Assembly (NCBI GenBank): GCA_963703345.1
Contig: OY969814.1
Span: 192,001-256,000 of the forward strand
Source of the DNA: an uncultured Chloroflexia bacterium
Lineage (GTDB): Bacteria; Chloroflexota; Dehalococcoidia; DSTF01; JALHUB01
Length of the DNA stretch: 64,000 nt
Reading direction: 5' to 3'
Shown here: one piece after another, positions 1 to 64,000 of the stretch
How the letters are laid out: the number at the start of each line of letters is the position of its first letter
Position numbering within the stretch: the stretch's first letter is position 1
The notes under the pieces: model-generated
Told to the model about the DNA's origin: nothing
Seen by the model: the letters and a program-made list of their open reading frames with translations, nothing else
Database searches by the model: none
Position numbers and translations under genes: made by a program

Positions 1-146
1 TCTTCCAGGAGCTCGATTGCCGGAGGCGATACCGCCTCGTGGACGTATCCACAGGAGAGGCAACTGCTGTAGGTTCCGTACCAGTCTCTCTCAGCGATCA
101 TTGAACCCCGGCAACGCGGGCAGACTCGAGGCAGCGTCGATTCCAT
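1..146 (-). CDS. small zinc-ribbon protein (3' end runs off the window)
   Basis: Not in the ORF track. Manual translation gives MESTLPRVCPRCRGSMIAERDWYGTYSSCLSCGYVHEAVSPPAIELLE with two CxxC pairs. GGAGG RBS lies 8 nt before the ATG. Confidence 0.8.
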   Translation of the reverse strand, partial: MESTLPRVCPRCRGSMIAERDWYGTYSSCLSCGYVHEAVSPPAIELLE

Positions 147-190
147 CTAGTTTTCCTCCGGCAATACTACTCTGTGAACTGCTGGTCGAG

Positions 191-312
191 TCCCTTCGCT
201 GCCTCCGAGGTTAGCTGTCGGGTTCGGGTTGAAAGGCCACCCTACCCGCTCCTCGCGGGATTCACCCCTAGAACGTGGTTCCCCCGTTCCCAAGAGGGTT
301 TCGGCACTCATA
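191..312 (-). ncRNA. cyclic di-AMP riboswitch (ydaO/yuaA family)
   Basis: Minus strand reads GCCGAAACCC..GGGAACGGGGGAACC..GGGGTGAATCCCGC..GCGGGTAGGG..CCCGAACCCGACAGCTAACCTCGGAGGC..GAAGGGA, matching the hallmark ydaO blocks in order. Confidence 0.92.
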
Positions 313-346
313 TCAGGCAGTCATAACCAGCGAAACAACCGCCTTT

Positions 347-375
347 ATTATATGTTCCGCTTCCCTGCCCGTCAA
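347..375 (-). promoter_or_regulatory. sigma70-type promoter of the riboswitch transcript
   Basis: TTGACG-N17-TATAAT on the minus strand just upstream of the aptamer. Confidence 0.85.
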
Positions 376-399
376 CTTCCGGTAAGTACCCGTCGTGAG

Positions 400-1191
400 C
401 TACATCACCGAAGCGGTAATTCCACCGTCAACCTGGATTGTGGCCCCGGTTATCTGCCGCGCCGGCTCCGAAGCAAGGAACACGACAAGCGCCGCAACGT
501 CCTCGGCGCTGCCCATGTGCCCGAGAGGAATGCGCTTGTTCTCCTCGGCCGCTATCTCGTCGTAGGGACGCCCTTCCGCCTCGGCCCGCGACCGCATGAG
601 CGATTCCATCCTCGCTGTAAGCGTGGGTCCCGGGCAGACGTTGTTCACGAGGATGTTGTCCGGCCCCAACTCTCGCGACAGTGTCTTGGCAAGGCCCACT
701 ACAGCGAGGCGAGCCGAGTTCGAGAGAATGAGGCCGTCGAGGGGCTGCTTGACGGCGTACGAGGTGATGTTGATGATTCTGCCGCCGCCCTGCTTCCTCA
801 GGTGCGGCAGCGCGGCACGGATGGTGCGAACGGCGCTCAGGAAGTTCTGGTCCAAGGCCGCCTGCCAGGCCTCGTCGGCGTGGCGCTCAAAAGCGCCGAA
901 GGGCGGACCGCCGGCATTGTTCACGACGATGTCCAATCGGCCGAATCGCTTGACCGTCTCCGCCACGAAACGTTCGATGTCCGCCGCCCGCGACATGTCG
1001 CAGACCACGGGCAAAGCGTCCAGTCCGCCGGCTAATCGGATCTCTCCCGCCGCCTCAATAAGCGGCTGCTCATTGCGCCCACAGATCGCGACGCGGCAGC
1101 CCTCTCTGGCAAGACCCATCGCAACGGCTTTGCCTATGCCTCGACTCGCTCCGCCGACGAGAGCGACTTTTCCCTTGAGTCCCAGTTCCAT
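400..1191 (-). CDS. SDR family oxidoreductase (3-oxoacyl-ACP reductase-like)
   Basis: GGASRGIG Rossmann motif, NNAG, and typical SDR C-terminus ITGATIQVDGG. The canonical YxxxK is replaced (SNSAR). Confidence 0.85.
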   Translation of the reverse strand: MELGLKGKVALVGGASRGIGKAVAMGLAREGCRVAICGRNEQPLIEAAGEIRLAGGLDALPVVCDMSRAADIERFVAETVKRFGRLDIVVNNAGGPPFGAFERHADEAWQAALDQNFLSAVRTIRAALPHLRKQGGGRIINITSYAVKQPLDGLILSNSARLAVVGLAKTLSRELGPDNILVNNVCPGPTLTARMESLMRSRAEAEGRPYDEIAAEENKRIPLGHMGSAEDVAALVVFLASEPARQITGATIQVDGGITASVM

Positions 1192-1227
1192 TGCAATCCC
1201 TCACTGAAACAAGTCGAATTTGAACAG

Positions 1228-1902
1228 CTAGTCCAATAGCTCGGCTACCCGCTGCCAAATGATGCGGGCAACCTTTTCCGGCGACGAGGTGGCATCGACG
1301 ACCAGCCAGCGCTCGGGCTGAACGGTGACGAGCTCTTGAAAGCCCCGCCGGACGCGCTCGTGAAACTCCCTGCTCTCGCCGCCGATAGCATCCTCCGCCT
1401 CGTCTCCTGCCGCCTTGCGACCGAGGCCGTCGTCCACAGGGATGTCCAGCAGGACCGAGAGGTCAGGTAGCAGCCCGTCTGCGGCGAGATCGCAGGCCTT
1501 CCGAACGGCTTCGACGTCGAGCCCGCGCCCGTAGCCCTGATAAGCAATCGTGGAAGCGCTGTAGCGATCGCAGATGACGATTGTCCCCTTCTCTAGGGCG
1601 GGACGTATGACTTCCGACAACAATTGAGCGCGCGCGGCCAGGAAAAGAAACAGCTCGGCCGCGGCGGCGAGATCAAGGGCGGCAGGCGCGGCGATCGGAG
1701 AACGGCTCCTGCCCGGCGGACGGAGAATGATTTCGCGCAAATGCTCGCCGAGAGAGGTACCGCCGGGCTCCCGCGTAAGAACAACATCGCGACCAAGCGC
1801 CCGCAAACGTTCCTGGAGCACCAGGGCTTGCGTGGTCTTGCCGGCGCCTTCGCCGCCTTCGAAAGCGATGAAAAGGGCTCTTCGCTGCGTCATCTCGGGC
1901 AT
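1228..1902 (-). CDS. tmk: thymidylate kinase
   Basis: FEGGEGAGKTT P-loop, TREPGGT and CDRY..S..AYQG motifs. Confidence 0.95.
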   Translation of the reverse strand: MPEMTQRRALFIAFEGGEGAGKTTQALVLQERLRALGRDVVLTREPGGTSLGEHLREIILRPPGRSRSPIAAPAALDLAAAAELFLFLAARAQLLSEVIRPALEKGTIVICDRYSASTIAYQGYGRGLDVEAVRKACDLAADGLLPDLSVLLDIPVDDGLGRKAAGDEAEDAIGGESREFHERVRRGFQELVTVQPERWLVVDATSSPEKVARIIWQRVAELLD

Positions 1903-1915
1903 CAGGGCGCGGGCC

Positions 1916-3472
1916 TCACTCTTCCTCGTCCGAAGAGGGTGAGCCGTCCTCGCGAAAAATGCGCACTCTTCGCTGGGGCTCGCGGCCGGAGCTGCGGGAA
2001 GAGAGGCTGTACTTCTGCGCGAGCTGATGCTGAAGACGCCGAATGTAGGAGTTCTGGGGCGCGAGCTCGATCTCGCCGTCGCTGGCCATCACCTGCGAAA
2101 TGGCCGTCTCCGCCTCCTGGAGGGCTGCGGCGACAGGATCGAAGCGCCCCTGGTCGCCGCGCAGCGAGAGAAGGCTTTGCTCCATCTGCGAGATCGTGTT
2201 GCTTCTGAGGACGTAGACCGGAAGACCGCGCGCTTCAGCCTCGCGTAGCGCCTGCGGCTTGCGGCGGTAGAACGTGCGAAGCGTCACTACTACGTCCGCT
2301 TCGCCCAGGCTCTCACTGACGACGGCCGGCGACGCTGTCTGCCGAATCGCCTGCTCCAAACGCTTTTTCGATATGCCGAAGGGGTAGACCCGTCGCGTGA
2401 GGCTCACCGGACGGCTGGGCTGCGCTGCGCCCCACGTCTCGAGGTCGCCTCCCTCGCCGTGGAGCTCGGCGGCGGTCAGGTGGCGCACCTTGCCCTCCGA
2501 GTCCATCTCCCTCACCTCGGCGGGCACTTGGAAGCCGCGCAGGATCGCATCGACGGTCTCCGCGACGTTCTGGTGCACGGCCACGCGGTCGAACGTCTGA
2601 ATCTCAACAACAACGTCGAAGGTCGGCGGTGCCTTCCGTTCGAGGATGGACTTCTGGGTGCCGCGGCGGCGCGCCTCCTCGTCGCCCAACGTCACCGATT
2701 GGATGCCGCCGATGAGATCGGACAGCGTTGGGTTCATCATCAGATTCTCCAGCATATTGCCGTGAGCGGTGGCGACGAGTTGTACACCCCTCTCAGCGAT
2801 CGTACGGGCGGCGGCGGCCTCCAGCTCCGTTCCTATCTCGTCGATGACGATGACCTCCGGCATGTGGTTCTCCACCGCCTCAATCATCACAGCGTGCTGG
2901 CGGTCCGGCGTCGTGACCTGCATTCGGCGGGCGCTGCCAATGGCGGGATGCGGGATGTCGCCATCACCGGCTATCTCATTTGAGGTGTCGACGATTATGA
3001 CGCGCTTGTTCATGTCGTCTGCCAGAACGCGCGCAACCTCGCGCAGCATGGTCGTCTTGCCCACACCCGGCCGCCCGAGCAGCAACGTGCTACGGCCGAT
3101 GCGAATGATGTCTTCGATGACGCGGATGGTGCCGAAAACGGCGCGGCCGACGCGACAGGTCAGACCGACGATGCGCCCCCGTCGATTACGGATGGCGGAT
3201 ATGCGATGCAGCGTCCGCTCTATTCCAGCGCGATTGTCGTCGCCAAACTCGCCGACCCGCGCCGCCACGTGGTCGATATCCTCCTGGCTGACTTCGATGT
3301 TGCTGAGGATGACTTCCCTTCCAGGATAGCGCGCCTCAGGCAGGCGCCCCAGGTCAAGCACGACTTCCAGCAGGTCATGGTTGTCGGGCTGCTGCCTGAG
3401 GGAGGTGCTTATGACGGGAGGCAGAGCTTCGATGAAGGCGTCGAGGTCATCCGTAATGTGCTTTTCCACCAT
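1916..3472 (-). CDS. SpoIIIAA/Ycf45-like AAA+ ATPase with C-terminal R3H domain
   Basis: GRPGVGKTT Walker A, VIDEIG Walker B, EAVENHMP, and C-terminal RRLQH R3H motif. Confidence 0.85.
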
Positions 3473-3499
3473 CGCCTCTCTTGGGGATGAGCCGGGCAT

Positions 3500-4432
3500 C
3501 TAGACAGCCGGAGCCAGTTGCGGCGCGCTTGCGGTAACTGCTGTCCGCTTGACAAGAGCCGCGTACTCAGGCCCCGCATCGAAGCCGCGTTTCAGAAGAG
3601 CATGGCTGAGCTGACTGCCGGACTTGGGAACGAGCGTCAGGACTCGCTTGCCGCCGAACTGCCTGAGCGCCACGTCGAGCAAGGCCTCATGACGTGGCTC
3701 TGACGGGCGCACCAGCAGATCGAAATGAACGGAGTCCGCCTCGGTCGCCGAGCGAACCCAGGCAACGAGCTGTCCTTCGCGATGCGCCACCTGCTGCGAT
3801 ACGCGTCCGACGAGCCAGCTTCGGTCCTGCGAAGCCTTCCATTCGCTGAAAGTCGCTGCCTCGGCGCGCCGGGCCGCCTCCGGCATAGACGCGAGATACA
3901 ACTCGAACAGCGAGAAGTCATCGGCGCGCACGGCTTTGCGGAAAGGCGGAAGGCCCTCGTAGTTGGCGATCAGGATTGTCGGCGAGGAGGAGGTGAAGAG
4001 CATCTCTCGCTGGTACTCAACGAAGCCGAGCCGATGAGCGAGAGGCCGCACGTAGCTGTCGACCGATAGCCGCAAGAACACCTTCTCGACGCCGCAGCGT
4101 CCCGCTTCCTTTAGCGATTGCTCGAGCAGCCCGAGGCAGACCGAGTCATCGTCCTCACTGGCGTTTATCACGCAGTCCAGTTCCCAGGCGCAGTTCGTCC
4201 CGCGCCGCCTGGCCGACACAAGGCCGCGCAGCGTCGCTCCCCTGACGCTGATCCAGGTATGACAGCCGGTGGCGAATGAGAACCACTGCTCCAGGGCGCG
4301 CTCCAGCGGATGCGGCGCGGAATTCGTCCGACCGATGCGCTCTCGCGTCTTCGCCTCGTTCGGAAAGACCCGTCCGTCGAAGGAGACGAGGGCTACGAGG
4401 TCCGTTGGCCGTACTGCTCTTGGACGTGTCAT
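3500..4432 (-). CDS. hypothetical protein, probable tandem GNAT-fold
   Basis: ATG at 4432 overlaps the pdxT stop. GNAT-like segments RAVRPTDL, HRLGF and LKRGF. Confidence 0.6.
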   Translation of the reverse strand: MTRPRAVRPTDLVALVSFDGRVFPNEAKTRERIGRTNSAPHPLERALEQWFSFATGCHTWISVRGATLRGLVSARRRGTNCAWELDCVINASEDDDSVCLGLLEQSLKEAGRCGVEKVFLRLSVDSYVRPLAHRLGFVEYQREMLFTSSSPTILIANYEGLPPFRKAVRADDFSLFELYLASMPEAARRAEAATFSEWKASQDRSWLVGRVSQQVAHREGQLVAWVRSATEADSVHFDLLVRPSEPRHEALLDVALRQFGGKRVLTLVPKSGSQLSHALLKRGFDAGPEYAALVKRTAVTASAPQLAPAV

Positions 4433-5046
4433 AACGCAGTGGAGGCCACTCTCTCCCGTTTCGCGGCGCCGGTCGCGGCCGTGGCGACGATCTCGACGAA
4501 GTAGCGGTGAAAACGGAGATCCGCCGTAAGCTCTGGGTGAAACGTCGTGCCGAGGACGTTGCCTTGCCGGACGGCGACCACTCTGTCGCGAACTCGCGCC
4601 AGGCAGTCCACCTCCGGTCCGAGATCGGTGACGATGGGCGGCCGTATGAAAACGGCCCAAAACGGTGCCGCGCCCAGGACGGGAACGTCGATGTCCGTCT
4701 CGAAGCTGTCGACCTGGCGCCCCCAGCCGTTTCGCTCGACGGAGATATCGACGGCGTTCAGAGTGGGAAAGGGCATGTCCGTCGACCGGCGGGCGAGGAT
4801 TATCATGCCGGCGCAGGTGCCCCAGACAGGCAGGCCCTTCGCGATCATTCGCGATAGGGGCGAGAAGAGCCGGTATTCCCGCAGGAGATGCGAGATCGTC
4901 GTGCTTTCGCCGCCCGGTATGACGAGCCCGTGGAGCCCCGTCAGTTCTTCAGGCAGCCTAACCTCGGAAGCGGGCACGTCGAGACGGCGGAACGACCGAA
5001 CGTGTTCTGCGAAAGACCCTTGAAGGGCCAGCACGCCGATGCGCAT
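4429..5046 (-). CDS. pdxT: pyridoxal 5'-phosphate synthase glutaminase subunit
   Basis: GVLALQG, PGGEST, GTCAG, FIRPP and FHPE motifs; adjacent to pdxS. Confidence 0.96.
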   Translation of the reverse strand: MRIGVLALQGSFAEHVRSFRRLDVPASEVRLPEELTGLHGLVIPGGESTTISHLLREYRLFSPLSRMIAKGLPVWGTCAGMIILARRSTDMPFPTLNAVDISVERNGWGRQVDSFETDIDVPVLGAAPFWAVFIRPPIVTDLGPEVDCLARVRDRVVAVRQGNVLGTTFHPELTADLRFHRYFVEIVATAATGAAKRERVASTAL

Positions 5047-5062
5047 TATCCCTGGCTGCAAG

Positions 5063-5950
5063 CTACCAGCCCCTGGCGGCGAGGAGTTCCTTTTCCGGTA
5101 TTTTGCTTATCTCGATGCCTACCATCGCTTCTCCCAGTCCTTTGGAGACCTCGGCGATGATCTTTGGGTCATTGTAGTTGGTCACGGCCTTCACAATCGC
5201 CGCGGCGCGGCTCGCCGGGTCTTCCGACTTGAAGATGCCGGAGCCGACGAAGACGCCGTCGGCGCCCAGGTGCATCATCAGGGCGGCGTCGGCGGGAGTA
5301 GCCACCCCACCGGCAGCAAAGTTCACCACGGGCAGGACGCCCGTCTCGTGTATCTCCTTGACGAGGTCGTAGGGGGCGGCCAGCGCCTTCGCCTCCGCCA
5401 TGAGTTCATCCGCCGGCAGGCTCTTGATGCGCCGGACTCCATCCATGACGGCGCGCATGTGGCGCACGGCTTCGACAACGTTACCCGTTCCCGCTTCGCC
5501 CTTGGTGCGGATCATCGCCGCGCCTTCGCCGATTCGGCGCAGCGCCTCTCCAAGGTCGCGACAGCCGCAGACGAAGGGAACTGTAAAGCCGTGCTTATCG
5601 ACGTGGTTCGCTTCGTCGGCCGGCGTAAGGACCTCGGACTCGTCGATGTAGTCGACGCCCAGCGCCTCCAGGACGCGGGCCTCGACGAAGTGGCCGATGC
5701 GGCATTTTGCCATGACAGGGATTGTAACAGCGGCGATGATGCGCTCGATAACGCCGGGGTCAGCCATCCGCGCGACGCCGCCCGCCGCCCTGATGTCGGC
5801 CGGTACGCGCTCCAGCGCCATAACGGCGCAGGCTCCCGCCTCTTCGGCTATCTTGGCCTGCTCGGGCGTAACCACGTCCATGATGACGCCACCCTTGAGC
5901 ATCTGGGCCAGGCCTCTCTTCACAGCCCACGTTCCCTTGGTTTCGGCCAT
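5063..5950 (-). CDS. pdxS: pyridoxal 5'-phosphate synthase lyase subunit
   Basis: [27 protein letters not shown] and C-terminal RGW. Confidence 0.98.
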
Positions 5951-6086
5951 ACTGAATCAACCTCCTGGTGAGCAGGACGTTTCTACGTTTGATTGTACTA
6001 CCAGAATCAGCAGCGACGCAACTTGGTTGATAGTGCGTAAAAGTATATGAATGCAAGGAAAAGACGCGCGGCTCCTCTCTCCGATT

Positions 6087-6115
6087 TGACGATGCCGACG
6101 GCAAAGTCTACAATT
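6087..6115 (+). promoter_or_regulatory. sigma70-type promoter upstream of the USP-trkA operon
   Basis: TTGACG-N17-TACAAT. Confidence 0.7.
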
Positions 6116-6321
6116 AGTGTTCGATAGTGAGACGTTGCGAACCTCGTAGGAAGCGAGGTTCAACTTTTTGCGTGTCGCGGACGGGAAAGGGGCTCGAAAG
6201 CCGAATCTAGAGGATATTGCGGCTTTTCTCGACGCCAACTTATAATCTGCCAGGCAGAATGATTTCGGCAAGTTCAACCTGGCAGCTACTTAGAGGCAAC
6301 CCTTTGGCATCGCACGATCCG

Positions 6322-6759
6322 ATGGCGAAGCTGAAGACGTTCGTCGTTCCGACGGACGGCTCGGCTGCGAGCATGGAGGCCATAGCAATCGCCTGCAGCT
6401 TCGCCAAGCGCAATAAGGGCAAGGTCTATGTGGTGCACGTTATCGAGGTAAAGCGCTCTCTTCCACTGGACGCGGACCTCAGCGAGGAGGCGGCCCGCGG
6501 CGAGGAGATCCTTGCCCAGGCGGAAAAAGTCGCCGAGACTCAGGATTTCGAGGTCGAAGGGGAGTTGTTGCAGTCGCGTGAGGCCGGCCACGCCGTCGTC
6601 GACGAAGCCGCGGAACGGAGAGCGGACGTGCTGCTGGTGGGGATGGAAGCGGAAGGGCCGTTCGGAGGATTTCAGGCGGGCCGCCTGCCGCAGTACGTTC
6701 TGAAGAACGCGCCCTGCCGGGTGTGGCTGTGGCGTTCCATAGCTGAAGGGACGGCATGA
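6322..6759 (+). CDS. universal stress protein (USP)
   Basis: VVPTDGS N-terminus and C-terminal YVLKNAPCRV typical of UspA. Stop overlaps the next ATG. Confidence 0.88.
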   Translation: MAKLKTFVVPTDGSAASMEAIAIACSFAKRNKGKVYVVHVIEVKRSLPLDADLSEEAARGEEILAQAEKVAETQDFEVEGELLQSREAGHAVVDEAAERRADVLLVGMEAEGPFGGFQAGRLPQYVLKNAPCRVWLWRSIAEGTA

Positions 6760-7211
6760 AAGTCATCATTATGGGCTGCGGGCGCCGGGGCGCCGCCCTG
6801 GCAACGATGCTCGACGCGGAAGGGCATGACGTCACTGTCCTGGACGTCGATGCCGCAGCCTTCAGCTTTCTCCCCGATAGTTTCGCAGGCACCGAGATAG
6901 TGGGAAACGGCACGGATGAGGACTCGCTGCGACGGGCAGGAATCGAACAAGCGGATGCCTTCGTCTGCACGACGCGGGGGGACAACCGAAACGTGATGGC
7001 GGCGCAGATGGCGAAGCATATCTTCAACGTGTCGCGAGTCATCACGCTCGTCCACGACCCCATTCGCGAGGAGATGTACAGTTCCCTTGGCCTGCGCACA
7101 GTGAGCCCAACGCGGATTGTGGCGCGCTCGCTGCGGGAAGCTATCCTCGCGGAGGACGCCAGCGAAGAGGCAGGCGCCGCGGAAGAGCTGCCCGCGGGAA
7201 GCGAGGGGTAG
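6756..7211 (+). CDS. trkA: TrkA/KtrA family K+ uptake regulatory protein (RCK_N only)
   Basis: IIMGCGRRG, GNGTD, AGIEQAD and GDNRN motifs. Confidence 0.85.
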   Translation: MKVIIMGCGRRGAALATMLDAEGHDVTVLDVDAAAFSFLPDSFAGTEIVGNGTDEDSLRRAGIEQADAFVCTTRGDNRNVMAAQMAKHIFNVSRVITLVHDPIREEMYSSLGLRTVSPTRIVARSLREAILAEDASEEAGAAEELPAGSEG

Positions 7212-7215
7212 CAGC

Positions 7216-7896
7216 GTGTATATCATCGTCGTCGGCGGCGGCAAGATCGGCTATTTCCTGGCCCGACAGCTCCTCGAAGACCAGCACGAGGTGCTGATCG
7301 TCGAGCAGAACACCGAAAAGGCCGCCCAGATCGCCGAAGACCTGGGGGAGATCGTGATGGTCGGAGACGGCTGCGAGGCCGCGACGATGGAACGGGCGGG
7401 AATGGCGCGTGCTGACATGGCGATCGCTCTGACGGGCGACGACGAGGACAATCTCGTCGTCTGTCAGGTGGCCAAACACAAGTTCAGCGTCCCCTTCACC
7501 ATCGCCCGGATAAACAATCCCAAGAACGAGCGCATTTTCAAGATGCTCGGCATCAACGCCACCATAAGCTCAACCGGCGTCATCCTGGCGCAGATCGAGC
7601 AGGAGTTGCCCTCTCATCCGATGATCCCGCTGCTCACGCTCAAGGGCGGGGGCCTGGAGATCGTCGAGGTCAAGATACCGCCGGAGTCCCAGGTAGTCGG
7701 CAAGCCGGTAAAGCAGCTCCTGTTGCCGCAGAAGTCGCTGATAACGCTCATCATCGGCGCGGATGGACAACCCAGGCTGCCGACGAGCGACACGGTAATC
7801 CAGGCCGGAGACGAAGTCGTGGCGGTGACGATGCTGGACAGCGAAGAGGCGCTACGCTCAGCGCTCGCGGGCGTCTCCAGCGCACGACGATTCTAG
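7216..7896 (+). CDS. trkA: TrkA/KtrA family protein (RCK_N + RCK_C)
   Basis: GTG start, VGGGKIG, TGDDEDNL and a C-terminal RCK_C domain (VVGK..IQAGD). Confidence 0.88.
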   Translation: MYIIVVGGGKIGYFLARQLLEDQHEVLIVEQNTEKAAQIAEDLGEIVMVGDGCEAATMERAGMARADMAIALTGDDEDNLVVCQVAKHKFSVPFTIARINNPKNERIFKMLGINATISSTGVILAQIEQELPSHPMIPLLTLKGGGLEIVEVKIPPESQVVGKPVKQLLLPQKSLITLIIGADGQPRLPTSDTVIQAGDEVVAVTMLDSEEALRSALAGVSSARRF

Positions 7897-7906
7897 GCGG
7901 CCCGAC

Positions 7907-8746
7907 ATGATCAAGCGCGTCGCCTATCTCGGGCCGGCCGGCACTTTCAGTGAGCAAGCAGGCCTCCTCCACGACCCGCAGGCCCAACTGGTCCCTTTCA
8001 GCACAATGGCCGCTGTCGCCACGGCCGTCGCCTCGGGCATGGCTGACGAAGGCGTGATGGCCATCGAGAACAGCCTCGAAGGCTCCGTCACCGATACGCT
8101 CGACGTGCTGATCCACGATTCGGCGCTGCTGATAAGGCGGGAGTTGGTACTGCCCATCGAGCACTGCCTGCTGGCAAAGACGGGAGTGGCAGCGGAGCAA
8201 ATCGACCTGATCTATTCTCATCCGCAGGTGCTGGGTCAATGCCGTCGCTTCCTGGAACGCTGCTTTCCCAAAGCGCCGGTCGAGGCCTCGCTTTCGACGA
8301 CGGCGGCAGTCGAGCAGATGCTGCAACGAGACGGGAGCGCGGCAATCGCGGGCGTGAGAGCGGCGGAGCTTTACGGCGCGCAGGTGGTAGCGCGCGGAAT
8401 CCAGGACAATCAGAGCAACGAGACTCGGTTTGTCGTGGTGGCGGCGGAAGACAGCCCGCAGACGGGCCACGACAAGACCTCATTCGCCTTCTCAGTTGCG
8501 CAGGACCGGCCTGGCAGCCTCGTCGACGCCCTGCACGAGTTCTCGCAGCGGCAGATCAACCTGACTAAGATCGAATCGCGCCCCACAAAGCAGGAGCTGG
8601 GCAGGTACGTCTTCCTGGTGGACCTGGAAGGCCACCGAAGCGACGCCAAGGTGGCCGATGCGCTGGAGAGGGTGAAAGCGCAGGCCTACTTCTTCAAGGT
8701 GTTCGGCTCCTATCCCCGCTTCGATACAGCGGACGCCTCACGCTAG
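7907..8746 (+). CDS. pheA: prephenate dehydratase
   Basis: YLGPAGTFS, ENSLEGSV, SHPQ, TRF and an ACT domain (LTKIESRP). Confidence 0.95.
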   Translation: MIKRVAYLGPAGTFSEQAGLLHDPQAQLVPFSTMAAVATAVASGMADEGVMAIENSLEGSVTDTLDVLIHDSALLIRRELVLPIEHCLLAKTGVAAEQIDLIYSHPQVLGQCRRFLERCFPKAPVEASLSTTAAVEQMLQRDGSAAIAGVRAAELYGAQVVARGIQDNQSNETRFVVVAAEDSPQTGHDKTSFAFSVAQDRPGSLVDALHEFSQRQINLTKIESRPTKQELGRYVFLVDLEGHRSDAKVADALERVKAQAYFFKVFGSYPRFDTADASR

Positions 8747-8764
8747 ACATCGAGGATCGAGGCC

Positions 8765-9574
8765 GTGCCGGAGCTGCCCGACCTGGAGGCCACCCGCAAC
8801 TTACTCAACAAGCGCCTGCCCGGCGTCCGCGTTCAGGCGGCGCTTACCCTGATTCCCTTCGTGGTTCGCATGCCTTCGGCGGAGTTCGTGTCCGCGATGG
8901 AGGGCAACAGTTTCGAGGAGACGGGACGAAAGGGGAAGTTTCTTCTCATCGGGCTGAAAGACGGCCATCAACTCGTCATCAATTCCATGCTCACCGGCCG
9001 CCTTCAATATTGCCCAACGTCACAAAAGCGGCGGGCGAAAACCTGCTTCGTCCTTTCGTTGGAAGACGGGCATGACCTGCGCTACGTCGATCAGCGTCTG
9101 ATGGGGAAGGTTTACCTCGTCAAGGACGATGAGCTCGACCGCGTTCCCCAGTTCGCGGAGATGGGGCCAGATGCGCTGTCACCGAAGCTCACCGAATCGC
9201 TATTTGCGGAACGTCTCGCGCGCCACAACGGACAGATAAAGAACGTACTGACGAACCAGAAGTTCATCGCCGGCATCGGGAACGCCTATTCCGACGAAAT
9301 CCTCTTCGTAGCCAGGTCCAACCCTTTTCGAAAGCGTTCCACTCTCAGCGAGGACGATGCCCGAAGGCTATACCGCTCGATGTGTGAGGTGTTCGCCTGG
9401 GCGACCCCGCTCGTGGAGGAGGCAATACAGGAAGAGCTGCCGCTGGAGGAGGTGCGCTATTTCATGCGAGTGCATCGTCGCGGCGGCGAGGCATGTCCCA
9501 ACTGCGGCAGCCGCATCACGGACATCACGGCCGGGAACCGCGTGACGAGCTTCTGCCGTCACTGTCAGGTCTGA
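8765..9574 (+). CDS. Fpg/Nei family DNA glycosylase
   Basis: N-terminal PELP, H2TH motif AGIGNAYSDEILF and C-terminal CxxC..CxxCQ zinc finger. Confidence 0.92.
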   Translation: MPELPDLEATRNLLNKRLPGVRVQAALTLIPFVVRMPSAEFVSAMEGNSFEETGRKGKFLLIGLKDGHQLVINSMLTGRLQYCPTSQKRRAKTCFVLSLEDGHDLRYVDQRLMGKVYLVKDDELDRVPQFAEMGPDALSPKLTESLFAERLARHNGQIKNVLTNQKFIAGIGNAYSDEILFVARSNPFRKRSTLSEDDARRLYRSMCEVFAWATPLVEEAIQEELPLEEVRYFMRVHRRGGEACPNCGSRITDITAGNRVTSFCRHCQV

Positions 9575-9603
9575 CGACACTGCCTTCGCCTGACGCGGGC
9601 GAA

Positions 9604-9632
9604 TAAGAAACGGCCCTTTCCGGCCGTTCTCC
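9604..9632. terminator. hairpin between convergent fpg and HNH genes
   Basis: AACGGCC-ctttcc-GGCCGTT inverted repeat. Confidence 0.5.
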
Positions 9633-9655
9633 TTCTTCCAGACTGAGAATCGCTT

Positions 9656-10192
9656 CTAAGAAAACCCGTTCGGCACTTCCCAGCCGGGAATGAACTTCTG
9701 CCATTCCACCTGGCGTTCAAGGTGGTCGTAGAACAAATAGTAGGCCGTTGCCGGCGGGCGAGTCGGCTGGCGGAGCAGGCGCATGCGCGTTTCGCCCGGC
9801 ATCTTCCCCGCTTTGCGATGATTGCAGGGCTTACACGCCGAGACCAGGTTGTCCCAGGTGTGCGTGCCGCCCTTGTTGCGCGGAATAACGTGGTCGAGCG
9901 TCAGGTCATGGCTCCGACGGCCGCAATACTGACACATGTAGTGGTCGCGGCTGAAGATCTCTTTTCGCGTCAGGCGCATCTGAGGACGTGGCCTCCTGAT
10001 CAGGTAGACCAGGCGGATGACGGACGGCAGCGAGAAGCAGTGGCTAGGGCTCCGCAACTGTCCGTCGTTGTGCTCCAGCACCTCCGCCTTGCCGCGGTCA
10101 ACCAGAACGAAGGCCCTACGTGCGTTGCAAACGTTCAAGGGCTCGTAGTTCTGATTGAGAACGAGTACGGGGGAGTTTACCATGCCATTCAT
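9656..10192 (-). CDS. HNH endonuclease (McrA-like)
   Basis: VLVLNQNYEPL N-terminus, RD..CQYCG, TLDHVIP, W.NLV..C..CN. Start uncertain (10183, 10192 or 10222). Confidence 0.9.
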   Translation of the reverse strand: MNGMVNSPVLVLNQNYEPLNVCNARRAFVLVDRGKAEVLEHNDGQLRSPSHCFSLPSVIRLVYLIRRPRPQMRLTRKEIFSRDHYMCQYCGRRSHDLTLDHVIPRNKGGTHTWDNLVSACKPCNHRKAGKMPGETRMRLLRQPTRPPATAYYLFYDHLERQVEWQKFIPGWEVPNGFS

Positions 10193-10267
10193 ACCTGAAG
10201 TCGCTCTGTCGTAATGAATCATAGCAAAACGCTCTGGGCGCGGGCAACAAATGAAGGCGTCGGTCGC

Positions 10268-10762
10268 CTAGAGAGCGTCCACTGCGTTTCGGAACTCGAC
10301 GGGCAGGATGCGCAATAGGACGGGGATGCCGTTTAGAAAGATCGGGCCGAACAGCGAATCGCGGATTGCGTCCTTTGCACCGAAGGCGGGGAAGGTAACG
10401 AAAACGATGAGGAGGATTTCGGCCAGGGCCATTCCCTTCACGAAGCCGAACGCGGCTCCGAGCAGATGGTCGAAGGTACCAAGCATGAGGAGCGACGCCG
10501 TCTGCTTCAGCAGCATGCCCGCGAGCTGGCCGGCGAGGAAGCAGGCGCCAAAGATAGCCAGGAAGGCTGCAATATTGGCAGCGTTGTCGTTGTCGACGGC
10601 CAGCTTGATGTCGCTCGCCAGGTCCTGGTAGAAGAGGCCGGCAAGAACGATCCCTAGCGCGACGCCGGTGATGGTCACGATCTCGCGGATGATGCCGGCG
10701 GAGAAAGCGGAGAAGGTGAACCAGACAACGAGTACGATGATGACCCCATCAACCCAATTCAT
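10268..10762 (-). CDS. cvpA: CvpA family membrane protein
   Basis: MNWVD start, GIIRE and DHLLGAAFGFVKG; hydrophobic. Confidence 0.85.
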   Translation of the reverse strand: MNWVDGVIIVLVVWFTFSAFSAGIIREIVTITGVALGIVLAGLFYQDLASDIKLAVDNDNAANIAAFLAIFGACFLAGQLAGMLLKQTASLLMLGTFDHLLGAAFGFVKGMALAEILLIVFVTFPAFGAKDAIRDSLFGPIFLNGIPVLLRILPVEFRNAVDAL

Positions 10763-10869
10763 GCCGACCCCTCGAATCTCCCCCTTGTCCGGCAGCGGCG
10801 AACATTCACGCCGTTTGACACCGCAACCTTACGACTCGAAGATGCCGCCGTCAAGGCCGCGATTATCCT

Positions 10870-11538
10870 CTACCGAAGAACTATGGCCCGGCGGCAAACC
10901 CGCTCGCGGTACCAGAAATATGCCGGCGCCATCGTCAGAAGCCCAAACACGAACCCACCCACAACGTCGCTTGGCCAGTGGACGCCGACGTAGACGCGCG
11001 CCAGCCCGGTCAAGATGATCATCGTCACACACGCCGCGCGGAACAGCAGTCGCAGCCCTGGGTGTGCGATGAGCACTCCGGCAAGGACGAAAAGCGTCCC
11101 GTACAGAACGAAGGCTGTTGTCGCATGCCCGCTCGGGAAGCTGTAGCCGCCGACATGGTCCCTGATTTGCAGGACGGTCGCCGAGGGCCGCGGACGGGCC
11201 ACCGCCTGGGCGAGAGCCTGTCTCAGCGCTCTTGGAACAAAGGTGATCAGGACGAGCAGCGACTCCCAAGGTCTCTTGAGGAAGAGGAAAGCGGCGGCAA
11301 AGGCCAGCGTGATGACAACCGAGAGCCATGTGCCGCCGACGGTGTTGGCAAAGGTGGCCACCGGCCCGAAGTAAAAGTCGTTGAAGTCCTGCACGCGATG
11401 AGCGAGCGCCAGGTCACCGGGGAAGCGGTCGCTGACGGCGGCGAAACCGCACATGACGCCGAAGGCTGCGACTGCCGCCGCCCGGGCAATCCAGACCATT
11501 CGCCTGTCGCGAATCAGGGTCGATCTTGTTGGAGCCAC
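10870..11538 (-). CDS. PAP2 family phosphatase
   Basis: RPRP, SFPSGH and ARVYVGVHWPSDV motifs. Confidence 0.9.
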   Translation of the reverse strand: MAPTRSTLIRDRRMVWIARAAAVAAFGVMCGFAAVSDRFPGDLALAHRVQDFNDFYFGPVATFANTVGGTWLSVVITLAFAAAFLFLKRPWESLLVLITFVPRALRQALAQAVARPRPSATVLQIRDHVGGYSFPSGHATTAFVLYGTLFVLAGVLIAHPGLRLLFRAACVTMIILTGLARVYVGVHWPSDVVGGFVFGLLTMAPAYFWYRERVCRRAIVLR

Positions 11539-11677
11539 TTATCGTCCGATTATGGCAGGCGAAAGCCTGGCGGCTCAAGCTCGCGACCCTTGACAGCTTT
11601 TCGAATCGATACCTACAATCGGCTTGGGCCCATGAAGAACGGGCCTCCAATTTCTTTCGGTGGTGGAAGGCGGAAAG

Positions 11678-13198
11678 ATGCAACGACTCCAAGAGGAGAA
11701 TCTGCGGAAGACGGTGCGGGCCGCCCTCGACAAGTCATCCCGGGCCGCGCTTTCGACGGCATCCGGCGCCGACCTGCGCAGCGGTCTCGTCCCCTTCGCC
11801 TGCGACGACGATTTCAGCATCTATGTCGGCTTGAGGCGTAACGACGTGCGCTGCCTGCAACTCGGCTTCCACCCTGCTGTATCGCTGCTCGTGCTCCACG
11901 AATCTGACGGCGAGACACAAGAAATCGAGATAACCGGCAAGGCGATGCCGCTGCAGAAGGCGGCGCAGCGCCAGAGGGCGCGCGACTTGCTGGCCGGCCG
12001 GACGCGGTCGGCTTCAGGAGAGGAACAAGAGTACTTCCGCATCGTGCCGTTGCGGATCGAGCTGCGAAGGCAAGCGGCGAACGCAGCCTCTGCGAGCCAG
12101 ACGCTCTTGTTTCCCGCCAATCGCAGGGCCGTGGGCGAAGCAGCGCTTCTCAGGAAGAAGGCCTTTGCCTGGTTCCTCGCTATGCGGGTACCGTTTCTGA
12201 CCGCCAGCATCACGCCGGTCCTGCTCGGCGGCGCAATCGCCTGGTCCACGCGACATCAGTTCAGTTGGGCCCTGCTGCTCCTGACGATGCTGGCCGGCGG
12301 TCTGCTCCATCTCGGCGTAAACGTGATCAACGACTACTTCGACCACGTCAGCGGCAACGACGACCTCAACGTCGAATTCATCCGTCCGTTCAGCGGCGGC
12401 AGCAGAGTCATCCAGATGGGCCTCCTCTCGCCGCTGGAGATGCTCGTCGGGGCGGCCGTGCTCTTCGGCCTTGCCAGCGCAATCGGCCTATTCCTGACCG
12501 CCGCGACAGGTCCGCTGCTCCTGGCGTTCGGTGCTGCCGGCCTGCTTTCGGGGATATTCTACGTTGGGAAGCCGTTCAACTGGGGCAGCCGTGGCATCGG
12601 CGAACTCCTCGTGGGCCTGAACTTCGGCACGCTGATGACCCTCGGCGCCTATTTCGTCCAGACCGAGCGCGTCGACTGGACGCCGGTTATCGCCGCCGTG
12701 CCGCTGGCGCTCCTCATCGCCGCCGTGCTCTACGTCAACGAGTTCCCGGACTTCGCCGCCGACAAGGCCGTCGGGAAGCGCACCTGGGTCGTGCGTCTGG
12801 GCCGTCCCAAAGCCGCCTACGTATACGCAGCGATGATGGCCATTCCCTACGTGTGGGTGCTCGCCTTCGTTGTCGCCAAGTCTCTGCCCACGACAACGCT
12901 TTTGCCATTGCTAACGCTTCCGCTGGCCGTGCGCGCCACGCTCGTCGCCTTCCGCTATCACTCTCAGCCTGTTGAGCTTGCGCCCGCGAACGCTCTCACA
13001 ATCGTGACGCATCTCTCTGTTGGACTGCTCCTGACGCTTGGTTACGTCTGGGACAGCGCGGACGTGAAGGGGATGGCCTATGTAATCGGTTTCGCTGTCC
13101 TATTCACGTTCATCGTCGCCTTCGTGAGCAAGGGGATCGAGCAGGAGAAGCAGGCCTTCCTCGCCTCCCGGCAGGCGTCCGCGCCCGAACACAGCTAG
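11678..13198 (+). CDS. menA: 1,4-dihydroxy-2-naphthoate polyprenyltransferase with an extra N-terminal split-barrel-like domain
   Basis: UbiA-family motifs NDYFD..G.D, FSGGS and NEFPD..AD..GK.T; upstream of menG. About 150 extra N-terminal residues. Confidence 0.82.
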   Translation: MQRLQEENLRKTVRAALDKSSRAALSTASGADLRSGLVPFACDDDFSIYVGLRRNDVRCLQLGFHPAVSLLVLHESDGETQEIEITGKAMPLQKAAQRQRARDLLAGRTRSASGEEQEYFRIVPLRIELRRQAANAASASQTLLFPANRRAVGEAALLRKKAFAWFLAMRVPFLTASITPVLLGGAIAWSTRHQFSWALLLLTMLAGGLLHLGVNVINDYFDHVSGNDDLNVEFIRPFSGGSRVIQMGLLSPLEMLVGAAVLFGLASAIGLFLTAATGPLLLAFGAAGLLSGIFYVGKPFNWGSRGIGELLVGLNFGTLMTLGAYFVQTERVDWTPVIAAVPLALLIAAVLYVNEFPDFAADKAVGKRTWVVRLGRPKAAYVYAAMMAIPYVWVLAFVVAKSLPTTTLLPLLTLPLAVRATLVAFRYHSQPVELAPANALTIVTHLSVGLLLTLGYVWDSADVKGMAYVIGFAVLFTFIVAFVSKGIEQEKQAFLASRQASAPEHS

Positions 13199-13208
13199 CC
13201 CCGTCGCG

Positions 13209-13934
13209 ATGGAAGAGAAGCTGGGCAGGGCTCGCTACGTCCGCCGCCTCTTCGACAGCATCGCCTTCCGCTACGACCTGGCGAACTTCGTCATCACTGC
13301 CGGGCGCATTGGCGCCTGGCGACGACGCCTCCTGCGCGAAGCGGACCTGCAGAACGCGGGGCTTGTCCTCGACCTCGCGACCGGCACCGGCGATCTTGCC
13401 CTGGCGATCGCGCGCCGTTCACCTCGAGCTCGCATCGTTGGCGTCGACCTCTCGCCGGAGATGCTTCGCCGGGCGCGTGAAAAGATCAAGCGAGCCGGCC
13501 TGGCGGACCAAGCGTCCCTCATTATTGCCGACGTTACCGCGCTCCCCTTTCGCGACGGCGTCGCGGACGGCGCGGTCAACGCTTTCCTGCTACGGCACAT
13601 CGTGTCACTGCCGGCCGCCTTCACCGAGTTCCGGCGCGTCCTTCGCCCGGCCGCCAAGCTGGGATGCCTGGAGCTCACGCAGCCGACGCTGCCCGTGTTC
13701 CGCGAGGCTTATCGCTTTCTTTTCCGGTACGTCACGCCGCTCCTCGGCGGCCTAGTCTCCGGCGACTACGAAGCGTTCCGCTATCTGCCGCGCTCGCTTG
13801 ACCCATACCCGGGCGCTCCCGAGCTTTCACTCATGTTGCAGAACGCGGGATATGAGGACGTGCGATGTCGCTTGCTTGCGGGCGGGATCGTCGCTGTCCA
13901 CGTGGGCGAGAAGCCGGGGGCAGAAGGACTCTAG
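13209..13934 (+). CDS. menG: demethylmenaquinone methyltransferase (UbiE/MenG)
   Basis: FDSIA.RYD..N, VLDLATGTGD and YLP.S motifs. Confidence 0.88.
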   Translation: MEEKLGRARYVRRLFDSIAFRYDLANFVITAGRIGAWRRRLLREADLQNAGLVLDLATGTGDLALAIARRSPRARIVGVDLSPEMLRRAREKIKRAGLADQASLIIADVTALPFRDGVADGAVNAFLLRHIVSLPAAFTEFRRVLRPAAKLGCLELTQPTLPVFREAYRFLFRYVTPLLGGLVSGDYEAFRYLPRSLDPYPGAPELSLMLQNAGYEDVRCRLLAGGIVAVHVGEKPGAEGL

Positions 13935-14542
13935 CGCGCCCGTATCCGATAGGTGCAACAGGCGTCGCCGCGGACGATGCAGCTCTCCAGATTAGCTGAC
14001 GCGTCGAGGAGAAGAGCGACGAACTCGGAATCGAGCGAGCAGAGCGCTTTGTGCACGCGGGCGACTTCGGGGTAGGGACAAGTGAGGCGCTGGATGAGAA
14101 AGTCTTTGCCTTCGGACGACGTCGATACCAGACAGCCCTCAGCCTCGATTACGCGGGTGACCTCGGCCACGCGCGCCGGCAGCGCCAGCCCGATCATTCG
14201 CTCCCGATAAGGCTCCGCTTTCCGAACGGCTACGCGTTTGAGGAAGTCCTGCACGCCTTCGTCGCTTGCCGTCGACATCAACTCCTCTAGAAACAGCGAC
14301 GCCAGCGTCGCGTACTTCTTGGGGTAGAGCGCGTCGCCAAGGCGGGTGAGCGAGTAGACGAGCGCCGGCCGGCCGACGCGTCCGCGCTCCTCGTGCCCTT
14401 CAATCAGGCCGTCGCGCTCCAGGATCGTTAGATGCTGGCGGATGCCGGTGGAGGTGAGGTGCAGCAACTCGCCGAGCTCCTTAACGGAACCTTTCCCGTG
14501 ACTGCGCAGGTAGTCCAGAATCTCGCGTCGTGTCGGCTGCAT
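13931..14542 (-). CDS. ArsR/SufR-like HTH transcriptional regulator
   Basis: N-terminal wHTH (IRQHL..L, GRP) and C-terminal CPY..C..C..CC cysteines. Confidence 0.8.
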   Translation of the reverse strand: MQPTRREILDYLRSHGKGSVKELGELLHLTSTGIRQHLTILERDGLIEGHEERGRVGRPALVYSLTRLGDALYPKKYATLASLFLEELMSTASDEGVQDFLKRVAVRKAEPYRERMIGLALPARVAEVTRVIEAEGCLVSTSSEGKDFLIQRLTCPYPEVARVHKALCSLDSEFVALLLDASANLESCIVRGDACCTYRIRAR

Positions 14543-14672
14543 CTGCTCCCGGCGAAGTTAACGCAGAATGGCCAATAACTTCTGATGCAATTATGCTAAC
14601 ATAGCTTTCGTCGAGCGGACAACAACGACCTGTTTGGACTAGGATTCAAGAAAGACGCGATTTTGCGGCGGA

Positions 14673-15083
14673 GTGATACAACACATGCCTGAGAGCGACA
14701 GCCCGATGGCGCGCAAGATGCAGGCCGACGTGATAATTGAGATGGCCGCCCAGAAGCTTCGCCAGCTGCTGCAGGAGGCCGTCGCTCTGCTCGAGCTCTT
14801 TCCGCCGTTCCCCGGTTCCTTCTTCACGCTCGCCATCGAGGTCGAGGGAGGCGCGGCGGGCGGGCCGGAGCACGGTTGCGTCGTGCTGGGACCCGACGCC
14901 GAGTTGCACGAACTGGAGGTGACCATCGATTTCCCGCCGGGAGAATTCGACCCGGTCGCAGCCCGAAACGAGGTCTTGAAGCCGCTGGAGCTTCATCCGC
15001 GGGATTACGTTGTCTACGCCTACAACGCACTCACTCGCGTCACAGAGCTGTTGATGGAGCAGCAGGCCGGCGAGTCAGCCTGA
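14673..15083 (+). CDS. hypothetical protein
   Basis: Divergent from the regulator, with plausible codon usage. Start uncertain. Confidence 0.6.
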   Translation: MIQHMPESDSPMARKMQADVIIEMAAQKLRQLLQEAVALLELFPPFPGSFFTLAIEVEGGAAGGPEHGCVVLGPDAELHELEVTIDFPPGEFDPVAARNEVLKPLELHPRDYVVYAYNALTRVTELLMEQQAGESA

Positions 15084-15174
15084 GGGCGGTATCAGCCAGC
15101 CGCCGTTCGAAAAGCGGCGTATGGCGGGCGTCGTTTTGGTATGATAGACGCTGCATTGTGGAGGGGGCTTTTCG

Positions 15175-17415
15175 ATGGCTGGAAGTTCGGCCGGCCGCGA
15201 TTCCACGTTCAAACGAGGCCAGCGTCTTAGCGGCGCTCAGGCCATTCTCTTCGCCCTCGCTCTTGCCATCCTTCTAACACTGGCGCTTGTGCCCGTTTTC
15301 CCCCATCAGCAGCAGGCGAAAGAAGGCGACACAGCCTCTCGCACGTGGCAAGCTCCTCGCGACTTTTCGTTCAATAGTGAAGTGCTGACGGAGAAGCAGC
15401 GGGAGCAGGCCGCGGCCGCCGTCCCCGACGTCCTCGTCTTCAGCCCCGATGTGCGGTCGGAGCAGAGCGCCAAGCTTGAGAAGCTGATCAGGGACGTGGA
15501 AAGCGTCCGCAATTCTTCCGACTTAACGCGCTCTCAGAAGCTGAGCGCGCTTAGCGGCACCGAGAACCTTCTTGCCCCCGACTTCGAGCCGTTCATCCTG
15601 GACATGCCCTCAGATGAGTGGCAATCGGTTACCGGCCAGGCGCGGGCCGTGCTCGAAAAGGTGCTCGAGGGCAGCGTCGCCCGCGGACAGGAGAATCAGA
15701 TAGCGGACCAGGTCCCGCAGCTCATCGACCCGTCTCTTTCAGTCGACGAAGCCGCACTGGTCGCCGCGCTGGTCAAGCCGCTGATCGCCCCGAACTTCGA
15801 AGTCGACCAGGCGAAGACGAATCAGGCGAAGGAGGCTGCGCGAGCCGCCGTGGCGCCGGTGCTAGTCTCCTACACCAAGAACCAGACGATCGTTCGCAGC
15901 GGCGAGGTGATCGACAGCACGGCGATAGAGGCGATGCGCCAGGCCGGCCTGCTTTCGCGTCGGCTGGAGTGGCGGAGCCTTGTAGCGGTCATCATGCTGT
16001 CGCTGATTTCGGCTAGCATTCTGGGCTACTACGTCTTCGCATTCGGAACAGAGAGCGTCGCGGATTTGCGACGGCTCGTCCTGCTGCTCGCAGTCTCGGC
16101 GCTGGCGGTGCTGGCGGCGAAGCTGTACATTCCGCTGATCTTGCCGGACCACCAGCGGCACTTCCTTGCCTATGCGCTGCCCCTTGCCGCTGTGCCCATG
16201 CTTATCGCCGCGCTTGTGGAGGGGCAATTGGCGCTCATCGTCGCGGCGATGCTGGCGGCTCTTGTCACTTTCGTCGTCGCCTATCTGCCGGATGTCTCCG
16301 CTGCAGCGACATCGAGCCCTCTCGACGCGCTGCGAGCTCTCGGCGTCTACGGGTTCGGAGGCGCGGCGGGAGCGCTGACGGTGTACAGAGCGGAACGATT
16401 GAACAGGTACGCCCTGGCCGGCCTGGTCGTCGCGTTGGTATCCATGGCGGTCCTCGGCGCTGTCTGGTTCCTCGATCTGGACCGCAAGCTGTGGGACCTT
16501 CCCTGGATCGCGCTGGTATCGAGCATCAACGGTCTCCTGTCGGCGATCCTGGCCGTGGGGGCTTTCATCACCCTTGGCTTTGTGTTCGGGATAACGACGC
16601 GGGTGCATCTGATGGAGCTGGCGCAGCTCAACCGCGCGCTGCTGCGACGGCTTCAGGACGAGGCGCCGGGCACGTTCCATCACAGCATCATCGTCGGCAA
16701 CCTGGCGGAGCGCGCCGCCGATCTCATCGGAGCCGATTCCCTCCTCGTTAGAGTCGGTTGCTACTATCACGACGTCGGGAAGCTGCGACAGCCCGGCTAT
16801 TTTATCGAGAACCAGATGGCGGGCAGCAATCCCCACGATAAGCTGCCGGCCCAGAAGAGCGCGCGGATCATCTCCCGTCACGTTCAAGACGGCCTCGAGC
16901 TGGCACGCGAGCACCATCTTCCCCCGCAGGTGCGCGACTTCATCGCGCAGCACCACGGGACCGGACAGGCGGCATACTTCTATCGCAAAGCGCTGAAACA
17001 AGGGAGGGAGATTGACGCCTCCTCGTTCTCGTATCCGGGTCCCCGACCTCAGACCAAGGAGACGGCGATAGTCATGCTTGCCGATTCGGCCGAGGCAGCG
17101 GTGCGAGCGGCTTCGGACCGCTCTCCCCTGGAGATAGACGCCCGCGTCGACGAAGTCATTGCGGAGCGTCTCGCCGAGAGGCAACTGGATGAGTCTGACC
17201 TCACGTTGCGGGACATCAGTCTCGTCGCGGAATCTTTCAAGTCGACCCTCAGGGGCGTCTATCATCCGCGCCTCGAGTATCCTTCGGCCGCTCAGGCGGA
17301 GGGAGGCAAGGAGCGCAAGCGTCGGCGACGGAGAGTCTCCCCCCTCTCGGCGCTGAGCGCGTTCTCGGTCGGAGAAGAGACCCCCATCCAGGAAGACGAA
17401 GAAACCGCCCCCTGA
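15175..17415 (+). CDS. 7TM-HD phosphohydrolase (PgpH-like c-di-AMP phosphodiesterase family)
   Basis: N-terminal TM, extracellular domain, multi-TM region, then APGTFHHS, YHDVGK, FIENQ, HHGT, YPGPRPQTKE and MLAD..EAA. Confidence 0.9.
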   Translation: MAGSSAGRDSTFKRGQRLSGAQAILFALALAILLTLALVPVFPHQQQAKEGDTASRTWQAPRDFSFNSEVLTEKQREQAAAAVPDVLVFSPDVRSEQSAKLEKLIRDVESVRNSSDLTRSQKLSALSGTENLLAPDFEPFILDMPSDEWQSVTGQARAVLEKVLEGSVARGQENQIADQVPQLIDPSLSVDEAALVAALVKPLIAPNFEVDQAKTNQAKEAARAAVAPVLVSYTKNQTIVRSGEVIDSTAIEAMRQAGLLSRRLEWRSLVAVIMLSLISASILGYYVFAFGTESVADLRRLVLLLAVSALAVLAAKLYIPLILPDHQRHFLAYALPLAAVPMLIAALVEGQLALIVAAMLAALVTFVVAYLPDVSAAATSSPLDALRALGVYGFGGAAGALTVYRAERLNRYALAGLVVALVSMAVLGAVWFLDLDRKLWDLPWIALVSSINGLLSAILAVGAFITLGFVFGITTRVHLMELAQLNRALLRRLQDEAPGTFHHSIIVGNLAERAADLIGADSLLVRVGCYYHDVGKLRQPGYFIENQMAGSNPHDKLPAQKSARIISRHVQDGLELAREHHLPPQVRDFIAQHHGTGQAAYFYRKALKQGREIDASSFSYPGPRPQTKETAIVMLADSAEAAVRAASDRSPLEIDARVDEVIAERLAERQLDESDLTLRDISLVAESFKSTLRGVYHPRLEYPSAAQAEGGKERKRRRRRVSPLSALSAFSVGEETPIQEDEETAP

Positions 17416-17502
17416 TATCGACCGGCGCAACCTCCTATCGCTGGGGCCACAGGTCCGGTTTGTGTATAATTGCTTTGGCCGATTCCCTGAAAAGGAGCTA
17501 CG

Positions 17503-18216
17503 ATGCGTTTTGGCGTGATCGTGTTCCCGGGCACGTGGAGTGACGGGGACTGCTACTACGTGCTCGACACCCTGCTGGGCCAGAAGGTCGACTATGTCTG
17601 GCACCGCGAGCACGACTTGTCGGCCTACGACTGCGTAATCCTGCCCGGCGGCTTCTCCTACGGCGACTATCTCCGCGCCGGCGCCATTGCCCGCTTCTCG
17701 CCCGTCATGGCAGCCGTTGCCGACCACGCGCGAAAGGGTCGCCTCGTCTACGGAATCTGCAACGGCTTCCAGATCCTGTGCGAGGCCGGCCTTCTTCCGG
17801 GCGCCCTCATGCGCAACGACAGCCTCCAATTCCGCTGCGAGCCGGTCCACCTGAGGGCAGAGAACGTCGCGACGCCGTTCACGCGCCGCTGCGCCCTGGG
17901 CCAGGTGCTGACGGTCCCGATTTCGCACGGCGAAGGCAGCTACTTTGCCGACGCGGACACGCTGGCGATGCTGGAAGACAGCCGACGCGTGGCGTTCCGC
18001 TACGTCACGCCCGCAGGCGAAGTGACAGCGGAAGCGAACCCCAACGGCTCGTTGAACAACATCGCCGGGATCATCAACGAAAGCGGCAACGTGCTTGGGA
18101 TGATGCCACATCCGGAGCGGGCAAGCGAGAGGCTGATGGGCGGCGAAGACGGGATGCTGATCTGGCATTCGATTATCGAGAGCGGAGTGGCCGATCTCTC
18201 AAGCAATCGGGCCTAG
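17503..18216 (+). CDS. purQ: phosphoribosylformylglycinamidine synthase subunit PurQ
   Basis: [25 protein letters not shown] and MMPHPER. Confidence 0.97.
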
Positions 18217-18251
18217 GGCGTGGCGGAGAGTCTCAAGAAGGAGGTCGAGTC

Positions 18252-18836
18252 ATGGCAACTGGAGTCACATCGCCCACCTTTCCTGTAGCGTTCGACGTCG
18301 AGTATCCGGAGAGATTGTCGCGCCTTCTGATCTTCTTCAAGTGGTTGCTTGCCATACCTCACTTCATCATCCTCTACGCCCTAATCCTGGTAACGGAAGT
18401 GCTCACGTTCATCGCCTGGTTCGCCATTCTCTTCACCGGCCGCTATCCGAGGGGCATGTTCAACTTTGTGGTTGGGGTCTTCCGGTGGCAACACAACGTC
18501 ACCGCCTACGCCGCGCTGCTGCGAGATGAATATCCGCCGTTCTCGCTCTCGGCCGGCGAGTACCCCGTGACCTACGACGTCGAATACCCGGAGAGACTGT
18601 CGCGCTGGCTGATATTCGTGAAGTGGCTGCTGATCATCCCGCACTTCATCGTCCTCTTGTTCATCGGTATAGCGTATGAGATAACAGCGATCATATCCTG
18701 GTTTGCCATCCTGTTTACCGGCCGCTACCCGGAGGGCCTGTTCCGGTTCGCCGTTGGGGTTACGCGTTGGGGTGCGCGAGTCAACGCCTACGTTTGGTTG
18801 CTGCGGGATGAATACCCTCCGTTCAGTTTGCAGTGA
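18252..18836 (+). CDS. DUF4389-like membrane protein with internal duplication
   Basis: Two copies of EYPERLSR..KWLL.IPHFI..WFAILFTGRYP..LLRDEYPPFSL. GGAGG RBS. Confidence 0.85.
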   Translation: MATGVTSPTFPVAFDVEYPERLSRLLIFFKWLLAIPHFIILYALILVTEVLTFIAWFAILFTGRYPRGMFNFVVGVFRWQHNVTAYAALLRDEYPPFSLSAGEYPVTYDVEYPERLSRWLIFVKWLLIIPHFIVLLFIGIAYEITAIISWFAILFTGRYPEGLFRFAVGVTRWGARVNAYVWLLRDEYPPFSLQ

Positions 18837-18871
18837 GTAGTCGGTTGAGTCCTTTGACTTGCGAGTAGCGC

Positions 18872-21091
18872 ATGATTGTTGACCAGCAACTGATTGAAGA
18901 ACTGTCGCTTTCCCTCGACGAGTACCGCCTCATCGTCGAGAAGCTTGGCCGCGAGCCCAACGAAGTCGAACTGGGCATGTTCGGCGCCATGTGGAGCGAG
19001 CACTGCGGCTATAAGAACAGCAAGCCGCTCCTGCGCATGCTCCCAAACACCGGCCCGAACATCCTCACGAGCATGGGCGGCGAGAACGCCGGCGCTATCG
19101 ACATCGGCGACGGCATCTGCGTCGTGATGAAGATAGAATCGCACAACCATCCGTCCGCCATCGAGCCCTACGAAGGCGCTGCTACCGGCGTCGGCGGCAT
19201 AGTACGCGACATCTTCGCCATGGGCGCGCGACCCATCGCAACCCTCGACTCCCTGCGCTTCGGCCCGCTCTCCGAGCCGCGCAATCGTTACCTCTTCTCC
19301 GGCGTCGTCGGCGGCATCGGCGGCTACGGCAACTGTCTGGGCATCCCGACCATCGCCGGCGAGGTCAGCTTCGCGGACCCTTACTCCGCGAACCCGCTGG
19401 TGAACGCCATGTGCGTAGGGATCGCGCGCATCGACCACCTCGTGTCCGGTCGCGCCGCGACGCCCGGCAACATCGTCCTGCTCGCAGGCGCCGATACGGG
19501 CCGCGACGGCATCGGTGGCGCCAACGTCCTCGCCTCCCGCGTCTTCGACGAAGGCAGCGCGGAGCTTCGCCCGACGGTGCAGGTGGGCAACCCATTCATG
19601 GAAAAACTACTCATGGAGGCCTGCCTGGAGCTCGCCGAGAAGCACCCCGACTGGATCGACGGTATCCAGGATCTGGGCGCCGCCGGCCTCACGAGCTCAA
19701 CCGTCGAGGCTGCCGCCCGCGCCGGCAACGGCATGGTAATTGACATTGCCCGCGTGCCGAGGCGGGAGCGCGGCATGCTTCCTCAGGAGGTGATGCTGTC
19801 GGAGTCGCAGGAGCGGATGCTCGTCTTCCCGAAAAAGGAGCACGAGGACGATGTGCGCCGCCTCCTGGAGCGCTGGGAGCTGAAAGTCGACGCTATCGGC
19901 CGCGTAACGGACGATGGCCTGATGCATGTCCTCGACGGCAACGAGGAAGTAGCGGCAATCCCCGTCAACGTGCTGACGACGCCGCCCGAGTACCGGCGCA
20001 TCGGACAGCGGCCACGCTACCTCGACGACGTGCAGGCGTACGACCTCTCGCGCCTGCCGGACGTGGACGATGCGGCGAAGGCGCTGCTCCGCCTTCTTTC
20101 GACGCCGGAGTTGGCGAACAAGCGCTGGGTGTGGCGGCAATACGATCATCAGGTCTTGACCAACACCGTCGTCGGGCCGGGAAGCGATGCGGCGGTCCTG
20201 CGCGTCAAAGGCACGAAAAAGGGCCTCGCCCTCACCAACGACGGCAACGGCCTCTACTGCTACCTCGATCCCTTTGCCGGTGGGGCCATCGCCGTCGCCG
20301 AGGCGGCCCGAAACGTGGTCTGCGCGGGCGGCCGTCCCGCGGCCATCACCGACTGCCTGAACTTCGGCAATCCCGAGAAGTTGGACGTCTACTACCAGAT
20401 GGAGCAGACAATCCGCGGCATAGCAGCGGCGGCCGAGAAGCTGGGCGCGCCGATAATCTCGGGCAACGTCAGCCTCTACAATGAGACGAACGGCGAGCCG
20501 GTACTGCCGACGCCTGTCATCGGCATGCTGGGTCTGCTGGACGACGTCGACCGTCGCTGCGCAATGGGCTTCCAACGCGAAGGAGACGTGGTCTTCGTCC
20601 TCGGCACTCTTCTCGACGCGCCTGTGGAGACCCTCGCCGGCAGCGAGTATCTGCGTGAGGTGCACGGCCTGGTAGCCGGACAGCCGCGAATCGACCTCGA
20701 TTTGGAGGCGCGCGTGCAACAGCTTTGCCTCGAAGCGATTGCCGGTGGTCTTCTTCGGTCCGCTCACGATTGCTCGCAGGGCGGCCTGGCCGTTGCCCTG
20801 GCGGAGAGTTGCATCAGCGGCCGCATCGGCATGGTCGGCGAGCAACTCGGCGCTGTGAGCAGGCTCGACGCCGTCCTCTTCGGCGAGGCGCAGTCGCGAA
20901 TCGTCCTCTCCTCTTCGCCGGAGCGGCGGAGCGAGCTTGAGGCGCTGGCCCGCCGGCACGACGTTCCGCTGACCTATCTCGGACAAGTCGGTGGCGACCG
21001 CCTCGTGCTGCCTGATGCCCTGGACGTTTCGCTCGCAGAGCTAACGGACGCCCACAGTCGCGGCTTGCCCGACGCGCTGGCCGGCGCGTAA
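18872..21091 (+). CDS. purL: phosphoribosylformylglycinamidine synthase subunit PurL
   Basis: MWSEHC.YK, ESHNHPS, DLGAAG, SESQERM, LNFGNP and SGNVSLYN. Confidence 0.98.
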   Translation: MIVDQQLIEELSLSLDEYRLIVEKLGREPNEVELGMFGAMWSEHCGYKNSKPLLRMLPNTGPNILTSMGGENAGAIDIGDGICVVMKIESHNHPSAIEPYEGAATGVGGIVRDIFAMGARPIATLDSLRFGPLSEPRNRYLFSGVVGGIGGYGNCLGIPTIAGEVSFADPYSANPLVNAMCVGIARIDHLVSGRAATPGNIVLLAGADTGRDGIGGANVLASRVFDEGSAELRPTVQVGNPFMEKLLMEACLELAEKHPDWIDGIQDLGAAGLTSSTVEAAARAGNGMVIDIARVPRRERGMLPQEVMLSESQERMLVFPKKEHEDDVRRLLERWELKVDAIGRVTDDGLMHVLDGNEEVAAIPVNVLTTPPEYRRIGQRPRYLDDVQAYDLSRLPDVDDAAKALLRLLSTPELANKRWVWRQYDHQVLTNTVVGPGSDAAVLRVKGTKKGLALTNDGNGLYCYLDPFAGGAIAVAEAARNVVCAGGRPAAITDCLNFGNPEKLDVYYQMEQTIRGIAAAAEKLGAPIISGNVSLYNETNGEPVLPTPVIGMLGLLDDVDRRCAMGFQREGDVVFVLGTLLDAPVETLAGSEYLREVHGLVAGQPRIDLDLEARVQQLCLEAIAGGLLRSAHDCSQGGLAVALAESCISGRIGMVGEQLGAVSRLDAVLFGEAQSRIVLSSSPERRSELEALARRHDVPLTYLGQVGGDRLVLPDALDVSLAELTDAHSRGLPDALAGA

Positions 21092-21118
21092 GGGCTCGGC
21101 ATCCCGGCGAGAGCGGCC

Positions 21119-21258
21119 TTGACGCGTTATCCCGCGTGCCTTATCCTATCCCAGACCGAACGTATGTACTCAAAGCCTTTTTGTGGTTCGAGAGGTGGAA
21201 AGATTCCGCTCAACTTGACTGATTCCCTTGTTGACCGCGCGGGCTACGGCACTATCAT
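21119..21258 (+). promoter_or_regulatory. tandem sigma70-like promoters upstream of rplI
   Basis: TTGACG-N17-TATCCT at 21119-21147 and TTGACC-N16-TATCAT at 21231-21258. Confidence 0.55.
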
Positions 21259-21303
21259 GGTGAAGGTGGCCCGCTCCAAAGCCAAACTCCCTGGAGGTCC
21301 GCA

Positions 21304-21843
21304 GTGAAAGTTGTTTTTCTGAAGGACGTTGAAGGCAGCGGACGCATCGGCGAGATCAAGAACGTCGCCGACGGCTTCGCCCGCAACTATCTCTTGCCGA
21401 AAGGCATGGCCGCGCCGGCCACCGCCGACGCGGTTAGGAAGGCAGAGGCGCGCGCCGTCGTGGAAGCCCATCGCCAGGCGCAGCTCGACGAGGCAGCGCA
21501 GTCAATCGCCGAACGCGTCGCCGGCCAGACAGTCAGAATCGTCGTCAAGGCTGGGAGCAAGGGGCGCCTCTTTGGCTCCGTGACCCAGGCGGACGTGGCC
21601 GAGGAAGTGGGCAAGCTGCTCCGCCAGGAGGTGGACCGCCACCAGGTGGTTCTGGCGGAGCCGATCAAGGAGACCGGCGACTACGAAGTGACGATCCAGC
21701 TTAGCCGCAACGTGCGGCCGAACATCGCTCTGAAGATTGTCGCGGAAGGCGCGGAGAGCGAAGAGGGGGCAACGCCAGCAGCCGAGCCGGAGCAGGTCGC
21801 GAGTGAAGAGGAACCAGCCGCGGAGTCAGAAGAGGGGGAATAG
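21304..21843 (+). CDS. rplI: 50S ribosomal protein L9 (acidic C-terminal tail)
   Basis: KV..LKDV, G.ARNYLLP.G.A and GRLFGSVT. Confidence 0.96.
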
Positions 21844-21864
21844 CCTACCGACGAGGTGTGCGCG

Positions 21865-22053
21865 ATGAACGAAGGCTACGAAGAGGCAGCGGAATCGGCG
21901 GCAAGGGAGCTCGAACGGGCGCAAACAGCCGACGACGTCCGCACGATATGGAAGAAATACTATCTCGTTCTCGGCCATCGATCGCTCGGCAGGCTTTTGC
22001 TGGGACGGCCCGCCGTCGAGCTCGTTGCCCGTCACGAGGCACGGACCCATTAA
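21865..22053 (+). CDS. small hypothetical protein
   Basis: GAGG RBS; fills the gap between rplI and dnaB; contains WKKYYLVLGHRSLGRLLLG. Confidence 0.65.
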   Translation: MNEGYEEAAESAARELERAQTADDVRTIWKKYYLVLGHRSLGRLLLGRPAVELVARHEARTH

Positions 22054-22092
22054 GGACAACCCCCTCCTGTCAATAGCCTGAGGAGAGGCAGG

Positions 22093-23487
22093 ATGCTGGC
22101 CGACAGGCTCCCCCCTCACGACGTCGAAGCAGAAGAGGCGGTTATCGCCTCCATCCTCGTGGACAGCGAGGCTATCTACCGCGTCGCTCCCATCCTCAAG
22201 GCGGACGACTTCTTCCGCGAAAAGAACGCCTGGGCCTACGAGGCCTGTCTCAGCCTCTTCGACCGGAATGACGCCATCAATCAGGTGACGGTCGGCCACG
22301 AGCTCGCCCGCCGCGACCGGCTGGGGGAGATGGGCGGTCTTGCCTACCTCAGCCGGCTGGTGACGGAGCTCCCCACACCGGTCGGCGTCGAGCACTATGC
22401 CGGCATCGTGAAGCGCGACGCCGTCTACCGACGGCTCATCGAAGTGGCGAGTCGCATCGCCCAGATGGGATACAACGGCGGTCCGGACCTGGAAGAGACG
22501 CTTTCCCGCGCCGAGGGCATGCTGCTTTCCCTGCGCAGCGGCGAGCGCTTGAGCGATTTCACTCACATCAAAGAGATCCTGGACGGCTTCTGGGAGGGCA
22601 GCGGGCTGGAATCGCTGCGCAGCGGCCTCGAGGGGAACATTCGGACCGGATTCGCGGACCTCGATACTCTCCTGGGCGGCTTGAAGCGCTCGGACCTCAT
22701 CATTCTGGCGGCCCGACCAAGCCTGGGAAAGACCAGCCTGGCGCTGAATACCGCTCGCAACGCCGCCGTCGGTCAGAACGCCAAGATCGCCCTCTTCAGC
22801 CTGGAGATGGCGGCGGAACAACTCGCCCAACGGCTGCTGGCCAGCGAGTCAGGCGTCGATTCCACGAGACTGCGGCTCGGTCTGCACACGGAGGCCGAGG
22901 AGCGGCGCGTCATGAACGCGCTCGGAGTGCTCGCCGCCACCGACATTTGGGTCGACGACAGCGCGGTCCTGCGCATGCCGGAGATCCGTGGTAAGGCGCT
23001 ACGCCTTTCACGCGACCGTGGCCTCGATCTTGTCATCGTCGACTATTTGCAGTTGATTCATGGGACGGAGCGGGGCGACAACCGGGTACAGGAGATCAGC
23101 TACATCTCACGAGCGCTCAAGGAGCTGGCGCGCGAGCTCGACGTGCCGGTGATCGCCGTGTCGCAACTCTCGCGCGCGCCGGAGATGCGTTCACCGCACA
23201 TCCCGATGTTGAGCGACCTGCGGGAGAGCGGCAGCATCGAGCAGGACGCCGATCTCGTGGTGTTCATATATCGAGAGGAAGTGTATGTGCGCAAGGACGA
23301 CTGGGAATCGCAGCACGCGGACGGCTCTCCCTATCCGGCCGGCGACGCTCAGATCATCGTCGCCAAGAATCGCAACGGACCAACGGGCACCGTCCATCTT
23401 CGCTTCCGGCACAACATCGCCCGCTTTGAGGACCTCCTTCTGCGAGAAGAGGAGGGAGTGATGAGCCGGTCCTCGGCGGAGGTCTGA
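22093..23487 (+). CDS. dnaB: replicative DNA helicase
   Basis: LPPH..EAE, AARPSLGKT, FSLEM, VDYLQL, SQLSR and SDLRESGSIEQDAD. Confidence 0.98.
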   Translation: MLADRLPPHDVEAEEAVIASILVDSEAIYRVAPILKADDFFREKNAWAYEACLSLFDRNDAINQVTVGHELARRDRLGEMGGLAYLSRLVTELPTPVGVEHYAGIVKRDAVYRRLIEVASRIAQMGYNGGPDLEETLSRAEGMLLSLRSGERLSDFTHIKEILDGFWEGSGLESLRSGLEGNIRTGFADLDTLLGGLKRSDLIILAARPSLGKTSLALNTARNAAVGQNAKIALFSLEMAAEQLAQRLLASESGVDSTRLRLGLHTEAEERRVMNALGVLAATDIWVDDSAVLRMPEIRGKALRLSRDRGLDLVIVDYLQLIHGTERGDNRVQEISYISRALKELARELDVPVIAVSQLSRAPEMRSPHIPMLSDLRESGSIEQDADLVVFIYREEVYVRKDDWESQHADGSPYPAGDAQIIVAKNRNGPTGTVHLRFRHNIARFEDLLLREEEGVMSRSSAEV

Positions 23488-23500
23488 AAGCGCTGGCCAT

Positions 23501-24922
23501 ATGAGAAGGCTGGACGAAATAATCGAAGGGATGCGAGTGGCTGAGGGACTGTCCGACGCGAACCGGGACGTGGCCTGCGCGACCGAAGAGAAGAGCGACG
23601 CTTGCCCTCTCTGCGACGGCGCCGGCTTCGTCCGCCGCAGGCTCCCCGTCGATCATCCTGACTTTGGCAAGGCGTTCCCCTGCGATTGTGTTCGGCGCGA
23701 GCGGGAGGATGAGAGGTCGGCGCGTCTGGAGCGCTACAGCGACCTCGGTCCGCTGACGCGCCTCACGTTCGATAACCTTAGCGTGCGCGGGCGCAGCAGC
23801 AATCCGCGCGATCAGGAGCGCTTCCAGCGCTGCGTTGAAGAGGCGCGTAGCTTCGCCGAGAATCCTGACGGCTGGCTGGTCCTTTTCGGCCCCAGCGGCT
23901 GCGGCAAGACCCACGTGGCCGCCGCCGTCGCCAATCGCTGCCTGGCGCTGGGCACGCCGTCGCTATTCGTCATCGTCCCCGATCTGCTGGACCGCCTGCG
24001 CGCCGCCTATCATCCCGAGGCCGCCGTCGACTACGACCAGGCATTCGAACGCGTGCGCAACGCTCCCGTGCTCATCCTCGACGACCTGGGCGGGCAGAGC
24101 AGCACCCCCTGGGCGCAGGAGAAGCTCGCCCAGATAGTCAACCACCGCTTCAATTGCCGATTACCCACAATCGTCACCAGCGGCTCTGCGCTGCACAAGC
24201 TCGACGACCGATTGCAGACGCGGCTGACAGACCCCTCGCTGAGTCGCGTCTTCGAGTTGGAGCCGGCATCAGGCGGCCGTCGCGGCGGTCGAAAGCTCGA
24301 CGTCTTCGACCAGCCGCGTTTCCGCAACATGACCTTCGACAGCTTCGACACGCAGGGTTTCCACCTGCCCGTCGCTGAACGACGCCGTCTTGAGGACGCC
24401 TACCGCTTCGCGCTGGACTTCGCGCAGAAACCCGAGGGCTGGCTGATGCTCACCGGGCCTGCCGGGAGCGGCAAGACGCACCTGGCCGTGGCCATAACCA
24501 ACTACCGCCGCCACCTCGGCGACTCGCCGTACTTCATTGAAGTGACCGACTTGCTGCACTTCCTCAGTCGCAAAGACAAGAAAGGGGAGCCGGAGCAGTA
24601 CTATCGCGAGATCGAGGAGATCAGCGAGGCGCCGCTCCTCGTGCTGGACGATCTCTATATCAACCGGCGCAACCCCTGGTGGGAAGACATCTTCCGGATC
24701 CTCAAGCACCGCCACACGGCCCAATTGCCCACAGTGGTGACGACGCTCCAGGCGCTTGCCAATCTGTCGCTGGATGAGCTGGGGGAGCGAATTGCTTCGC
24801 TGCTCGGCGACCCGAGCGTGTGCTCCGAGGTGCGACTGCCCGGCGCATCCCAGAAGCCGAGACCCGCAAACGACGTCCCTTCCCCGGAAGACGAGCCGCC
24901 GCGACGACGGAAGCGCGTCTGA
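23501..24922 (+). CDS. DnaC/DnaI/IstB-like helicase loader with two tandem AAA+ domains
   Basis: N-terminal CxxC..CxC. Two Walker A motifs (GPSGCGKT, GPAGSGKT) and two Walker B motifs (LILDDLG, LVLDDL). Confidence 0.85.
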   Translation: MRRLDEIIEGMRVAEGLSDANRDVACATEEKSDACPLCDGAGFVRRRLPVDHPDFGKAFPCDCVRREREDERSARLERYSDLGPLTRLTFDNLSVRGRSSNPRDQERFQRCVEEARSFAENPDGWLVLFGPSGCGKTHVAAAVANRCLALGTPSLFVIVPDLLDRLRAAYHPEAAVDYDQAFERVRNAPVLILDDLGGQSSTPWAQEKLAQIVNHRFNCRLPTIVTSGSALHKLDDRLQTRLTDPSLSRVFELEPASGGRRGGRKLDVFDQPRFRNMTFDSFDTQGFHLPVAERRRLEDAYRFALDFAQKPEGWLMLTGPAGSGKTHLAVAITNYRRHLGDSPYFIEVTDLLHFLSRKDKKGEPEQYYREIEEISEAPLLVLDDLYINRRNPWWEDIFRILKHRHTAQLPTVVTTLQALANLSLDELGERIASLLGDPSVCSEVRLPGASQKPRPANDVPSPEDEPPRRRKRV

Positions 24923-25055
24923 GCCTCCTTCCTCCAGCCGAGGAACCTGATTGACTACTCATAGCTCGTACCTTGATCTTACTCAACCTAATCTCGTACA
25001 ATACCGCCTAGAGCCCGCTCAACCATCCTCAGAGGGATCTCGGGAGGTCGTCACC

Positions 25056-25340
25056 GTGGCACTGGAAGACAGGACGTTAGTGTGTCGCAATTGCGGAAAA
25101 GAATTCGCCTTTACCGCGGGCGAGCAGACTTTCTTCTTGCGGCGGGGTCTTTTGAATGATCCCCAGCGCTGTCCCTTGTGCCGGGCAGCGAAGCGAGAGG
25201 AGCGCGGCGAGAACCAGCGAGAGATGACAGCCGTAGTCTGTGCCTCCTGCGGTGCCAAGACCCTCGTCCCCTTTGTCCCGCGGCTGGACAAGCCAGTGTA
25301 CTGCAATCCCTGCTTCGAGAGGATGCGCGCGACTGTCTAG
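25056..25340 (+). CDS. zinc-ribbon protein with CxxC-x17-CxxC domain
   Basis: D.TL.C..CG..F.FTAGEQ.F, P.RC..CR and VPF.P...PVYC..C. Confidence 0.88.
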   Translation: MALEDRTLVCRNCGKEFAFTAGEQTFFLRRGLLNDPQRCPLCRAAKREERGENQREMTAVVCASCGAKTLVPFVPRLDKPVYCNPCFERMRATV

Positions 25341-26008
25341 TCGTTCGCCCCCTCCAGCGGACCTCCCAGCCAGGACTCGCCGTCCTCCCACGTCTCTTTC
25401 TTCCAGATGGGGACTGTCTGCTTGATTCGGTCGATTACGTACCGGCAGGCGTCGAACGCCTCGCCTCGATGAGGCGCCGAAACGGCGACTATCAGCGCCA
25501 TCTCGCCCACCCGCAGCAGGCCGACGCGATGACGAAGCGCTATCTTTACCTCCTGCCAGCGGCCAAGCGCCTCTTCGACGACTCGACGCATCTCCTTCGC
25601 GGCCATCGAACGAAAGGCATCGTATTCCAGGGAGAGGACCTTTCGGCCCTGATCCTCATCGCGCACACTGCCGACGAAGAGGACGACGGCGCCGTTGGCT
25701 GGGTCTGTGACTGCCGCTATCAACGGCAACGGGTCAAGCACTTCGTCCGTAAGCTCGAAGGCGGCGCCGCCGCTGATCGGCGGTATCAGAGCCACTTCAT
25801 CGCTGTCCTGAAGCACGTAGTCTCGCGAGCGGTACTCCTCGTTGACGGCGAAGGCAAGACCGGGGATCAAGGGCTTGAGCTGCGGATATTTCCCGGCGAG
25901 TTGCTCCGCCAGATCGCTCACCGTCGCGTCTTCTGGTAGTTGGACAACGATTTCCTGCCCGCCGACCAACTCCTTCAACCCGGCGAATAGCCGAACGCTC
26001 ACCTTCAT
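25337..26008 (-). CDS. moaDE: molybdopterin synthase MoaD-MoaE fusion
   Basis: MoaD part (VRLFA..PPISGG) followed by MoaE part (GA...F.G.VR, HRVG.L, HR.EAF, PIWKKE). GGAGG-like RBS. Confidence 0.92.
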   Translation of the reverse strand: MKVSVRLFAGLKELVGGQEIVVQLPEDATVSDLAEQLAGKYPQLKPLIPGLAFAVNEEYRSRDYVLQDSDEVALIPPISGGAAFELTDEVLDPLPLIAAVTDPANGAVVLFVGSVRDEDQGRKVLSLEYDAFRSMAAKEMRRVVEEALGRWQEVKIALRHRVGLLRVGEMALIVAVSAPHRGEAFDACRYVIDRIKQTVPIWKKETWEDGESWLGGPLEGAND

Positions 26009-26149
26009 GACGTCACCGCCCTCGTTTGTTCCTGGTCTTTCCCTCGGCAGAGGCATCAAAGCTCATCTCAGCAATAAGAGTTGCCGATGATCCATCGATG
26101 ACACTGTTCCGATGATCAGCTATACTGACGCCTCAGAAACCCAACGAAC

Positions 26150-26857
26150 ATGATGAGCATCGGCACGATTCTGGGCAAGGCGGGCAAGCAGGCAATTGAC
26201 TTGCTTTTTCCTCCTCGCTGCGTCATCTGCGGCAGACTGGGGTCGTTTCTCTGCCCCGATTGCCGGTCGTCGTTGCCGCGGGCCGGGCCGCCGCGCTGCG
26301 CCATCTGCTGGCAGCCCACACCCGGCCGAACGTGCGGTCGCTGTGAGGAATCGCGGCCATCGTTCAACGGACTCCGTTCGCCCTACATCTTCGAGGGCGG
26401 CACGCGGGAATTAGTGCACCGGCTGAAATATCAGAATCAGTCAGTCCTTGCCGGGCCCATGGCGGACCTGGTCATTGACTTCCTGGCCGACAACCCGCTT
26501 CCCGCAGACGTACTCGTGCCGGTGCCCCTCTTTCCGAGGCGAATGCGCGTACGCGGTTACAACCAGTCGGCGCTTCTGGCGCAGGCGCTGGCGCGACAGC
26601 TCGGCTTGCCCGTCAACGAGCGGACGCTCAACCGGACTCGCAACACGACTTCGCAAGCCAGGACCAACAACTCCGACGAGAGAAGAACCAACGTCCGCGA
26701 GGCCTTCACATGCAGGGACGGACAGCTTGCCGGCGAGCGGGTGCTCCTGGTCGACGACGTGTTGACGACCGGCGCGACGCTTGATGCATGCGCCCGGGCA
26801 CTTCAAAGGGCTGGTGTCGAGTCTGTCTGGGCCCTCACTTTCGCTCATGAGGATTGA
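26150..26857 (+). CDS. comF: ComF family protein (Zn ribbons + PRTase)
   Basis: LFPPRC..C, RGYNQS and LLVDDVLTTGAT. Confidence 0.9.
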   Translation: MMSIGTILGKAGKQAIDLLFPPRCVICGRLGSFLCPDCRSSLPRAGPPRCAICWQPTPGRTCGRCEESRPSFNGLRSPYIFEGGTRELVHRLKYQNQSVLAGPMADLVIDFLADNPLPADVLVPVPLFPRRMRVRGYNQSALLAQALARQLGLPVNERTLNRTRNTTSQARTNNSDERRTNVREAFTCRDGQLAGERVLLVDDVLTTGATLDACARALQRAGVESVWALTFAHED

Positions 26858-26921
26858 TGAAAAGCGGGTTGAAGACAAATCTCGCCAATAGAATGCTTCG
26901 GCGAAACCTGGAGGAAAGATA

Positions 26922-28028
26922 GTGCCTCTGCCGCAACTGGTGATGTTCCTCGGCGGCATGGGCGGAAGTCCCGTGGAGGACGAATTCGCCCGCGCCCTCG
27001 GCGAAGACACGCTGGACACGCTGGAGCGCGTGCTCGATTCTGGCGGCGTCAACGGCGCGATTCTCGCCACAGACACGCCGCACATCGCTGATCGCTTCTC
27101 GTCAGAGGTGCGAGTGGACATTGACGACGGGCCGTTCCATTTCGGCGAGCGTCTAGTACAGGTGATACGCCGACATGAGCTGGAGCGGCTCATCTACCTG
27201 GGAGCCGGAAGCGGGACACTCATGGCGAACGATGACTTCTTCTCGCTTGGCCACTATCTGGGCATGGCCTGGAACATGGTCCTGACCAACAACCGCTATT
27301 CCTCTGACTTTGCCGCTTTTGTCCCGGGCGCAGCCCTCTTCCAGATCCCTTTGCCCCCGAAGGATAACGTCCTGCCGCGCACCCTTCACGATGAAGCGGG
27401 CCTCACGCTACAGGAGTTGCCACGAAGCACCGCGACCCAGTTCAACATCGATACGCCCTCAGATCTTGCCATCCTCAAGCTAACTGGCCACGCCGGTCCT
27501 CGCCTTAGCAACTGGCTCGAGGGCACGAACGTCAACGTCTCGAGATATATTGCCTGCCTAAGTCTCCTCACCAATCCAAGAGGGCAGATCCTCGTCGCGG
27601 GAAGGGTCGGGAGTCAGGTCTGGCAGTACTTGGAGAAGGAGACCGCCTGCAAAGTAAGGCTAGTCTCTGAAGAGCGCGGCCTGCGGGCGGAAGAGCGGGA
27701 AGACGGAAAGGCGCGTTCTCTGCTCGGCTTTCACCTCCAACAGACAGGCTGCGACCGCTTCTTTGCGGAGCTGGCCGAGATGGCGGACGCCGCCATCATC
27801 GACACGCGCGTTATCTTCGCCCACATGTCCGAACGGCCCGGCCGCGCTGATCGCTTCCTATCGGATATGGGTCGCTACGAAGAGATAAACGACCCGTTCC
27901 TACGGGAGTTCACCGAAGGCGCCATGAAAGCGCGCATCCCTGTGCTGCTCGGTGGCCACTCCCTCGTGGCCGGCGGCCTCATGGCCCTCACTGAGCTGGC
28001 CTGGAGAGACGCCCCCGACCCTTCGTAG
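26922..28028 (+). CDS. conserved hypothetical protein with CofC/NTP-transferase-like N-terminal domain
   Basis: Long ORF with GGAGG RBS. NIDTPSDL resembles the DxDTPxDL motif of CofC/GT-A-like folds. Confidence 0.6.
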   Translation: MPLPQLVMFLGGMGGSPVEDEFARALGEDTLDTLERVLDSGGVNGAILATDTPHIADRFSSEVRVDIDDGPFHFGERLVQVIRRHELERLIYLGAGSGTLMANDDFFSLGHYLGMAWNMVLTNNRYSSDFAAFVPGAALFQIPLPPKDNVLPRTLHDEAGLTLQELPRSTATQFNIDTPSDLAILKLTGHAGPRLSNWLEGTNVNVSRYIACLSLLTNPRGQILVAGRVGSQVWQYLEKETACKVRLVSEERGLRAEEREDGKARSLLGFHLQQTGCDRFFAELAEMADAAIIDTRVIFAHMSERPGRADRFLSDMGRYEEINDPFLREFTEGAMKARIPVLLGGHSLVAGGLMALTELAWRDAPDPS

Positions 28029-28098
28029 GCACGATTCCCTATTCAAACAGGCGCTATCGGACTTGACGGTGCCCAATCCCTGGGATACGCTCACTCTA

Positions 28099-29475
28099 GT
28101 GGCAAGGAGTACATCATCACTGCGCCCACTTCCCTCCTCCGGAGGAGGCCTGCGGCAAAGATTGCTGCTAGCCTTCCTCGCCCTTTTCTTCGCAGGTGGC
28201 GCCGCCTATGGCTCGCTGATCCTCGCGAGCCGAGTTTATCCCATTCTGTTCCCCGGCAGCACCATTCCAATCCACATTGGACTGCCCTACGTTGATCAGC
28301 AGTCCAGCAACGATCCTTCGCCCATCAGCAAACGAATGAATATCCTTATCATGGGCCTCGACAGGCGCCCACAGGAGGGAGATATCTTCACGCGGACCGA
28401 CACCATGATCATCGCCACAATCGATCCGCAAACCAAGACGGCCGGCATCCTGGGGATACCGAGAGATACCTACGTGAAGATACCGTGCTATTCCGAAGAC
28501 CGCATCAACACGGCTCTCGAGTATGGACAGACATCCGACTACTCCGGCGGCGGCCCGCAATGCGCGAAGGACACGATCCAGAACAACTTTGGCATCAAGA
28601 TCGATCACTACATCATCATTGACTTCAGCGCCTTCAAGGAGGTGATCGATTCTCTTGGCGGCATCGACGTGGATGTCCCGGACTACCTCAATGACCCGCT
28701 TTACTCCGACACGGAGAGGCTGGGCGACTTCTTCCCGCTGCATTTCGTTCCCGGCATGCAGCATATGGATGGAAGGACGGCGCTCGGCTACGCGCGCAGC
28801 CGAAATACGACCAGCGACCTGGACCGAATTCAACGGCAGCAGCGCGTGATATTCGCAGTCATGGACAAAGCTATGAGTCTCGACGTCGTGCCCCACGCCC
28901 TTGACTTGTGGCAGAAGTACAAGCACACGATAGTCACTGACATCAGCGACTTCATGATCCCCGGCTTCGCCAAGCTGGCTACCGACATCCCACAGGACCG
29001 CATCAGTGCCCTTTCTTTGGGCCCCTGCACCGCACCCTGGACAACGCCCGGCGGCGCGGACGTCCTGCTGCCGTCGAAAGAGGGATGCGCACGTATCGTC
29101 AATGCCCTCTTCTATGATCAGCAGTTATCGGCGGAGAGCGCAGTCGTCGAAGTGCGAGACGGCACGACGAGCAACGAGGACGTTGCTGCGAAGGCCGTAG
29201 GTCTCCTGGTCAACCTCGGGTTTCCTCAGGGGTCGGTTGTCGAATCGAAAGCACCGCCAAACGGAACCGTGGCTAACACGGAGGTTGTGGACTATACCGG
29301 AAAAATCTACAGCGCGGGCAAGATTGCCGAATGGCTAGGCCTTCCCGCGACGGCCGTGCGCGACTCTACCCCGCTTGACGCCGACCTGCTCACAACCAAC
29401 GCCGACATCGTCGTCCTCCTTGGAGATGATGCCAATCTGGGGGCGCTGACGTCAACTTCAGCGGGAAGCCCGTAG
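28099..29475 (+). CDS. LCP (LytR-CpsA-Psr) family protein with LytR_C-like C-terminal domain
   Basis: Single TM, NILIMGLD, RTDTM, IPRDTY, RINTA, ARSR and SDLDRIQRQQ. Confidence 0.92.
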   Translation: MARSTSSLRPLPSSGGGLRQRLLLAFLALFFAGGAAYGSLILASRVYPILFPGSTIPIHIGLPYVDQQSSNDPSPISKRMNILIMGLDRRPQEGDIFTRTDTMIIATIDPQTKTAGILGIPRDTYVKIPCYSEDRINTALEYGQTSDYSGGGPQCAKDTIQNNFGIKIDHYIIIDFSAFKEVIDSLGGIDVDVPDYLNDPLYSDTERLGDFFPLHFVPGMQHMDGRTALGYARSRNTTSDLDRIQRQQRVIFAVMDKAMSLDVVPHALDLWQKYKHTIVTDISDFMIPGFAKLATDIPQDRISALSLGPCTAPWTTPGGADVLLPSKEGCARIVNALFYDQQLSAESAVVEVRDGTTSNEDVAAKAVGLLVNLGFPQGSVVESKAPPNGTVANTEVVDYTGKIYSAGKIAEWLGLPATAVRDSTPLDADLLTTNADIVVLLGDDANLGALTSTSAGSP

Positions 29476-29524
29476 GCGGCGAATCCATCAGGCGCGGTGA
29501 ACCTCCGCCTGCTTCGAGAAGTCT

Positions 29525-30004
29525 CTACTTGCTCTTCGTCTTTGCCGGCGTCTTTGCCGGCGTCTTTGCCGGCGTCTTTGCCGGCGTCTTTCCTGGCGTC
29601 TTTGCTGGCGTCTTCGCGGGCGCTTTCTTCGCGGGAGCCTTGCGGGTCGCTGCCTTCGAAGAGGTGGTGGTTGAGGCCGCTTTCTTCGTGACCCTGCGAG
29701 CCGGCTTTGCCGCCTGCTCCGCTTGAGCGATGGCTGCTGCTGCGGTTGCGGAGTTCAGCTTGAGCATTAGCCGCGACTTATGTCGAGCCGCGTTGTTGGG
29801 GTGGATGACGCCTTTCTCGGCCGCTCTGTCCAGCGCGCTAACGGCCTCGCGAACGGCCGCCTGCGCCTCCTCGACCCGGCCTTCCCCGATAAGCGGCAGC
29901 GCCCTTCGTATCCGCGTGCGGGTTGCCCCGCGGACTGACTTGTTCCGCGCACGCCTTCGCTCGGCTTGTCGTACGCGCTTCTCTGCCGACCGGCTGTGAG
30001 TCAA
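29525..30004 (-). CDS. rpsT: 30S ribosomal protein S20 with Lys/Ala/Pro/Thr-rich tail
   Basis: SAEKR.RQ..RR..RN and LD.AA.KG.IH.N.AAR.KSRL. TTG start with AAGGAG RBS. Confidence 0.93.
   Translation of the reverse strand: MTHSRSAEKRVRQAERRRARNKSVRGATRTRIRRALPLIGEGRVEEAQAAVREAVSALDRAAEKGVIHPNNAARHKSRLMLKLNSATAAAAIAQAEQAAKPARRVTKKAASTTTSSKAATRKAPAKKAPAKTPAKTPGKTPAKTPAKTPAKTPAKTKSK
29537..29620. repeat. 12-bp tandem repeat (cgtctttgccgg) encoding PAKT
   Basis: Several exact and degenerate copies inside the rpsT 3' end. Confidence 0.9.
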
Positions 30005-30119
30005 GACCTCGCTCCTTCAATATGCTAGGAGTAATATTAGACGACAGTTGACCTCGTGTCTAGAGCGGCTTTCTCCCCGGACCATCGCTGATGCGCAAAC
30101 GAAAATACGGGGCAGGCGG

Positions 30120-31760
30120 ATGACAAGAGAGCGGACGATGCCGGCGAGCGACGGTCTTGCCGCCGCTGCCGTCATCGTCGGGATAGGCTTCCTTGGCAGT
30201 CGGCTGCTCGGTCTCCTGCGCACCGTGGTGATCGCCCACAGCTTCGGCACCAGCCCGGAGCTGGGCGCCTACTGGGTCGCCTTTCGCCTCCCCGACATGG
30301 TCTTCCAAGTGCTGGCCGGAGCAACCCTTGCCAGCGCTTTCATCCCCGTCTTCTCCCGCTACGTCACGCGCGGAAACCGGGAAGAAGCGTGGCGGCTGGC
30401 CAGCTCGGTGCTCAACCTTGTGTTCATTGCCACCGGTGTTCTGGCGCTCATCGGCCTACTTCTGGCGCCGCTGCTGGTCCCGCTCATGGCGCCCGGGCTC
30501 GGCCAGGACTCGGGCAGGCAGGCTGAGTTGCAAGGGCTGGCTGTTCACCTCACCAGGATAATGCTGATTTCTCCCGTCTTCTTCTCGGTGAGCGGGATGT
30601 TTATGGGGATATCGAACGCCCGCCATCATTTCCTCTTCCCCGCGCTGGCGCCCTGGACGTACAACCTGTCGATCATCATTGCTGCCCTCGTGTCGCACAG
30701 CGTCGAGGGCCTAGCGATCGGCGTTGTCGTCGGCTCGTTCGTTCACCTGGCGATACAGCTCCCGGCGGTGCGGCTGATCGGCATGCTCTACCGGCCGGTC
30801 GCTGACTGGCGCGACCCTGGCGTGCGCGAAGTGGGAAAACTCATGCTGCCGAGAGCGCTTGGCTTGGCCGCCGCTCAGCTCAACTTCCTCGTGACCATCT
30901 TCTTCGCCTCGAAAGTGAGCGACGAGGCGATCTCGGCCGTCAACTACGCATGGCTCATCGTCATGATGCCGCTGGGCCTGTTCGGCATGGCGATGTCGAC
31001 CGCCGTCTTCCCCACACTCGCGGAGCAAGCCGCCACGAAGAGCATGGATGCCTTGCGCCACACTCTTTCCGGCACCCTGCGCCTAATACTGTTTCTCACC
31101 CTGCCGGCCAGCGTCGGCCTGATGATCCTGGGCAAGCCGCTGATCACCTTCCTCTTCGAGCACGGCGCCTTTACCGCCGCATCGACGGACGTCACGGTCG
31201 CCGCGCTATTCTTCTATGCGATAGGACTATTCGCGCAAGGAGGCATCGAGATCCTCAGCCGCGGATTCTATGCCCTCAGCGACACGCGGACCCCCGTCGC
31301 CTTCGCGGTCGCCGCCATGGCGGCCAACCTGCTGCTCTGCCTCGTGCTCGTCGGACCTTTGGGCGTCAAAGGCCTGGGGCTGGCGCTCTCCCTCAGCGCC
31401 ATCCTGGAGTTCTCGCTCCTCTTCCGTGTCCTCCGACAGCGACTTGGCGGACTGGACGAAGAGAAGTTGGTTGGCTCGGTCACGAAGTCGAGCGCCGCAA
31501 CCGTAGTCATGGCCGAGGTCGTCGGACTGTTGGCTCTCCTGCTGCACGCCACCGGCCACTTCAACACCGGCACCGTCAGCGACGCCTTCCTCGCCCTGTT
31601 CGGCGGCAGCGTCATCGGCGTCGGCGTATTCTTCGCTGTTTCGTCTTTTCTCGCCCACGAAGAGATGGACCTGCTCCAGCGGCGGTTACCCTTCCTCCGC
31701 TCCGTCAATCTCTTCGCCCGCTTGAGCGAGGGCGCGGGCAGGGCGCGCCCTTCCTTCTAG
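30120..31760 (+). CDS. murJ: lipid II flippase MurJ/MviN
   Basis: SRLLGL.R, AFRLPD, AFIPVF, PLG.FG and FYALSDTRTP; polytopic membrane protein. Confidence 0.93.
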   Translation: MTRERTMPASDGLAAAAVIVGIGFLGSRLLGLLRTVVIAHSFGTSPELGAYWVAFRLPDMVFQVLAGATLASAFIPVFSRYVTRGNREEAWRLASSVLNLVFIATGVLALIGLLLAPLLVPLMAPGLGQDSGRQAELQGLAVHLTRIMLISPVFFSVSGMFMGISNARHHFLFPALAPWTYNLSIIIAALVSHSVEGLAIGVVVGSFVHLAIQLPAVRLIGMLYRPVADWRDPGVREVGKLMLPRALGLAAAQLNFLVTIFFASKVSDEAISAVNYAWLIVMMPLGLFGMAMSTAVFPTLAEQAATKSMDALRHTLSGTLRLILFLTLPASVGLMILGKPLITFLFEHGAFTAASTDVTVAALFFYAIGLFAQGGIEILSRGFYALSDTRTPVAFAVAAMAANLLLCLVLVGPLGVKGLGLALSLSAILEFSLLFRVLRQRLGGLDEEKLVGSVTKSSAATVVMAEVVGLLALLLHATGHFNTGTVSDAFLALFGGSVIGVGVFFAVSSFLAHEEMDLLQRRLPFLRSVNLFARLSEGAGRARPSF

Positions 31761-31895
31761 TCGCTCTGAATCTGGGACAGCCGGTGTGCGTGTTTGTCGA
31801 ACTTGCTTCGGCCTTGCGCTGGCCGGTGCCTGCGGCGTATAATTCCCTTGAACGCCGAATCCGCTCGGCGCGATTTTCCTAATCGGAGACGGGTC

Positions 31896-32249
31896 TTGAG
31901 TTTTGCCGACAAGGCATTGATCTGCCGCGACTGTAATGGCAGTTTCGTCTTTACGGCCGGCGAGCAGGAGTTCTACGCGAGCAAAGGGCTGCAGAATGAG
32001 CCGGTGCGCTGCCCTTCCTGTCGTACTGCCCGCAAGAACGCCCGCACGAACGAGGCCGAGGACGGCTATGTGCGCTACGGCGCCTTCGCCAGCTTCGGCG
32101 GCCGCACACCTCGCCAGATGCATCCTGCTACCTGCGCCGAGTGCGGGATGATGACTGAAGTCCCGTTCGTCCCCAGAGGCGACCGCCCCGTCTATTGCAG
32201 CACCTGCTACAACAAGCTCCGCGCCCAGGCGAAAACCTCCGAGCTCTAG
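31896..32249 (+). CDS. zinc-ribbon protein with CxxC-x17-CxxC domain (paralog of 25056)
   Basis: FADK.L.C.DC...F.FTAGEQEFY, P.RCPSCR and VPF.PRGDRPVYCS.C. Confidence 0.9.
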   Translation: MSFADKALICRDCNGSFVFTAGEQEFYASKGLQNEPVRCPSCRTARKNARTNEAEDGYVRYGAFASFGGRTPRQMHPATCAECGMMTEVPFVPRGDRPVYCSTCYNKLRAQAKTSEL

Positions 32250-32276
32250 TCCTTACGTCCCAAGTCCGACTTCCGG

Positions 32277-32305
32277 TTGACGCCGCCTCTGCCGATACCT
32301 ATACT
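32277..32305 (+). promoter_or_regulatory. sigma70 promoter of the ileS leader
   Basis: TTGACG-N17-TATACT. Confidence 0.8.
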
Positions 32306-32317
32306 TGATACTTGCGA

Positions 32318-32584
32318 AAGGCTTTGACGGAGACGAGTAGGCAGGTCGCGCCGAGCAGCGAGTCCAGGTCGGTGGAAGTGGACGCGGCAACGCCGGTCGA
32401 AGATCCCTCCCGAGCCGCCGACTGAACGACAGGCCGTCAAGTAGGCTCGGCCGGAGCGCTCACCGTTACCAGGGGCAGGGGCATCGGAGGCATGCCCCGA
32501 AAAGTGGTCGCCTCAGGCGACAACGAGGGTGGTACCGCGGGTACGAATCCGGCCCGTCCCTTTCCAGGGGCGGGATTCTTTTTG
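32318..32584 (+). ncRNA. T-box riboswitch (Ile specifier)
   Basis: AGTA, AGCGAG and GGTGGAA stem I motifs, specifier GAAG-ATC (ATC at 32403-32405), CCGTTA, T-box AACGAGGGTGGTACCGCG at 32522-32539, and terminator GAATCC..GGATTC-TTTTT. Confidence 0.93.
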
Positions 32585-32596
32585 TGGAGTCGAAGC

Positions 32597-35500
32597 ATGT
32601 TCAAACCGGTTCCGACGAAGGTAGACTTCCCCGCGCTGGAGCGCGAGATCCTCCGCTGGTGGGAAGAGCAGGGCATGATGCGGAAATACCTGCGCCGTAA
32701 CCAGGACTCGCCACGCCGCTGGTCATTCATCGACGGCCCGATCACCGCCAACAACCCAATGGGCGTCCACCACGCCTGGGGGAGGACCTACAAGGACCTC
32801 TACCAGCGCCTGAAGACCATGCAGGGCTTTCGCCAGCGCTATCAGAACGGCTTCGACTGCCAGGGCCTCTGGATCGAGGTCGAGGTCGAACGCGAGATGG
32901 GCTTCAAGTCCAAGCGCGACATCGAAGAGTTCGGCATCGCCCGCTTCGTCGAAGCCTGCAAGGCGCGCGTCCGCAAGTTCTCCGCCATCCAGACCGAGCA
33001 ATCGATTCGCCTCGGCTACTGGATGGACTGGGACAACTCCTACTACACGTTCTCCGACGAAAACAACTACACCATCTGGCACTTCCTCAAGCGCTGCCAT
33101 GAGAACGGCTGGCTGTACAAGGGGCACGACGTCATGCCCTGGTGCCCTCGCTGCGCCACCGGCCTATCGCAGCATGAAATAGTGACCGAAGGCTACCGCG
33201 AGCTGACCCATCCCAGCGTCTTTCTCCGGCTTCCGCTGGACGGCCGCCAGAACGAGTACCTGCTGGTCTGGACGACGACTCCCTGGACGCTATCGGCAAA
33301 CGTGGCTGCCGCCGTTCACCCCGGCCTCACCTACGCCCGCGTCCGCCTGGGCGACGACGTCTACTACCTGGCGAAGGCGGCGCTGGGCCGGCTCCAGGGC
33401 GACTACGAAGTGCTCGATGAGTTGCGCGGCGAAGCGATGCTCGGCTGGACGTACCGCGGCCCCTACGACGAGCTGCCGCGCCAGGAAGGCGTTGAGCACA
33501 AGGTCATCCCATGGGAAGAGGTCAGCGAGACGGAGGGCACCGGCATCGTCCACATTGCCCCGGGCTGCGGCAAGGAGGACTTCGAGCTCGGGAAGCAGTT
33601 CGGCCTTGCCGTCATCGCGCCTCTCGACGAGTCCGGCAACTTCCTCGAAGGCTACGGCTGGCTGAGCGGCCGCAACGTCGGCGAGGTGGCGCAGCCGGTC
33701 TTCGACCACCTTCAGCGCAAAGGCATCCTCTATCGCACCGAAGACTACACCCACCGCTATCCCGTCTGCTGGCGTTGCGACAGCGAGCTCGTGTTCCGCC
33801 TCGTCGATGAGTGGTTCATCTCGATGGACGAGCTGCGCAACCGCATCGCCGACGTCACGAAGCGGATTCGCTGGATACCTGAGTTCGGCCTAGCGCGGGA
33901 GCTCGATTGGCTGCAGAACATGGAAGACTGGATGATATCGAAGAAGCGCTACTACGGGCTGGCGCTTCCCATCTACGAATGCGATTGCGGCGTCATCAAC
34001 GTCATCGGCGGTGAGGACGAGCTGGAGGCGCGCGCCGTCGAAGGTTGGGACGAGTTCGCGGGGCATTCGCCGCACAAGCCCTGGATCGACGCCGTCAAGA
34101 TAAGCTGCTCGGAATGTGGCAAGACGCTGTCGCGCATTCCGGACGTCGGCACGCCCTGGCTCGACGCCGGAATTGTGCCTTACTCGACGCTCGACTACCG
34201 TCACAATCGACCCTACTGGGAGGAGTGGTTCCCCGCCGACTGGATATCGGAGAGCTTTCCCGGACAGTTCCGGAACTGGTTCTACTCGCTCCTCGCCATG
34301 AGCACGGTGCTGGAGAACCGCGAGCCGTTCCGCACCTGCTTTGGCTACGCGCTCCTCCGCGACGAGCAGGGCGAGGAGATGCACAAGAGCAAGGGAAACG
34401 CCATCTGGTTCGACGAGGCCGCCGACCGCATGGGTGTCGACGTGATGCGCTGGTTGTTCTGCCGCCACAATCCAAGCGCCAATCTTGACTTCGGCTGGCA
34501 CAGCGGCGACGAGGTCCTGCGCGGCTTCATCCTGACGCTTTGGAACACCTACTCCTTCTTCGTCACCTACGCCAACATCGACCGTTTCGAAGGCCAGGCG
34601 GCCAGCGAAACCTCGCGTTCCGATCTCGACCGCTGGCTGCTCTCCGGGCTGAATCAGCTCGTCGCCGACGTCACGGCTGATCTGGAGGAGTTCGACTCCG
34701 CAACCGCCACCCGCCGCATGGAGTCCTTTGTCGAGGACCTTTCGAACTGGTACGTGAGGCGCAGCCGCCGTCGCTTCTGGAAGAGCGAAGACGACGCCGA
34801 CAAGCGCGCCGCCTACGTTACCCTGCACACCTGCCTTGTCACCCTTAGCCGGCTGCTGGCGCCCTTCCTGCCGTTCCTTGCCGAGGAGATGTACCAGAAC
34901 CTCGTGCGGTCCCACGACGCCACCGCGCCGGAAAGCGCCCACCTCTGCGACTGGCCGGTCGCGGACCGCGCGCTGATCGACGAACGGTTGAACGAGGATA
35001 CGCGCCTCGTGATGCGCCTCGTGAGCCTGGGACGGGCCGCCAGGAGCAAAGCCGGCATCAAGGTACGCCAGCCGCTGCCCCGGGCCTACGTGAAGGTGAC
35101 CAGTCATTCGGAAGAAGAAGCGGCGCGCCGGCTCGAAAGCCAGGTCCTCGATGAGCTGAACGTCAAGGAGCTCGTGTTCGTCAAGGACGAGGCCGACTTC
35201 GTCGAGTACCAGGTGCGCCTCAACGCGGCGCTCCTGGGCCCCAAGTACGGCGGCGCGCTGCGGCAAATCGAAGAAGAGCTGCGCAAGCTGGATCCGGCGT
35301 CCGTCGCCGCGGCAATCGCGGATGGAACGCATATCGTCGCCGGCGAGTGGCGGTTGGAGCCTTCCGAGCTCCAGGTGATCGTGAACGATAGGGAGGGCTA
35401 TCGAACGGCGATGGAAGCGGGATACGCCGTCACCGTTCCTACCGAAATCGACGCGGAGTTGCTGGACGAAGGGATGGCGCGCGAGATAGTCCACCGCCTC

Positions 35501-35722
35501 CAGACCATGCGCCGCAACGCCGGCTTCGACATCGCCGACCGCATCGTCACTTACTACCAGGGCGACGAACCGGTCCGCCGCGTCATCACTAACTTCGGGG
35601 ACTACATCCGGCAGGAGACGCTGTCCGTCGATATCGTACTGGAAGCGCCGCCCGCCGCTGCGCACGTCGAGGAGCACATCGTCGATGGACAGACGGTGAC
35701 GCTCGGCGTGGTCCGGTCATAG
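32597..35722 (+). CDS. ileS: isoleucine--tRNA ligase, type 2
   Basis: DGPITAN, WTTTPWTL, GTGIVHIAP, DW.IS and type-2 C-terminus (EG.AREIVHRLQTMR). HIGH is GVHH and KMSKS is EMHKS. Ile T-box upstream. Confidence 0.97.
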   Translation: MFKPVPTKVDFPALEREILRWWEEQGMMRKYLRRNQDSPRRWSFIDGPITANNPMGVHHAWGRTYKDLYQRLKTMQGFRQRYQNGFDCQGLWIEVEVEREMGFKSKRDIEEFGIARFVEACKARVRKFSAIQTEQSIRLGYWMDWDNSYYTFSDENNYTIWHFLKRCHENGWLYKGHDVMPWCPRCATGLSQHEIVTEGYRELTHPSVFLRLPLDGRQNEYLLVWTTTPWTLSANVAAAVHPGLTYARVRLGDDVYYLAKAALGRLQGDYEVLDELRGEAMLGWTYRGPYDELPRQEGVEHKVIPWEEVSETEGTGIVHIAPGCGKEDFELGKQFGLAVIAPLDESGNFLEGYGWLSGRNVGEVAQPVFDHLQRKGILYRTEDYTHRYPVCWRCDSELVFRLVDEWFISMDELRNRIADVTKRIRWIPEFGLARELDWLQNMEDWMISKKRYYGLALPIYECDCGVINVIGGEDELEARAVEGWDEFAGHSPHKPWIDAVKISCSECGKTLSRIPDVGTPWLDAGIVPYSTLDYRHNRPYWEEWFPADWISESFPGQFRNWFYSLLAMSTVLENREPFRTCFGYALLRDEQGEEMHKSKGNAIWFDEAADRMGVDVMRWLFCRHNPSANLDFGWHSGDEVLRGFILTLWNTYSFFVTYANIDRFEGQAASETSRSDLDRWLLSGLNQLVADVTADLEEFDSATATRRMESFVEDLSNWYVRRSRRRFWKSEDDADKRAAYVTLHTCLVTLSRLLAPFLPFLAEEMYQNLVRSHDATAPESAHLCDWPVADRALIDERLNEDTRLVMRLVSLGRAARSKAGIKVRQPLPRAYVKVTSHSEEEAARRLESQVLDELNVKELVFVKDEADFVEYQVRLNAALLGPKYGGALRQIEEELRKLDPASVAAAIADGTHIVAGEWRLEPSELQVIVNDREGYRTAMEAGYAVTVPTEIDAELLDEGMAREIVHRLQTMRRNAGFDIADRIVTYYQGDEPVRRVITNFGDYIRQETLSVDIVLEAPPAAAHVEEHIVDGQTVTLGVVRS

Positions 35723-35740
35723 ATCAGCAGCAAGAGGAAC

Positions 35741-35776
35741 AAGAAAGAGGAGTCCTGTTCGGACTCCTCTTTCTTC
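35741..35776. terminator. bidirectional intrinsic terminator
   Basis: AAGAAAGAGGAGTCC-tgttc-GGACTCCTCTTTCTT between convergent genes. Confidence 0.85.
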
Positions 35777-35794
35777 TCAAACGGGGAGGCGCGG

Positions 35795-36589
35795 TTACGG
35801 GTTGGGTGTAACTGGCGTGTTCGTGGCCGTTGGCGTGGACGTTAGCGTGGGCGTGGAGCTTGGCGTCGGCGTGCACGTGCCGCCGGCGCAGGGTGTCGCC
35901 GTCTTCGTCGGCGTCGGCGTGCGGGTGGCTAGACCTTCGAGATCATCCGGACCGACAACGACCGGCGCCGTCACGTCGTTCGGATTGTGAGTAACAGCGT
36001 CAACCCATATTTCGAACTGGGTTGCGTCGTCGTCCTGCTCAAGTGAGACGTCAAAAGTCCCCGTCCGGCCATTTCTAATGTTGGCGGGACTCGTGAACGC
36101 GCGCCCCACCTTCACGACCTTGCCGTCGTTGTCGAGCAAGGCGACGCAGACCTGGACCTGGAACAAATCGTCGCTGCCGACGTCTATATCACCCGTGATG
36201 TGAGTCGTGTCGCCGCTCGTGGTTGTTGCCACATTGTTCACGTCGAGGTCAGCCTCGGCCTTGGTCCCGAACGTGACAGGTCTAAGAGTGGTCTGAACGT
36301 GATCGACCGTGACGCCGGAAGGCAGGATCGCTTCAACCGGCGAGTCGGAATGGTCCTGCAGCGTGCGGGTGCAGGGGCTAGCGAACTCCGTGGCGATGAG
36401 CCGGTTGCTGCTATCGAAGAAGTCCACCTCGACGGAAGCGGCAACGATATCGGCATTGGTGAGGTTGCTGGCAAGGGCGACGAAATGCGTGTTGTCGTTC
36501 GTGTCTGTGTACAGCGTGCTAAAACGTACGACGCAGCCCGCCGCGAGGATGCCCGTAAGGGCGAGGACGAGGATGAGTAGGCGCTTCAT
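35795..36589 (-). CDS. putative lipoprotein with Pro/Thr-rich tail
   Basis: Signal peptide with lipobox LAAGC, beta-rich body and TP repeats. AAGGAG RBS. Confidence 0.75.
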   Translation of the reverse strand: MKRLLILVLALTGILAAGCVVRFSTLYTDTNDNTHFVALASNLTNADIVAASVEVDFFDSSNRLIATEFASPCTRTLQDHSDSPVEAILPSGVTVDHVQTTLRPVTFGTKAEADLDVNNVATTTSGDTTHITGDIDVGSDDLFQVQVCVALLDNDGKVVKVGRAFTSPANIRNGRTGTFDVSLEQDDDATQFEIWVDAVTHNPNDVTAPVVVGPDDLEGLATRTPTPTKTATPCAGGTCTPTPSSTPTLTSTPTATNTPVTPNP

Positions 36590-36779
36590 GATGGCTCCTT
36601 TCGGTGTGTATGGGGTTCGGCAGCTCGGCGGTCTACTTTCATAATAACGCGCGTCGAGAAGGGAAGTTAACGCTGGCTACGGTAATCTTTCGCCATCGAG
36701 GAATTGTCTAAGGTCGCGGCTTCCTTGCGGCCTTGGGCGCGGCTATAATCCTGCATAGCTGGCATTCGAGGATGAGGAC

Positions 36780-37937
36780 GTGAGCGATTCCGACAAGGGC
36801 AGCGCGAAAACGGGGCGGCTCCGCTACCGGCGCATCGTCGCCAAGCTGGGCACGAACCTGCTGACGGCCGGCAGCGACCGCCTCGACCTGGAGGCGATGT
36901 CGTCGCTGATCGGGCAGGTGGCGCGTCTGCACGACATGGGAGCGGAGGTGATCGTCGTGTCGTCGGGCGCGATTGCGGCGGGACGGCAGCGCCTGGGGAA
37001 CGTGCGCACGCGTCGCGACATCCCCATTCGTCAGGTGCTCGCCGCCGCCGGTCAGAGCTACCTGATGCAGCGCTACGACCAGCTCTTCTCGGAGCACGAC
37101 ATGGTGGCGGCGCAGACGCTGCTCAGCCGTCGAGACCTGTCGGACCGCGTGGGCTATCTGAACGCCCGCAACACGCTGCTGGCGCTGCTGGAGCTGGGCG
37201 CGGTGCCGGTCGTCAATGAGAACGACGTGGTGGCGGTCGAGGAGATAGAGGGCGCCAAGATAGGCGACAACGACAACCTTTCGGCGCTGGTGGCGAACCT
37301 GGTCGACGCCGACCTGCTGGCGTTGCTGACCGACACGGCGGGGCTGTACACGGCTGACCCGCGTCTCGACCCTTCTGCGAAGCCCATCCCTCAAGTGGAC
37401 CGCATCGACGAGGAGGTGGAGCGGCTGGCCGGCGGGCCGTCGCACCCGGGCGAGCGCGGCACGGGCGGCATGACGACGAAGGTGCAGGCGGCGCGGCTGG
37501 CGACTTCGGGCGGGACGGCGGTCGTCATTGCCGACGGGTCGGAGGGCGACGTGCTGGTGCGGCTTGCGCAGGGCGAGTCGCTGGGGACGCTCTTCCCGCC
37601 GCGGGTGGAGGGGATGGAGAGCCGCAAGCGCTGGATGCTGTCGCGGTTGGGCGTGCGCGGCCGGATCGTGGTGGACGCGGGCGCGGCGAGAGCGCTGCGT
37701 CGGGAGAGGAAGAGTCTGTTGCCGGCGGGCGTGCTCGAGGTGGATGGAACGTTCGAGCGGGGCGAAGCGGTGGACATCTGCGGGCCGGACGGGGAACGGA
37801 TAGCCTGCGGCATCGCGAACTACGGTCGGGACGAGGTGGAGGCGATTCGCGGGCTGCGGTCGGAGCGGATTGAGGAGACGCTAGGGTACGAGTTCGGGTC
37901 GGAGGTCGTCCACCGGAACAACATGGTGCTGCTCTAG
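36780..37937 (+). CDS. proB: glutamate 5-kinase
   Basis: KLGT, VSSGA, NEND, GDNDNL, GTGGM.TK and a PUA domain. Confidence 0.96.
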   Translation: MSDSDKGSAKTGRLRYRRIVAKLGTNLLTAGSDRLDLEAMSSLIGQVARLHDMGAEVIVVSSGAIAAGRQRLGNVRTRRDIPIRQVLAAAGQSYLMQRYDQLFSEHDMVAAQTLLSRRDLSDRVGYLNARNTLLALLELGAVPVVNENDVVAVEEIEGAKIGDNDNLSALVANLVDADLLALLTDTAGLYTADPRLDPSAKPIPQVDRIDEEVERLAGGPSHPGERGTGGMTTKVQAARLATSGGTAVVIADGSEGDVLVRLAQGESLGTLFPPRVEGMESRKRWMLSRLGVRGRIVVDAGAARALRRERKSLLPAGVLEVDGTFERGEAVDICGPDGERIACGIANYGRDEVEAIRGLRSERIEETLGYEFGSEVVHRNNMVLL

Positions 37938-38075
37938 CGCCGCTGGGCGCTTGCCTGCTGGCTTGCCTGCTGGCCGGCGCCCTCCTGCCACCGCCACCCG
38001 CGTTGCGCTTAGCTGCAAGCAACCGCTCGTATTCCCGCCCGCCCACCCACATATGTTTTTCTCGAAGAAAGAGTC

Positions 38076-38128
38076 TCAGGGGGACACCCCCTGAAACCCC
38101 CGGCAGAGGAGGCCCTCTGCACTCCCTC
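38076..38128. repeat. double-hairpin MITE/REP-like element
   Basis: CAGGGG-gaca-CCCCCTG followed by GCAGAGG-aggc-CCTCTGC in an intergenic position. Single copy in this window. Confidence 0.45.
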
Positions 38129-38142
38129 TTGAGGAAGACGCA

Positions 38143-38637
38143 ATGATCCAAGAGTGCACGGTTGAGGATGCGGAGCGCATCTGCTTCGTCGTCAATGAGG
38201 CGGCGGAGGCGTATCGCGGCGTCATCCCCGAGGACTGCTGGCACGAGCCGTACATGCCGCTCGATGAGCTGCGTCGCGAGATGGGGTCGATGCGGTTCTT
38301 CGGCTGGGATGAGGGCGACGGCCTAGTCGGGGTGATGGGATACCAGCCGCTGGGCGAGGTCACGCTGGTCCGGCACGCGTACGTTCTGTCGACGCGTCAG
38401 CGCGAGGGGATTGGGGGCAGGCTGCTGGCGCACCTGATGGCGATGCCGTCGGGGAGGTTGCTCGTCGGGACGTGGAAGGCGGCGACGTGGGCTGTGCGGT
38501 TCTACGAGTCGCACGGCTTCCGTCGACCGGGGGAGGAGGAGAGCCAGGAGCTGCTGCGTCGCTACTGGGAGATACCGCAGCGGCAGAGGGAGACCTCGCT
38601 CGTGCTGGAAATGAGGAGCCGGCCGACAGGGAGGTAG
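38143..38637 (+). CDS. GNAT family acetyltransferase
   Basis: HAYV...QREGIG acetyl-CoA motif and AVRFYE.HGF. Confidence 0.88.
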   Translation: MIQECTVEDAERICFVVNEAAEAYRGVIPEDCWHEPYMPLDELRREMGSMRFFGWDEGDGLVGVMGYQPLGEVTLVRHAYVLSTRQREGIGGRLLAHLMAMPSGRLLVGTWKAATWAVRFYESHGFRRPGEEESQELLRRYWEIPQRQRETSLVLEMRSRPTGR

Positions 38638-38639
38638 GC

Positions 38640-39269
38640 TTGACCAGTAGAGCGGTCGGTCTGGCGACTCTGCTCGTCGCGCTGCTCGCGCTCATCCTCT
38701 TCGCGCGCGAGATGGCGAGGATAACGCCGTCATCGTCGCCTTCGCCGGCGACTGCAACTGCAGCGGGCGTCGTCGCCAGCGCGACGCCCACCCGCACGCC
38801 GACCGCCAGCGCCAGCACGACGCCACCCGCCTCGCCTACGCCCACGCCCGCGGTCTTCGCCGGCATCTGCGTCTCTATCGGTGGCCTGCCCGATCGCGGC
38901 TGCACGCCGGGTGCCGTCGACCCCGCCGTGACGCAGGACAACCTCTCGACGACGATCTGCCACGCAGGCTACACGGCTACAGTGAGACCGCCGGTCGACT
39001 ACACCAACGCGCTCAAGAAGTGGCAAATGGGCCTCTACGGCGAGCCCGGCACCGCCGCCGAGTACGAGGAGGACCACCTTATTCCGCTGGAGCTCGGCGG
39101 CAGCCCCCGCGACCCGAAGAACCTGTGGCCGGCGCGGAACGTCTACCACGGCGCGTCGGAGAAGGACGTCGTGGAGAACGGGCTGAATGCGCTCGTGTGC
39201 GATGGGCAGATGACGCTGAGCGAAGCGCAGTCGAGGATAGCGGCCAACTGGCAGACGGCGCTGCCCTGA
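38640..39269 (+). CDS. membrane-anchored/secreted HNH-like protein
   Basis: TTG start with GGAGG, N-terminal TM, PT linker and EEDHLIPLELGG..NLWP..KD..EN. Confidence 0.7.
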   Translation: MTSRAVGLATLLVALLALILFAREMARITPSSSPSPATATAAGVVASATPTRTPTASASTTPPASPTPTPAVFAGICVSIGGLPDRGCTPGAVDPAVTQDNLSTTICHAGYTATVRPPVDYTNALKKWQMGLYGEPGTAAEYEEDHLIPLELGGSPRDPKNLWPARNVYHGASEKDVVENGLNALVCDGQMTLSEAQSRIAANWQTALP

Positions 39270-39329
39270 CCCGCAGCGAGGGACATCGTGGGCCTTAGGA
39301 GATGTGTTGCCTAGAATTCAACAGGCTGT

Positions 39330-39926
39330 TCAGGAAGTAGTGGCGATAGCGATGCCTATTGCCACGGCAACCGCAACGGCGATGGGAAATAGATAGATTC
39401 CAACTCTTAACACCGCCCTAAGCAAAGGAAGTTGGAGCGATTTATGCAGATTCAAGGCCTTGAGGTGCGCATCATAGAAGCACTGCAGCGCATTAGCCAA
39501 TTGATTGATATCTCCCTTTAGTTCGCGACCCTTCACCAGAAGGTCGGCGATCTCGCGTTGGCCAGCAATGATCTCATGTTTCTCGGGCATAGTGCCGTAC
39601 AATAGCCGTTTCAACTCGTATTTGCTCGCGGACCTTTCGATTTGGTAGAGCCGATTAGCTACCATTTTCTCGGCAGGTTCTACGGCTGCCCGCCGAAGGT
39701 GATCGGCAGCATCATGGACATGCTGCGTTACCTCAGCCGGATCGGTCGCCTGTGCCGCAAAGTAGAGATGGTCAAGCGCGTCGCGGAGTTCAGTAATATT
39801 GGAGAGCGCACGAATTCCCTCGGTGGTCTCAAAATGAATAATCGCATCGCGGGCCAATCTGTACGTTGGCCCGCGAAGTAGTTCGATGATTGGGGCGGCT
39901 AAATCAGGGGGTGCTTCGAGTGCCAT
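39330..39926 (-). CDS. hypothetical protein with HEPN-like RxxxxH motif and C-terminal TM helix
   Basis: ELRDALDH and HLRRAA motifs, hydrophobic C-terminus, more AT-rich than the flanks. GGAG RBS. Confidence 0.65.
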   Translation of the reverse strand: MALEAPPDLAAPIIELLRGPTYRLARDAIIHFETTEGIRALSNITELRDALDHLYFAAQATDPAEVTQHVHDAADHLRRAAVEPAEKMVANRLYQIERSASKYELKRLLYGTMPEKHEIIAGQREIADLLVKGRELKGDINQLANALQCFYDAHLKALNLHKSLQLPLLRAVLRVGIYLFPIAVAVAVAIGIAIATTS

Positions 39927-40197
39927 GCCTCTCCAGCAATCGCTCAAGTGCCTTGTCGCGGCGGGCAAATTCCTTATCGCTCAACGTTCGATAGTAGCGA
40001 CTGTCAGCCAAGCCGTCCCGCGTCTTGAGATCCTCGGTCTTGTCAATATTCAGCCGATGCTCTACCTCTTTCAGGGGAACATCCCGCATCGTATTCGCAA
40101 TTGCGTCGATCTGCTCTCTCGTCCGCATTGGCGGCCGACTTCCCGATATCACAGCCCTGAGTTTCCCGAGTAGGGGAGGTGACCTGAACATCCTCAT
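39904..40197 (-). CDS. small hypothetical protein
   Basis: AAAGGAAG RBS; its end overlaps the start of the next gene. Confidence 0.55.
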   Translation of the reverse strand: MRMFRSPPLLGKLRAVISGSRPPMRTREQIDAIANTMRDVPLKEVEHRLNIDKTEDLKTRDGLADSRYYRTLSDKEFARRDKALERLLERHGTRSTP

Positions 40198-40616
40198 GTC
40201 ACGCTTCCTTTCTTCTCCGCTGCCGCCTTCATCATGAGCATCGGCGGACAGCTAAGCCGTCCGAAGGGATCGGCGCTACAATGCACAAGCGGTAGTCGAA
40301 ATCTGGCGGGGAAGACCGGAACACTCGCCGCAGTCCACTCCCTGCGGCTGAGGACGGGTGTAAACGCAGCAGCCTTCCTTGGCTGTAAAGCTTCCCTTGG
40401 TGTCACCCTCCGACTGTCAGCCGATTACCATAAGCCCGTCGTCTATGTATTATGACAGTCTGCCATAGATTGTCAAGCGCGTACACCTGAGTTTCGCAAC
40501 AGGCTATATGCAGAGGTGTGGGGCTACTGGAAGAGGATTGCGCGCTAGTGTATGCTTAACGGCGTAACTTTCCCCTGCCTACGGCGGGCAAGCCTTCCAG
40601 CGGAGGAGACACTGCG

Positions 40617-41903
40617 ATGACTGTCACTACATCTGAAGTTCGAGCAAAGGGCGAGGCGGCAAAGGCCACGGCGCGTCGCATGGCGGCGCTGTCCACGGAC
40701 GCCAAGAACGCGGCGCTCCACGCTATCGCCGACGCGCTGCTGGCGCACGAGCGGGAGATCATCGCGGCGAACCAGGCGGACTACGCCGAGGGCAAGCAGG
40801 CCGGCCTCAGCGACGAGATGCTGGAGCGCATGATGCTCGACCACGCCCGCGTCGAAGGCATCGCCGCCGATACGCGGAACGTGGCGAAGCTGCCGGACCC
40901 GGTCGGCGAGCGCTTCGACCTGACGATTCGCCCCAACGGGCTGGTCATCGGCAAGATGCGGGTGCCTATCGGCGTCATCGGCGCCATCTTCGAGAGCCGG
41001 CCGAACGTGGCGGTGGACATCGCGTCGCTGTGCCTGAAGTCGGGCAACGCCTGCTTGCTGCGCGGCGGCGAGGAGTGCGCGCGGTCGAACACGCTGCTGG
41101 GGCGCATCACGGCGGAGGCGGCGACGAAGGCGGGCGTGCCGGAAGGGGCGATCCAGCTCGTCGAATCGCTGGACCGGGCGCTGGTGCGCGAGATGCTGAA
41201 GATGAACGACGTCATCGACCTGCTGATCCCACGCGGCGGGCCGGGCCTGGTGTCGATGGTGCGGGAGAACGCGACGATGCCGGTGGTATCCGCGGCGGCG
41301 GGCGTCTGCCACACGTACGTCGACAAGGCGGCGGACCTGGCGATGGCGGTGAACATCGTCAACAACGCCAAGACGCGCCGCCCGACGATCTGCAACGCGC
41401 TGGAGTGCCTGCTGGTGCACCGCGACGTGGCGGAGGCGTTCCTGCCGCAGATAGCGTCGAAGTGGTCGGAGAAAGGCGTCGAGATGCGCTGCGACCCGAC
41501 GGCGCTGAGCATCCTGCAGAAGTCGGACGGGTCGAAGGGCTGGAAGACGGTGCCCGCGTCGCCGGACGACTTCGGCAAGGAGTTCCTGACGTTCATCGCG
41601 GCCGTCAAGGTCGTCGATTCGCCCGAGGAGGCGATGGCGCACATCGCGCGCTACGGCTCGGGCCACTCGGAGGCGATTGTGACGTCGGACTGGCCGACGG
41701 CGGAGCGCTTCCTGTCGGAGGTCGACGCGGCGGCGGTGTACCACAACGCGAGCACGCAGTTCACGGACGGCGCGCAGTTCGGGCTGGGCGCGGAGATCGG
41801 GATATCGACGCAGAAGATGCACGCGCGCGGGCCGATGGCGCTGAAGGAGCTGACGACGTATAAGTGGGTGATCCTGGGAAACGGCCAGATTCGCCCATCG
41901 TAG
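40617..41903 (+). CDS. proA: glutamate-5-semialdehyde dehydrogenase
   Basis: FESRPNV, PRGG, CNALE, SGHSEAI, NASTQFTDG and HARGP. Confidence 0.97.
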   Translation: MTVTTSEVRAKGEAAKATARRMAALSTDAKNAALHAIADALLAHEREIIAANQADYAEGKQAGLSDEMLERMMLDHARVEGIAADTRNVAKLPDPVGERFDLTIRPNGLVIGKMRVPIGVIGAIFESRPNVAVDIASLCLKSGNACLLRGGEECARSNTLLGRITAEAATKAGVPEGAIQLVESLDRALVREMLKMNDVIDLLIPRGGPGLVSMVRENATMPVVSAAAGVCHTYVDKAADLAMAVNIVNNAKTRRPTICNALECLLVHRDVAEAFLPQIASKWSEKGVEMRCDPTALSILQKSDGSKGWKTVPASPDDFGKEFLTFIAAVKVVDSPEEAMAHIARYGSGHSEAIVTSDWPTAERFLSEVDAAAVYHNASTQFTDGAQFGLGAEIGISTQKMHARGPMALKELTTYKWVILGNGQIRPS

Positions 41904-41931
41904 ACACGCCCGTAATAGCAAGGAGGAAAGG

Positions 41932-42282
41932 ATGCCGGACTACTACTTCGAGCGGGAGTGCCGGACGTCGCACTCGGAATCGTTCTTGATCGAAGCCGAC
42001 GGCGCCGACCTGGGGCGCGTCGACCTGCATTACACGCTGGGCGTCACCTACGCCACGCTGTGCGTCCCCACCGGCACGTCGGAGGACGACATCCAGGAGC
42101 TCATCTCGGAGATCGACGAGCGGCTGGTGATGACCAACGACCCCTACCGCGAGGACTTCATCGTGACCGTGTGGGCCGGCCAGGAGCTGGGCGTGTACTC
42201 CGAAGAGGAGGAGGAAGAAGAGGACGAGGAGGAGGAAGAAGACGAGGAGGAGGAAGCGGAAGGGAACGGCCACCGGGACTAG
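41932..42282 (+). CDS. hypothetical protein with poly-Glu/Asp tail
   Basis: AAGGAGG RBS; folded-looking N-terminus and a run of about 20 acidic residues. Confidence 0.75.
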   Translation: MPDYYFERECRTSHSESFLIEADGADLGRVDLHYTLGVTYATLCVPTGTSEDDIQELISEIDERLVMTNDPYREDFIVTVWAGQELGVYSEEEEEEEDEEEEEDEEEEAEGNGHRD

Positions 42283-42330
42283 CCAGACCGGTGAGCCACG
42301 GAATGCAACCGGAGAACGCTTCTTTGCCGC

Positions 42331-43706
<1,376 letters not shown>

Positions 43707-43957
43707 CGGCGCGTCTCCTTCGTGATGCGAGTGATGTGGTTGGTCATGAGTCCGACCCTGGCCCATAGTATATAGCACGCGCCGCGCTATCGGCTGCGGG
43801 CGGTTGGCTCAACGCGGATTCGAGGCTAATCGACCGCGTATAATTGCAGCTATGCTGGGTCTCAGGTTCGGATTCTCAATCTGGGTGAGACGCCCGACCT
43901 ACGCGACTGCGATGGTCGGGGTCGCCACGACGAACGTTGGCTTGAGTCCGTCGGCCT

Positions 43958-44887
43958 CTAGCGGGGCAGGGGGCGAGGCTCCGTGTAGCGGCCGTCGTCG
44001 GGCTCCAGGTGGATCGTGACTTCGGCGCCGGGCAACCGCTCGACTATCTCCCGCTCGATCCGGTCGCAGATTTCGTGCATCTCCCGCACGCTCTTGCTCG
44101 CCTCGACGATGAGGTGCAGCTCCACGTAGCGCTCCCGCCCTGAGCGGCGCGAGCGCAGCTTGTGAAAGCCTCGAACGTCGCCGGGATAACGCTGGATGGT
44201 CTCCAGGACGACGTCTTCTTCCTCCGTCGGCAATCGCACGTCCATGATCTGCCGCGAGGCGGCGAGGGCGATGCGGATCGCGGAGAAAATGAGGAAGGCG
44301 CTCAGCATCAGGGCGACGACAGCGTCGAACTCGCGCCTGCCGGTCAGGCCGACGAGGGCGAGGGCAACGACCACGGCGGCGGCTTGGCCCAGGTTCGTCC
44401 AGAGGTGTCGGGTGCCGGCGGCCAGCGCCAGGGAGCCGGTCGCGCGGGCGGCTCTCGAAACGTAGAAGGCGACGCCCAGGTTGACGGCGCCGGTTATCGC
44501 CATGGCGACGATGCCGAGGCCGATGTCGATCTTCGCCTCGCCAACGACGAGCCGGTGCAGCGCCTGGTAGAAGATGAAGAAGCCGCCGATGGCGATGAGG
44601 AGCGCTTCGATGGCCGCGGCAATTCCTTCCGCTTTGCCGTGGCCGTAGGGATGCTCCAGGTCGGCGGGCTTCGCTGAGAGCCGGACGCTCCAGAGGTCGA
44701 ATGAAGAGGCGCCGATATCCTCGCCGCTGTCCACGGCGTCGGAGAGAACGGCGATGCTCCCGGTCATGATCCCCACGACGAGCTTCAGCACGAGAACGAC
44801 GCTGTTGGAGATTACAGGGACGACGGCCGCGCGCGATGCGGGGTCGTCCAGGAAGGCGGGCCGTCGGCGGATCAACGGCAGGCTCAC
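43958..44887 (-). CDS. cation diffusion facilitator family transporter
   Basis: S.A.LSDA, PAD..HPYGHGKAE and C-terminal H.LRSR..G..H..IH.EP. Confidence 0.92.
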   Translation of the reverse strand: MSLPLIRRRPAFLDDPASRAAVVPVISNSVVLVLKLVVGIMTGSIAVLSDAVDSGEDIGASSFDLWSVRLSAKPADLEHPYGHGKAEGIAAAIEALLIAIGGFFIFYQALHRLVVGEAKIDIGLGIVAMAITGAVNLGVAFYVSRAARATGSLALAAGTRHLWTNLGQAAAVVVALALVGLTGRREFDAVVALMLSAFLIFSAIRIALAASRQIMDVRLPTEEEDVVLETIQRYPGDVRGFHKLRSRRSGRERYVELHLIVEASKSVREMHEICDRIEREIVERLPGAEVTIHLEPDDGRYTEPRPLPR

Positions 44888-45918
44888 CGCGAGAGGTCTC
44901 CTTCCTCCAGCTCGGCAAGAGGCGGCGCTGAGGGCGCGGGCGCGGCTCTGAGGGCGGCGCGGGCGCTAATGCGTCGCGTGGTGATGGCGAGGACGGCGAG
45001 GCCGACGAAGACGCCGAACCAGAGCGTCGTGAAGCGTATTATCAGCGCGGCCAGGGTGGCCACGCTCTTGCTCATACCTTCGACCATAACCTGCAAGAGG
45101 CCGGTGATGCCGCCTTCGGCCACGCCGAGGCCGCCCGGAGCGATGATGATGACGGCGCCCGCGAGCGTGGAGATGGGCAGGATGAACGCCGCCTTCAGGA
45201 GCAGCATGCCGGAGCCGTGGTAGCCGAGGCCGGTGAGGACGAGGTAGAAAGCCACGACTTCGCCGCCCCAGGAGATGAAGCTCAGGAACGTCGTGAGGAT
45301 CAGGCTCCAGGGCTCGAAGAGGACGTAAGTGGTCTCGTAAAACTCCTCGACGCGGGTGGCGAAGCGCGAAAGCACCGGCGCGCGCTCGGCGGCGTGGAGG
45401 ATGGCGCGCATGGTTGGACGGTGGCGCGTCACGACCATGGCCACGACGCAGATGAGGACGACGACCACGAACACCTCCCACGCCTCGCCGAAGACGATAA
45501 AGCCGGCGACGGCCAGCAGCAAGAGGGCGACGCTATCGGTAAAGCGCTCGGCGAGAAGGATGGGCGCGGTGCGCAGGAAGGGAATGCCGCGCATCTCCTG
45601 CAGCAGGTAGCTCTTCAGCCATTCGCCGAACTTCCCCGGCGTAATGACCATCGCCAGGCCGGAGAAGAAGGCCAGGAAGCTCTCCGTCTTCGACACGTCG
45701 TGGATGCCGATCTGATGCAGGTAGAAGTGCCATTTGATGAAGCGGATGACGTAGTTGCACATGGAGAGCGCCAGGAGCAGCGGCAGGAGCTCCCAGCGAA
45801 AGTCGCCCAGGCGTCCCAAGATGTCAGAGAAGTCGCCGTAGGCCATGAGGGCGACGACTACGATCATTCCGAGCAGGAGAGACAGGATGAACTTGCCGCG
45901 GAGATTCTTCAGGGTCAA
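44884..45918 (-). CDS. UPF0104/lysylphosphatidylglycerol synthase TM (flippase-like) protein
   Basis: TPGKFGE, ER..D, PGGLGVAE and R..TLW; polytopic. Confidence 0.85.
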   Translation of the reverse strand: MTLKNLRGKFILSLLLGMIVVVALMAYGDFSDILGRLGDFRWELLPLLLALSMCNYVIRFIKWHFYLHQIGIHDVSKTESFLAFFSGLAMVITPGKFGEWLKSYLLQEMRGIPFLRTAPILLAERFTDSVALLLLAVAGFIVFGEAWEVFVVVVLICVVAMVVTRHRPTMRAILHAAERAPVLSRFATRVEEFYETTYVLFEPWSLILTTFLSFISWGGEVVAFYLVLTGLGYHGSGMLLLKAAFILPISTLAGAVIIIAPGGLGVAEGGITGLLQVMVEGMSKSVATLAALIIRFTTLWFGVFVGLAVLAITTRRISARAALRAAPAPSAPPLAELEEGDLSR

Positions 45919-45945
45919 AAGGGCATCCTCTCCGATGGAGGGTCT

Positions 45946-47034
45946 TTAATAGCTCTGGAAGAGCTTCCCCCATTCAGTCTGGAGGGCCTGCTTTACTCTC
46001 TTTCGACCGACGAGAGGGTACCAGAAGTAGTTGTAATACACGTTGGAGGCGAAGAACGCCCAGGGGACTATCGGCGTGCGGAGCAGGAGCTTCTCGAAAG
46101 GCTTGAGGGGGCCCCAGTAGATCAGCTTCTGGCCGCGACTGGCGAACGTATCCTCGTCGCTGCGAAAGCCGAAGTTGATGCCGTCGATGTCCATGCCGAC
46201 GATATCGATCTTGCTTGGGTCGCCGCAGCCGAGGCCGCGCTCGTGAGCGAGACGGATGAATTTGAGGGAGAGCGGGTCGAAGCCCATCAGCTTCGCGGCC
46301 ACAGCGTCGATGGCGACCTGGTCGGCGCTGGCGAGGAGGAGGTTCTTGACGTGAGGTCGCATGGCGCGGGGGCCCGGGCCGTCGCCGGCGATGGTGCCGT
46401 CCATGACGGCAAAGATGCCGGGGTGAATCTCCTTCTGGATCGTCAGCAGGTCGACCAGCGTCTCGTGGATGACGGAGTGGGTCCAGTGGCGTCGATAGCT
46501 GAGCAGGCCGCCGAATGCGTTCTTCATCGCGCCGGTCGTGGTTGTGAAGACGTGGGTCTTGAGCGTGGGCAGGTGGATGACGTTCTTGCCGATGAGGGCC
46601 TGCGGGACCTTGATGCCGTCGGGGAATACTTTGTCGAGGACGAGCATCTCGCCCTTCGGCTTGTAGTCGACCCAGACGGCGTCTTTGTCGGTGAGGTGGA
46701 CGCTCTTGAGGCCGTAGCGGTCGAGGACGGCCTTGTGCTTGTTCCTGACCTCGCCGTCATGAGAGTCGACAACGACGGTGCCGTTCTGGGCGGGCATAAT
46801 CCCGTCATAGCCGTCGCGGAGAAGCGTGCGGACAACGCCTTCGAGTTGCCAGGGCGTTGTGGAGCAGCCCGGGTAGTAGTGCTGCCAGGAGATGTTGATC
46901 TTGAGAACGGTCTCGACGTCGCGCGGCAGGGCGCCCATCGAACCGGCGATGTGCATTACGTGTGCAATGTCGTCGAGGACAGTCGGCGCGCTCGTGTAGA
47001 CGACGGCTACGCGAGAGCGTGATTCTGCTGTCAT
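45946..47034 (-). CDS. DUF362 domain protein (putative Fe-S)
   Basis: LKIN, LPTLKTH..T.TGAMKN.FG, G.GP and D.VAID. Confidence 0.82.
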   Translation of the reverse strand: MTAESRSRVAVVYTSAPTVLDDIAHVMHIAGSMGALPRDVETVLKINISWQHYYPGCSTTPWQLEGVVRTLLRDGYDGIMPAQNGTVVVDSHDGEVRNKHKAVLDRYGLKSVHLTDKDAVWVDYKPKGEMLVLDKVFPDGIKVPQALIGKNVIHLPTLKTHVFTTTTGAMKNAFGGLLSYRRHWTHSVIHETLVDLLTIQKEIHPGIFAVMDGTIAGDGPGPRAMRPHVKNLLLASADQVAIDAVAAKLMGFDPLSLKFIRLAHERGLGCGDPSKIDIVGMDIDGINFGFRSDEDTFASRGQKLIYWGPLKPFEKLLLRTPIVPWAFFASNVYYNYFWYPLVGRKRVKQALQTEWGKLFQSY

Positions 47035-47249
47035 GATTGTCCTTCTGGTTTCTCCGGCGCCGGCGTCGGCCCCGGTAAGGTGAGCAATCGTACGGCTATT
47101 ATAAGGCGGCGGCTGATTCGGCGTCTATTGTGGGCGGCTGGTCAGTGGTTGCCTTGACAAGCCGCCAAGGGCTTCTGTAAAGTTGATGAAGCTAATGCTC
47201 GACAGGGACCGGCGGCGGAAGCCGGTTTCTGCGCTAATGGAGGCAACAC

Positions 47250-48173
47250 GTGACGCAAGAACCGGAAACGCAAGAACCCCTGCAGGTCGAGGAGCCGCAG
47301 AAGGCGGCGGAAAAGGCGCCATCGCCGCCACCGCGCGGCGCAGTGACCCTTCCTCCTCTCATCATGCAGTTCATCGTCGGAGTGGCGGCGGCGATTGCCG
47401 TCGTCGCGGTAGCGGCGGGAATCAACCACGCCTGGCCGATCTTCGGATCCGGCTCGTCGGGAGGGACGCAGGTAACGGCGCCGCTACCAACGGCCGCGGC
47501 GAACCCAACGCCCTCCTACCTCACTGCCGAGAAGTTCCGTGAGGCCACGCCGGTCACAATCGACATCGCCGACGCGCCGACGCAGGGGCCGAAAGACGCC
47601 AAGGTGACGATTGTCGAGTTCTCCGACTTCGAGTGCCCGTACTGCGACAGGTTCGTCACCCAAACGCTGCCGTCGATCTTGAAGAACTACGGCGACAAAG
47701 TCCAGTTCGCTTTCCGGAACTACCCTCTGCCGGCAACCATGCATCCTTACGCAGAGAAGGCCGCCGAGGCGGGCGAGTGCGCGAATGACCAGGGCGCCTT
47801 CTGGCAGTTCCACGATCTGGCCTTCCAGAACCAGACGGCGCTGGCGGGAATGGTGCAGGCGGACGCGACGAATGGCGTGAACCAGGTAGTGGCGCAGCTC
47901 AAGCAGTACGCGACCACGATGAAACTGGACACCAACGCCTTCAATAGCTGTCTCGACTCAGGCGCAGACAAGGCGAAGGTCGATTCCGATATGAAGGCCA
48001 TGAGCGATGCGATGTCGGAGGCGGGCGTATCCAGCTTTGGAACGCCTTCGTTCTTCATCAACGGTAAGTTCGTGAGCGGCGCCTACCCTTACGACAGCAG
48101 CGCATCGGGCTACGCGGACGGGATGTTCACGTTCCAGCAGGCGATCGACGACTCTCTGGCGGCGGCCCAGTAG
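47250..48173 (+). CDS. membrane-anchored DsbA/thioredoxin family protein
   Basis: TM helix, EFSDFECPYC, cis-Pro motif GTPSFFING. Confidence 0.9.
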   Translation: MTQEPETQEPLQVEEPQKAAEKAPSPPPRGAVTLPPLIMQFIVGVAAAIAVVAVAAGINHAWPIFGSGSSGGTQVTAPLPTAAANPTPSYLTAEKFREATPVTIDIADAPTQGPKDAKVTIVEFSDFECPYCDRFVTQTLPSILKNYGDKVQFAFRNYPLPATMHPYAEKAAEAGECANDQGAFWQFHDLAFQNQTALAGMVQADATNGVNQVVAQLKQYATTMKLDTNAFNSCLDSGADKAKVDSDMKAMSDAMSEAGVSSFGTPSFFINGKFVSGAYPYDSSASGYADGMFTFQQAIDDSLAAAQ

Positions 48174-48204
48174 CAGCGAAGAAGATAGCAGCTAAATCGG
48201 GCGG

Positions 48205-48457
48205 CTAGGAAAGGGCGATATCGCCACTCTTGCCGCCCGATTTCTTTAGCAAGCGCACGCCCTCGATTCGGATCCCGCGCTCCACGGCCTTGCACATGTC
48301 GTAGACGTGAGGCGGCAACGACGACGGCCGTCAGCGCTTCCATCTCCACACCCGTCTTCCCCGTGCAGCGGTCGGTGACGGAGATGCGCAGGTAGTCGAT
48401 GCGGCGTCCGCAGGCGTCGAAAAACGTGGACGCCTCAGGAGCTTCTCGCGGTCTCAC
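48205..48457 (-). pseudogene. moaA'::'moaC deletion-fusion relic with frameshift
   Basis: MoaA N-terminus D.CGRRIDYLRISVTDRC joins directly to MoaC C-terminus [14 protein letters not shown]. After a frameshift near 48305-48312 it continues [28 protein letters not shown]. Confidence 0.88.
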
Positions 48458-49091
48458 GAAGCATCTCCCTGAGGACGGCGCAGGCCTGGCGGGCGGCGTC
48501 GGCGCGGTGGCTGATGGCATTCTTCTCGTCGGCTGTCAGCTCGGCCATCGTGCGGCCGAGCTGCGGCAGGTAGAAGACGGGGTCGTAGCCGAAGCCGTGA
48601 TGGCCGCGCGGCTCTTCCGTGATGACGCCCGGGCATTCGCCTTCGAAGAAGCAGACAGCGCCGTCGGGCGAGGCGAGGGCGATGAAGCAGCGGAAGCGGG
48701 CACCTCTCTTCTCCGGCGGGACGTCCTTCATCTGCGCCAGGACGAGCTCGACGCCCTGCTCGTCCGTCTGGTCGGGGCCGGCATAACGAGCGGAAGAGGG
48801 ACCGGGCCGCCCGCCCAGCGCCTCGACCTCCAGGCCCGAGTCGTCGGCGAGGGTGAGGAGGCCGCTGGCCGCCGCGAAGGCTTCGGCCTTGATACGCGCG
48901 TTGTCGGCGTAGTCGCTGCCGCTCTCCTCGACGGATAGGTTTAGCCCAAGCTCAGCGGGGCTGACCAACTGCCAGCCGCAGCCCCGGAGGAGGGCGCCGT
49001 ATTCCGCCAGCTTACCGGCGTTGTTGGTGGCGATGAGCAGTTGCGGCAAGGGAGTCGTTTTTGCTTTCGACGAGGTCAGTGCTAAGTCCAT
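48435..49091 (-). CDS. rdgB: non-canonical purine NTP pyrophosphatase (RdgB/HAM1)
   Basis: ATNNAGKL.E, ADDSGL, GFGYDP and KN.ISHR. Confidence 0.95.
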   Translation of the reverse strand: MDLALTSSKAKTTPLPQLLIATNNAGKLAEYGALLRGCGWQLVSPAELGLNLSVEESGSDYADNARIKAEAFAAASGLLTLADDSGLEVEALGGRPGPSSARYAGPDQTDEQGVELVLAQMKDVPPEKRGARFRCFIALASPDGAVCFFEGECPGVITEEPRGHHGFGYDPVFYLPQLGRTMAELTADEKNAISHRADAARQACAVLREMLRETARSS

Positions 49092-49227
49092 GCTAGCGAT
49101 TGGACGCCAAACGTGTCAAACGATGCGCTCCTTCGCCTGCCGGAAAGCGCTTGTCGATTTCCCTGTGCTATAATCTTGGCGGTTTCCATTGAACCTCCAG
49201 AAACGCTCCCAGAGGCCCGCACTCCCG

Positions 49228-50562
49228 ATGGACTATCACCAGGCGCTGGAATACCTCCTCAGTTTCACCGATTTTGAGCGCAGCGGCGGCTTTTCGCCCC
49301 GTCCGGACGTCCTACCGGTGCGGGAGTTGTTGCGGCGACTCGGCGAGCCCCAAGAGGGGCGGCTGACGGTGCACGTCGCCGGCAGCAAGGGCAAGGGCAG
49401 CACGGCGGCAATGATCGCTTCCATCCTGCGGGCGAGCGGTTTGAAGGTGGGGCTGTATACGAGCCCGCACCTCCACAGTATCTGCGAGCGGTTCCGTCTC
49501 GACGGCGAGCCGATCTCGCGGCAGGCGTTCGCGCGCCACGCCGCGATGCTGCCGGAGGCGCTGGCGGCGGTGAACCGCGAGCTGCCGCAGCGGACGCTGG
49601 TCACATTCGATCTGTTGACGGCGATGGCGTTCCTGGCCTTCGCCGAGGCGCGGGCGGACGTGCAGGTGGTGGAGACGGGTCTCGGCGGCCGCGTCGACTC
49701 GACGAACGCGATGGAACGGAAGGAGGTTTGCGTCATCACGTCGCTGAGCCTGGAGCACCAGGCTATCCTGGGCGACACGCTGACGCAGATCGCGGCGGAG
49801 AAGGCGGGGATAGTGACGCCGGGCGCACGCGTCGTGCTGGCGAGCCAGCAGGAGGCCGTCGGCGGCGTCATTCGCCGCGCCTGCCAGGAGCGCGGGGCGG
49901 CTCTCGTCGAAGCAGACCGCGCTTGCAGCTTCGAGCGGCGCTGCGCCGGCATCGAGGGGCAGGAGCTGAGGCTGCGGACGCCGCAGGGAGAATACGATCT
50001 GTGGCTGCCGCTCCTGGGACCGCATCAGGCGGAGAACGCGGTGGCCGCCGTGCTGGCGGTCGAGGCGCTGCGGGACTGGGGCGTCGAAGTCTCGCCGGAG
50101 GAAGTCCGCGAAGGCCTGGCGAAGGTGCGCTGGCCGGGGCGCCTCGAGGTGCTGCGGCGCGAGCCACTGCTCCTGGCGGACGGGGCTCACAACGAAGAGT
50201 CGGCGCGGAGGCTGCGCGAGACGCTGATGGACGACCTGGGCTTCAGGGAGGCGACTTTTGTGGTCGGCGTGTCGAAGGACAAGGACACCATCGGGATGGA
50301 GCGCCAACTACGGCCGATGGCGAAACGGCTGATCGCGACGAGCTCGCGCCACCCCCGAGCCCTGGAGGCGGAGCAAGTGGCGGCGGCGTTCTCGCTGGAC
50401 GGCGTGCGGGCGTCGCCGGTGGCGTCGGTGTCAAGCGCTGTCGACGCGGCGCTGGCGGAAGCCGGACGCCAGGAGCTGATCTGCGTCGTCGGCTCGCTGT
50501 TCGTAGCGGCGGAGGCGCGGGCGCACGTCCTGGGCGTCGAGCATGAAGTGATCGGCGGTTGA
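49228..50562 (+). CDS. folC: folylpolyglutamate synthase/dihydrofolate synthase
   Basis: HVAGSKGKGST, YTSPHL, ETGLGGR.DSTN, WPGR.E, DGAHN and GSLF. Confidence 0.94.
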   Translation: MDYHQALEYLLSFTDFERSGGFSPRPDVLPVRELLRRLGEPQEGRLTVHVAGSKGKGSTAAMIASILRASGLKVGLYTSPHLHSICERFRLDGEPISRQAFARHAAMLPEALAAVNRELPQRTLVTFDLLTAMAFLAFAEARADVQVVETGLGGRVDSTNAMERKEVCVITSLSLEHQAILGDTLTQIAAEKAGIVTPGARVVLASQQEAVGGVIRRACQERGAALVEADRACSFERRCAGIEGQELRLRTPQGEYDLWLPLLGPHQAENAVAAVLAVEALRDWGVEVSPEEVREGLAKVRWPGRLEVLRREPLLLADGAHNEESARRLRETLMDDLGFREATFVVGVSKDKDTIGMERQLRPMAKRLIATSSRHPRALEAEQVAAAFSLDGVRASPVASVSSAVDAALAEAGRQELICVVGSLFVAAEARAHVLGVEHEVIGG

Positions 50563-50616
50563 ACCGACATGGCAGTGGCTTTAGAATTCGAGATCGAGCG
50601 CGGGGCATGTGCGAAT

Positions 50617-50643
50617 CTAGGGGGAGGACTTTAGTCCTCCCGC
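50617..50643. repeat. REP-like palindrome, copy 1
   Basis: TAGGGGGAGGACT-tt-AGTCCTCCC; related sequence at about 62246. Confidence 0.55.
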
Positions 50644-50685
50644 TGCTTGCCAGGCCCCCTTGAAGCTAGAATGCAGGAATCGAGC

Positions 50686-51939
50686 ATGAACAACAATTCG
50701 GGACGTCGCGCGGTAATCACGGGCACGGGAGCGATAACGCCGCTTGGCCTGACGGTTGACGATTTCTGGCAGGGCTGCGTCGAAGGGCGCTCGGGCATCG
50801 TGCCGATCACGAAGTTCGATTGCAGCCGCTACCCGGTGCAGATCAACGGCGAAGTGCAGGGATTCGACGCGGCGAACTACATCGACTACAAGGAGTCGCG
50901 GCGGATGGCCCGCTTCACGCAATTCGCGGTGGCGGCGTCGCGGGAAGCGATAGCGAGCTCCGGCCTGCGGCTGGACGAGGAAGACAAGACGAGCATCGGC
51001 GTCCTTCTCGGCAACGGCAACGGCGGCTTCCCGAACACGGAGGACGCCATGCGAACGCTGGTCACGAAGGGCGGAATGCGCATCGACCCGTTCTATATTC
51101 TCAAGATGCTGCCTAACATGGCCGCCGCCACGGTCGCGCTCCAGTACGGCTTCCAGGGGTATAACAACACGGCGATCACGGCCTGCGCGGCGTCGACGCA
51201 GGCTATAGGCGAGGCGTTCGAGGTGGTGCGTCGCGGACGGGCTGAGGTGATGCTGACGGGCGGCACGGAAGCCGGCATCAGCGAGCTGGGGCTGGCGGGC
51301 TTCTGCGTCATGCGGGCGCTTTCGACACGCAACGATGAGCCGACGAAGGCGAGCCGCCCGTTCGACAAGGACCGCGACGGCTTCGTTTGCTCGGAAGGCG
51401 CGGCGATCCTGGTGCTGGAGAGCCTGGACCACGCCCAACGGCGCGGCGCGACGATACTGGGCGAGCTGGCAGGATACGGCGCTTCTTCGGACGCGCATCA
51501 CGTCGTGGCGCCGTGCGAGAACGGCGAGGGAGCGCAACTGGCGATGAGCCGGGCGCTGGCGGACGCGGGCCTGCGGCCGGAGGAGATCGACTACATCAAC
51601 GCGCACGGGACGTCGACGCTGCTGAACGACGTGGCGGAGACGCGCGGGATCAAGGCCGTCTTCGGCAAGCAGGCGTACAAGGTCCCGCTAAGCTCCACGA
51701 AGTCGATGATCGGCCACGTGCTCGGCGGGTCGGGAGCGCTGGAGGCGGTGGCGTGCGTCCAGACGCTGCGGACCGGCGTCATTCATCCCACGATCAACCT
51801 GGACAACCCGGACCCGGAGTGCGACCTGGACTACGTGCCGCACAAGTCGCGCAAAGCGGAGGTGCGGACCATTCTCAAGAACAGCTTCGGGTTTGGCGGG
51901 CAGAATGCCTGCCTGGTGTTCAAGAAGTTCGAGGAGTAG
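50686..51939 (+). CDS. fabF: 3-oxoacyl-ACP synthase II
   Basis: TACAAS, SRPFD..RDGFV, NAHGTST, KSMIGH and NSFGFGGQN. Confidence 0.96.
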   Translation: MNNNSGRRAVITGTGAITPLGLTVDDFWQGCVEGRSGIVPITKFDCSRYPVQINGEVQGFDAANYIDYKESRRMARFTQFAVAASREAIASSGLRLDEEDKTSIGVLLGNGNGGFPNTEDAMRTLVTKGGMRIDPFYILKMLPNMAAATVALQYGFQGYNNTAITACAASTQAIGEAFEVVRRGRAEVMLTGGTEAGISELGLAGFCVMRALSTRNDEPTKASRPFDKDRDGFVCSEGAAILVLESLDHAQRRGATILGELAGYGASSDAHHVVAPCENGEGAQLAMSRALADAGLRPEEIDYINAHGTSTLLNDVAETRGIKAVFGKQAYKVPLSSTKSMIGHVLGGSGALEAVACVQTLRTGVIHPTINLDNPDPECDLDYVPHKSRKAEVRTILKNSFGFGGQNACLVFKKFEE

Positions 51940-51943
51940 ACAA

Positions 51944-52921
51944 TTGCGAATACTCGTCGTAGGCGGAGCGGGCTATATCGGCAGTGTGACAGTGGCGGAG
52001 CTTCTGGAGGCGGGCCACGAGGTCGTCGTCTTTGACAGCCTGGTCACCGGGCACGCCGAAGCGGTGTCGCCCGGCGCGGAGCTGGTCGTCGGCGACCTGG
52101 CGGACGCGAAGCTTGTGGAGAACGTGTTCGCGCGGCGGAGCTTCGACGGCGTTGTGTACTACGCCGGGTTCATCGCCGCCGGGGAATCGATGCAGGACCC
52201 GGGCAAGTACTTCCTGAACAACGTTGGCCACCTCATCAACCTCCTGAACGCCATGGTGAAGTACCAGGTACTGCGATTCGTCTTCAGCTCAAGCGCCGGC
52301 GTGTACGGCGAGCCATCGAAGACGCCGATAGAGGAGGACGCATTGCTGGCGGCCGTCAATCCGTACGGCGAGTCGAAGGCGATCGGCGAGCGGCTGCTGC
52401 GCTGGTATGACAGCCAGTGCGGGCTCCGATACGTATCGCTGCGCTATTTTAACGCCGCCGGAGCGACGGAAAGCCTGGGCGAGGACCACCGGCCGGAAAC
52501 GCATCTCATCCCGGTGGTGTTACAAGCGGCGGCGGGCAAGCTGCCCTCCCTTGAGATCTACGGCTCGGACTACCCGACGCCGGACGGCACCTGCATCCGC
52601 GACTACGTGCACGTCTCGGACCTGGCGCAGGCGCACTCTCTGGCGCTGGAGCGAACGCTCAAGGGCAGCGCGGTCTACAACGTCGGCAACGGACAGGGCT
52701 TCTCGAACGGCGAAGTGGTGGAGACGGCGCGTCGGGTGACGGGAAAGCCGATCGTCGTGCGCAACGCGCCGCGTCGAGAGGGCGACCCGGCCGTCCTGGT
52801 TGCCAGCGCGGTGAAGGCGAAGGCGGGACTCGGCTGGGAGCCGCGTTTTCCGGACCTGGAGCCGATCATCGAGAGCGCGTGGCGGTGGCACCAGGCGCAT
52901 CCGAACGGGTACGAAAGCTAG
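51944..52921 (+). CDS. galE: UDP-glucose 4-epimerase
   Basis: TTG start, GGAGYIGS, PYGESK, LRYFNAAGA and DGTCIRDYVHV. Confidence 0.95.
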   Translation: MRILVVGGAGYIGSVTVAELLEAGHEVVVFDSLVTGHAEAVSPGAELVVGDLADAKLVENVFARRSFDGVVYYAGFIAAGESMQDPGKYFLNNVGHLINLLNAMVKYQVLRFVFSSSAGVYGEPSKTPIEEDALLAAVNPYGESKAIGERLLRWYDSQCGLRYVSLRYFNAAGATESLGEDHRPETHLIPVVLQAAAGKLPSLEIYGSDYPTPDGTCIRDYVHVSDLAQAHSLALERTLKGSAVYNVGNGQGFSNGEVVETARRVTGKPIVVRNAPRREGDPAVLVASAVKAKAGLGWEPRFPDLEPIIESAWRWHQAHPNGYES

Positions 52922-52946
52922 TCGAAGAAACGCCCGTCCGCCGCGA

Positions 52947-54018
52947 CTATTTCCACGTTTGGCCTAGAATCCGTAGCCAGTTCTCGTGCGTCACCTTTCG
53001 CAGGGCTGCCTCGTCATAGCCGGCCGTCCGCAGCGCCTCGATGAGCTTCGGCAGGCCGGCAACGTCCCCCAACTCCGCCGGGATTGTCGAGCCATCGAAG
53101 TCCGAGCCGAGCGCGACGTGATCGATGCCGATGCGTGCGGCAACGTAGTCGAACGTGGCGCACAATCTCGGCGATCGGCGTGTCAGCCTCCTGGTGTCCG
53201 TCGGCGCGCAGATTGCCCGCAAAGAAGATGACGCCGATGACGCCGCCCGACGCGCCCACGGCGTCGAGCTGCTTATCGGTAAGGTTGCGGGTGGAGCGGC
53301 AGAGCGCGTGGGCGGCGGTATGAGTCACGGCGAGCGGCGCCTCGGAGAGGGCCGCCACGTCCCAGAAGCCGCGCTCGTTCAAGTGCGAGAGATCGAGCAT
53401 GATTCCCAGCTTGTTGCAGGCGCGGACAAGGTCCTTCCCGCGCTCGCTGAGACCGGGCCCTACGTCGGCCGAGCCGGGGAAACGGAATGGCGCGCCCGTG
53501 GCGAAGACGTTCGGACGGCTCCAAGCGATGCCCAGCGAGCGGAGGCCAGCGGAGTAGAAGACGTGCAGCGCGTCGAGGTCCGGGTCAATCGCCTCCGCGC
53601 CCTCGAAGTGCAAAACCGCGGCAATGTCCCCTCGGCGCAGGCAATCGGCGATTTCGTCGACGTTGCGGACCACGCGCAGCTTGCCGCCGGACTGCGTCTC
53701 CAAACGGAAGAGGTCCGCCATGACCGCCCTGGTGAACCGCTGCGCATAAGCCAGCCCTAGCGGCGGTGGCAGCGGGATGTCGTAGCCTTCGTCCCCGAAC
53801 GCGAGGGGACCTGGCGTGTCGTGGCCGGATTCGCTCGGAGGAACGAAGATCGCGAAGAAGCCGCCGCCGAAGCCCCCCTCGACGGCGCGCGGAAGGTCAA
53901 CGTGGCCGCGACTGCTGCGCTCTAGGAAAGAGCGGTCGCCGTCCGGACCGGGACAATGGAGGGCGACGAGTGTGTCGTTGTGGCCGTCGAAGACGGGCGG
54001 CCCGGATGGCGCAGGCAT
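52947..54018 (-). pseudogene. membrane dipeptidase (M19) split by a single frameshift
   Basis: DGHND, HFEGAE, DLSH and RNLTD are in one frame. The C-terminal GIDHVALGSDFDG..ENWLR is in another frame, with the switch near 53153. Confidence 0.85.
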
Positions 54019-54117
54019 TATGCCTCCTGGTTGCGGAATGCGGAGGGTCGGCAGGGAGCATGACGATATGGGGCTATACGGCCGGCTTCGTAGCGCGGCG
54101 AACCGACAGTCGAGAGA

Positions 54118-54366
54118 TCAGGCCGGTGCGGCGACTTCCCGCGGAAGCATTCCCTCCAAAATTCGTTCCAGCGCCATCGTGTGAGAACAGAGGCCTCTAC
54201 CGGCGAAGAAGTTGCATGAGCAGCGCCAGCCGCCGGCGTCGAAGGTGACGTTATGGGAGTGATTGTCACCCTGGAACTCGACGTCGAAGCTCTTGAAGCG
54301 CAAGCGGTGTCGCTCTTCAGAGTAGCGCTTTGCCTTCTCGATCTTGCCGATGAAGCTGGAATTCAT
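54118..54366 (-). CDS. small SWIM-type zinc-finger protein
   Basis: CSC..C.H pattern and AAGGAG RBS. Confidence 0.8.
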   Translation of the reverse strand: MNSSFIGKIEKAKRYSEERHRLRFKSFDVEFQGDNHSHNVTFDAGGWRCSCNFFAGRGLCSHTMALERILEGMLPREVAAPA

Positions 54367-54398
54367 CTCTGCTCTCCTTGGCTCAGAAACAGGGAATC

Positions 54399-54429
54399 AA
54401 AAGGCACCTGACGCCTACGCCGGTGCCTT
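54399..54429 (-). terminator. intrinsic terminator within the leader of the SWIM gene
   Basis: AAGGCACC..GGTGCCTT hairpin running into TTTT on the minus strand. Confidence 0.65.
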
Positions 54430-54503
54430 GTTTCGATATTCAGTTGAAGCGGCGCCACCCATCCCTGTCATCACTCCTCAGTGGGGCGCTGTACTCTGAT
54501 ACT

Positions 54504-54532
54504 ATTCTATCGGCAGGCGGGAGGGTCGTCAA
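54504..54532 (-). promoter_or_regulatory. sigma70 promoter
   Basis: TTGACG-N17-TAGAAT on the minus strand. Confidence 0.8.
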
Positions 54533-54577
54533 GACGGAGTTCATGTGGACAGATTCTGTGGAATCTGCTACAGTCGA

Positions 54578-54653
54578 TGGTGCGCCGGGGGAGATTCGAA
54601 CTCCCGACCTCAGGGTTAGCGGCCCTAAGCTCTATCCGCTGAGCTACCGGCGC
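54578..54653 (-). tRNA. atypical tRNA: Arg-type body, anticodon GCT, C33, encoded CCA
   Basis: GCGCCGG TA GCTC AGCGGATA GAGC T TAGGG CCGCTAA CCCTG AGGTC GGGAG TTCGAAT CTCCC CCGGCGC A CCA forms a complete 76-nt cloverleaf with a short variable loop. Confidence 0.9.
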
Positions 54654-54703
54654 ATCACGAGGAGAGTGGATCGTGCTAACAGGCGCCTGTCCACTCTCTT
54701 CTA

Positions 54704-55429
54704 TTATTCCGCTTCCTCCGAACTCGCTTGTGGCACCTCGTATTCCTTCATCTGGTCGATCAACGCGAACACGAAAACCCTATCTTCACCTTCGAGGTCG
54801 AAGGGGTTAAAGTCCACCGTCAGAGACACGCGTCCGCCGCTTCGCAATTTGAGTAGCCGAGTATGACCATCGCCCGACGGCGGATGTGGCCGATTCGTCT
54901 GGTCCGGCTTACTTTGTTGCCGGCGCTTCCCCTTGGTGTCGCCGGTGGCCGTCTTCTTCACCGGGGCTCTGTTCCGTGCCCTCTTTGATATATGGGAGGC
55001 AATTGGTAAGTCAGCGGCCCTGGCCGCGTTTATCAGAAAGCTCGCCGCCTTGCGGCGCGTAGGATCCGTCGCACCCAAATTCGTCAAGGCGTCGTCGAGC
55101 ATCTTAGGGGTCATGCTACGGAGTCCATCGACCAAGTCCGCGCCGTATGCGTCGCGTAACATCTCTGCTAACAGCGCTTTGCGTTGGTCGTTGTTAGCCC
55201 CAGCGAGATTCGCAAGTTTGTCCATAGGCACGTCCCCTTCAAGAAGTCCAAGGAACCGAAGCCCTGGCATTAGCTGCGCGCCAACACTTCCAGCGAACTT
55301 TGGCTCCCACAGAGAACGATCTATCCGGCTAGGCGTCGTACCCATGTCCTTTAGCCAATCAAGGCACGTGACGAAAGTCGCGTAGCTAATGTAGGTCGGT
55401 AGGCGGTGATCCGTCTGTTCTTGCACCAT
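54704..55429 (-). CDS. hypothetical protein (DUF5343-like)
   Basis: AAAGGAG RBS. PTYIS..F..P.RIDRS..LRFLGL resembles DUF5343 (from recall). More AT-rich than the flanks. Confidence 0.7.
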   Translation of the reverse strand: MVQEQTDHRLPTYISYATFVTCLDWLKDMGTTPSRIDRSLWEPKFAGSVGAQLMPGLRFLGLLEGDVPMDKLANLAGANNDQRKALLAEMLRDAYGADLVDGLRSMTPKMLDDALTNLGATDPTRRKAASFLINAARAADLPIASHISKRARNRAPVKKTATGDTKGKRRQQSKPDQTNRPHPPSGDGHTRLLKLRSGGRVSLTVDFNPFDLEGEDRVFVFALIDQMKEYEVPQASSEEAE

Positions 55430-55560
55430 TGTGGCATCGCTCCTTTCCCTTACCGCACACCTTACGCGAGAAGCAGTGCCGCTGTCAAGCGGTGCGCGGA
55501 CACAGTTTGAGGTTCTATTCGGCACTGCCCTTAAATAGTCGCTGGAAGGCGGGCGATGCC

Positions 55561-55716
55561 ATGTTCCAGCGTGGTGACACACTGCGGCTTAGGGGTTCTG
55601 ACGGAAGGCCAGCAGTGCTTCGTGTTTGGAGGGATAAGGGTGACGGCTTATCGTTGTATTCTGAGCGTGGGTACGAAAAGGGCTGCCGGGTTGTCGGGCG
55701 CGGAGGCAACTGCTAG
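55561..55716 (+). CDS. possible small protein or gene remnant
   Basis: MFQRGDTLRLRGSDGRPAVLRVWRD looks protein-like but is short and has a weak RBS. Confidence 0.3.
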   Translation: MFQRGDTLRLRGSDGRPAVLRVWRDKGDGLSLYSERGYEKGCRVVGRGGNC

Positions 55717-55845
55717 AATCGATAACTGCCTCGGTTATCGACGGTCCGTTTCCCGGGAGGTTGGGATGCGATCCCGGAAGAGTCGCTCTTCACCATATCC
55801 CCTGACGCCGCCTTTCCCGCCGCCTGCCGCACGGGCCGAATCCCC

Positions 55846-56826
55846 ATGAGCTACGCCGTCGCCTTCGAACCGTTCGATGCCGTGCGCGACGAGTGGCTGG
55901 CGCTCCTGTCGCCGCCCAGGGCGCGAGACGTCTTTCGTCACCCCCGCTGGCAGGAGGTCTGGCTGCAGGAGTTCGACCGCCAGGCCGACGCGCGTTTCCT
56001 GACGGTCCGGGACGGCGTCCGGCTCGTCGGGCTGGCCTCGCTGCTGGATGAGGGCGAGCGCGTAACCTTCCTCGGCGACCACAACATCTGCGACTATATG
56101 GACTTTGTGCTCGCCGCCGGCGGCGAGGAAGGCGTCCTGGCGGCGATTGTCGATGCGCTGTTCGAGGGCGGGCGCCGTGAGATAGCGCTCTGGGGGCTGC
56201 GAGAGGACTCGCCGACGCCGGCGCTGCTGTCGCGGCTGGCCGGGGAACGCGGCTGGAGCGTGACGCAGGAGGAAGAGGCGACCTGCCCGCAGCTCGACCT
56301 GCCGCCGACGTGGGGCGAGTACCTGGAGTCGCTGTCGGGCAAGAACCGCCATGAGCTGCGCCGGAAGATGCGCCGCTTCCAGAAGACGGTGGGCGAGATG
56401 GAGATGCGGGTGCTCTGCTCGCCGGCGGAGGTCGCGGAAGGGATGGACGATTTTCTGCGCCTGATGACGCTGAAGTCGGACAAGGCGCAATTCATGACGG
56501 AGACGATGGAGCGCTTCTTCCGTCGCATCGGCCCGGCGATGGCGGAGGAAGGTCTGGCCGGCATGTGCCTTTTCGAGCTGGGCGGTAAGCGGGTCGCGGG
56601 AGTTTTCTGCTTTGAGGACGCGGAGGAGACGCTGCTCTACAACAGCGGCTTCGACCCGCGCTACGCCGATCTTTCCGTTGGGCTGCTGTCGAAGGCGGGC
56701 TGCCTGCGGCATGCAATCGAGGACGGGCGGCGGCGACTGGACTTCCTGCGGGGGGACGAGCCGTATAAGTACGACCTGGGCGCCGGGGACCACCAGGTCT
56801 ATCGATGCCTTATCAAGAAGGCGTGA
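55846..56826 (+). CDS. CelD/BcsL-like (Fem-related fold) GNAT protein
   Basis: DYMDF, LP.TW.EYL..LS.K.R.ELRRK.RR, YNSGFDP and DFLRGDE.YKY.LG. Confidence 0.85.
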   Translation: MSYAVAFEPFDAVRDEWLALLSPPRARDVFRHPRWQEVWLQEFDRQADARFLTVRDGVRLVGLASLLDEGERVTFLGDHNICDYMDFVLAAGGEEGVLAAIVDALFEGGRREIALWGLREDSPTPALLSRLAGERGWSVTQEEEATCPQLDLPPTWGEYLESLSGKNRHELRRKMRRFQKTVGEMEMRVLCSPAEVAEGMDDFLRLMTLKSDKAQFMTETMERFFRRIGPAMAEEGLAGMCLFELGGKRVAGVFCFEDAEETLLYNSGFDPRYADLSVGLLSKAGCLRHAIEDGRRRLDFLRGDEPYKYDLGAGDHQVYRCLIKKA

Positions 56827-56854
56827 CTCAGGCTACAATGAGACAGAGGACGCA

Positions 56855-58081
56855 GTGAAGCGAATCGCCGTAATCAGCGCGCACACCTCGCCGCTGGCGC
56901 CGCTCGGCTACCGGGAGACCGGCGGCATGAACGTCTACGTCCGCGAGCTGAGCCGCGAGATGGGCCGCCGCGGATACGCCATCGACGTGTTCACCCGACG
57001 CGCCGAGCCCGACGCGCCCGCCGTCGTATCGCCCAGCGAGAACGTGCGGGTTGTGCATCTGCGCGCGGGCCCGGAAGGCGGCGAGGGCAAGCGACAGCTC
57101 TACGGCCACCTGCGCGAGTTCGAGCGCGAGATGCTGTCGTTCCAGCAGGCGGAAGGCGTCGAATACGACCTCATCCACAGCCACTACTGGCTCTCCGGCC
57201 TCCTCGGCCTGCGACTCCGCGACCGCTGGGACGTGCCGCTGGTGAACATGTTCCACACGCTGGGCGAGTTGAAGCGGCGGGCAAGCGGCGGCGAGGAGCC
57301 GGCGATACGCGAAGAAGTGGAGCGACGCGTCGCGCGAGAGGCGGACGCCATAGTGTGCGCCAGCGAGCACGAGAAGCGAGCGCTGATCGACATCTACGGC
57401 GCGGATGCGACGCGAATAGCCGTCGTGCCGTGCGGCGTCGACCTGGCGCGCTTCCGGCCGCTGGACAAGGAGATGGCGCGGCGGTCGCTGGGGCTGAACG
57501 GCGAGAAGATGATCCTCTTCGTCGGGCGGATGGAGCCACTGAAGGGGCTGGACGTTCTGCTGGGCGCGGCGGCGCGCCTGGATGAGGAGCCCGCCTTTAA
57601 GGTCGTGGTCGTCGGCGGCGACGGCAACGGCACGGGCGAGGCGCTGCACCTGACGAGGCTGAGCGCCAGCCTGGGGATTGCGGACCGCGTCAGCTTCATG
57701 GGACCGGTCGGACACGACAAGCTGCCGCTTTACTACAACGCCGCGGACGTCTGCGTCGTGCCGTCGCACTACGAGAGCTTCTGCCTGGTCGCGCTGGAGG
57801 CGATGGCCTGCGGGACGCCGGTCGTGGCGTCGCGCGTGGGCGGGCTGAGCGTGACGGTGCGCGACGGCGAGACGGGATACCTGATAGAGCATCAGTCGCC
57901 GCAGCCGTTCGCGGAGAGCGTGGCCGCGCTGCTCGCCGACGAAGAGCTGCGGCTAAGCTTCGGCAGGACGGCGAGCGAGGCGGTGACGGGCTTCGGCTGG
58001 GAACGCATCGCCGATTCCATCGCGGCCTTGTACGACGAAGTGGCGGCCCGCAGGAAGCAGCGGCCGGCTTCGACGCCATGA
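56855..58081 (+). CDS. GT4 glycosyltransferase, MshA-like
   Basis: HTSPLA..G..TGGMNVYV, HSHYWLSG, FHTL, FVGR..PLKG and ESF.LVALEAMACGTPVVA. Confidence 0.9.
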   Translation: MKRIAVISAHTSPLAPLGYRETGGMNVYVRELSREMGRRGYAIDVFTRRAEPDAPAVVSPSENVRVVHLRAGPEGGEGKRQLYGHLREFEREMLSFQQAEGVEYDLIHSHYWLSGLLGLRLRDRWDVPLVNMFHTLGELKRRASGGEEPAIREEVERRVAREADAIVCASEHEKRALIDIYGADATRIAVVPCGVDLARFRPLDKEMARRSLGLNGEKMILFVGRMEPLKGLDVLLGAAARLDEEPAFKVVVVGGDGNGTGEALHLTRLSASLGIADRVSFMGPVGHDKLPLYYNAADVCVVPSHYESFCLVALEAMACGTPVVASRVGGLSVTVRDGETGYLIEHQSPQPFAESVAALLADEELRLSFGRTASEAVTGFGWERIADSIAALYDEVAARRKQRPASTP

Positions 58082-58914
58082 TCATCGACTTCCACACCCA
58101 CATCTTCTCGCCTGAAGTCGTCGAAAGACGCGAGGAGCTCCTGGAGCGGGAGCCGACCTTCCGCGAGCTGTACGCGCGGCGGGACGCCCACCTGGCGACG
58201 GCGCAGGAGCTCTTGCGCAGCATGGACGAGGCGGGCGTCGATGCCAGCGTGGTGCTCAACTTCGCCTGGCACGACACAGAGCTGTGCCGTCGCACGAACG
58301 ACTACATCCTGGAGTCGGCGGCGGCCAGCGGTGGGCGGCTCATCCCGTTCTGCCTCTTCGCGCCGGGCGAGGGCGCTGTCGACGAGATGGAGCGCTGTCT
58401 TGCGTCGGGGGCGCGCGGCTTCGGCGAGCTGCGCCCGGAGAGCCAGGGCTGGGAGCTCGAAGACGAAGCGCTGTCGGCGCCGCTGGGTCGCCTGGCGAGC
58501 GAGAGCGGTGTCCTCCTGCTGTTCCACGCGTCGGAGCCGGTAGGGCCGGGGTATGCGGGCAAGGAAGGGCAGTCGCTAGGCTCGCTGTACCGCTTCATCG
58601 AGAAGTGGCCGTCGGCGAAGGTCGTCGCGGCGCACTGGGGCGGCGGCCTCCCGTTCTACAAGCTGATGCGTCGCGCGCACGAGACGCTGGCGAACACGTA
58701 CTTCGACACGGCGGCGACGCGCTTCCTCTACCGCCACGAGGTCTTTCGTCGCGCCGTCGACATCGTCGGTGCCGAGCGCGTGCTGTTCGGCAGCGACTTC
58801 CCGTTGCTGTCGCAATCGCGCTGCCTGCGAGAGGTGGACGAGGCGCAACTGAGCGACGGCGAGAAGGCCCTCATCCTCGGTGAGAACGCCCGGCGACTGC
58901 TGCAACTGCCATGA
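58078..58914 (+). CDS. amidohydrolase family protein (Amidohydro_2)
   Basis: IDFHTH, GFGEL, AHWGGG and LFGSDFP. Confidence 0.88.
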   Translation: MIIDFHTHIFSPEVVERREELLEREPTFRELYARRDAHLATAQELLRSMDEAGVDASVVLNFAWHDTELCRRTNDYILESAAASGGRLIPFCLFAPGEGAVDEMERCLASGARGFGELRPESQGWELEDEALSAPLGRLASESGVLLLFHASEPVGPGYAGKEGQSLGSLYRFIEKWPSAKVVAAHWGGGLPFYKLMRRAHETLANTYFDTAATRFLYRHEVFRRAVDIVGAERVLFGSDFPLLSQSRCLREVDEAQLSDGEKALILGENARRLLQLP

Positions 58915-59522
58915 GGGAGAAACAGGACCGCGGCCTGCGGCTCTTCGTCGCCTGCGAGCTGCCGTCGGAGGCGCTGGAAGCGCTGGGACGCATTCAAGCC
59001 GAGCTGCGCGAACTGGGCGCGGGACGGTTGCGCTGGGTGCGTCCGGAGGGCATTCACCTGACGCTGAAGTTCCTTGGCGCTGTCGCCCCCGATAAGGCGC
59101 AGCGCGTCACTGACGCCCTGGCTGCAGCGATTGTCGAGCCGTTCACGCTGGCGCTGCGCTTCGACCGGCTGGGCAGCTTCGGCGGCCGGATGCGATTGCG
59201 CGTGATCTGGGTTGGCCTGGCGGGCGACGTGGAAGAGCTGTCGGCGCTGGCGGAGACGGTGGAGAAGGCGCTCGGGCCGCTCGGCTTCCCGCGCGAGAGC
59301 CGTCCGTTTGCGCCGCACCTGACGCTGGCGCGCGTGCCCGACGAGATGGGCATCGAGGAGCGGAGCCGGCTGGCGGACCTGGTGGCGGCGTACAGGCTGT
59401 CGGAGATGTCTTGCCCGCCCGGGCCGTCGATTACGGTGTCGGAGGTGGCGCTGATGCAGAGTCTCCTTTTGCCCGGCGGCGCCCGCTACGAGCAGCGCGC
59501 CGCCTTCCCGCGCGTCGAGTGA
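58911..59522 (+). CDS. thpR: RNA 2',3'-cyclic phosphodiesterase (2H family)
   Basis: RLFVA, HLTLKFLG and F.PHLTLAR. Confidence 0.93.
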   Translation: MREKQDRGLRLFVACELPSEALEALGRIQAELRELGAGRLRWVRPEGIHLTLKFLGAVAPDKAQRVTDALAAAIVEPFTLALRFDRLGSFGGRMRLRVIWVGLAGDVEELSALAETVEKALGPLGFPRESRPFAPHLTLARVPDEMGIEERSRLADLVAAYRLSEMSCPPGPSITVSEVALMQSLLLPGGARYEQRAAFPRVE

Positions 59523-59651
59523 GGGCCTCATTCTATATCTGGCCCATCGCCTTCTTGCTCCGGGCGTACGCCGCTTGAGGGATGCACGATCCGCCGGATC
59601 GGTCGAATTTGGAGTAGAGAGGACCTTTCGTGATCGCCAGGGAGGAGGCCG

Positions 59652-59900
59652 ATGATACCGTTGCCCGCCGACTACTACCACGAGCCCTTGCACGATTGGC
59701 GCATGTGCGAACAGTGCAAGAGCCGGACGGGGAAATGGATATGGCTCCTGGCGCGGCACGCCCCAATGCGGGTGTTTTGTGATAAGTGCGTGCCCGCCGA
59801 CAAGGGAATCCGCACCCGCTACACTCCTCAGCAGAATCGCTTCATCGAGGTCTACGAGCGCGGCCGCTCGAAGGAACTGAGGGAACAGGACAGCGCCTAG
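59652..59900 (+). CDS. small Zn-finger hypothetical protein
   Basis: GGAGGAGG RBS; CEQC and CDKC pairs. Confidence 0.7.
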   Translation: MIPLPADYYHEPLHDWRMCEQCKSRTGKWIWLLARHAPMRVFCDKCVPADKGIRTRYTPQQNRFIEVYERGRSKELREQDSA

Positions 59901-59904
59901 AGCG

Positions 59905-60037
59905 GCGCAAGAATCTTCGAATCAGTCGCTGCCTGCCGCCGGGGGGCATCGCGCACCGCTACCAGCCGGCCGAAAACGGCTACGTTGAGCTCTACAATCG
60001 ACAGCGCCGCCATGAGGCGCGCGAGAACAGCCGATGA
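59905..60037 (+). pseudogene. 5'-truncated paralog of the preceding gene
   Basis: RCLPPGGIAHRYQPAENGYVELYNRQRRHEAREN aligns by eye to KCVPADKGIRTRYTPQQNRFIEVYERGRSKELRE. No start codon or RBS. Confidence 0.55.
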
Positions 60038-60141
60038 CAAGTCGGTGCAAGAGCGAACACCTGCCGCGCGGTGTATAATCCGAGCCGGAATGGAGACCAA
60101 CGTTCTTCGTTAGGGCGAGCAGTCGGGCGAAGGAGTGGCTC

Positions 60142-60711
60142 ATGTTCTTGCTGTTGGTGCTCATCCGAAACCCTATTGCCTTTATCAGAGCAGTGACTCT
60201 GGATTTTACGTTCGGCCATCCGGTCTGGGCTTATGGCCGCTATTCGTATAGGTCGCGTGGCTTACAGCAGGAGGCAATCAGCTACGTTCTGTTTCCTGAT
60301 GACGTGAATAGAAAAGGGCTCGTTGACCCAGCGGCCTGGTATGCGGCTGCTCACAATATCGCCAGGTTCGAACTATATCGTGCAAGCAGGGACTATGCTC
60401 TCAAAGGCAACACGGGGAAGTATGTTTGGCGGAAGGTGTTCGGGCCGGTTACACCAGGGACACACGAGTTGCATGTCATCGCAGCGGTGGCCAGCAAGAC
60501 GACGGGCCGTATAGTGCTAAGGGCTCTCGGCATTTCTGCATCGCAGGAGCGGATCGAGTCAGCCTTGGTGTTCCCCAGGTATCTTCGGTGTGTCCTTGGA
60601 CTCGTTACAGACGCGCTCCAGGGGGGAGTCAGAGGCAACGAAGGCAGGCGCTTACTGGCACAGGTCGCGCTTGCAGGCGCAGCTATATATCTTCTTCTCA
60701 CGGTGTTATGA
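60142..60711 (+). CDS. hypothetical protein with C-terminal TM helix
   Basis: AAGGAG RBS, upstream TATAAT near 60074, atypical codon usage. Confidence 0.6.
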   Translation: MFLLLVLIRNPIAFIRAVTLDFTFGHPVWAYGRYSYRSRGLQQEAISYVLFPDDVNRKGLVDPAAWYAAAHNIARFELYRASRDYALKGNTGKYVWRKVFGPVTPGTHELHVIAAVASKTTGRIVLRALGISASQERIESALVFPRYLRCVLGLVTDALQGGVRGNEGRRLLAQVALAGAAIYLLLTVL

Positions 60712-60955
60712 TCCCGCGGCCTGGCCGCGCGCTCAATCCGCGCGCTCCGGGTGGCGATGAAGGCTTCTCTCGCTGGCGATGTGGCCTAAGAAGGGCGGAA
60801 TCCGCCGTTGATTCTCTCTTGCCCAGATCGAGCTCTCTGCGCCAGCCCTACAGGTATTCTTCTGCAAAAATCAAGCCCCAAAACGGGACTTGACCTTAAC
60901 GATCCGCCCTCTCCGCCGGTACAATAACTGGAAGAGTCTTTCAAGGAGGACAACG

Positions 60956-61255
60956 ATGGCCGACAGAACATTTCATCCAACCGATCTCGAATTTCTCGGC
61001 TTTGAAAGGGACGCCGCCTTCAACTGCCATCGTTGCGGCGGCGAAGGGAAGCACCCTGTCATGCTGAGAGACGAGCATGGGCAAGAAGTGCTGCTCGGCA
61101 AAGGCTGTGTGTGCTTGGAGGCAGAACGTCGCATGCGGGAGGGACACACACCGCTCTTCTGTGGGATTTGCCGAACGCCGATACCGCTCGACACCATGAG
61201 AAATCTCGTGAGGGCCGAAAACAACCGCAGGCAACGCGAGGCGAGGCGATCCTAG
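60956..61255 (+). CDS. small Cys-rich (Zn-finger) hypothetical protein
   Basis: AAGGAGG RBS, CHRC, CxC and CGIC motifs, upstream TACAAT. Confidence 0.7.
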   Translation: MADRTFHPTDLEFLGFERDAAFNCHRCGGEGKHPVMLRDEHGQEVLLGKGCVCLEAERRMREGHTPLFCGICRTPIPLDTMRNLVRAENNRRQREARRS

Positions 61256-61362
61256 CACCCCGAGAAGTGACGGAAAACGGCAACTCTCCCCTTGCTGCAG
61301 TGCTTACAAGACGCCTTCGACGTGTTAGCCGGCGACGACTATGGCTCTGTTTCTGACATGCA

Positions 61363-62136
61363 CTACTCTACCGGAAAGAATGCCCATGTATCTGTGTCAA
61401 CCACCTTGACCTGTCCGGACAGCACGTCTTGAACTTCAAGCCGGGCCGGCCCTGTCTGAAACCTCTCACCGAAATTAGACTTCATGAAGTAGAGATCCAG
61501 ATCGAACTCGGTGTGGCCGCGGACGTGTTCGTGGTGCTCCAAGTTGATGTCCGTCGGAAGGTGAGGCACGTCCCCGACCTCAGAGGCAAGTATGACGCTA
61601 AAATCCTTCTGAGTTCGAATGCAGGGGCCATTGGCGTAGATGATCTCCTCGTTTCCGTCGCCCAGATAGTCAACTGTCGCAGGAACGTGCGGTACGGCCA
61701 TTCGGAGGCGAAGGAGGACTCTCTTCATGCCACGGTTGACGATAAAAACGTCGGTCACCATATAGATGCAATGCTCCTTCGTTCCTGCCACTGGCGGGGT
61801 GACGCTCCCAAGCCCGCCGGTCGTCACGTACAAGTTGAGGGGCTGATGGACAGACTCCGATTCCGCAACGAGCCGAACGCCCGCGTTCACGGCCAAGAGG
61901 AAGAGCGTGCCGAGAATGATTGCGGGTGTTCCGCCGGGAACGTGCCCAGCGACGTCACCCAAAGCCTCCACCTTGTGCGCCTGCGTGATGCCAAAGAGAA
62001 ATAGCAGGGCCACAGCCGTCTGGAGCCTGCCGATCCAGTCTAAGTGACTCGGGATGGGGCGCAGGCAGAGCGCCAGATATCGGAGCACGACGCGCAAGAG
62101 AGGCATGAGGGAAGCCTGTCTCGTCTGCGTTTCCAT
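61363..62136 (-). CDS. hypothetical membrane protein (2 TM + beta-rich domain)
   Basis: 257-aa ORF with TATAAT 8 nt before the ATG (probably leaderless). Confidence 0.6.
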   Translation of the reverse strand: METQTRQASLMPLLRVVLRYLALCLRPIPSHLDWIGRLQTAVALLFLFGITQAHKVEALGDVAGHVPGGTPAIILGTLFLLAVNAGVRLVAESESVHQPLNLYVTTGGLGSVTPPVAGTKEHCIYMVTDVFIVNRGMKRVLLRLRMAVPHVPATVDYLGDGNEEIIYANGPCIRTQKDFSVILASEVGDVPHLPTDINLEHHEHVRGHTEFDLDLYFMKSNFGERFQTGPARLEVQDVLSGQVKVVDTDTWAFFPVE

Positions 62137-62245
62137 TTGGCGGCATTATACACCAGCCTACGGGCGGCGCGTCCGAAGCCAGTCGTGACGCGAACCCCTT
62201 ACGATCCCGCCCCGCCCCTGCTATCCTGACCGTGGGTGATTATCT

Positions 62246-62291
62246 CGTAGGGGAGGCCTGCCCGCCTCAGGAGGGACTTTACTCCTCCCGC
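62246..62291. repeat. REP-like palindrome, copy 2 (interrupted)
   Basis: GTAGGGGAGG[cctgcccgcctcaggagg]GACTTTACTCCTCCC. Confidence 0.45.
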
Positions 62292-62445
62292 GTTCCGGAT
62301 TCCGACGATGGAGCTTACACTTCGGCCCGCTTTTCGACGCGTTTTTTGCGCACCTTTCTAGATTCACTCCGTCACAACGCAGATTCAGAGAGACGCACGA
62401 AAAATAATTGAATTCAATGGGTCAATTCGGCCGATGGACGCCCCG

Positions 62446-63549
62446 TCAGGCGTAGCCGAGCGCCTTCTCTATCGCCGATAGCTCGGCGGGAAGCTCCAGC
62501 AGGTCCACCTTCGCCTTCATCGCCGTGTCCGGGTCCTTCAGGCCGCTGCCGGTAATGATGCAAACGACGGTCTGACCCCTCAGGTCCATGCTCTCGTGAG
62601 CCACCTTCAGCAGGCCCGCCACGCACGCCGCCGACGCCGGCTCGCAGAAGACGCCCTCTTCCCGCGCCAGGCGGTAGTAGGCGTCCATGATCTCGTCGTC
62701 GGTCACCGAGCGGATGTCGCCGCCGGACTCGTCGCGGGCGGCCGTGGCGAACTTCCAGCTCGCCGGGTTGCCGATGCGGATGGCCGTCGCTATCGTCTGC
62801 GGCTCTTCGACGGGGTGCCCGAGGACGATGGGCGCGGCGCCGGCCGCCTGCCAGCCCATCATGCGCGGTCGCTTCGTCGCCCGGCCGAGGTCGTGGTACT
62901 CGCGGAAGCCGCGCCAGTAGGAGGTGATGTTGCCGGCGTTGCCGACGGGGATGAACAAGAAGTCGGGCGCGTCGCCGAGGGCGTCGACGATCTCGAAGGC
63001 GGCGGTCTTCTGCCCCTCAATGCGATAGGGGTTGACGGAGTTGACGAGGGCGATGGGATGGATGTCGGTGATGGTCAGCGCCAGGCGCAGGGCGGCGTCG
63101 AAGTTGCCGTCGATGGCGATGACGCGGGCGCCGTGCGCGACGGCCTGCGCCAGCTTGCCCTGCGCGATGCGTCCCTTCGGCACGAGGACGTAGACCTGGA
63201 GGCCGCAGTGCGCGGCGAAGGCGGCGGCGGAGGCGCTGGTGTTGCCGGTGGAGGCGCACATGATCGCCTTGTCGCCCTCCTCGACGGCCTTGGCGACGGC
63301 GACGACCATGCCGCGGTCCTTGAACGAGCCGGTGGGATTGCAGGACTCCAGCTTGAAATAGAGCGCCTCGCAGCCGACCTCCTTTTCGAGATGCTGGGAG
63401 CGGACGAGCGGCGTGCCGCCCTCGCCGATGTAGAGCATGGGCGTCCGGCTGGTGATAGGCAGATGGTCGCGGTAGCGTCGGAGGACGCCGGGCCCGCGAT
63501 CGGCTAGACCTCGGTCGCCGGTGTCACTCGTGGAAGAGGCCGAGGGCAT
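62446..63549 (-). CDS. thrC: threonine synthase
   Basis: EGGTPL, NPTGSFKDRG, CASTGNT, PVGNAGN, EPASAA and TGSGLKDP. Exact start uncertain. Confidence 0.96.
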   Translation of the reverse strand: MPSASSTSDTGDRGLADRGPGVLRRYRDHLPITSRTPMLYIGEGGTPLVRSQHLEKEVGCEALYFKLESCNPTGSFKDRGMVVAVAKAVEEGDKAIMCASTGNTSASAAAFAAHCGLQVYVLVPKGRIAQGKLAQAVAHGARVIAIDGNFDAALRLALTITDIHPIALVNSVNPYRIEGQKTAAFEIVDALGDAPDFLFIPVGNAGNITSYWRGFREYHDLGRATKRPRMMGWQAAGAAPIVLGHPVEEPQTIATAIRIGNPASWKFATAARDESGGDIRSVTDDEIMDAYYRLAREEGVFCEPASAACVAGLLKVAHESMDLRGQTVVCIITGSGLKDPDTAMKAKVDLLELPAELSAIEKALGYA

Positions 63550-64000
63550 GCTGTTGAAGCTCCTTTATCTCCCGTTCCAGGTCGCTTATCTGACGTCGTT
63601 TGAGCTGCTCCTGGCTCTGGGTCAGCTTGAGGAGGTGCTCGGCGAGCTCCTGACGGTACTCGTCGAGGCGCTCCAGGAGGGCGTCGAGGCGCCCCTCGTA
63701 GCCGTGGTGCTTGCCTTCGAGGGCGGCGAGCAGGCGCTGGTGCTCATCGCGGGCGGTGGAGAGGGAGGTGACGAGCTCTTCGAGCTGGTTCAGGTGCGTC
63801 TCCAGACGTTGTCGCTCCGCGCGGCCGAGGTCGATGCGCTCCGGAAGCTCATTGAGCGCCGTCAGCCGCTGCTCGTGGTCGGCGATCTCCGACTCGATGC
63901 GGCGCACGACGTCGCCGAGGAGTCGCGTGCGTTCGCTCGTGGTTTCGCCGGCTCGCAGCGTGTTCTCCATGGCGGCCTCGAACTCGGGTAGCCTCTGGTC
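63524..64000 (-). CDS. coiled-coil hypothetical protein (5' end outside the window)
   Basis: Heptad-rich E/R/L sequence with the frame open to the window edge. Confidence 0.65.
   Translation of the reverse strand, partial: DQRLPEFEAAMENTLRAGETTSERTRLLGDVVRRIESEIADHEQRLTALNELPERIDLGRAERQRLETHLNQLEELVTSLSTARDEHQRLLAALEGKHHGYEGRLDALLERLDEYRQELAEHLLKLTQSQEQLKRRQISDLEREIKELQQHALGLFHE

Follow-up and report, generated by a model that had tools for sequence, protein, structure and literature searches.

What does a cell do with a tRNA that combines the body of one amino acid's tRNA with an anticodon for another? The question is raised by the only tRNA gene of the window (the whole 64,000-nucleotide stretch of DNA analysed here), which lies in a Chloroflexota genome (G000) of 2.28 Mb that is present as one contig and is 95.85% complete.

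A tRNA of mixed identity

ARAGORN labels this gene Ser(GCT) (anticodon GCT), and the Rfam model RF00005 matches it with 65.4 bits, the full model being covered. Read from the sequence, the acceptor stem (7/7), D stem (4/4) and T stem (5/5) are completely paired, and the anticodon stem consists of U27.G43, A28-U42 and three G-C pairs. The loop runs C32 C33 G34 C35 U36 A37 A38 (54622-54616), and the tRNA has A20 (54635), a variable loop of 5 nt (AGGUC), U26 opposite A44, and A73. The four paired stems, encoded CCA, CCGCUAA loop, short variable loop and U26/A44 that the initial annotation describes were found in the sequence. The read check over 54616-54622 that it recommended returned the same loop, with a 210-nt short-read contig from run X1 matching 54565-54774 with zero differences, a result provided by one contig at a depth of 3, whose independence from the assembly is uncertain. 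The coordinates are collected in Table 1.

Bacterial arginine identity depends on A20, C35, U/G36 and A/G73, and serine identity on G73 and a long arm (Table 1 of PMC9976931, in the part available). As the initial annotation had proposed, the arginine set is complete in the window tRNA (A20, C35, U36, A73) and serine identity is absent, the variable loop being short and base 73 being A; the anticodon GCU reads no Arg codon. Within its own genome it most resembles the tRNAs for Arg(UCG) and Arg(GCG), with alignment scores of 58 and 57 of 76; the other five Ser-anticodon tRNAs score 26-31. This is an intact, extra tRNA and a real feature, and its identity elements make it likely to be chargeable with arginine by the host ArgRS, which is encoded by a single-copy gene and has its N-terminal domain. 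C33 had been judged anomalous given the near-invariance of U33 in elongator tRNAs; the base is indeed C, but C33 is also found in 22 distinct viral cognate Arg tRNAs.

The genome keeps an ordinary set alongside this tRNA: the inventory that had been called for contains a normal Ser(GCU) tRNA, with its long arm, and normal tRNAs for Arg(UCU) and Arg(CCU). AGY codons in the tested window genes are aligned to Ser at 98 of 113 positions and to Arg at 2 (TCN codons, for comparison: Ser 132/161, Arg 2), and the codon for the serine of the PurL motif MWSEH, at 18995, is AGC. The initial argument against a reassignment of the code is thus borne out. Elsewhere in the genome, G000:C1:1041019-1041088 and 1904771-1904849 hold a degenerate copy of tRNA-Arg(CCU) and partial copies of the 3' end of tRNA-Lys(UUU), as integration scars typically do. 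In the window, the dipeptidase gene (M19) at 53014-54018 apparently shifts frame near its 3' end, its Pfam match ending at model position 255/319.

Table 1. Features of the window associated with the tRNA gene (window coordinates).
Feature	Position	Strand	Evidence
tRNA gene, Arg-type body, anticodon GCU (Ser AGY), C33, encoded CCA	54578..54653	-	ARAGORN, Rfam, sequence
Anticodon loop CCGCUAA; C33 = 54621, G34-C35-U36 = 54620-54618	54616..54622	-	Sequence
Insertion, 1,149 nt	54538..55686		Empty sites in runs X2, X3, X5, X6
241-aa DUF5343-like ORF, upstream of tRNA, same strand	54704..55429	-	ESM Atlas
Predicted sense promoter for ORF and tRNA, TTGACA-18-TAAGGT	55459..55488	-	Promoter score 14.5
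Predicted sigma-70 promoter into tRNA from its 3' end, TGGACA-17-TACAGT, extended -10	54546..54574	+	Promoter scan
Predicted terminator of antisense RNA, hairpin 54659-54701 and tail	54659..54710	+	Folding
Predicted cis-antisense RNA, ~130 nt, spanning the whole tRNA	54580..54710	+	Promoter/terminator positions, family statistics

The insertion carrying the tRNA

The tRNA gene is part of an insertion between two divergent host promoters, with a GC content of 57%, against 64-67% in the flanks. The flanks are joined directly in run X6, and X2, X3 and X5 likewise lack the insertion. Its minus strand carries, in order, a predicted promoter, the DUF5343-like ORF, a hairpin and the tRNA; no transposase, integrase or other recombinase was found inside it. 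At the same site, genome G003 has a different single-gene cargo and G002 another sequence. In the congener G004, a related tRNA bearing the anticodon ACU precedes what is left of an IS1 transposase. The interval (window 54538-55686; L431:1191-2492) is an insertion hotspot between divergent host promoters. Next to the ACU tRNA element of G004 (L430:2497-3037) there is a DUF4258 gene with a small downstream ORF, an arrangement resembling a protein toxin-antitoxin pair, and in G003 four copies of a 38-nt sequence matching a tRNA 3' end are repeated at a spacing of about 116 nt just past a tRNA match (C7:185889-186273).

The 241-aa ORF was assigned through ESM Atlas (0.96 to DUF5343 clusters) and shares 60% identity, across 151 aa, with P0017, a protein listed under PF17278; it has no direct Pfam match. 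The sense promoter upstream of it was scored by a procedure specific to this analysis and is absent from a consensus scan. In 17 of 19 other genomes, homologues of the ORF have no such tRNA alongside, and no relatives were found in viral contigs. The two closest homologues (L690:1342-1417 in G555 and L691:2254-2328 in G618) have the same layout, with the hairpin and a similar tRNA body, and their tRNAs have a U31:C39 mismatch, weak antisense promoters and the anticodons CAU and CGU; the AGY anticodon is, therefore, not fixed in the lineage of DUF5343-like cassettes. These tRNAs may be detoxified copies, or the anticodon may be less important than supposed. A local origin from a resident Arg(UCU/CCU) gene by two loop changes, as initially suggested, finds no support, because the tRNA arrived on an insertion that close relatives lack and is one of a widespread family with U33-GCU, U33-ACU and C33-GCU members.

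A sporadic family of AGY-reading tRNAs

The search for the same loop elsewhere, another of the initial suggestions, was productive: scanning named genomes for the pattern returned 113 matches, of which 42 are tRNA-like and share the loop CCGCUAA. These come from Actinomycetota, Acidobacteriota, Alphaproteobacteria, Planctomycetota, Elusimicrobiota, Bacillota, Chloroflexota and others. Once positions 32-34 were left free, viral contigs yielded CUACUAA (22), CUGCUAA (20), CCGCUAA (7) and 4 others. At least 107 further distinct tRNAs came from a metagenome scan, with 52 CUACUAA, 35 CUGCUAA, 16 CCGCUAA and 4 CCACUAA among the matches listed. Members of the family have the anticodon GCU or ACU and U or C at position 33, and their distribution is sporadic and cross-phylum. 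The search patterns fixed an Arg-type D arm, so the Arg body of the family is partly a matter of construction; A20 is retained in 36 of 45 viral members with a pattern that freed position 20, and A73 or G73 is found in 50 of 54 intact C33-GCU members. It follows from the code table that GCU and ACU should be the sole non-Arg anticodons retaining C35 and U/G36, and both are found in the family.

Of 401 genomes of the class, 3 matched the family pattern, G000 among them; a locus from a Chloroflexota MAG (L059) coincides with one in G312, which belongs to the same class as G000. Genes for transposases of the IS1 and IS1595 types, integrase genes and unrelated genes lie next to family tRNAs. A fixed partner protein was considered and rejected, as an all-against-all comparison of 584 ORFs returned no recurring candidate beyond IS1/IS1595 transposases and genes shared by kin. 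A plasmid search gave only tRNA look-alikes at 75-81%.

Other unusual tRNAs occur in the same material. Leu-type tRNAs with the anticodon UUA (ochre suppressor-like) adjoin family tRNAs at L015:2028-2114, L088:362-445, L182:3495-3580 and L474:355-443, and neighbours with swapped identities at L012:1841-1930, L471:215-302, L493:1620-1712, L164:3120-3194 and L466:1323-1395 comprise Leu-like bodies with CCU or UGC, a Ser-like body with CCU, and tandem triple Arg-like arrays. Viral tRNAs with C33 (L189-L309) have the loops UCUCGAA (38 matches, 11 distinct), CCCCUAA, CCUCUAA and CCUAUAA, and no antisense features were found beside them within short flanks.

Separate anti-tRNA genes in sister loci

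The final family set consists of 183 distinct loci from the matches listed, the tandem loci L164 and L466 having been dropped because a neighbouring tRNA copy mimics an antisense match. In 42 of the 183, a separate small gene whose 5' end pairs with the anticodon arm of its own tRNA is found within 200 nt, downstream or upstream of the tRNA and on either strand. The 5' end of the predicted anti-RNA is AGC where base 34 is G and AGU where it is A, followed by G for C33 and A for U33; these pairs are Watson-Crick in 42/42, the base opposite C33 is G in 22/22, and the anti-RNA co-varies with its own tRNA at positions 27-34. The AGY start lies 6 nt past the -10 box in 27 of the 41 small genes with a scored promoter, a terminator ends 39 of the 42, the median length is 79 nt, and 35 distinct stems are represented. 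Rfam, run at gathering threshold on 12 of these 42 loci, returned tRNA matches only.

These 42 loci were chosen by pairing score, and an unbiased test was therefore added, in which sites were picked in 184 loci only by a promoter plus AGYRG. At 32 of the 38 sites obtained, pairing to the anticodon stem of the site's own tRNA is 5/5 and positions 33 and 34 are Watson-Crick, against a mean of 2.0 and a maximum of 8 in 1000 shuffles. Five anti-RNAs from four genomes are predicted to bind their own tRNA best in all five cases (-29 to -42 kcal/mol), with weaker predicted pairing to the retrieved host Ser and Arg tRNAs (-12 to -27 kcal/mol), and the anti-RNAs of two loci in one genome (L007 and L039, both in G424) are each predicted to prefer their own tRNA.

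The window tRNA has no such gene within its flanks. Genome-wide, the best matches in G000 have no promoter or are coding-like and no convincing candidate was found; out of 536 motif sites, a single one follows a weak promoter, and it looks like a chance occurrence. The GUUAGC of a sense-strand leader hairpin loop was considered as an anticodon partner and set aside, because G004 has no equivalent.

A predicted antisense RNA over the window tRNA

The layout at the window is different. On the opposite strand, a promoter predicted to read into the tRNA has its expected start near 54580-54582; it is supported by a comparison with 200 shuffles of the flank (p=0.005) and none of 3000 random genome windows scored as high. 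The hairpin that would end the transcript begins 5 nt past the tRNA 5' end (-28.2 kcal/mol, z -6.2), and its tail, which mixes U and A and is found on the antisense strand only, was missed by a simple terminator scan. From these signals we infer that an antisense RNA is transcribed over the window tRNA. Among the 50 CCA-ending tRNA genes of G000, the window tRNA is the only one with both signals, by promoter weights and thresholds that are specific to this analysis. The congener G004 retains both promoter boxes, with a diverged spacer, and has its own hairpin; the retained -35 region, however, is also DnaA-box-like. The initial annotation rightly picked out the unusual tRNA and missed both these antisense promoter and terminator signals and the family's anti-tRNA genes.

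An antisense terminator just past the tRNA 5' end was found in 46 further loci of the 183, that of the window tRNA included. No locus has both layouts (0/183; p=1e-6, a value that, like the others given here, is overstated because the loci are related), and this exclusivity may be the mark of two element lineages; IS1/IS1595 or integrase matches were found at 17 of 36 terminator-type loci versus 3 of 25 small-gene loci. The controls, cognate Arg(UCU/CCU) tRNAs from viral contigs, had a separate gene in 1/111 (the sole match, L345, being a neighbouring tRNA that mimics an antisense match) and an antisense terminator in 2/111; antisense features are, thus, present at 88/183 family loci versus 3/111 controls. 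In 22 cognate Arg tRNAs with C33, for which flanks were shorter, there were no separate genes and one antisense terminator.

The antisense promoter score at the tRNA 3' end averages 2.35 in the terminator group, 0.23 in the controls (p=2e-6) and 0.63 in the small-gene group, with p<=0.1 in only 15 of the 46 terminator-type loci. This separation needed a shuffle-corrected, position-limited test; a plain threshold did not separate the family (25/66) from AT-rich viral controls (36/111). In 73 strong upstream hairpins, an antisense tail was favoured 48 times and a sense tail 15 times. Neither anti-feature was detected in 95 of the 183 loci. The tRNA is intact in 71 of the 88 loci with an anti-feature versus 33 of the 95 without, and anti-features accompany 48 of 67 C33 members versus 40 of 115 U33 members, which argues against C33 as a mere knockout.

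A second cassette of this kind was found in the same genome (L688, C1:1995764-1996460), comprising a promoter, a 156-aa ORF with no Pfam match, an antisense terminator and a Leu-type tRNA with the Ser anticodon UGA, A73 and a long arm, with an antisense promoter 56 nt downstream. Apart from the window tRNA, this tRNA (C1:1996314) is the only one in G000 whose antisense terminator falls below -20 kcal/mol, and we predict that it acts as a Ser-to-Leu missense tRNA. A scan for Leu-body Ser(UGA) tRNAs gave 28 viral matches with 7 tRNA calls, one of which (L729) has the antisense layout; no separate small gene was found among the 28.

A proposed RNA toxin-antitoxin pair

These sequence features lead us to propose, with a little better than even confidence, that the window tRNA is a mobile toxin acting through Ser-to-Arg missense decoding and that an antisense RNA is its antitoxin, the two forming an RNA-only pair. 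The tRNA would be co-transcribed with the DUF5343-like ORF and charged with arginine by the single host ArgRS, and would then compete with the host Ser(GCU) tRNA at AGC and AGU codons, generating Ser-to-Arg errors that would be harmful to the cell. Misreading of AGY codons by an arginylated tRNA was one of several functions put forward initially and becomes the leading prediction, given the Arg determinants and the GCU anticodon. In the small-gene form, the anti-RNA would nucleate on the anticodon and unzip the anticodon arm, whereas in the window form the antisense RNA would pair along the entire tRNA. If the antisense RNA ran down, through element loss, phage infection or stress, the tRNA would be released. 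C33 probably dampens decoding, and would offer the anti-RNA a G-C pair missing in the host Ser tRNA; it may stop decoding entirely. Harm is suggested by the excess of intact tRNAs at loci with an anti-feature, together with the toxicity of other missense tRNAs, reported for E. coli (PMC5389517 and PMC10404621, available parts).

A broader proposition, to which we give an even chance, is that amino-acid-swapping tRNA toxins with anti-tRNA RNA antitoxins make up a general class of RNA-only modules, serving addiction or abortive infection, on mobile elements throughout bacteria. Arg or Leu for Ser and Leu for ochre would be among the swaps, the anti-RNA would start with the codon and zip open the anticodon arm, the window locus would be the overlapping-antisense form, and G000 would hold a second example. 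A literature search, confined largely to the main texts of open-access papers, found no account of Arg-body RCU tRNAs or natural anti-tRNA RNAs, and the partner anti-tRNA RNA is apparently undescribed so far. If the proposal is true, natural small RNAs target a specific tRNA through extended anticodon-arm pairing, corruption of the genetic code is a switchable toxin of mobile DNA, and the persistence of costly missense tRNAs on elements is explained; the tRNA/anti-tRNA pairs, with their 35 different stems, would also provide orthogonal switches for codon reassignment.

Alternative explanations

It is possible, if unlikely, that the tRNA is beneficial, as a mild regulated mistranslator or an anticodon-nuclease decoy, with the antisense RNA acting as an on/off switch rather than as the antidote to a lethal toxin. 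C33 should weaken decoding, and natural mistranslating tRNAs with a base other than U at position 33 have been reported (PMC11415595, available part); tRNAProN raised carbenicillin tolerance (PMC10404621, likewise), and many tRNAs with no detected anti-feature (33 of 95) look intact. However, tRNAs without an anti-feature decay, and each tRNA has one dedicated anti-RNA, as in the two loci of G424, a combination that fits a need to neutralise; a decoy, moreover, would not need an Arg body.

We consider it improbable that the window copy is an inactive remnant, i.e. a former missense tRNA disabled by C33 and flanked by the leftovers of a decayed IS1-like element. The absence of a transposase from the insertion, the IS1 transposase remnant at the same place in G004, the lack of the tRNA at this site in close relatives and the changed anticodons of the sister cassettes would all be consistent with such a history. 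All the stems and the CCA are intact, however, and the excess of anti-features at C33 members, together with the G opposite C33 in every anti-RNA, points to selection after C33 arose.

The polarity of the proposed pair could also be reversed, with the small RNA as a toxin that sequesters the Ser or Arg tRNAs of the host, in loose analogy to CreT, and the tRNA as a sponge. tRNA-sequestering RNA toxins are known (PMC8501985, available part), the small RNAs start with a Ser codon, and their predicted pairing to host tRNAs is moderate. This arrangement is nevertheless highly improbable: the small RNAs track their own tRNA at positions 27-34, often extending into the Arg-type D stem, cognate pairing is the stronger in every case compared, the window tRNA has no separate small gene nearby and no convincing one genome-wide, and it is the tRNA that decays when alone.

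A role as a non-ribosomal arginine donor for a transferase, also suggested initially, is hardly credible. C33 could bar the tRNA from ribosomes and a GNAT gene adjoins the insertion, but this is a host gene that relatives lacking the tRNA also have, the 145 neighbouring ORFs examined at 31 loci include no recurrent transferase family, and the RCU anticodons and anti-anticodon RNAs would be left unaccounted for. Finally, the probability that AGY codon reassignment or an assembly error accounts for the window tRNA is negligible, as only the GCU anticodon speaks for it, reassignment is contradicted by the normal long-arm Ser(GCU) tRNA and the alignment of AGY codons to Ser, and assembly error, like private decay, is ruled out by the identical X1 contig and the occurrence of the same loop at the tRNA-like loci of other genomes, in a family spread over many phyla.

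Comparison with known systems

The missense toxin that we propose has its closest functional counterparts in two groups of tRNAs, described here from the available parts of the publications cited. The tRNAProX of Streptomyces and Kitasatospora (tRNAProA/N/T; PMC10404621, PMC11415595) have, like the window tRNA, a natural dual identity and are accessory to a normal set, and share with the window family a non-U base 33, A34 variants and predicted missense decoding. They have Pro identity, A33/A34 and an adjacent ProRSx, whereas the window tRNA has Arg identity, G1-C72, C33 and G34, and no synthetase gene was found among the neighbouring ORFs scanned. The window family, unlike tRNAProX, is IS or phage cargo in many phyla and has a predicted anti-tRNA RNA partner; the word 'antisense' does not occur in the available text of PMC10404621. 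The allo-tRNAs and irregular tRNA polycistrons of Mukai et al. (PMC5389517) are likewise missense tRNAs found near transposons; they are toxic in E. coli, and a link to toxin-antitoxin systems was suggested. Their folds are 8/4 or 9/3, with long arms and Ser or Ala identity, whereas the window tRNA is canonical (7/5), short-armed and of Arg type, and the antisense partner predicted for the window family has no counterpart in the available part of that account. The cellular Arg(UCU/CCU) tRNAs of bacteria have the body, A20, C35, U36, A37-A38 and A73 in common with the window tRNA, which differs from them in G34, C33 and its accessory status.

Inactivation of a tRNA by pairing with its anticodon arm, as proposed here, has a precedent in synthetic oligonucleotides, which shut off tRNA-Ser(GCU) when directed against this arm (PMC6158751, available part); these are artificial 2'-O-methyl molecules used in lysate, whereas the anti-tRNA RNA is predicted to be the product of a natural gene. 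The type VIII loci SdsR-RyeA and CreTA (PMC10767807, PMC8501985, available parts) combine an RNA toxin with an RNA antitoxin, as proposed for the window pair; SdsR and RyeA overlap on opposite strands, as in the window layout, and CreT acts at the tRNA level. In the window pair, by contrast, a tRNA would itself be the toxin and its anticodon arm the pairing site of the antitoxin; CreA is a CRISPR-like guide that needs Cas. As to the two RNA genes of a type VIII locus, the tRNA is present, its partner in the window is predicted from a promoter and a terminator, and separate genes for a partner have good support at 42 sister loci. The sequence comparisons suggest, then, that the window tRNA would work like the tRNAProX and allo-tRNA missense tRNAs without their defining features, and that the putative pair resembles type VIII toxin-antitoxin loci, among which, if the proposal is true, it would represent a third mechanism for RNA-RNA systems.
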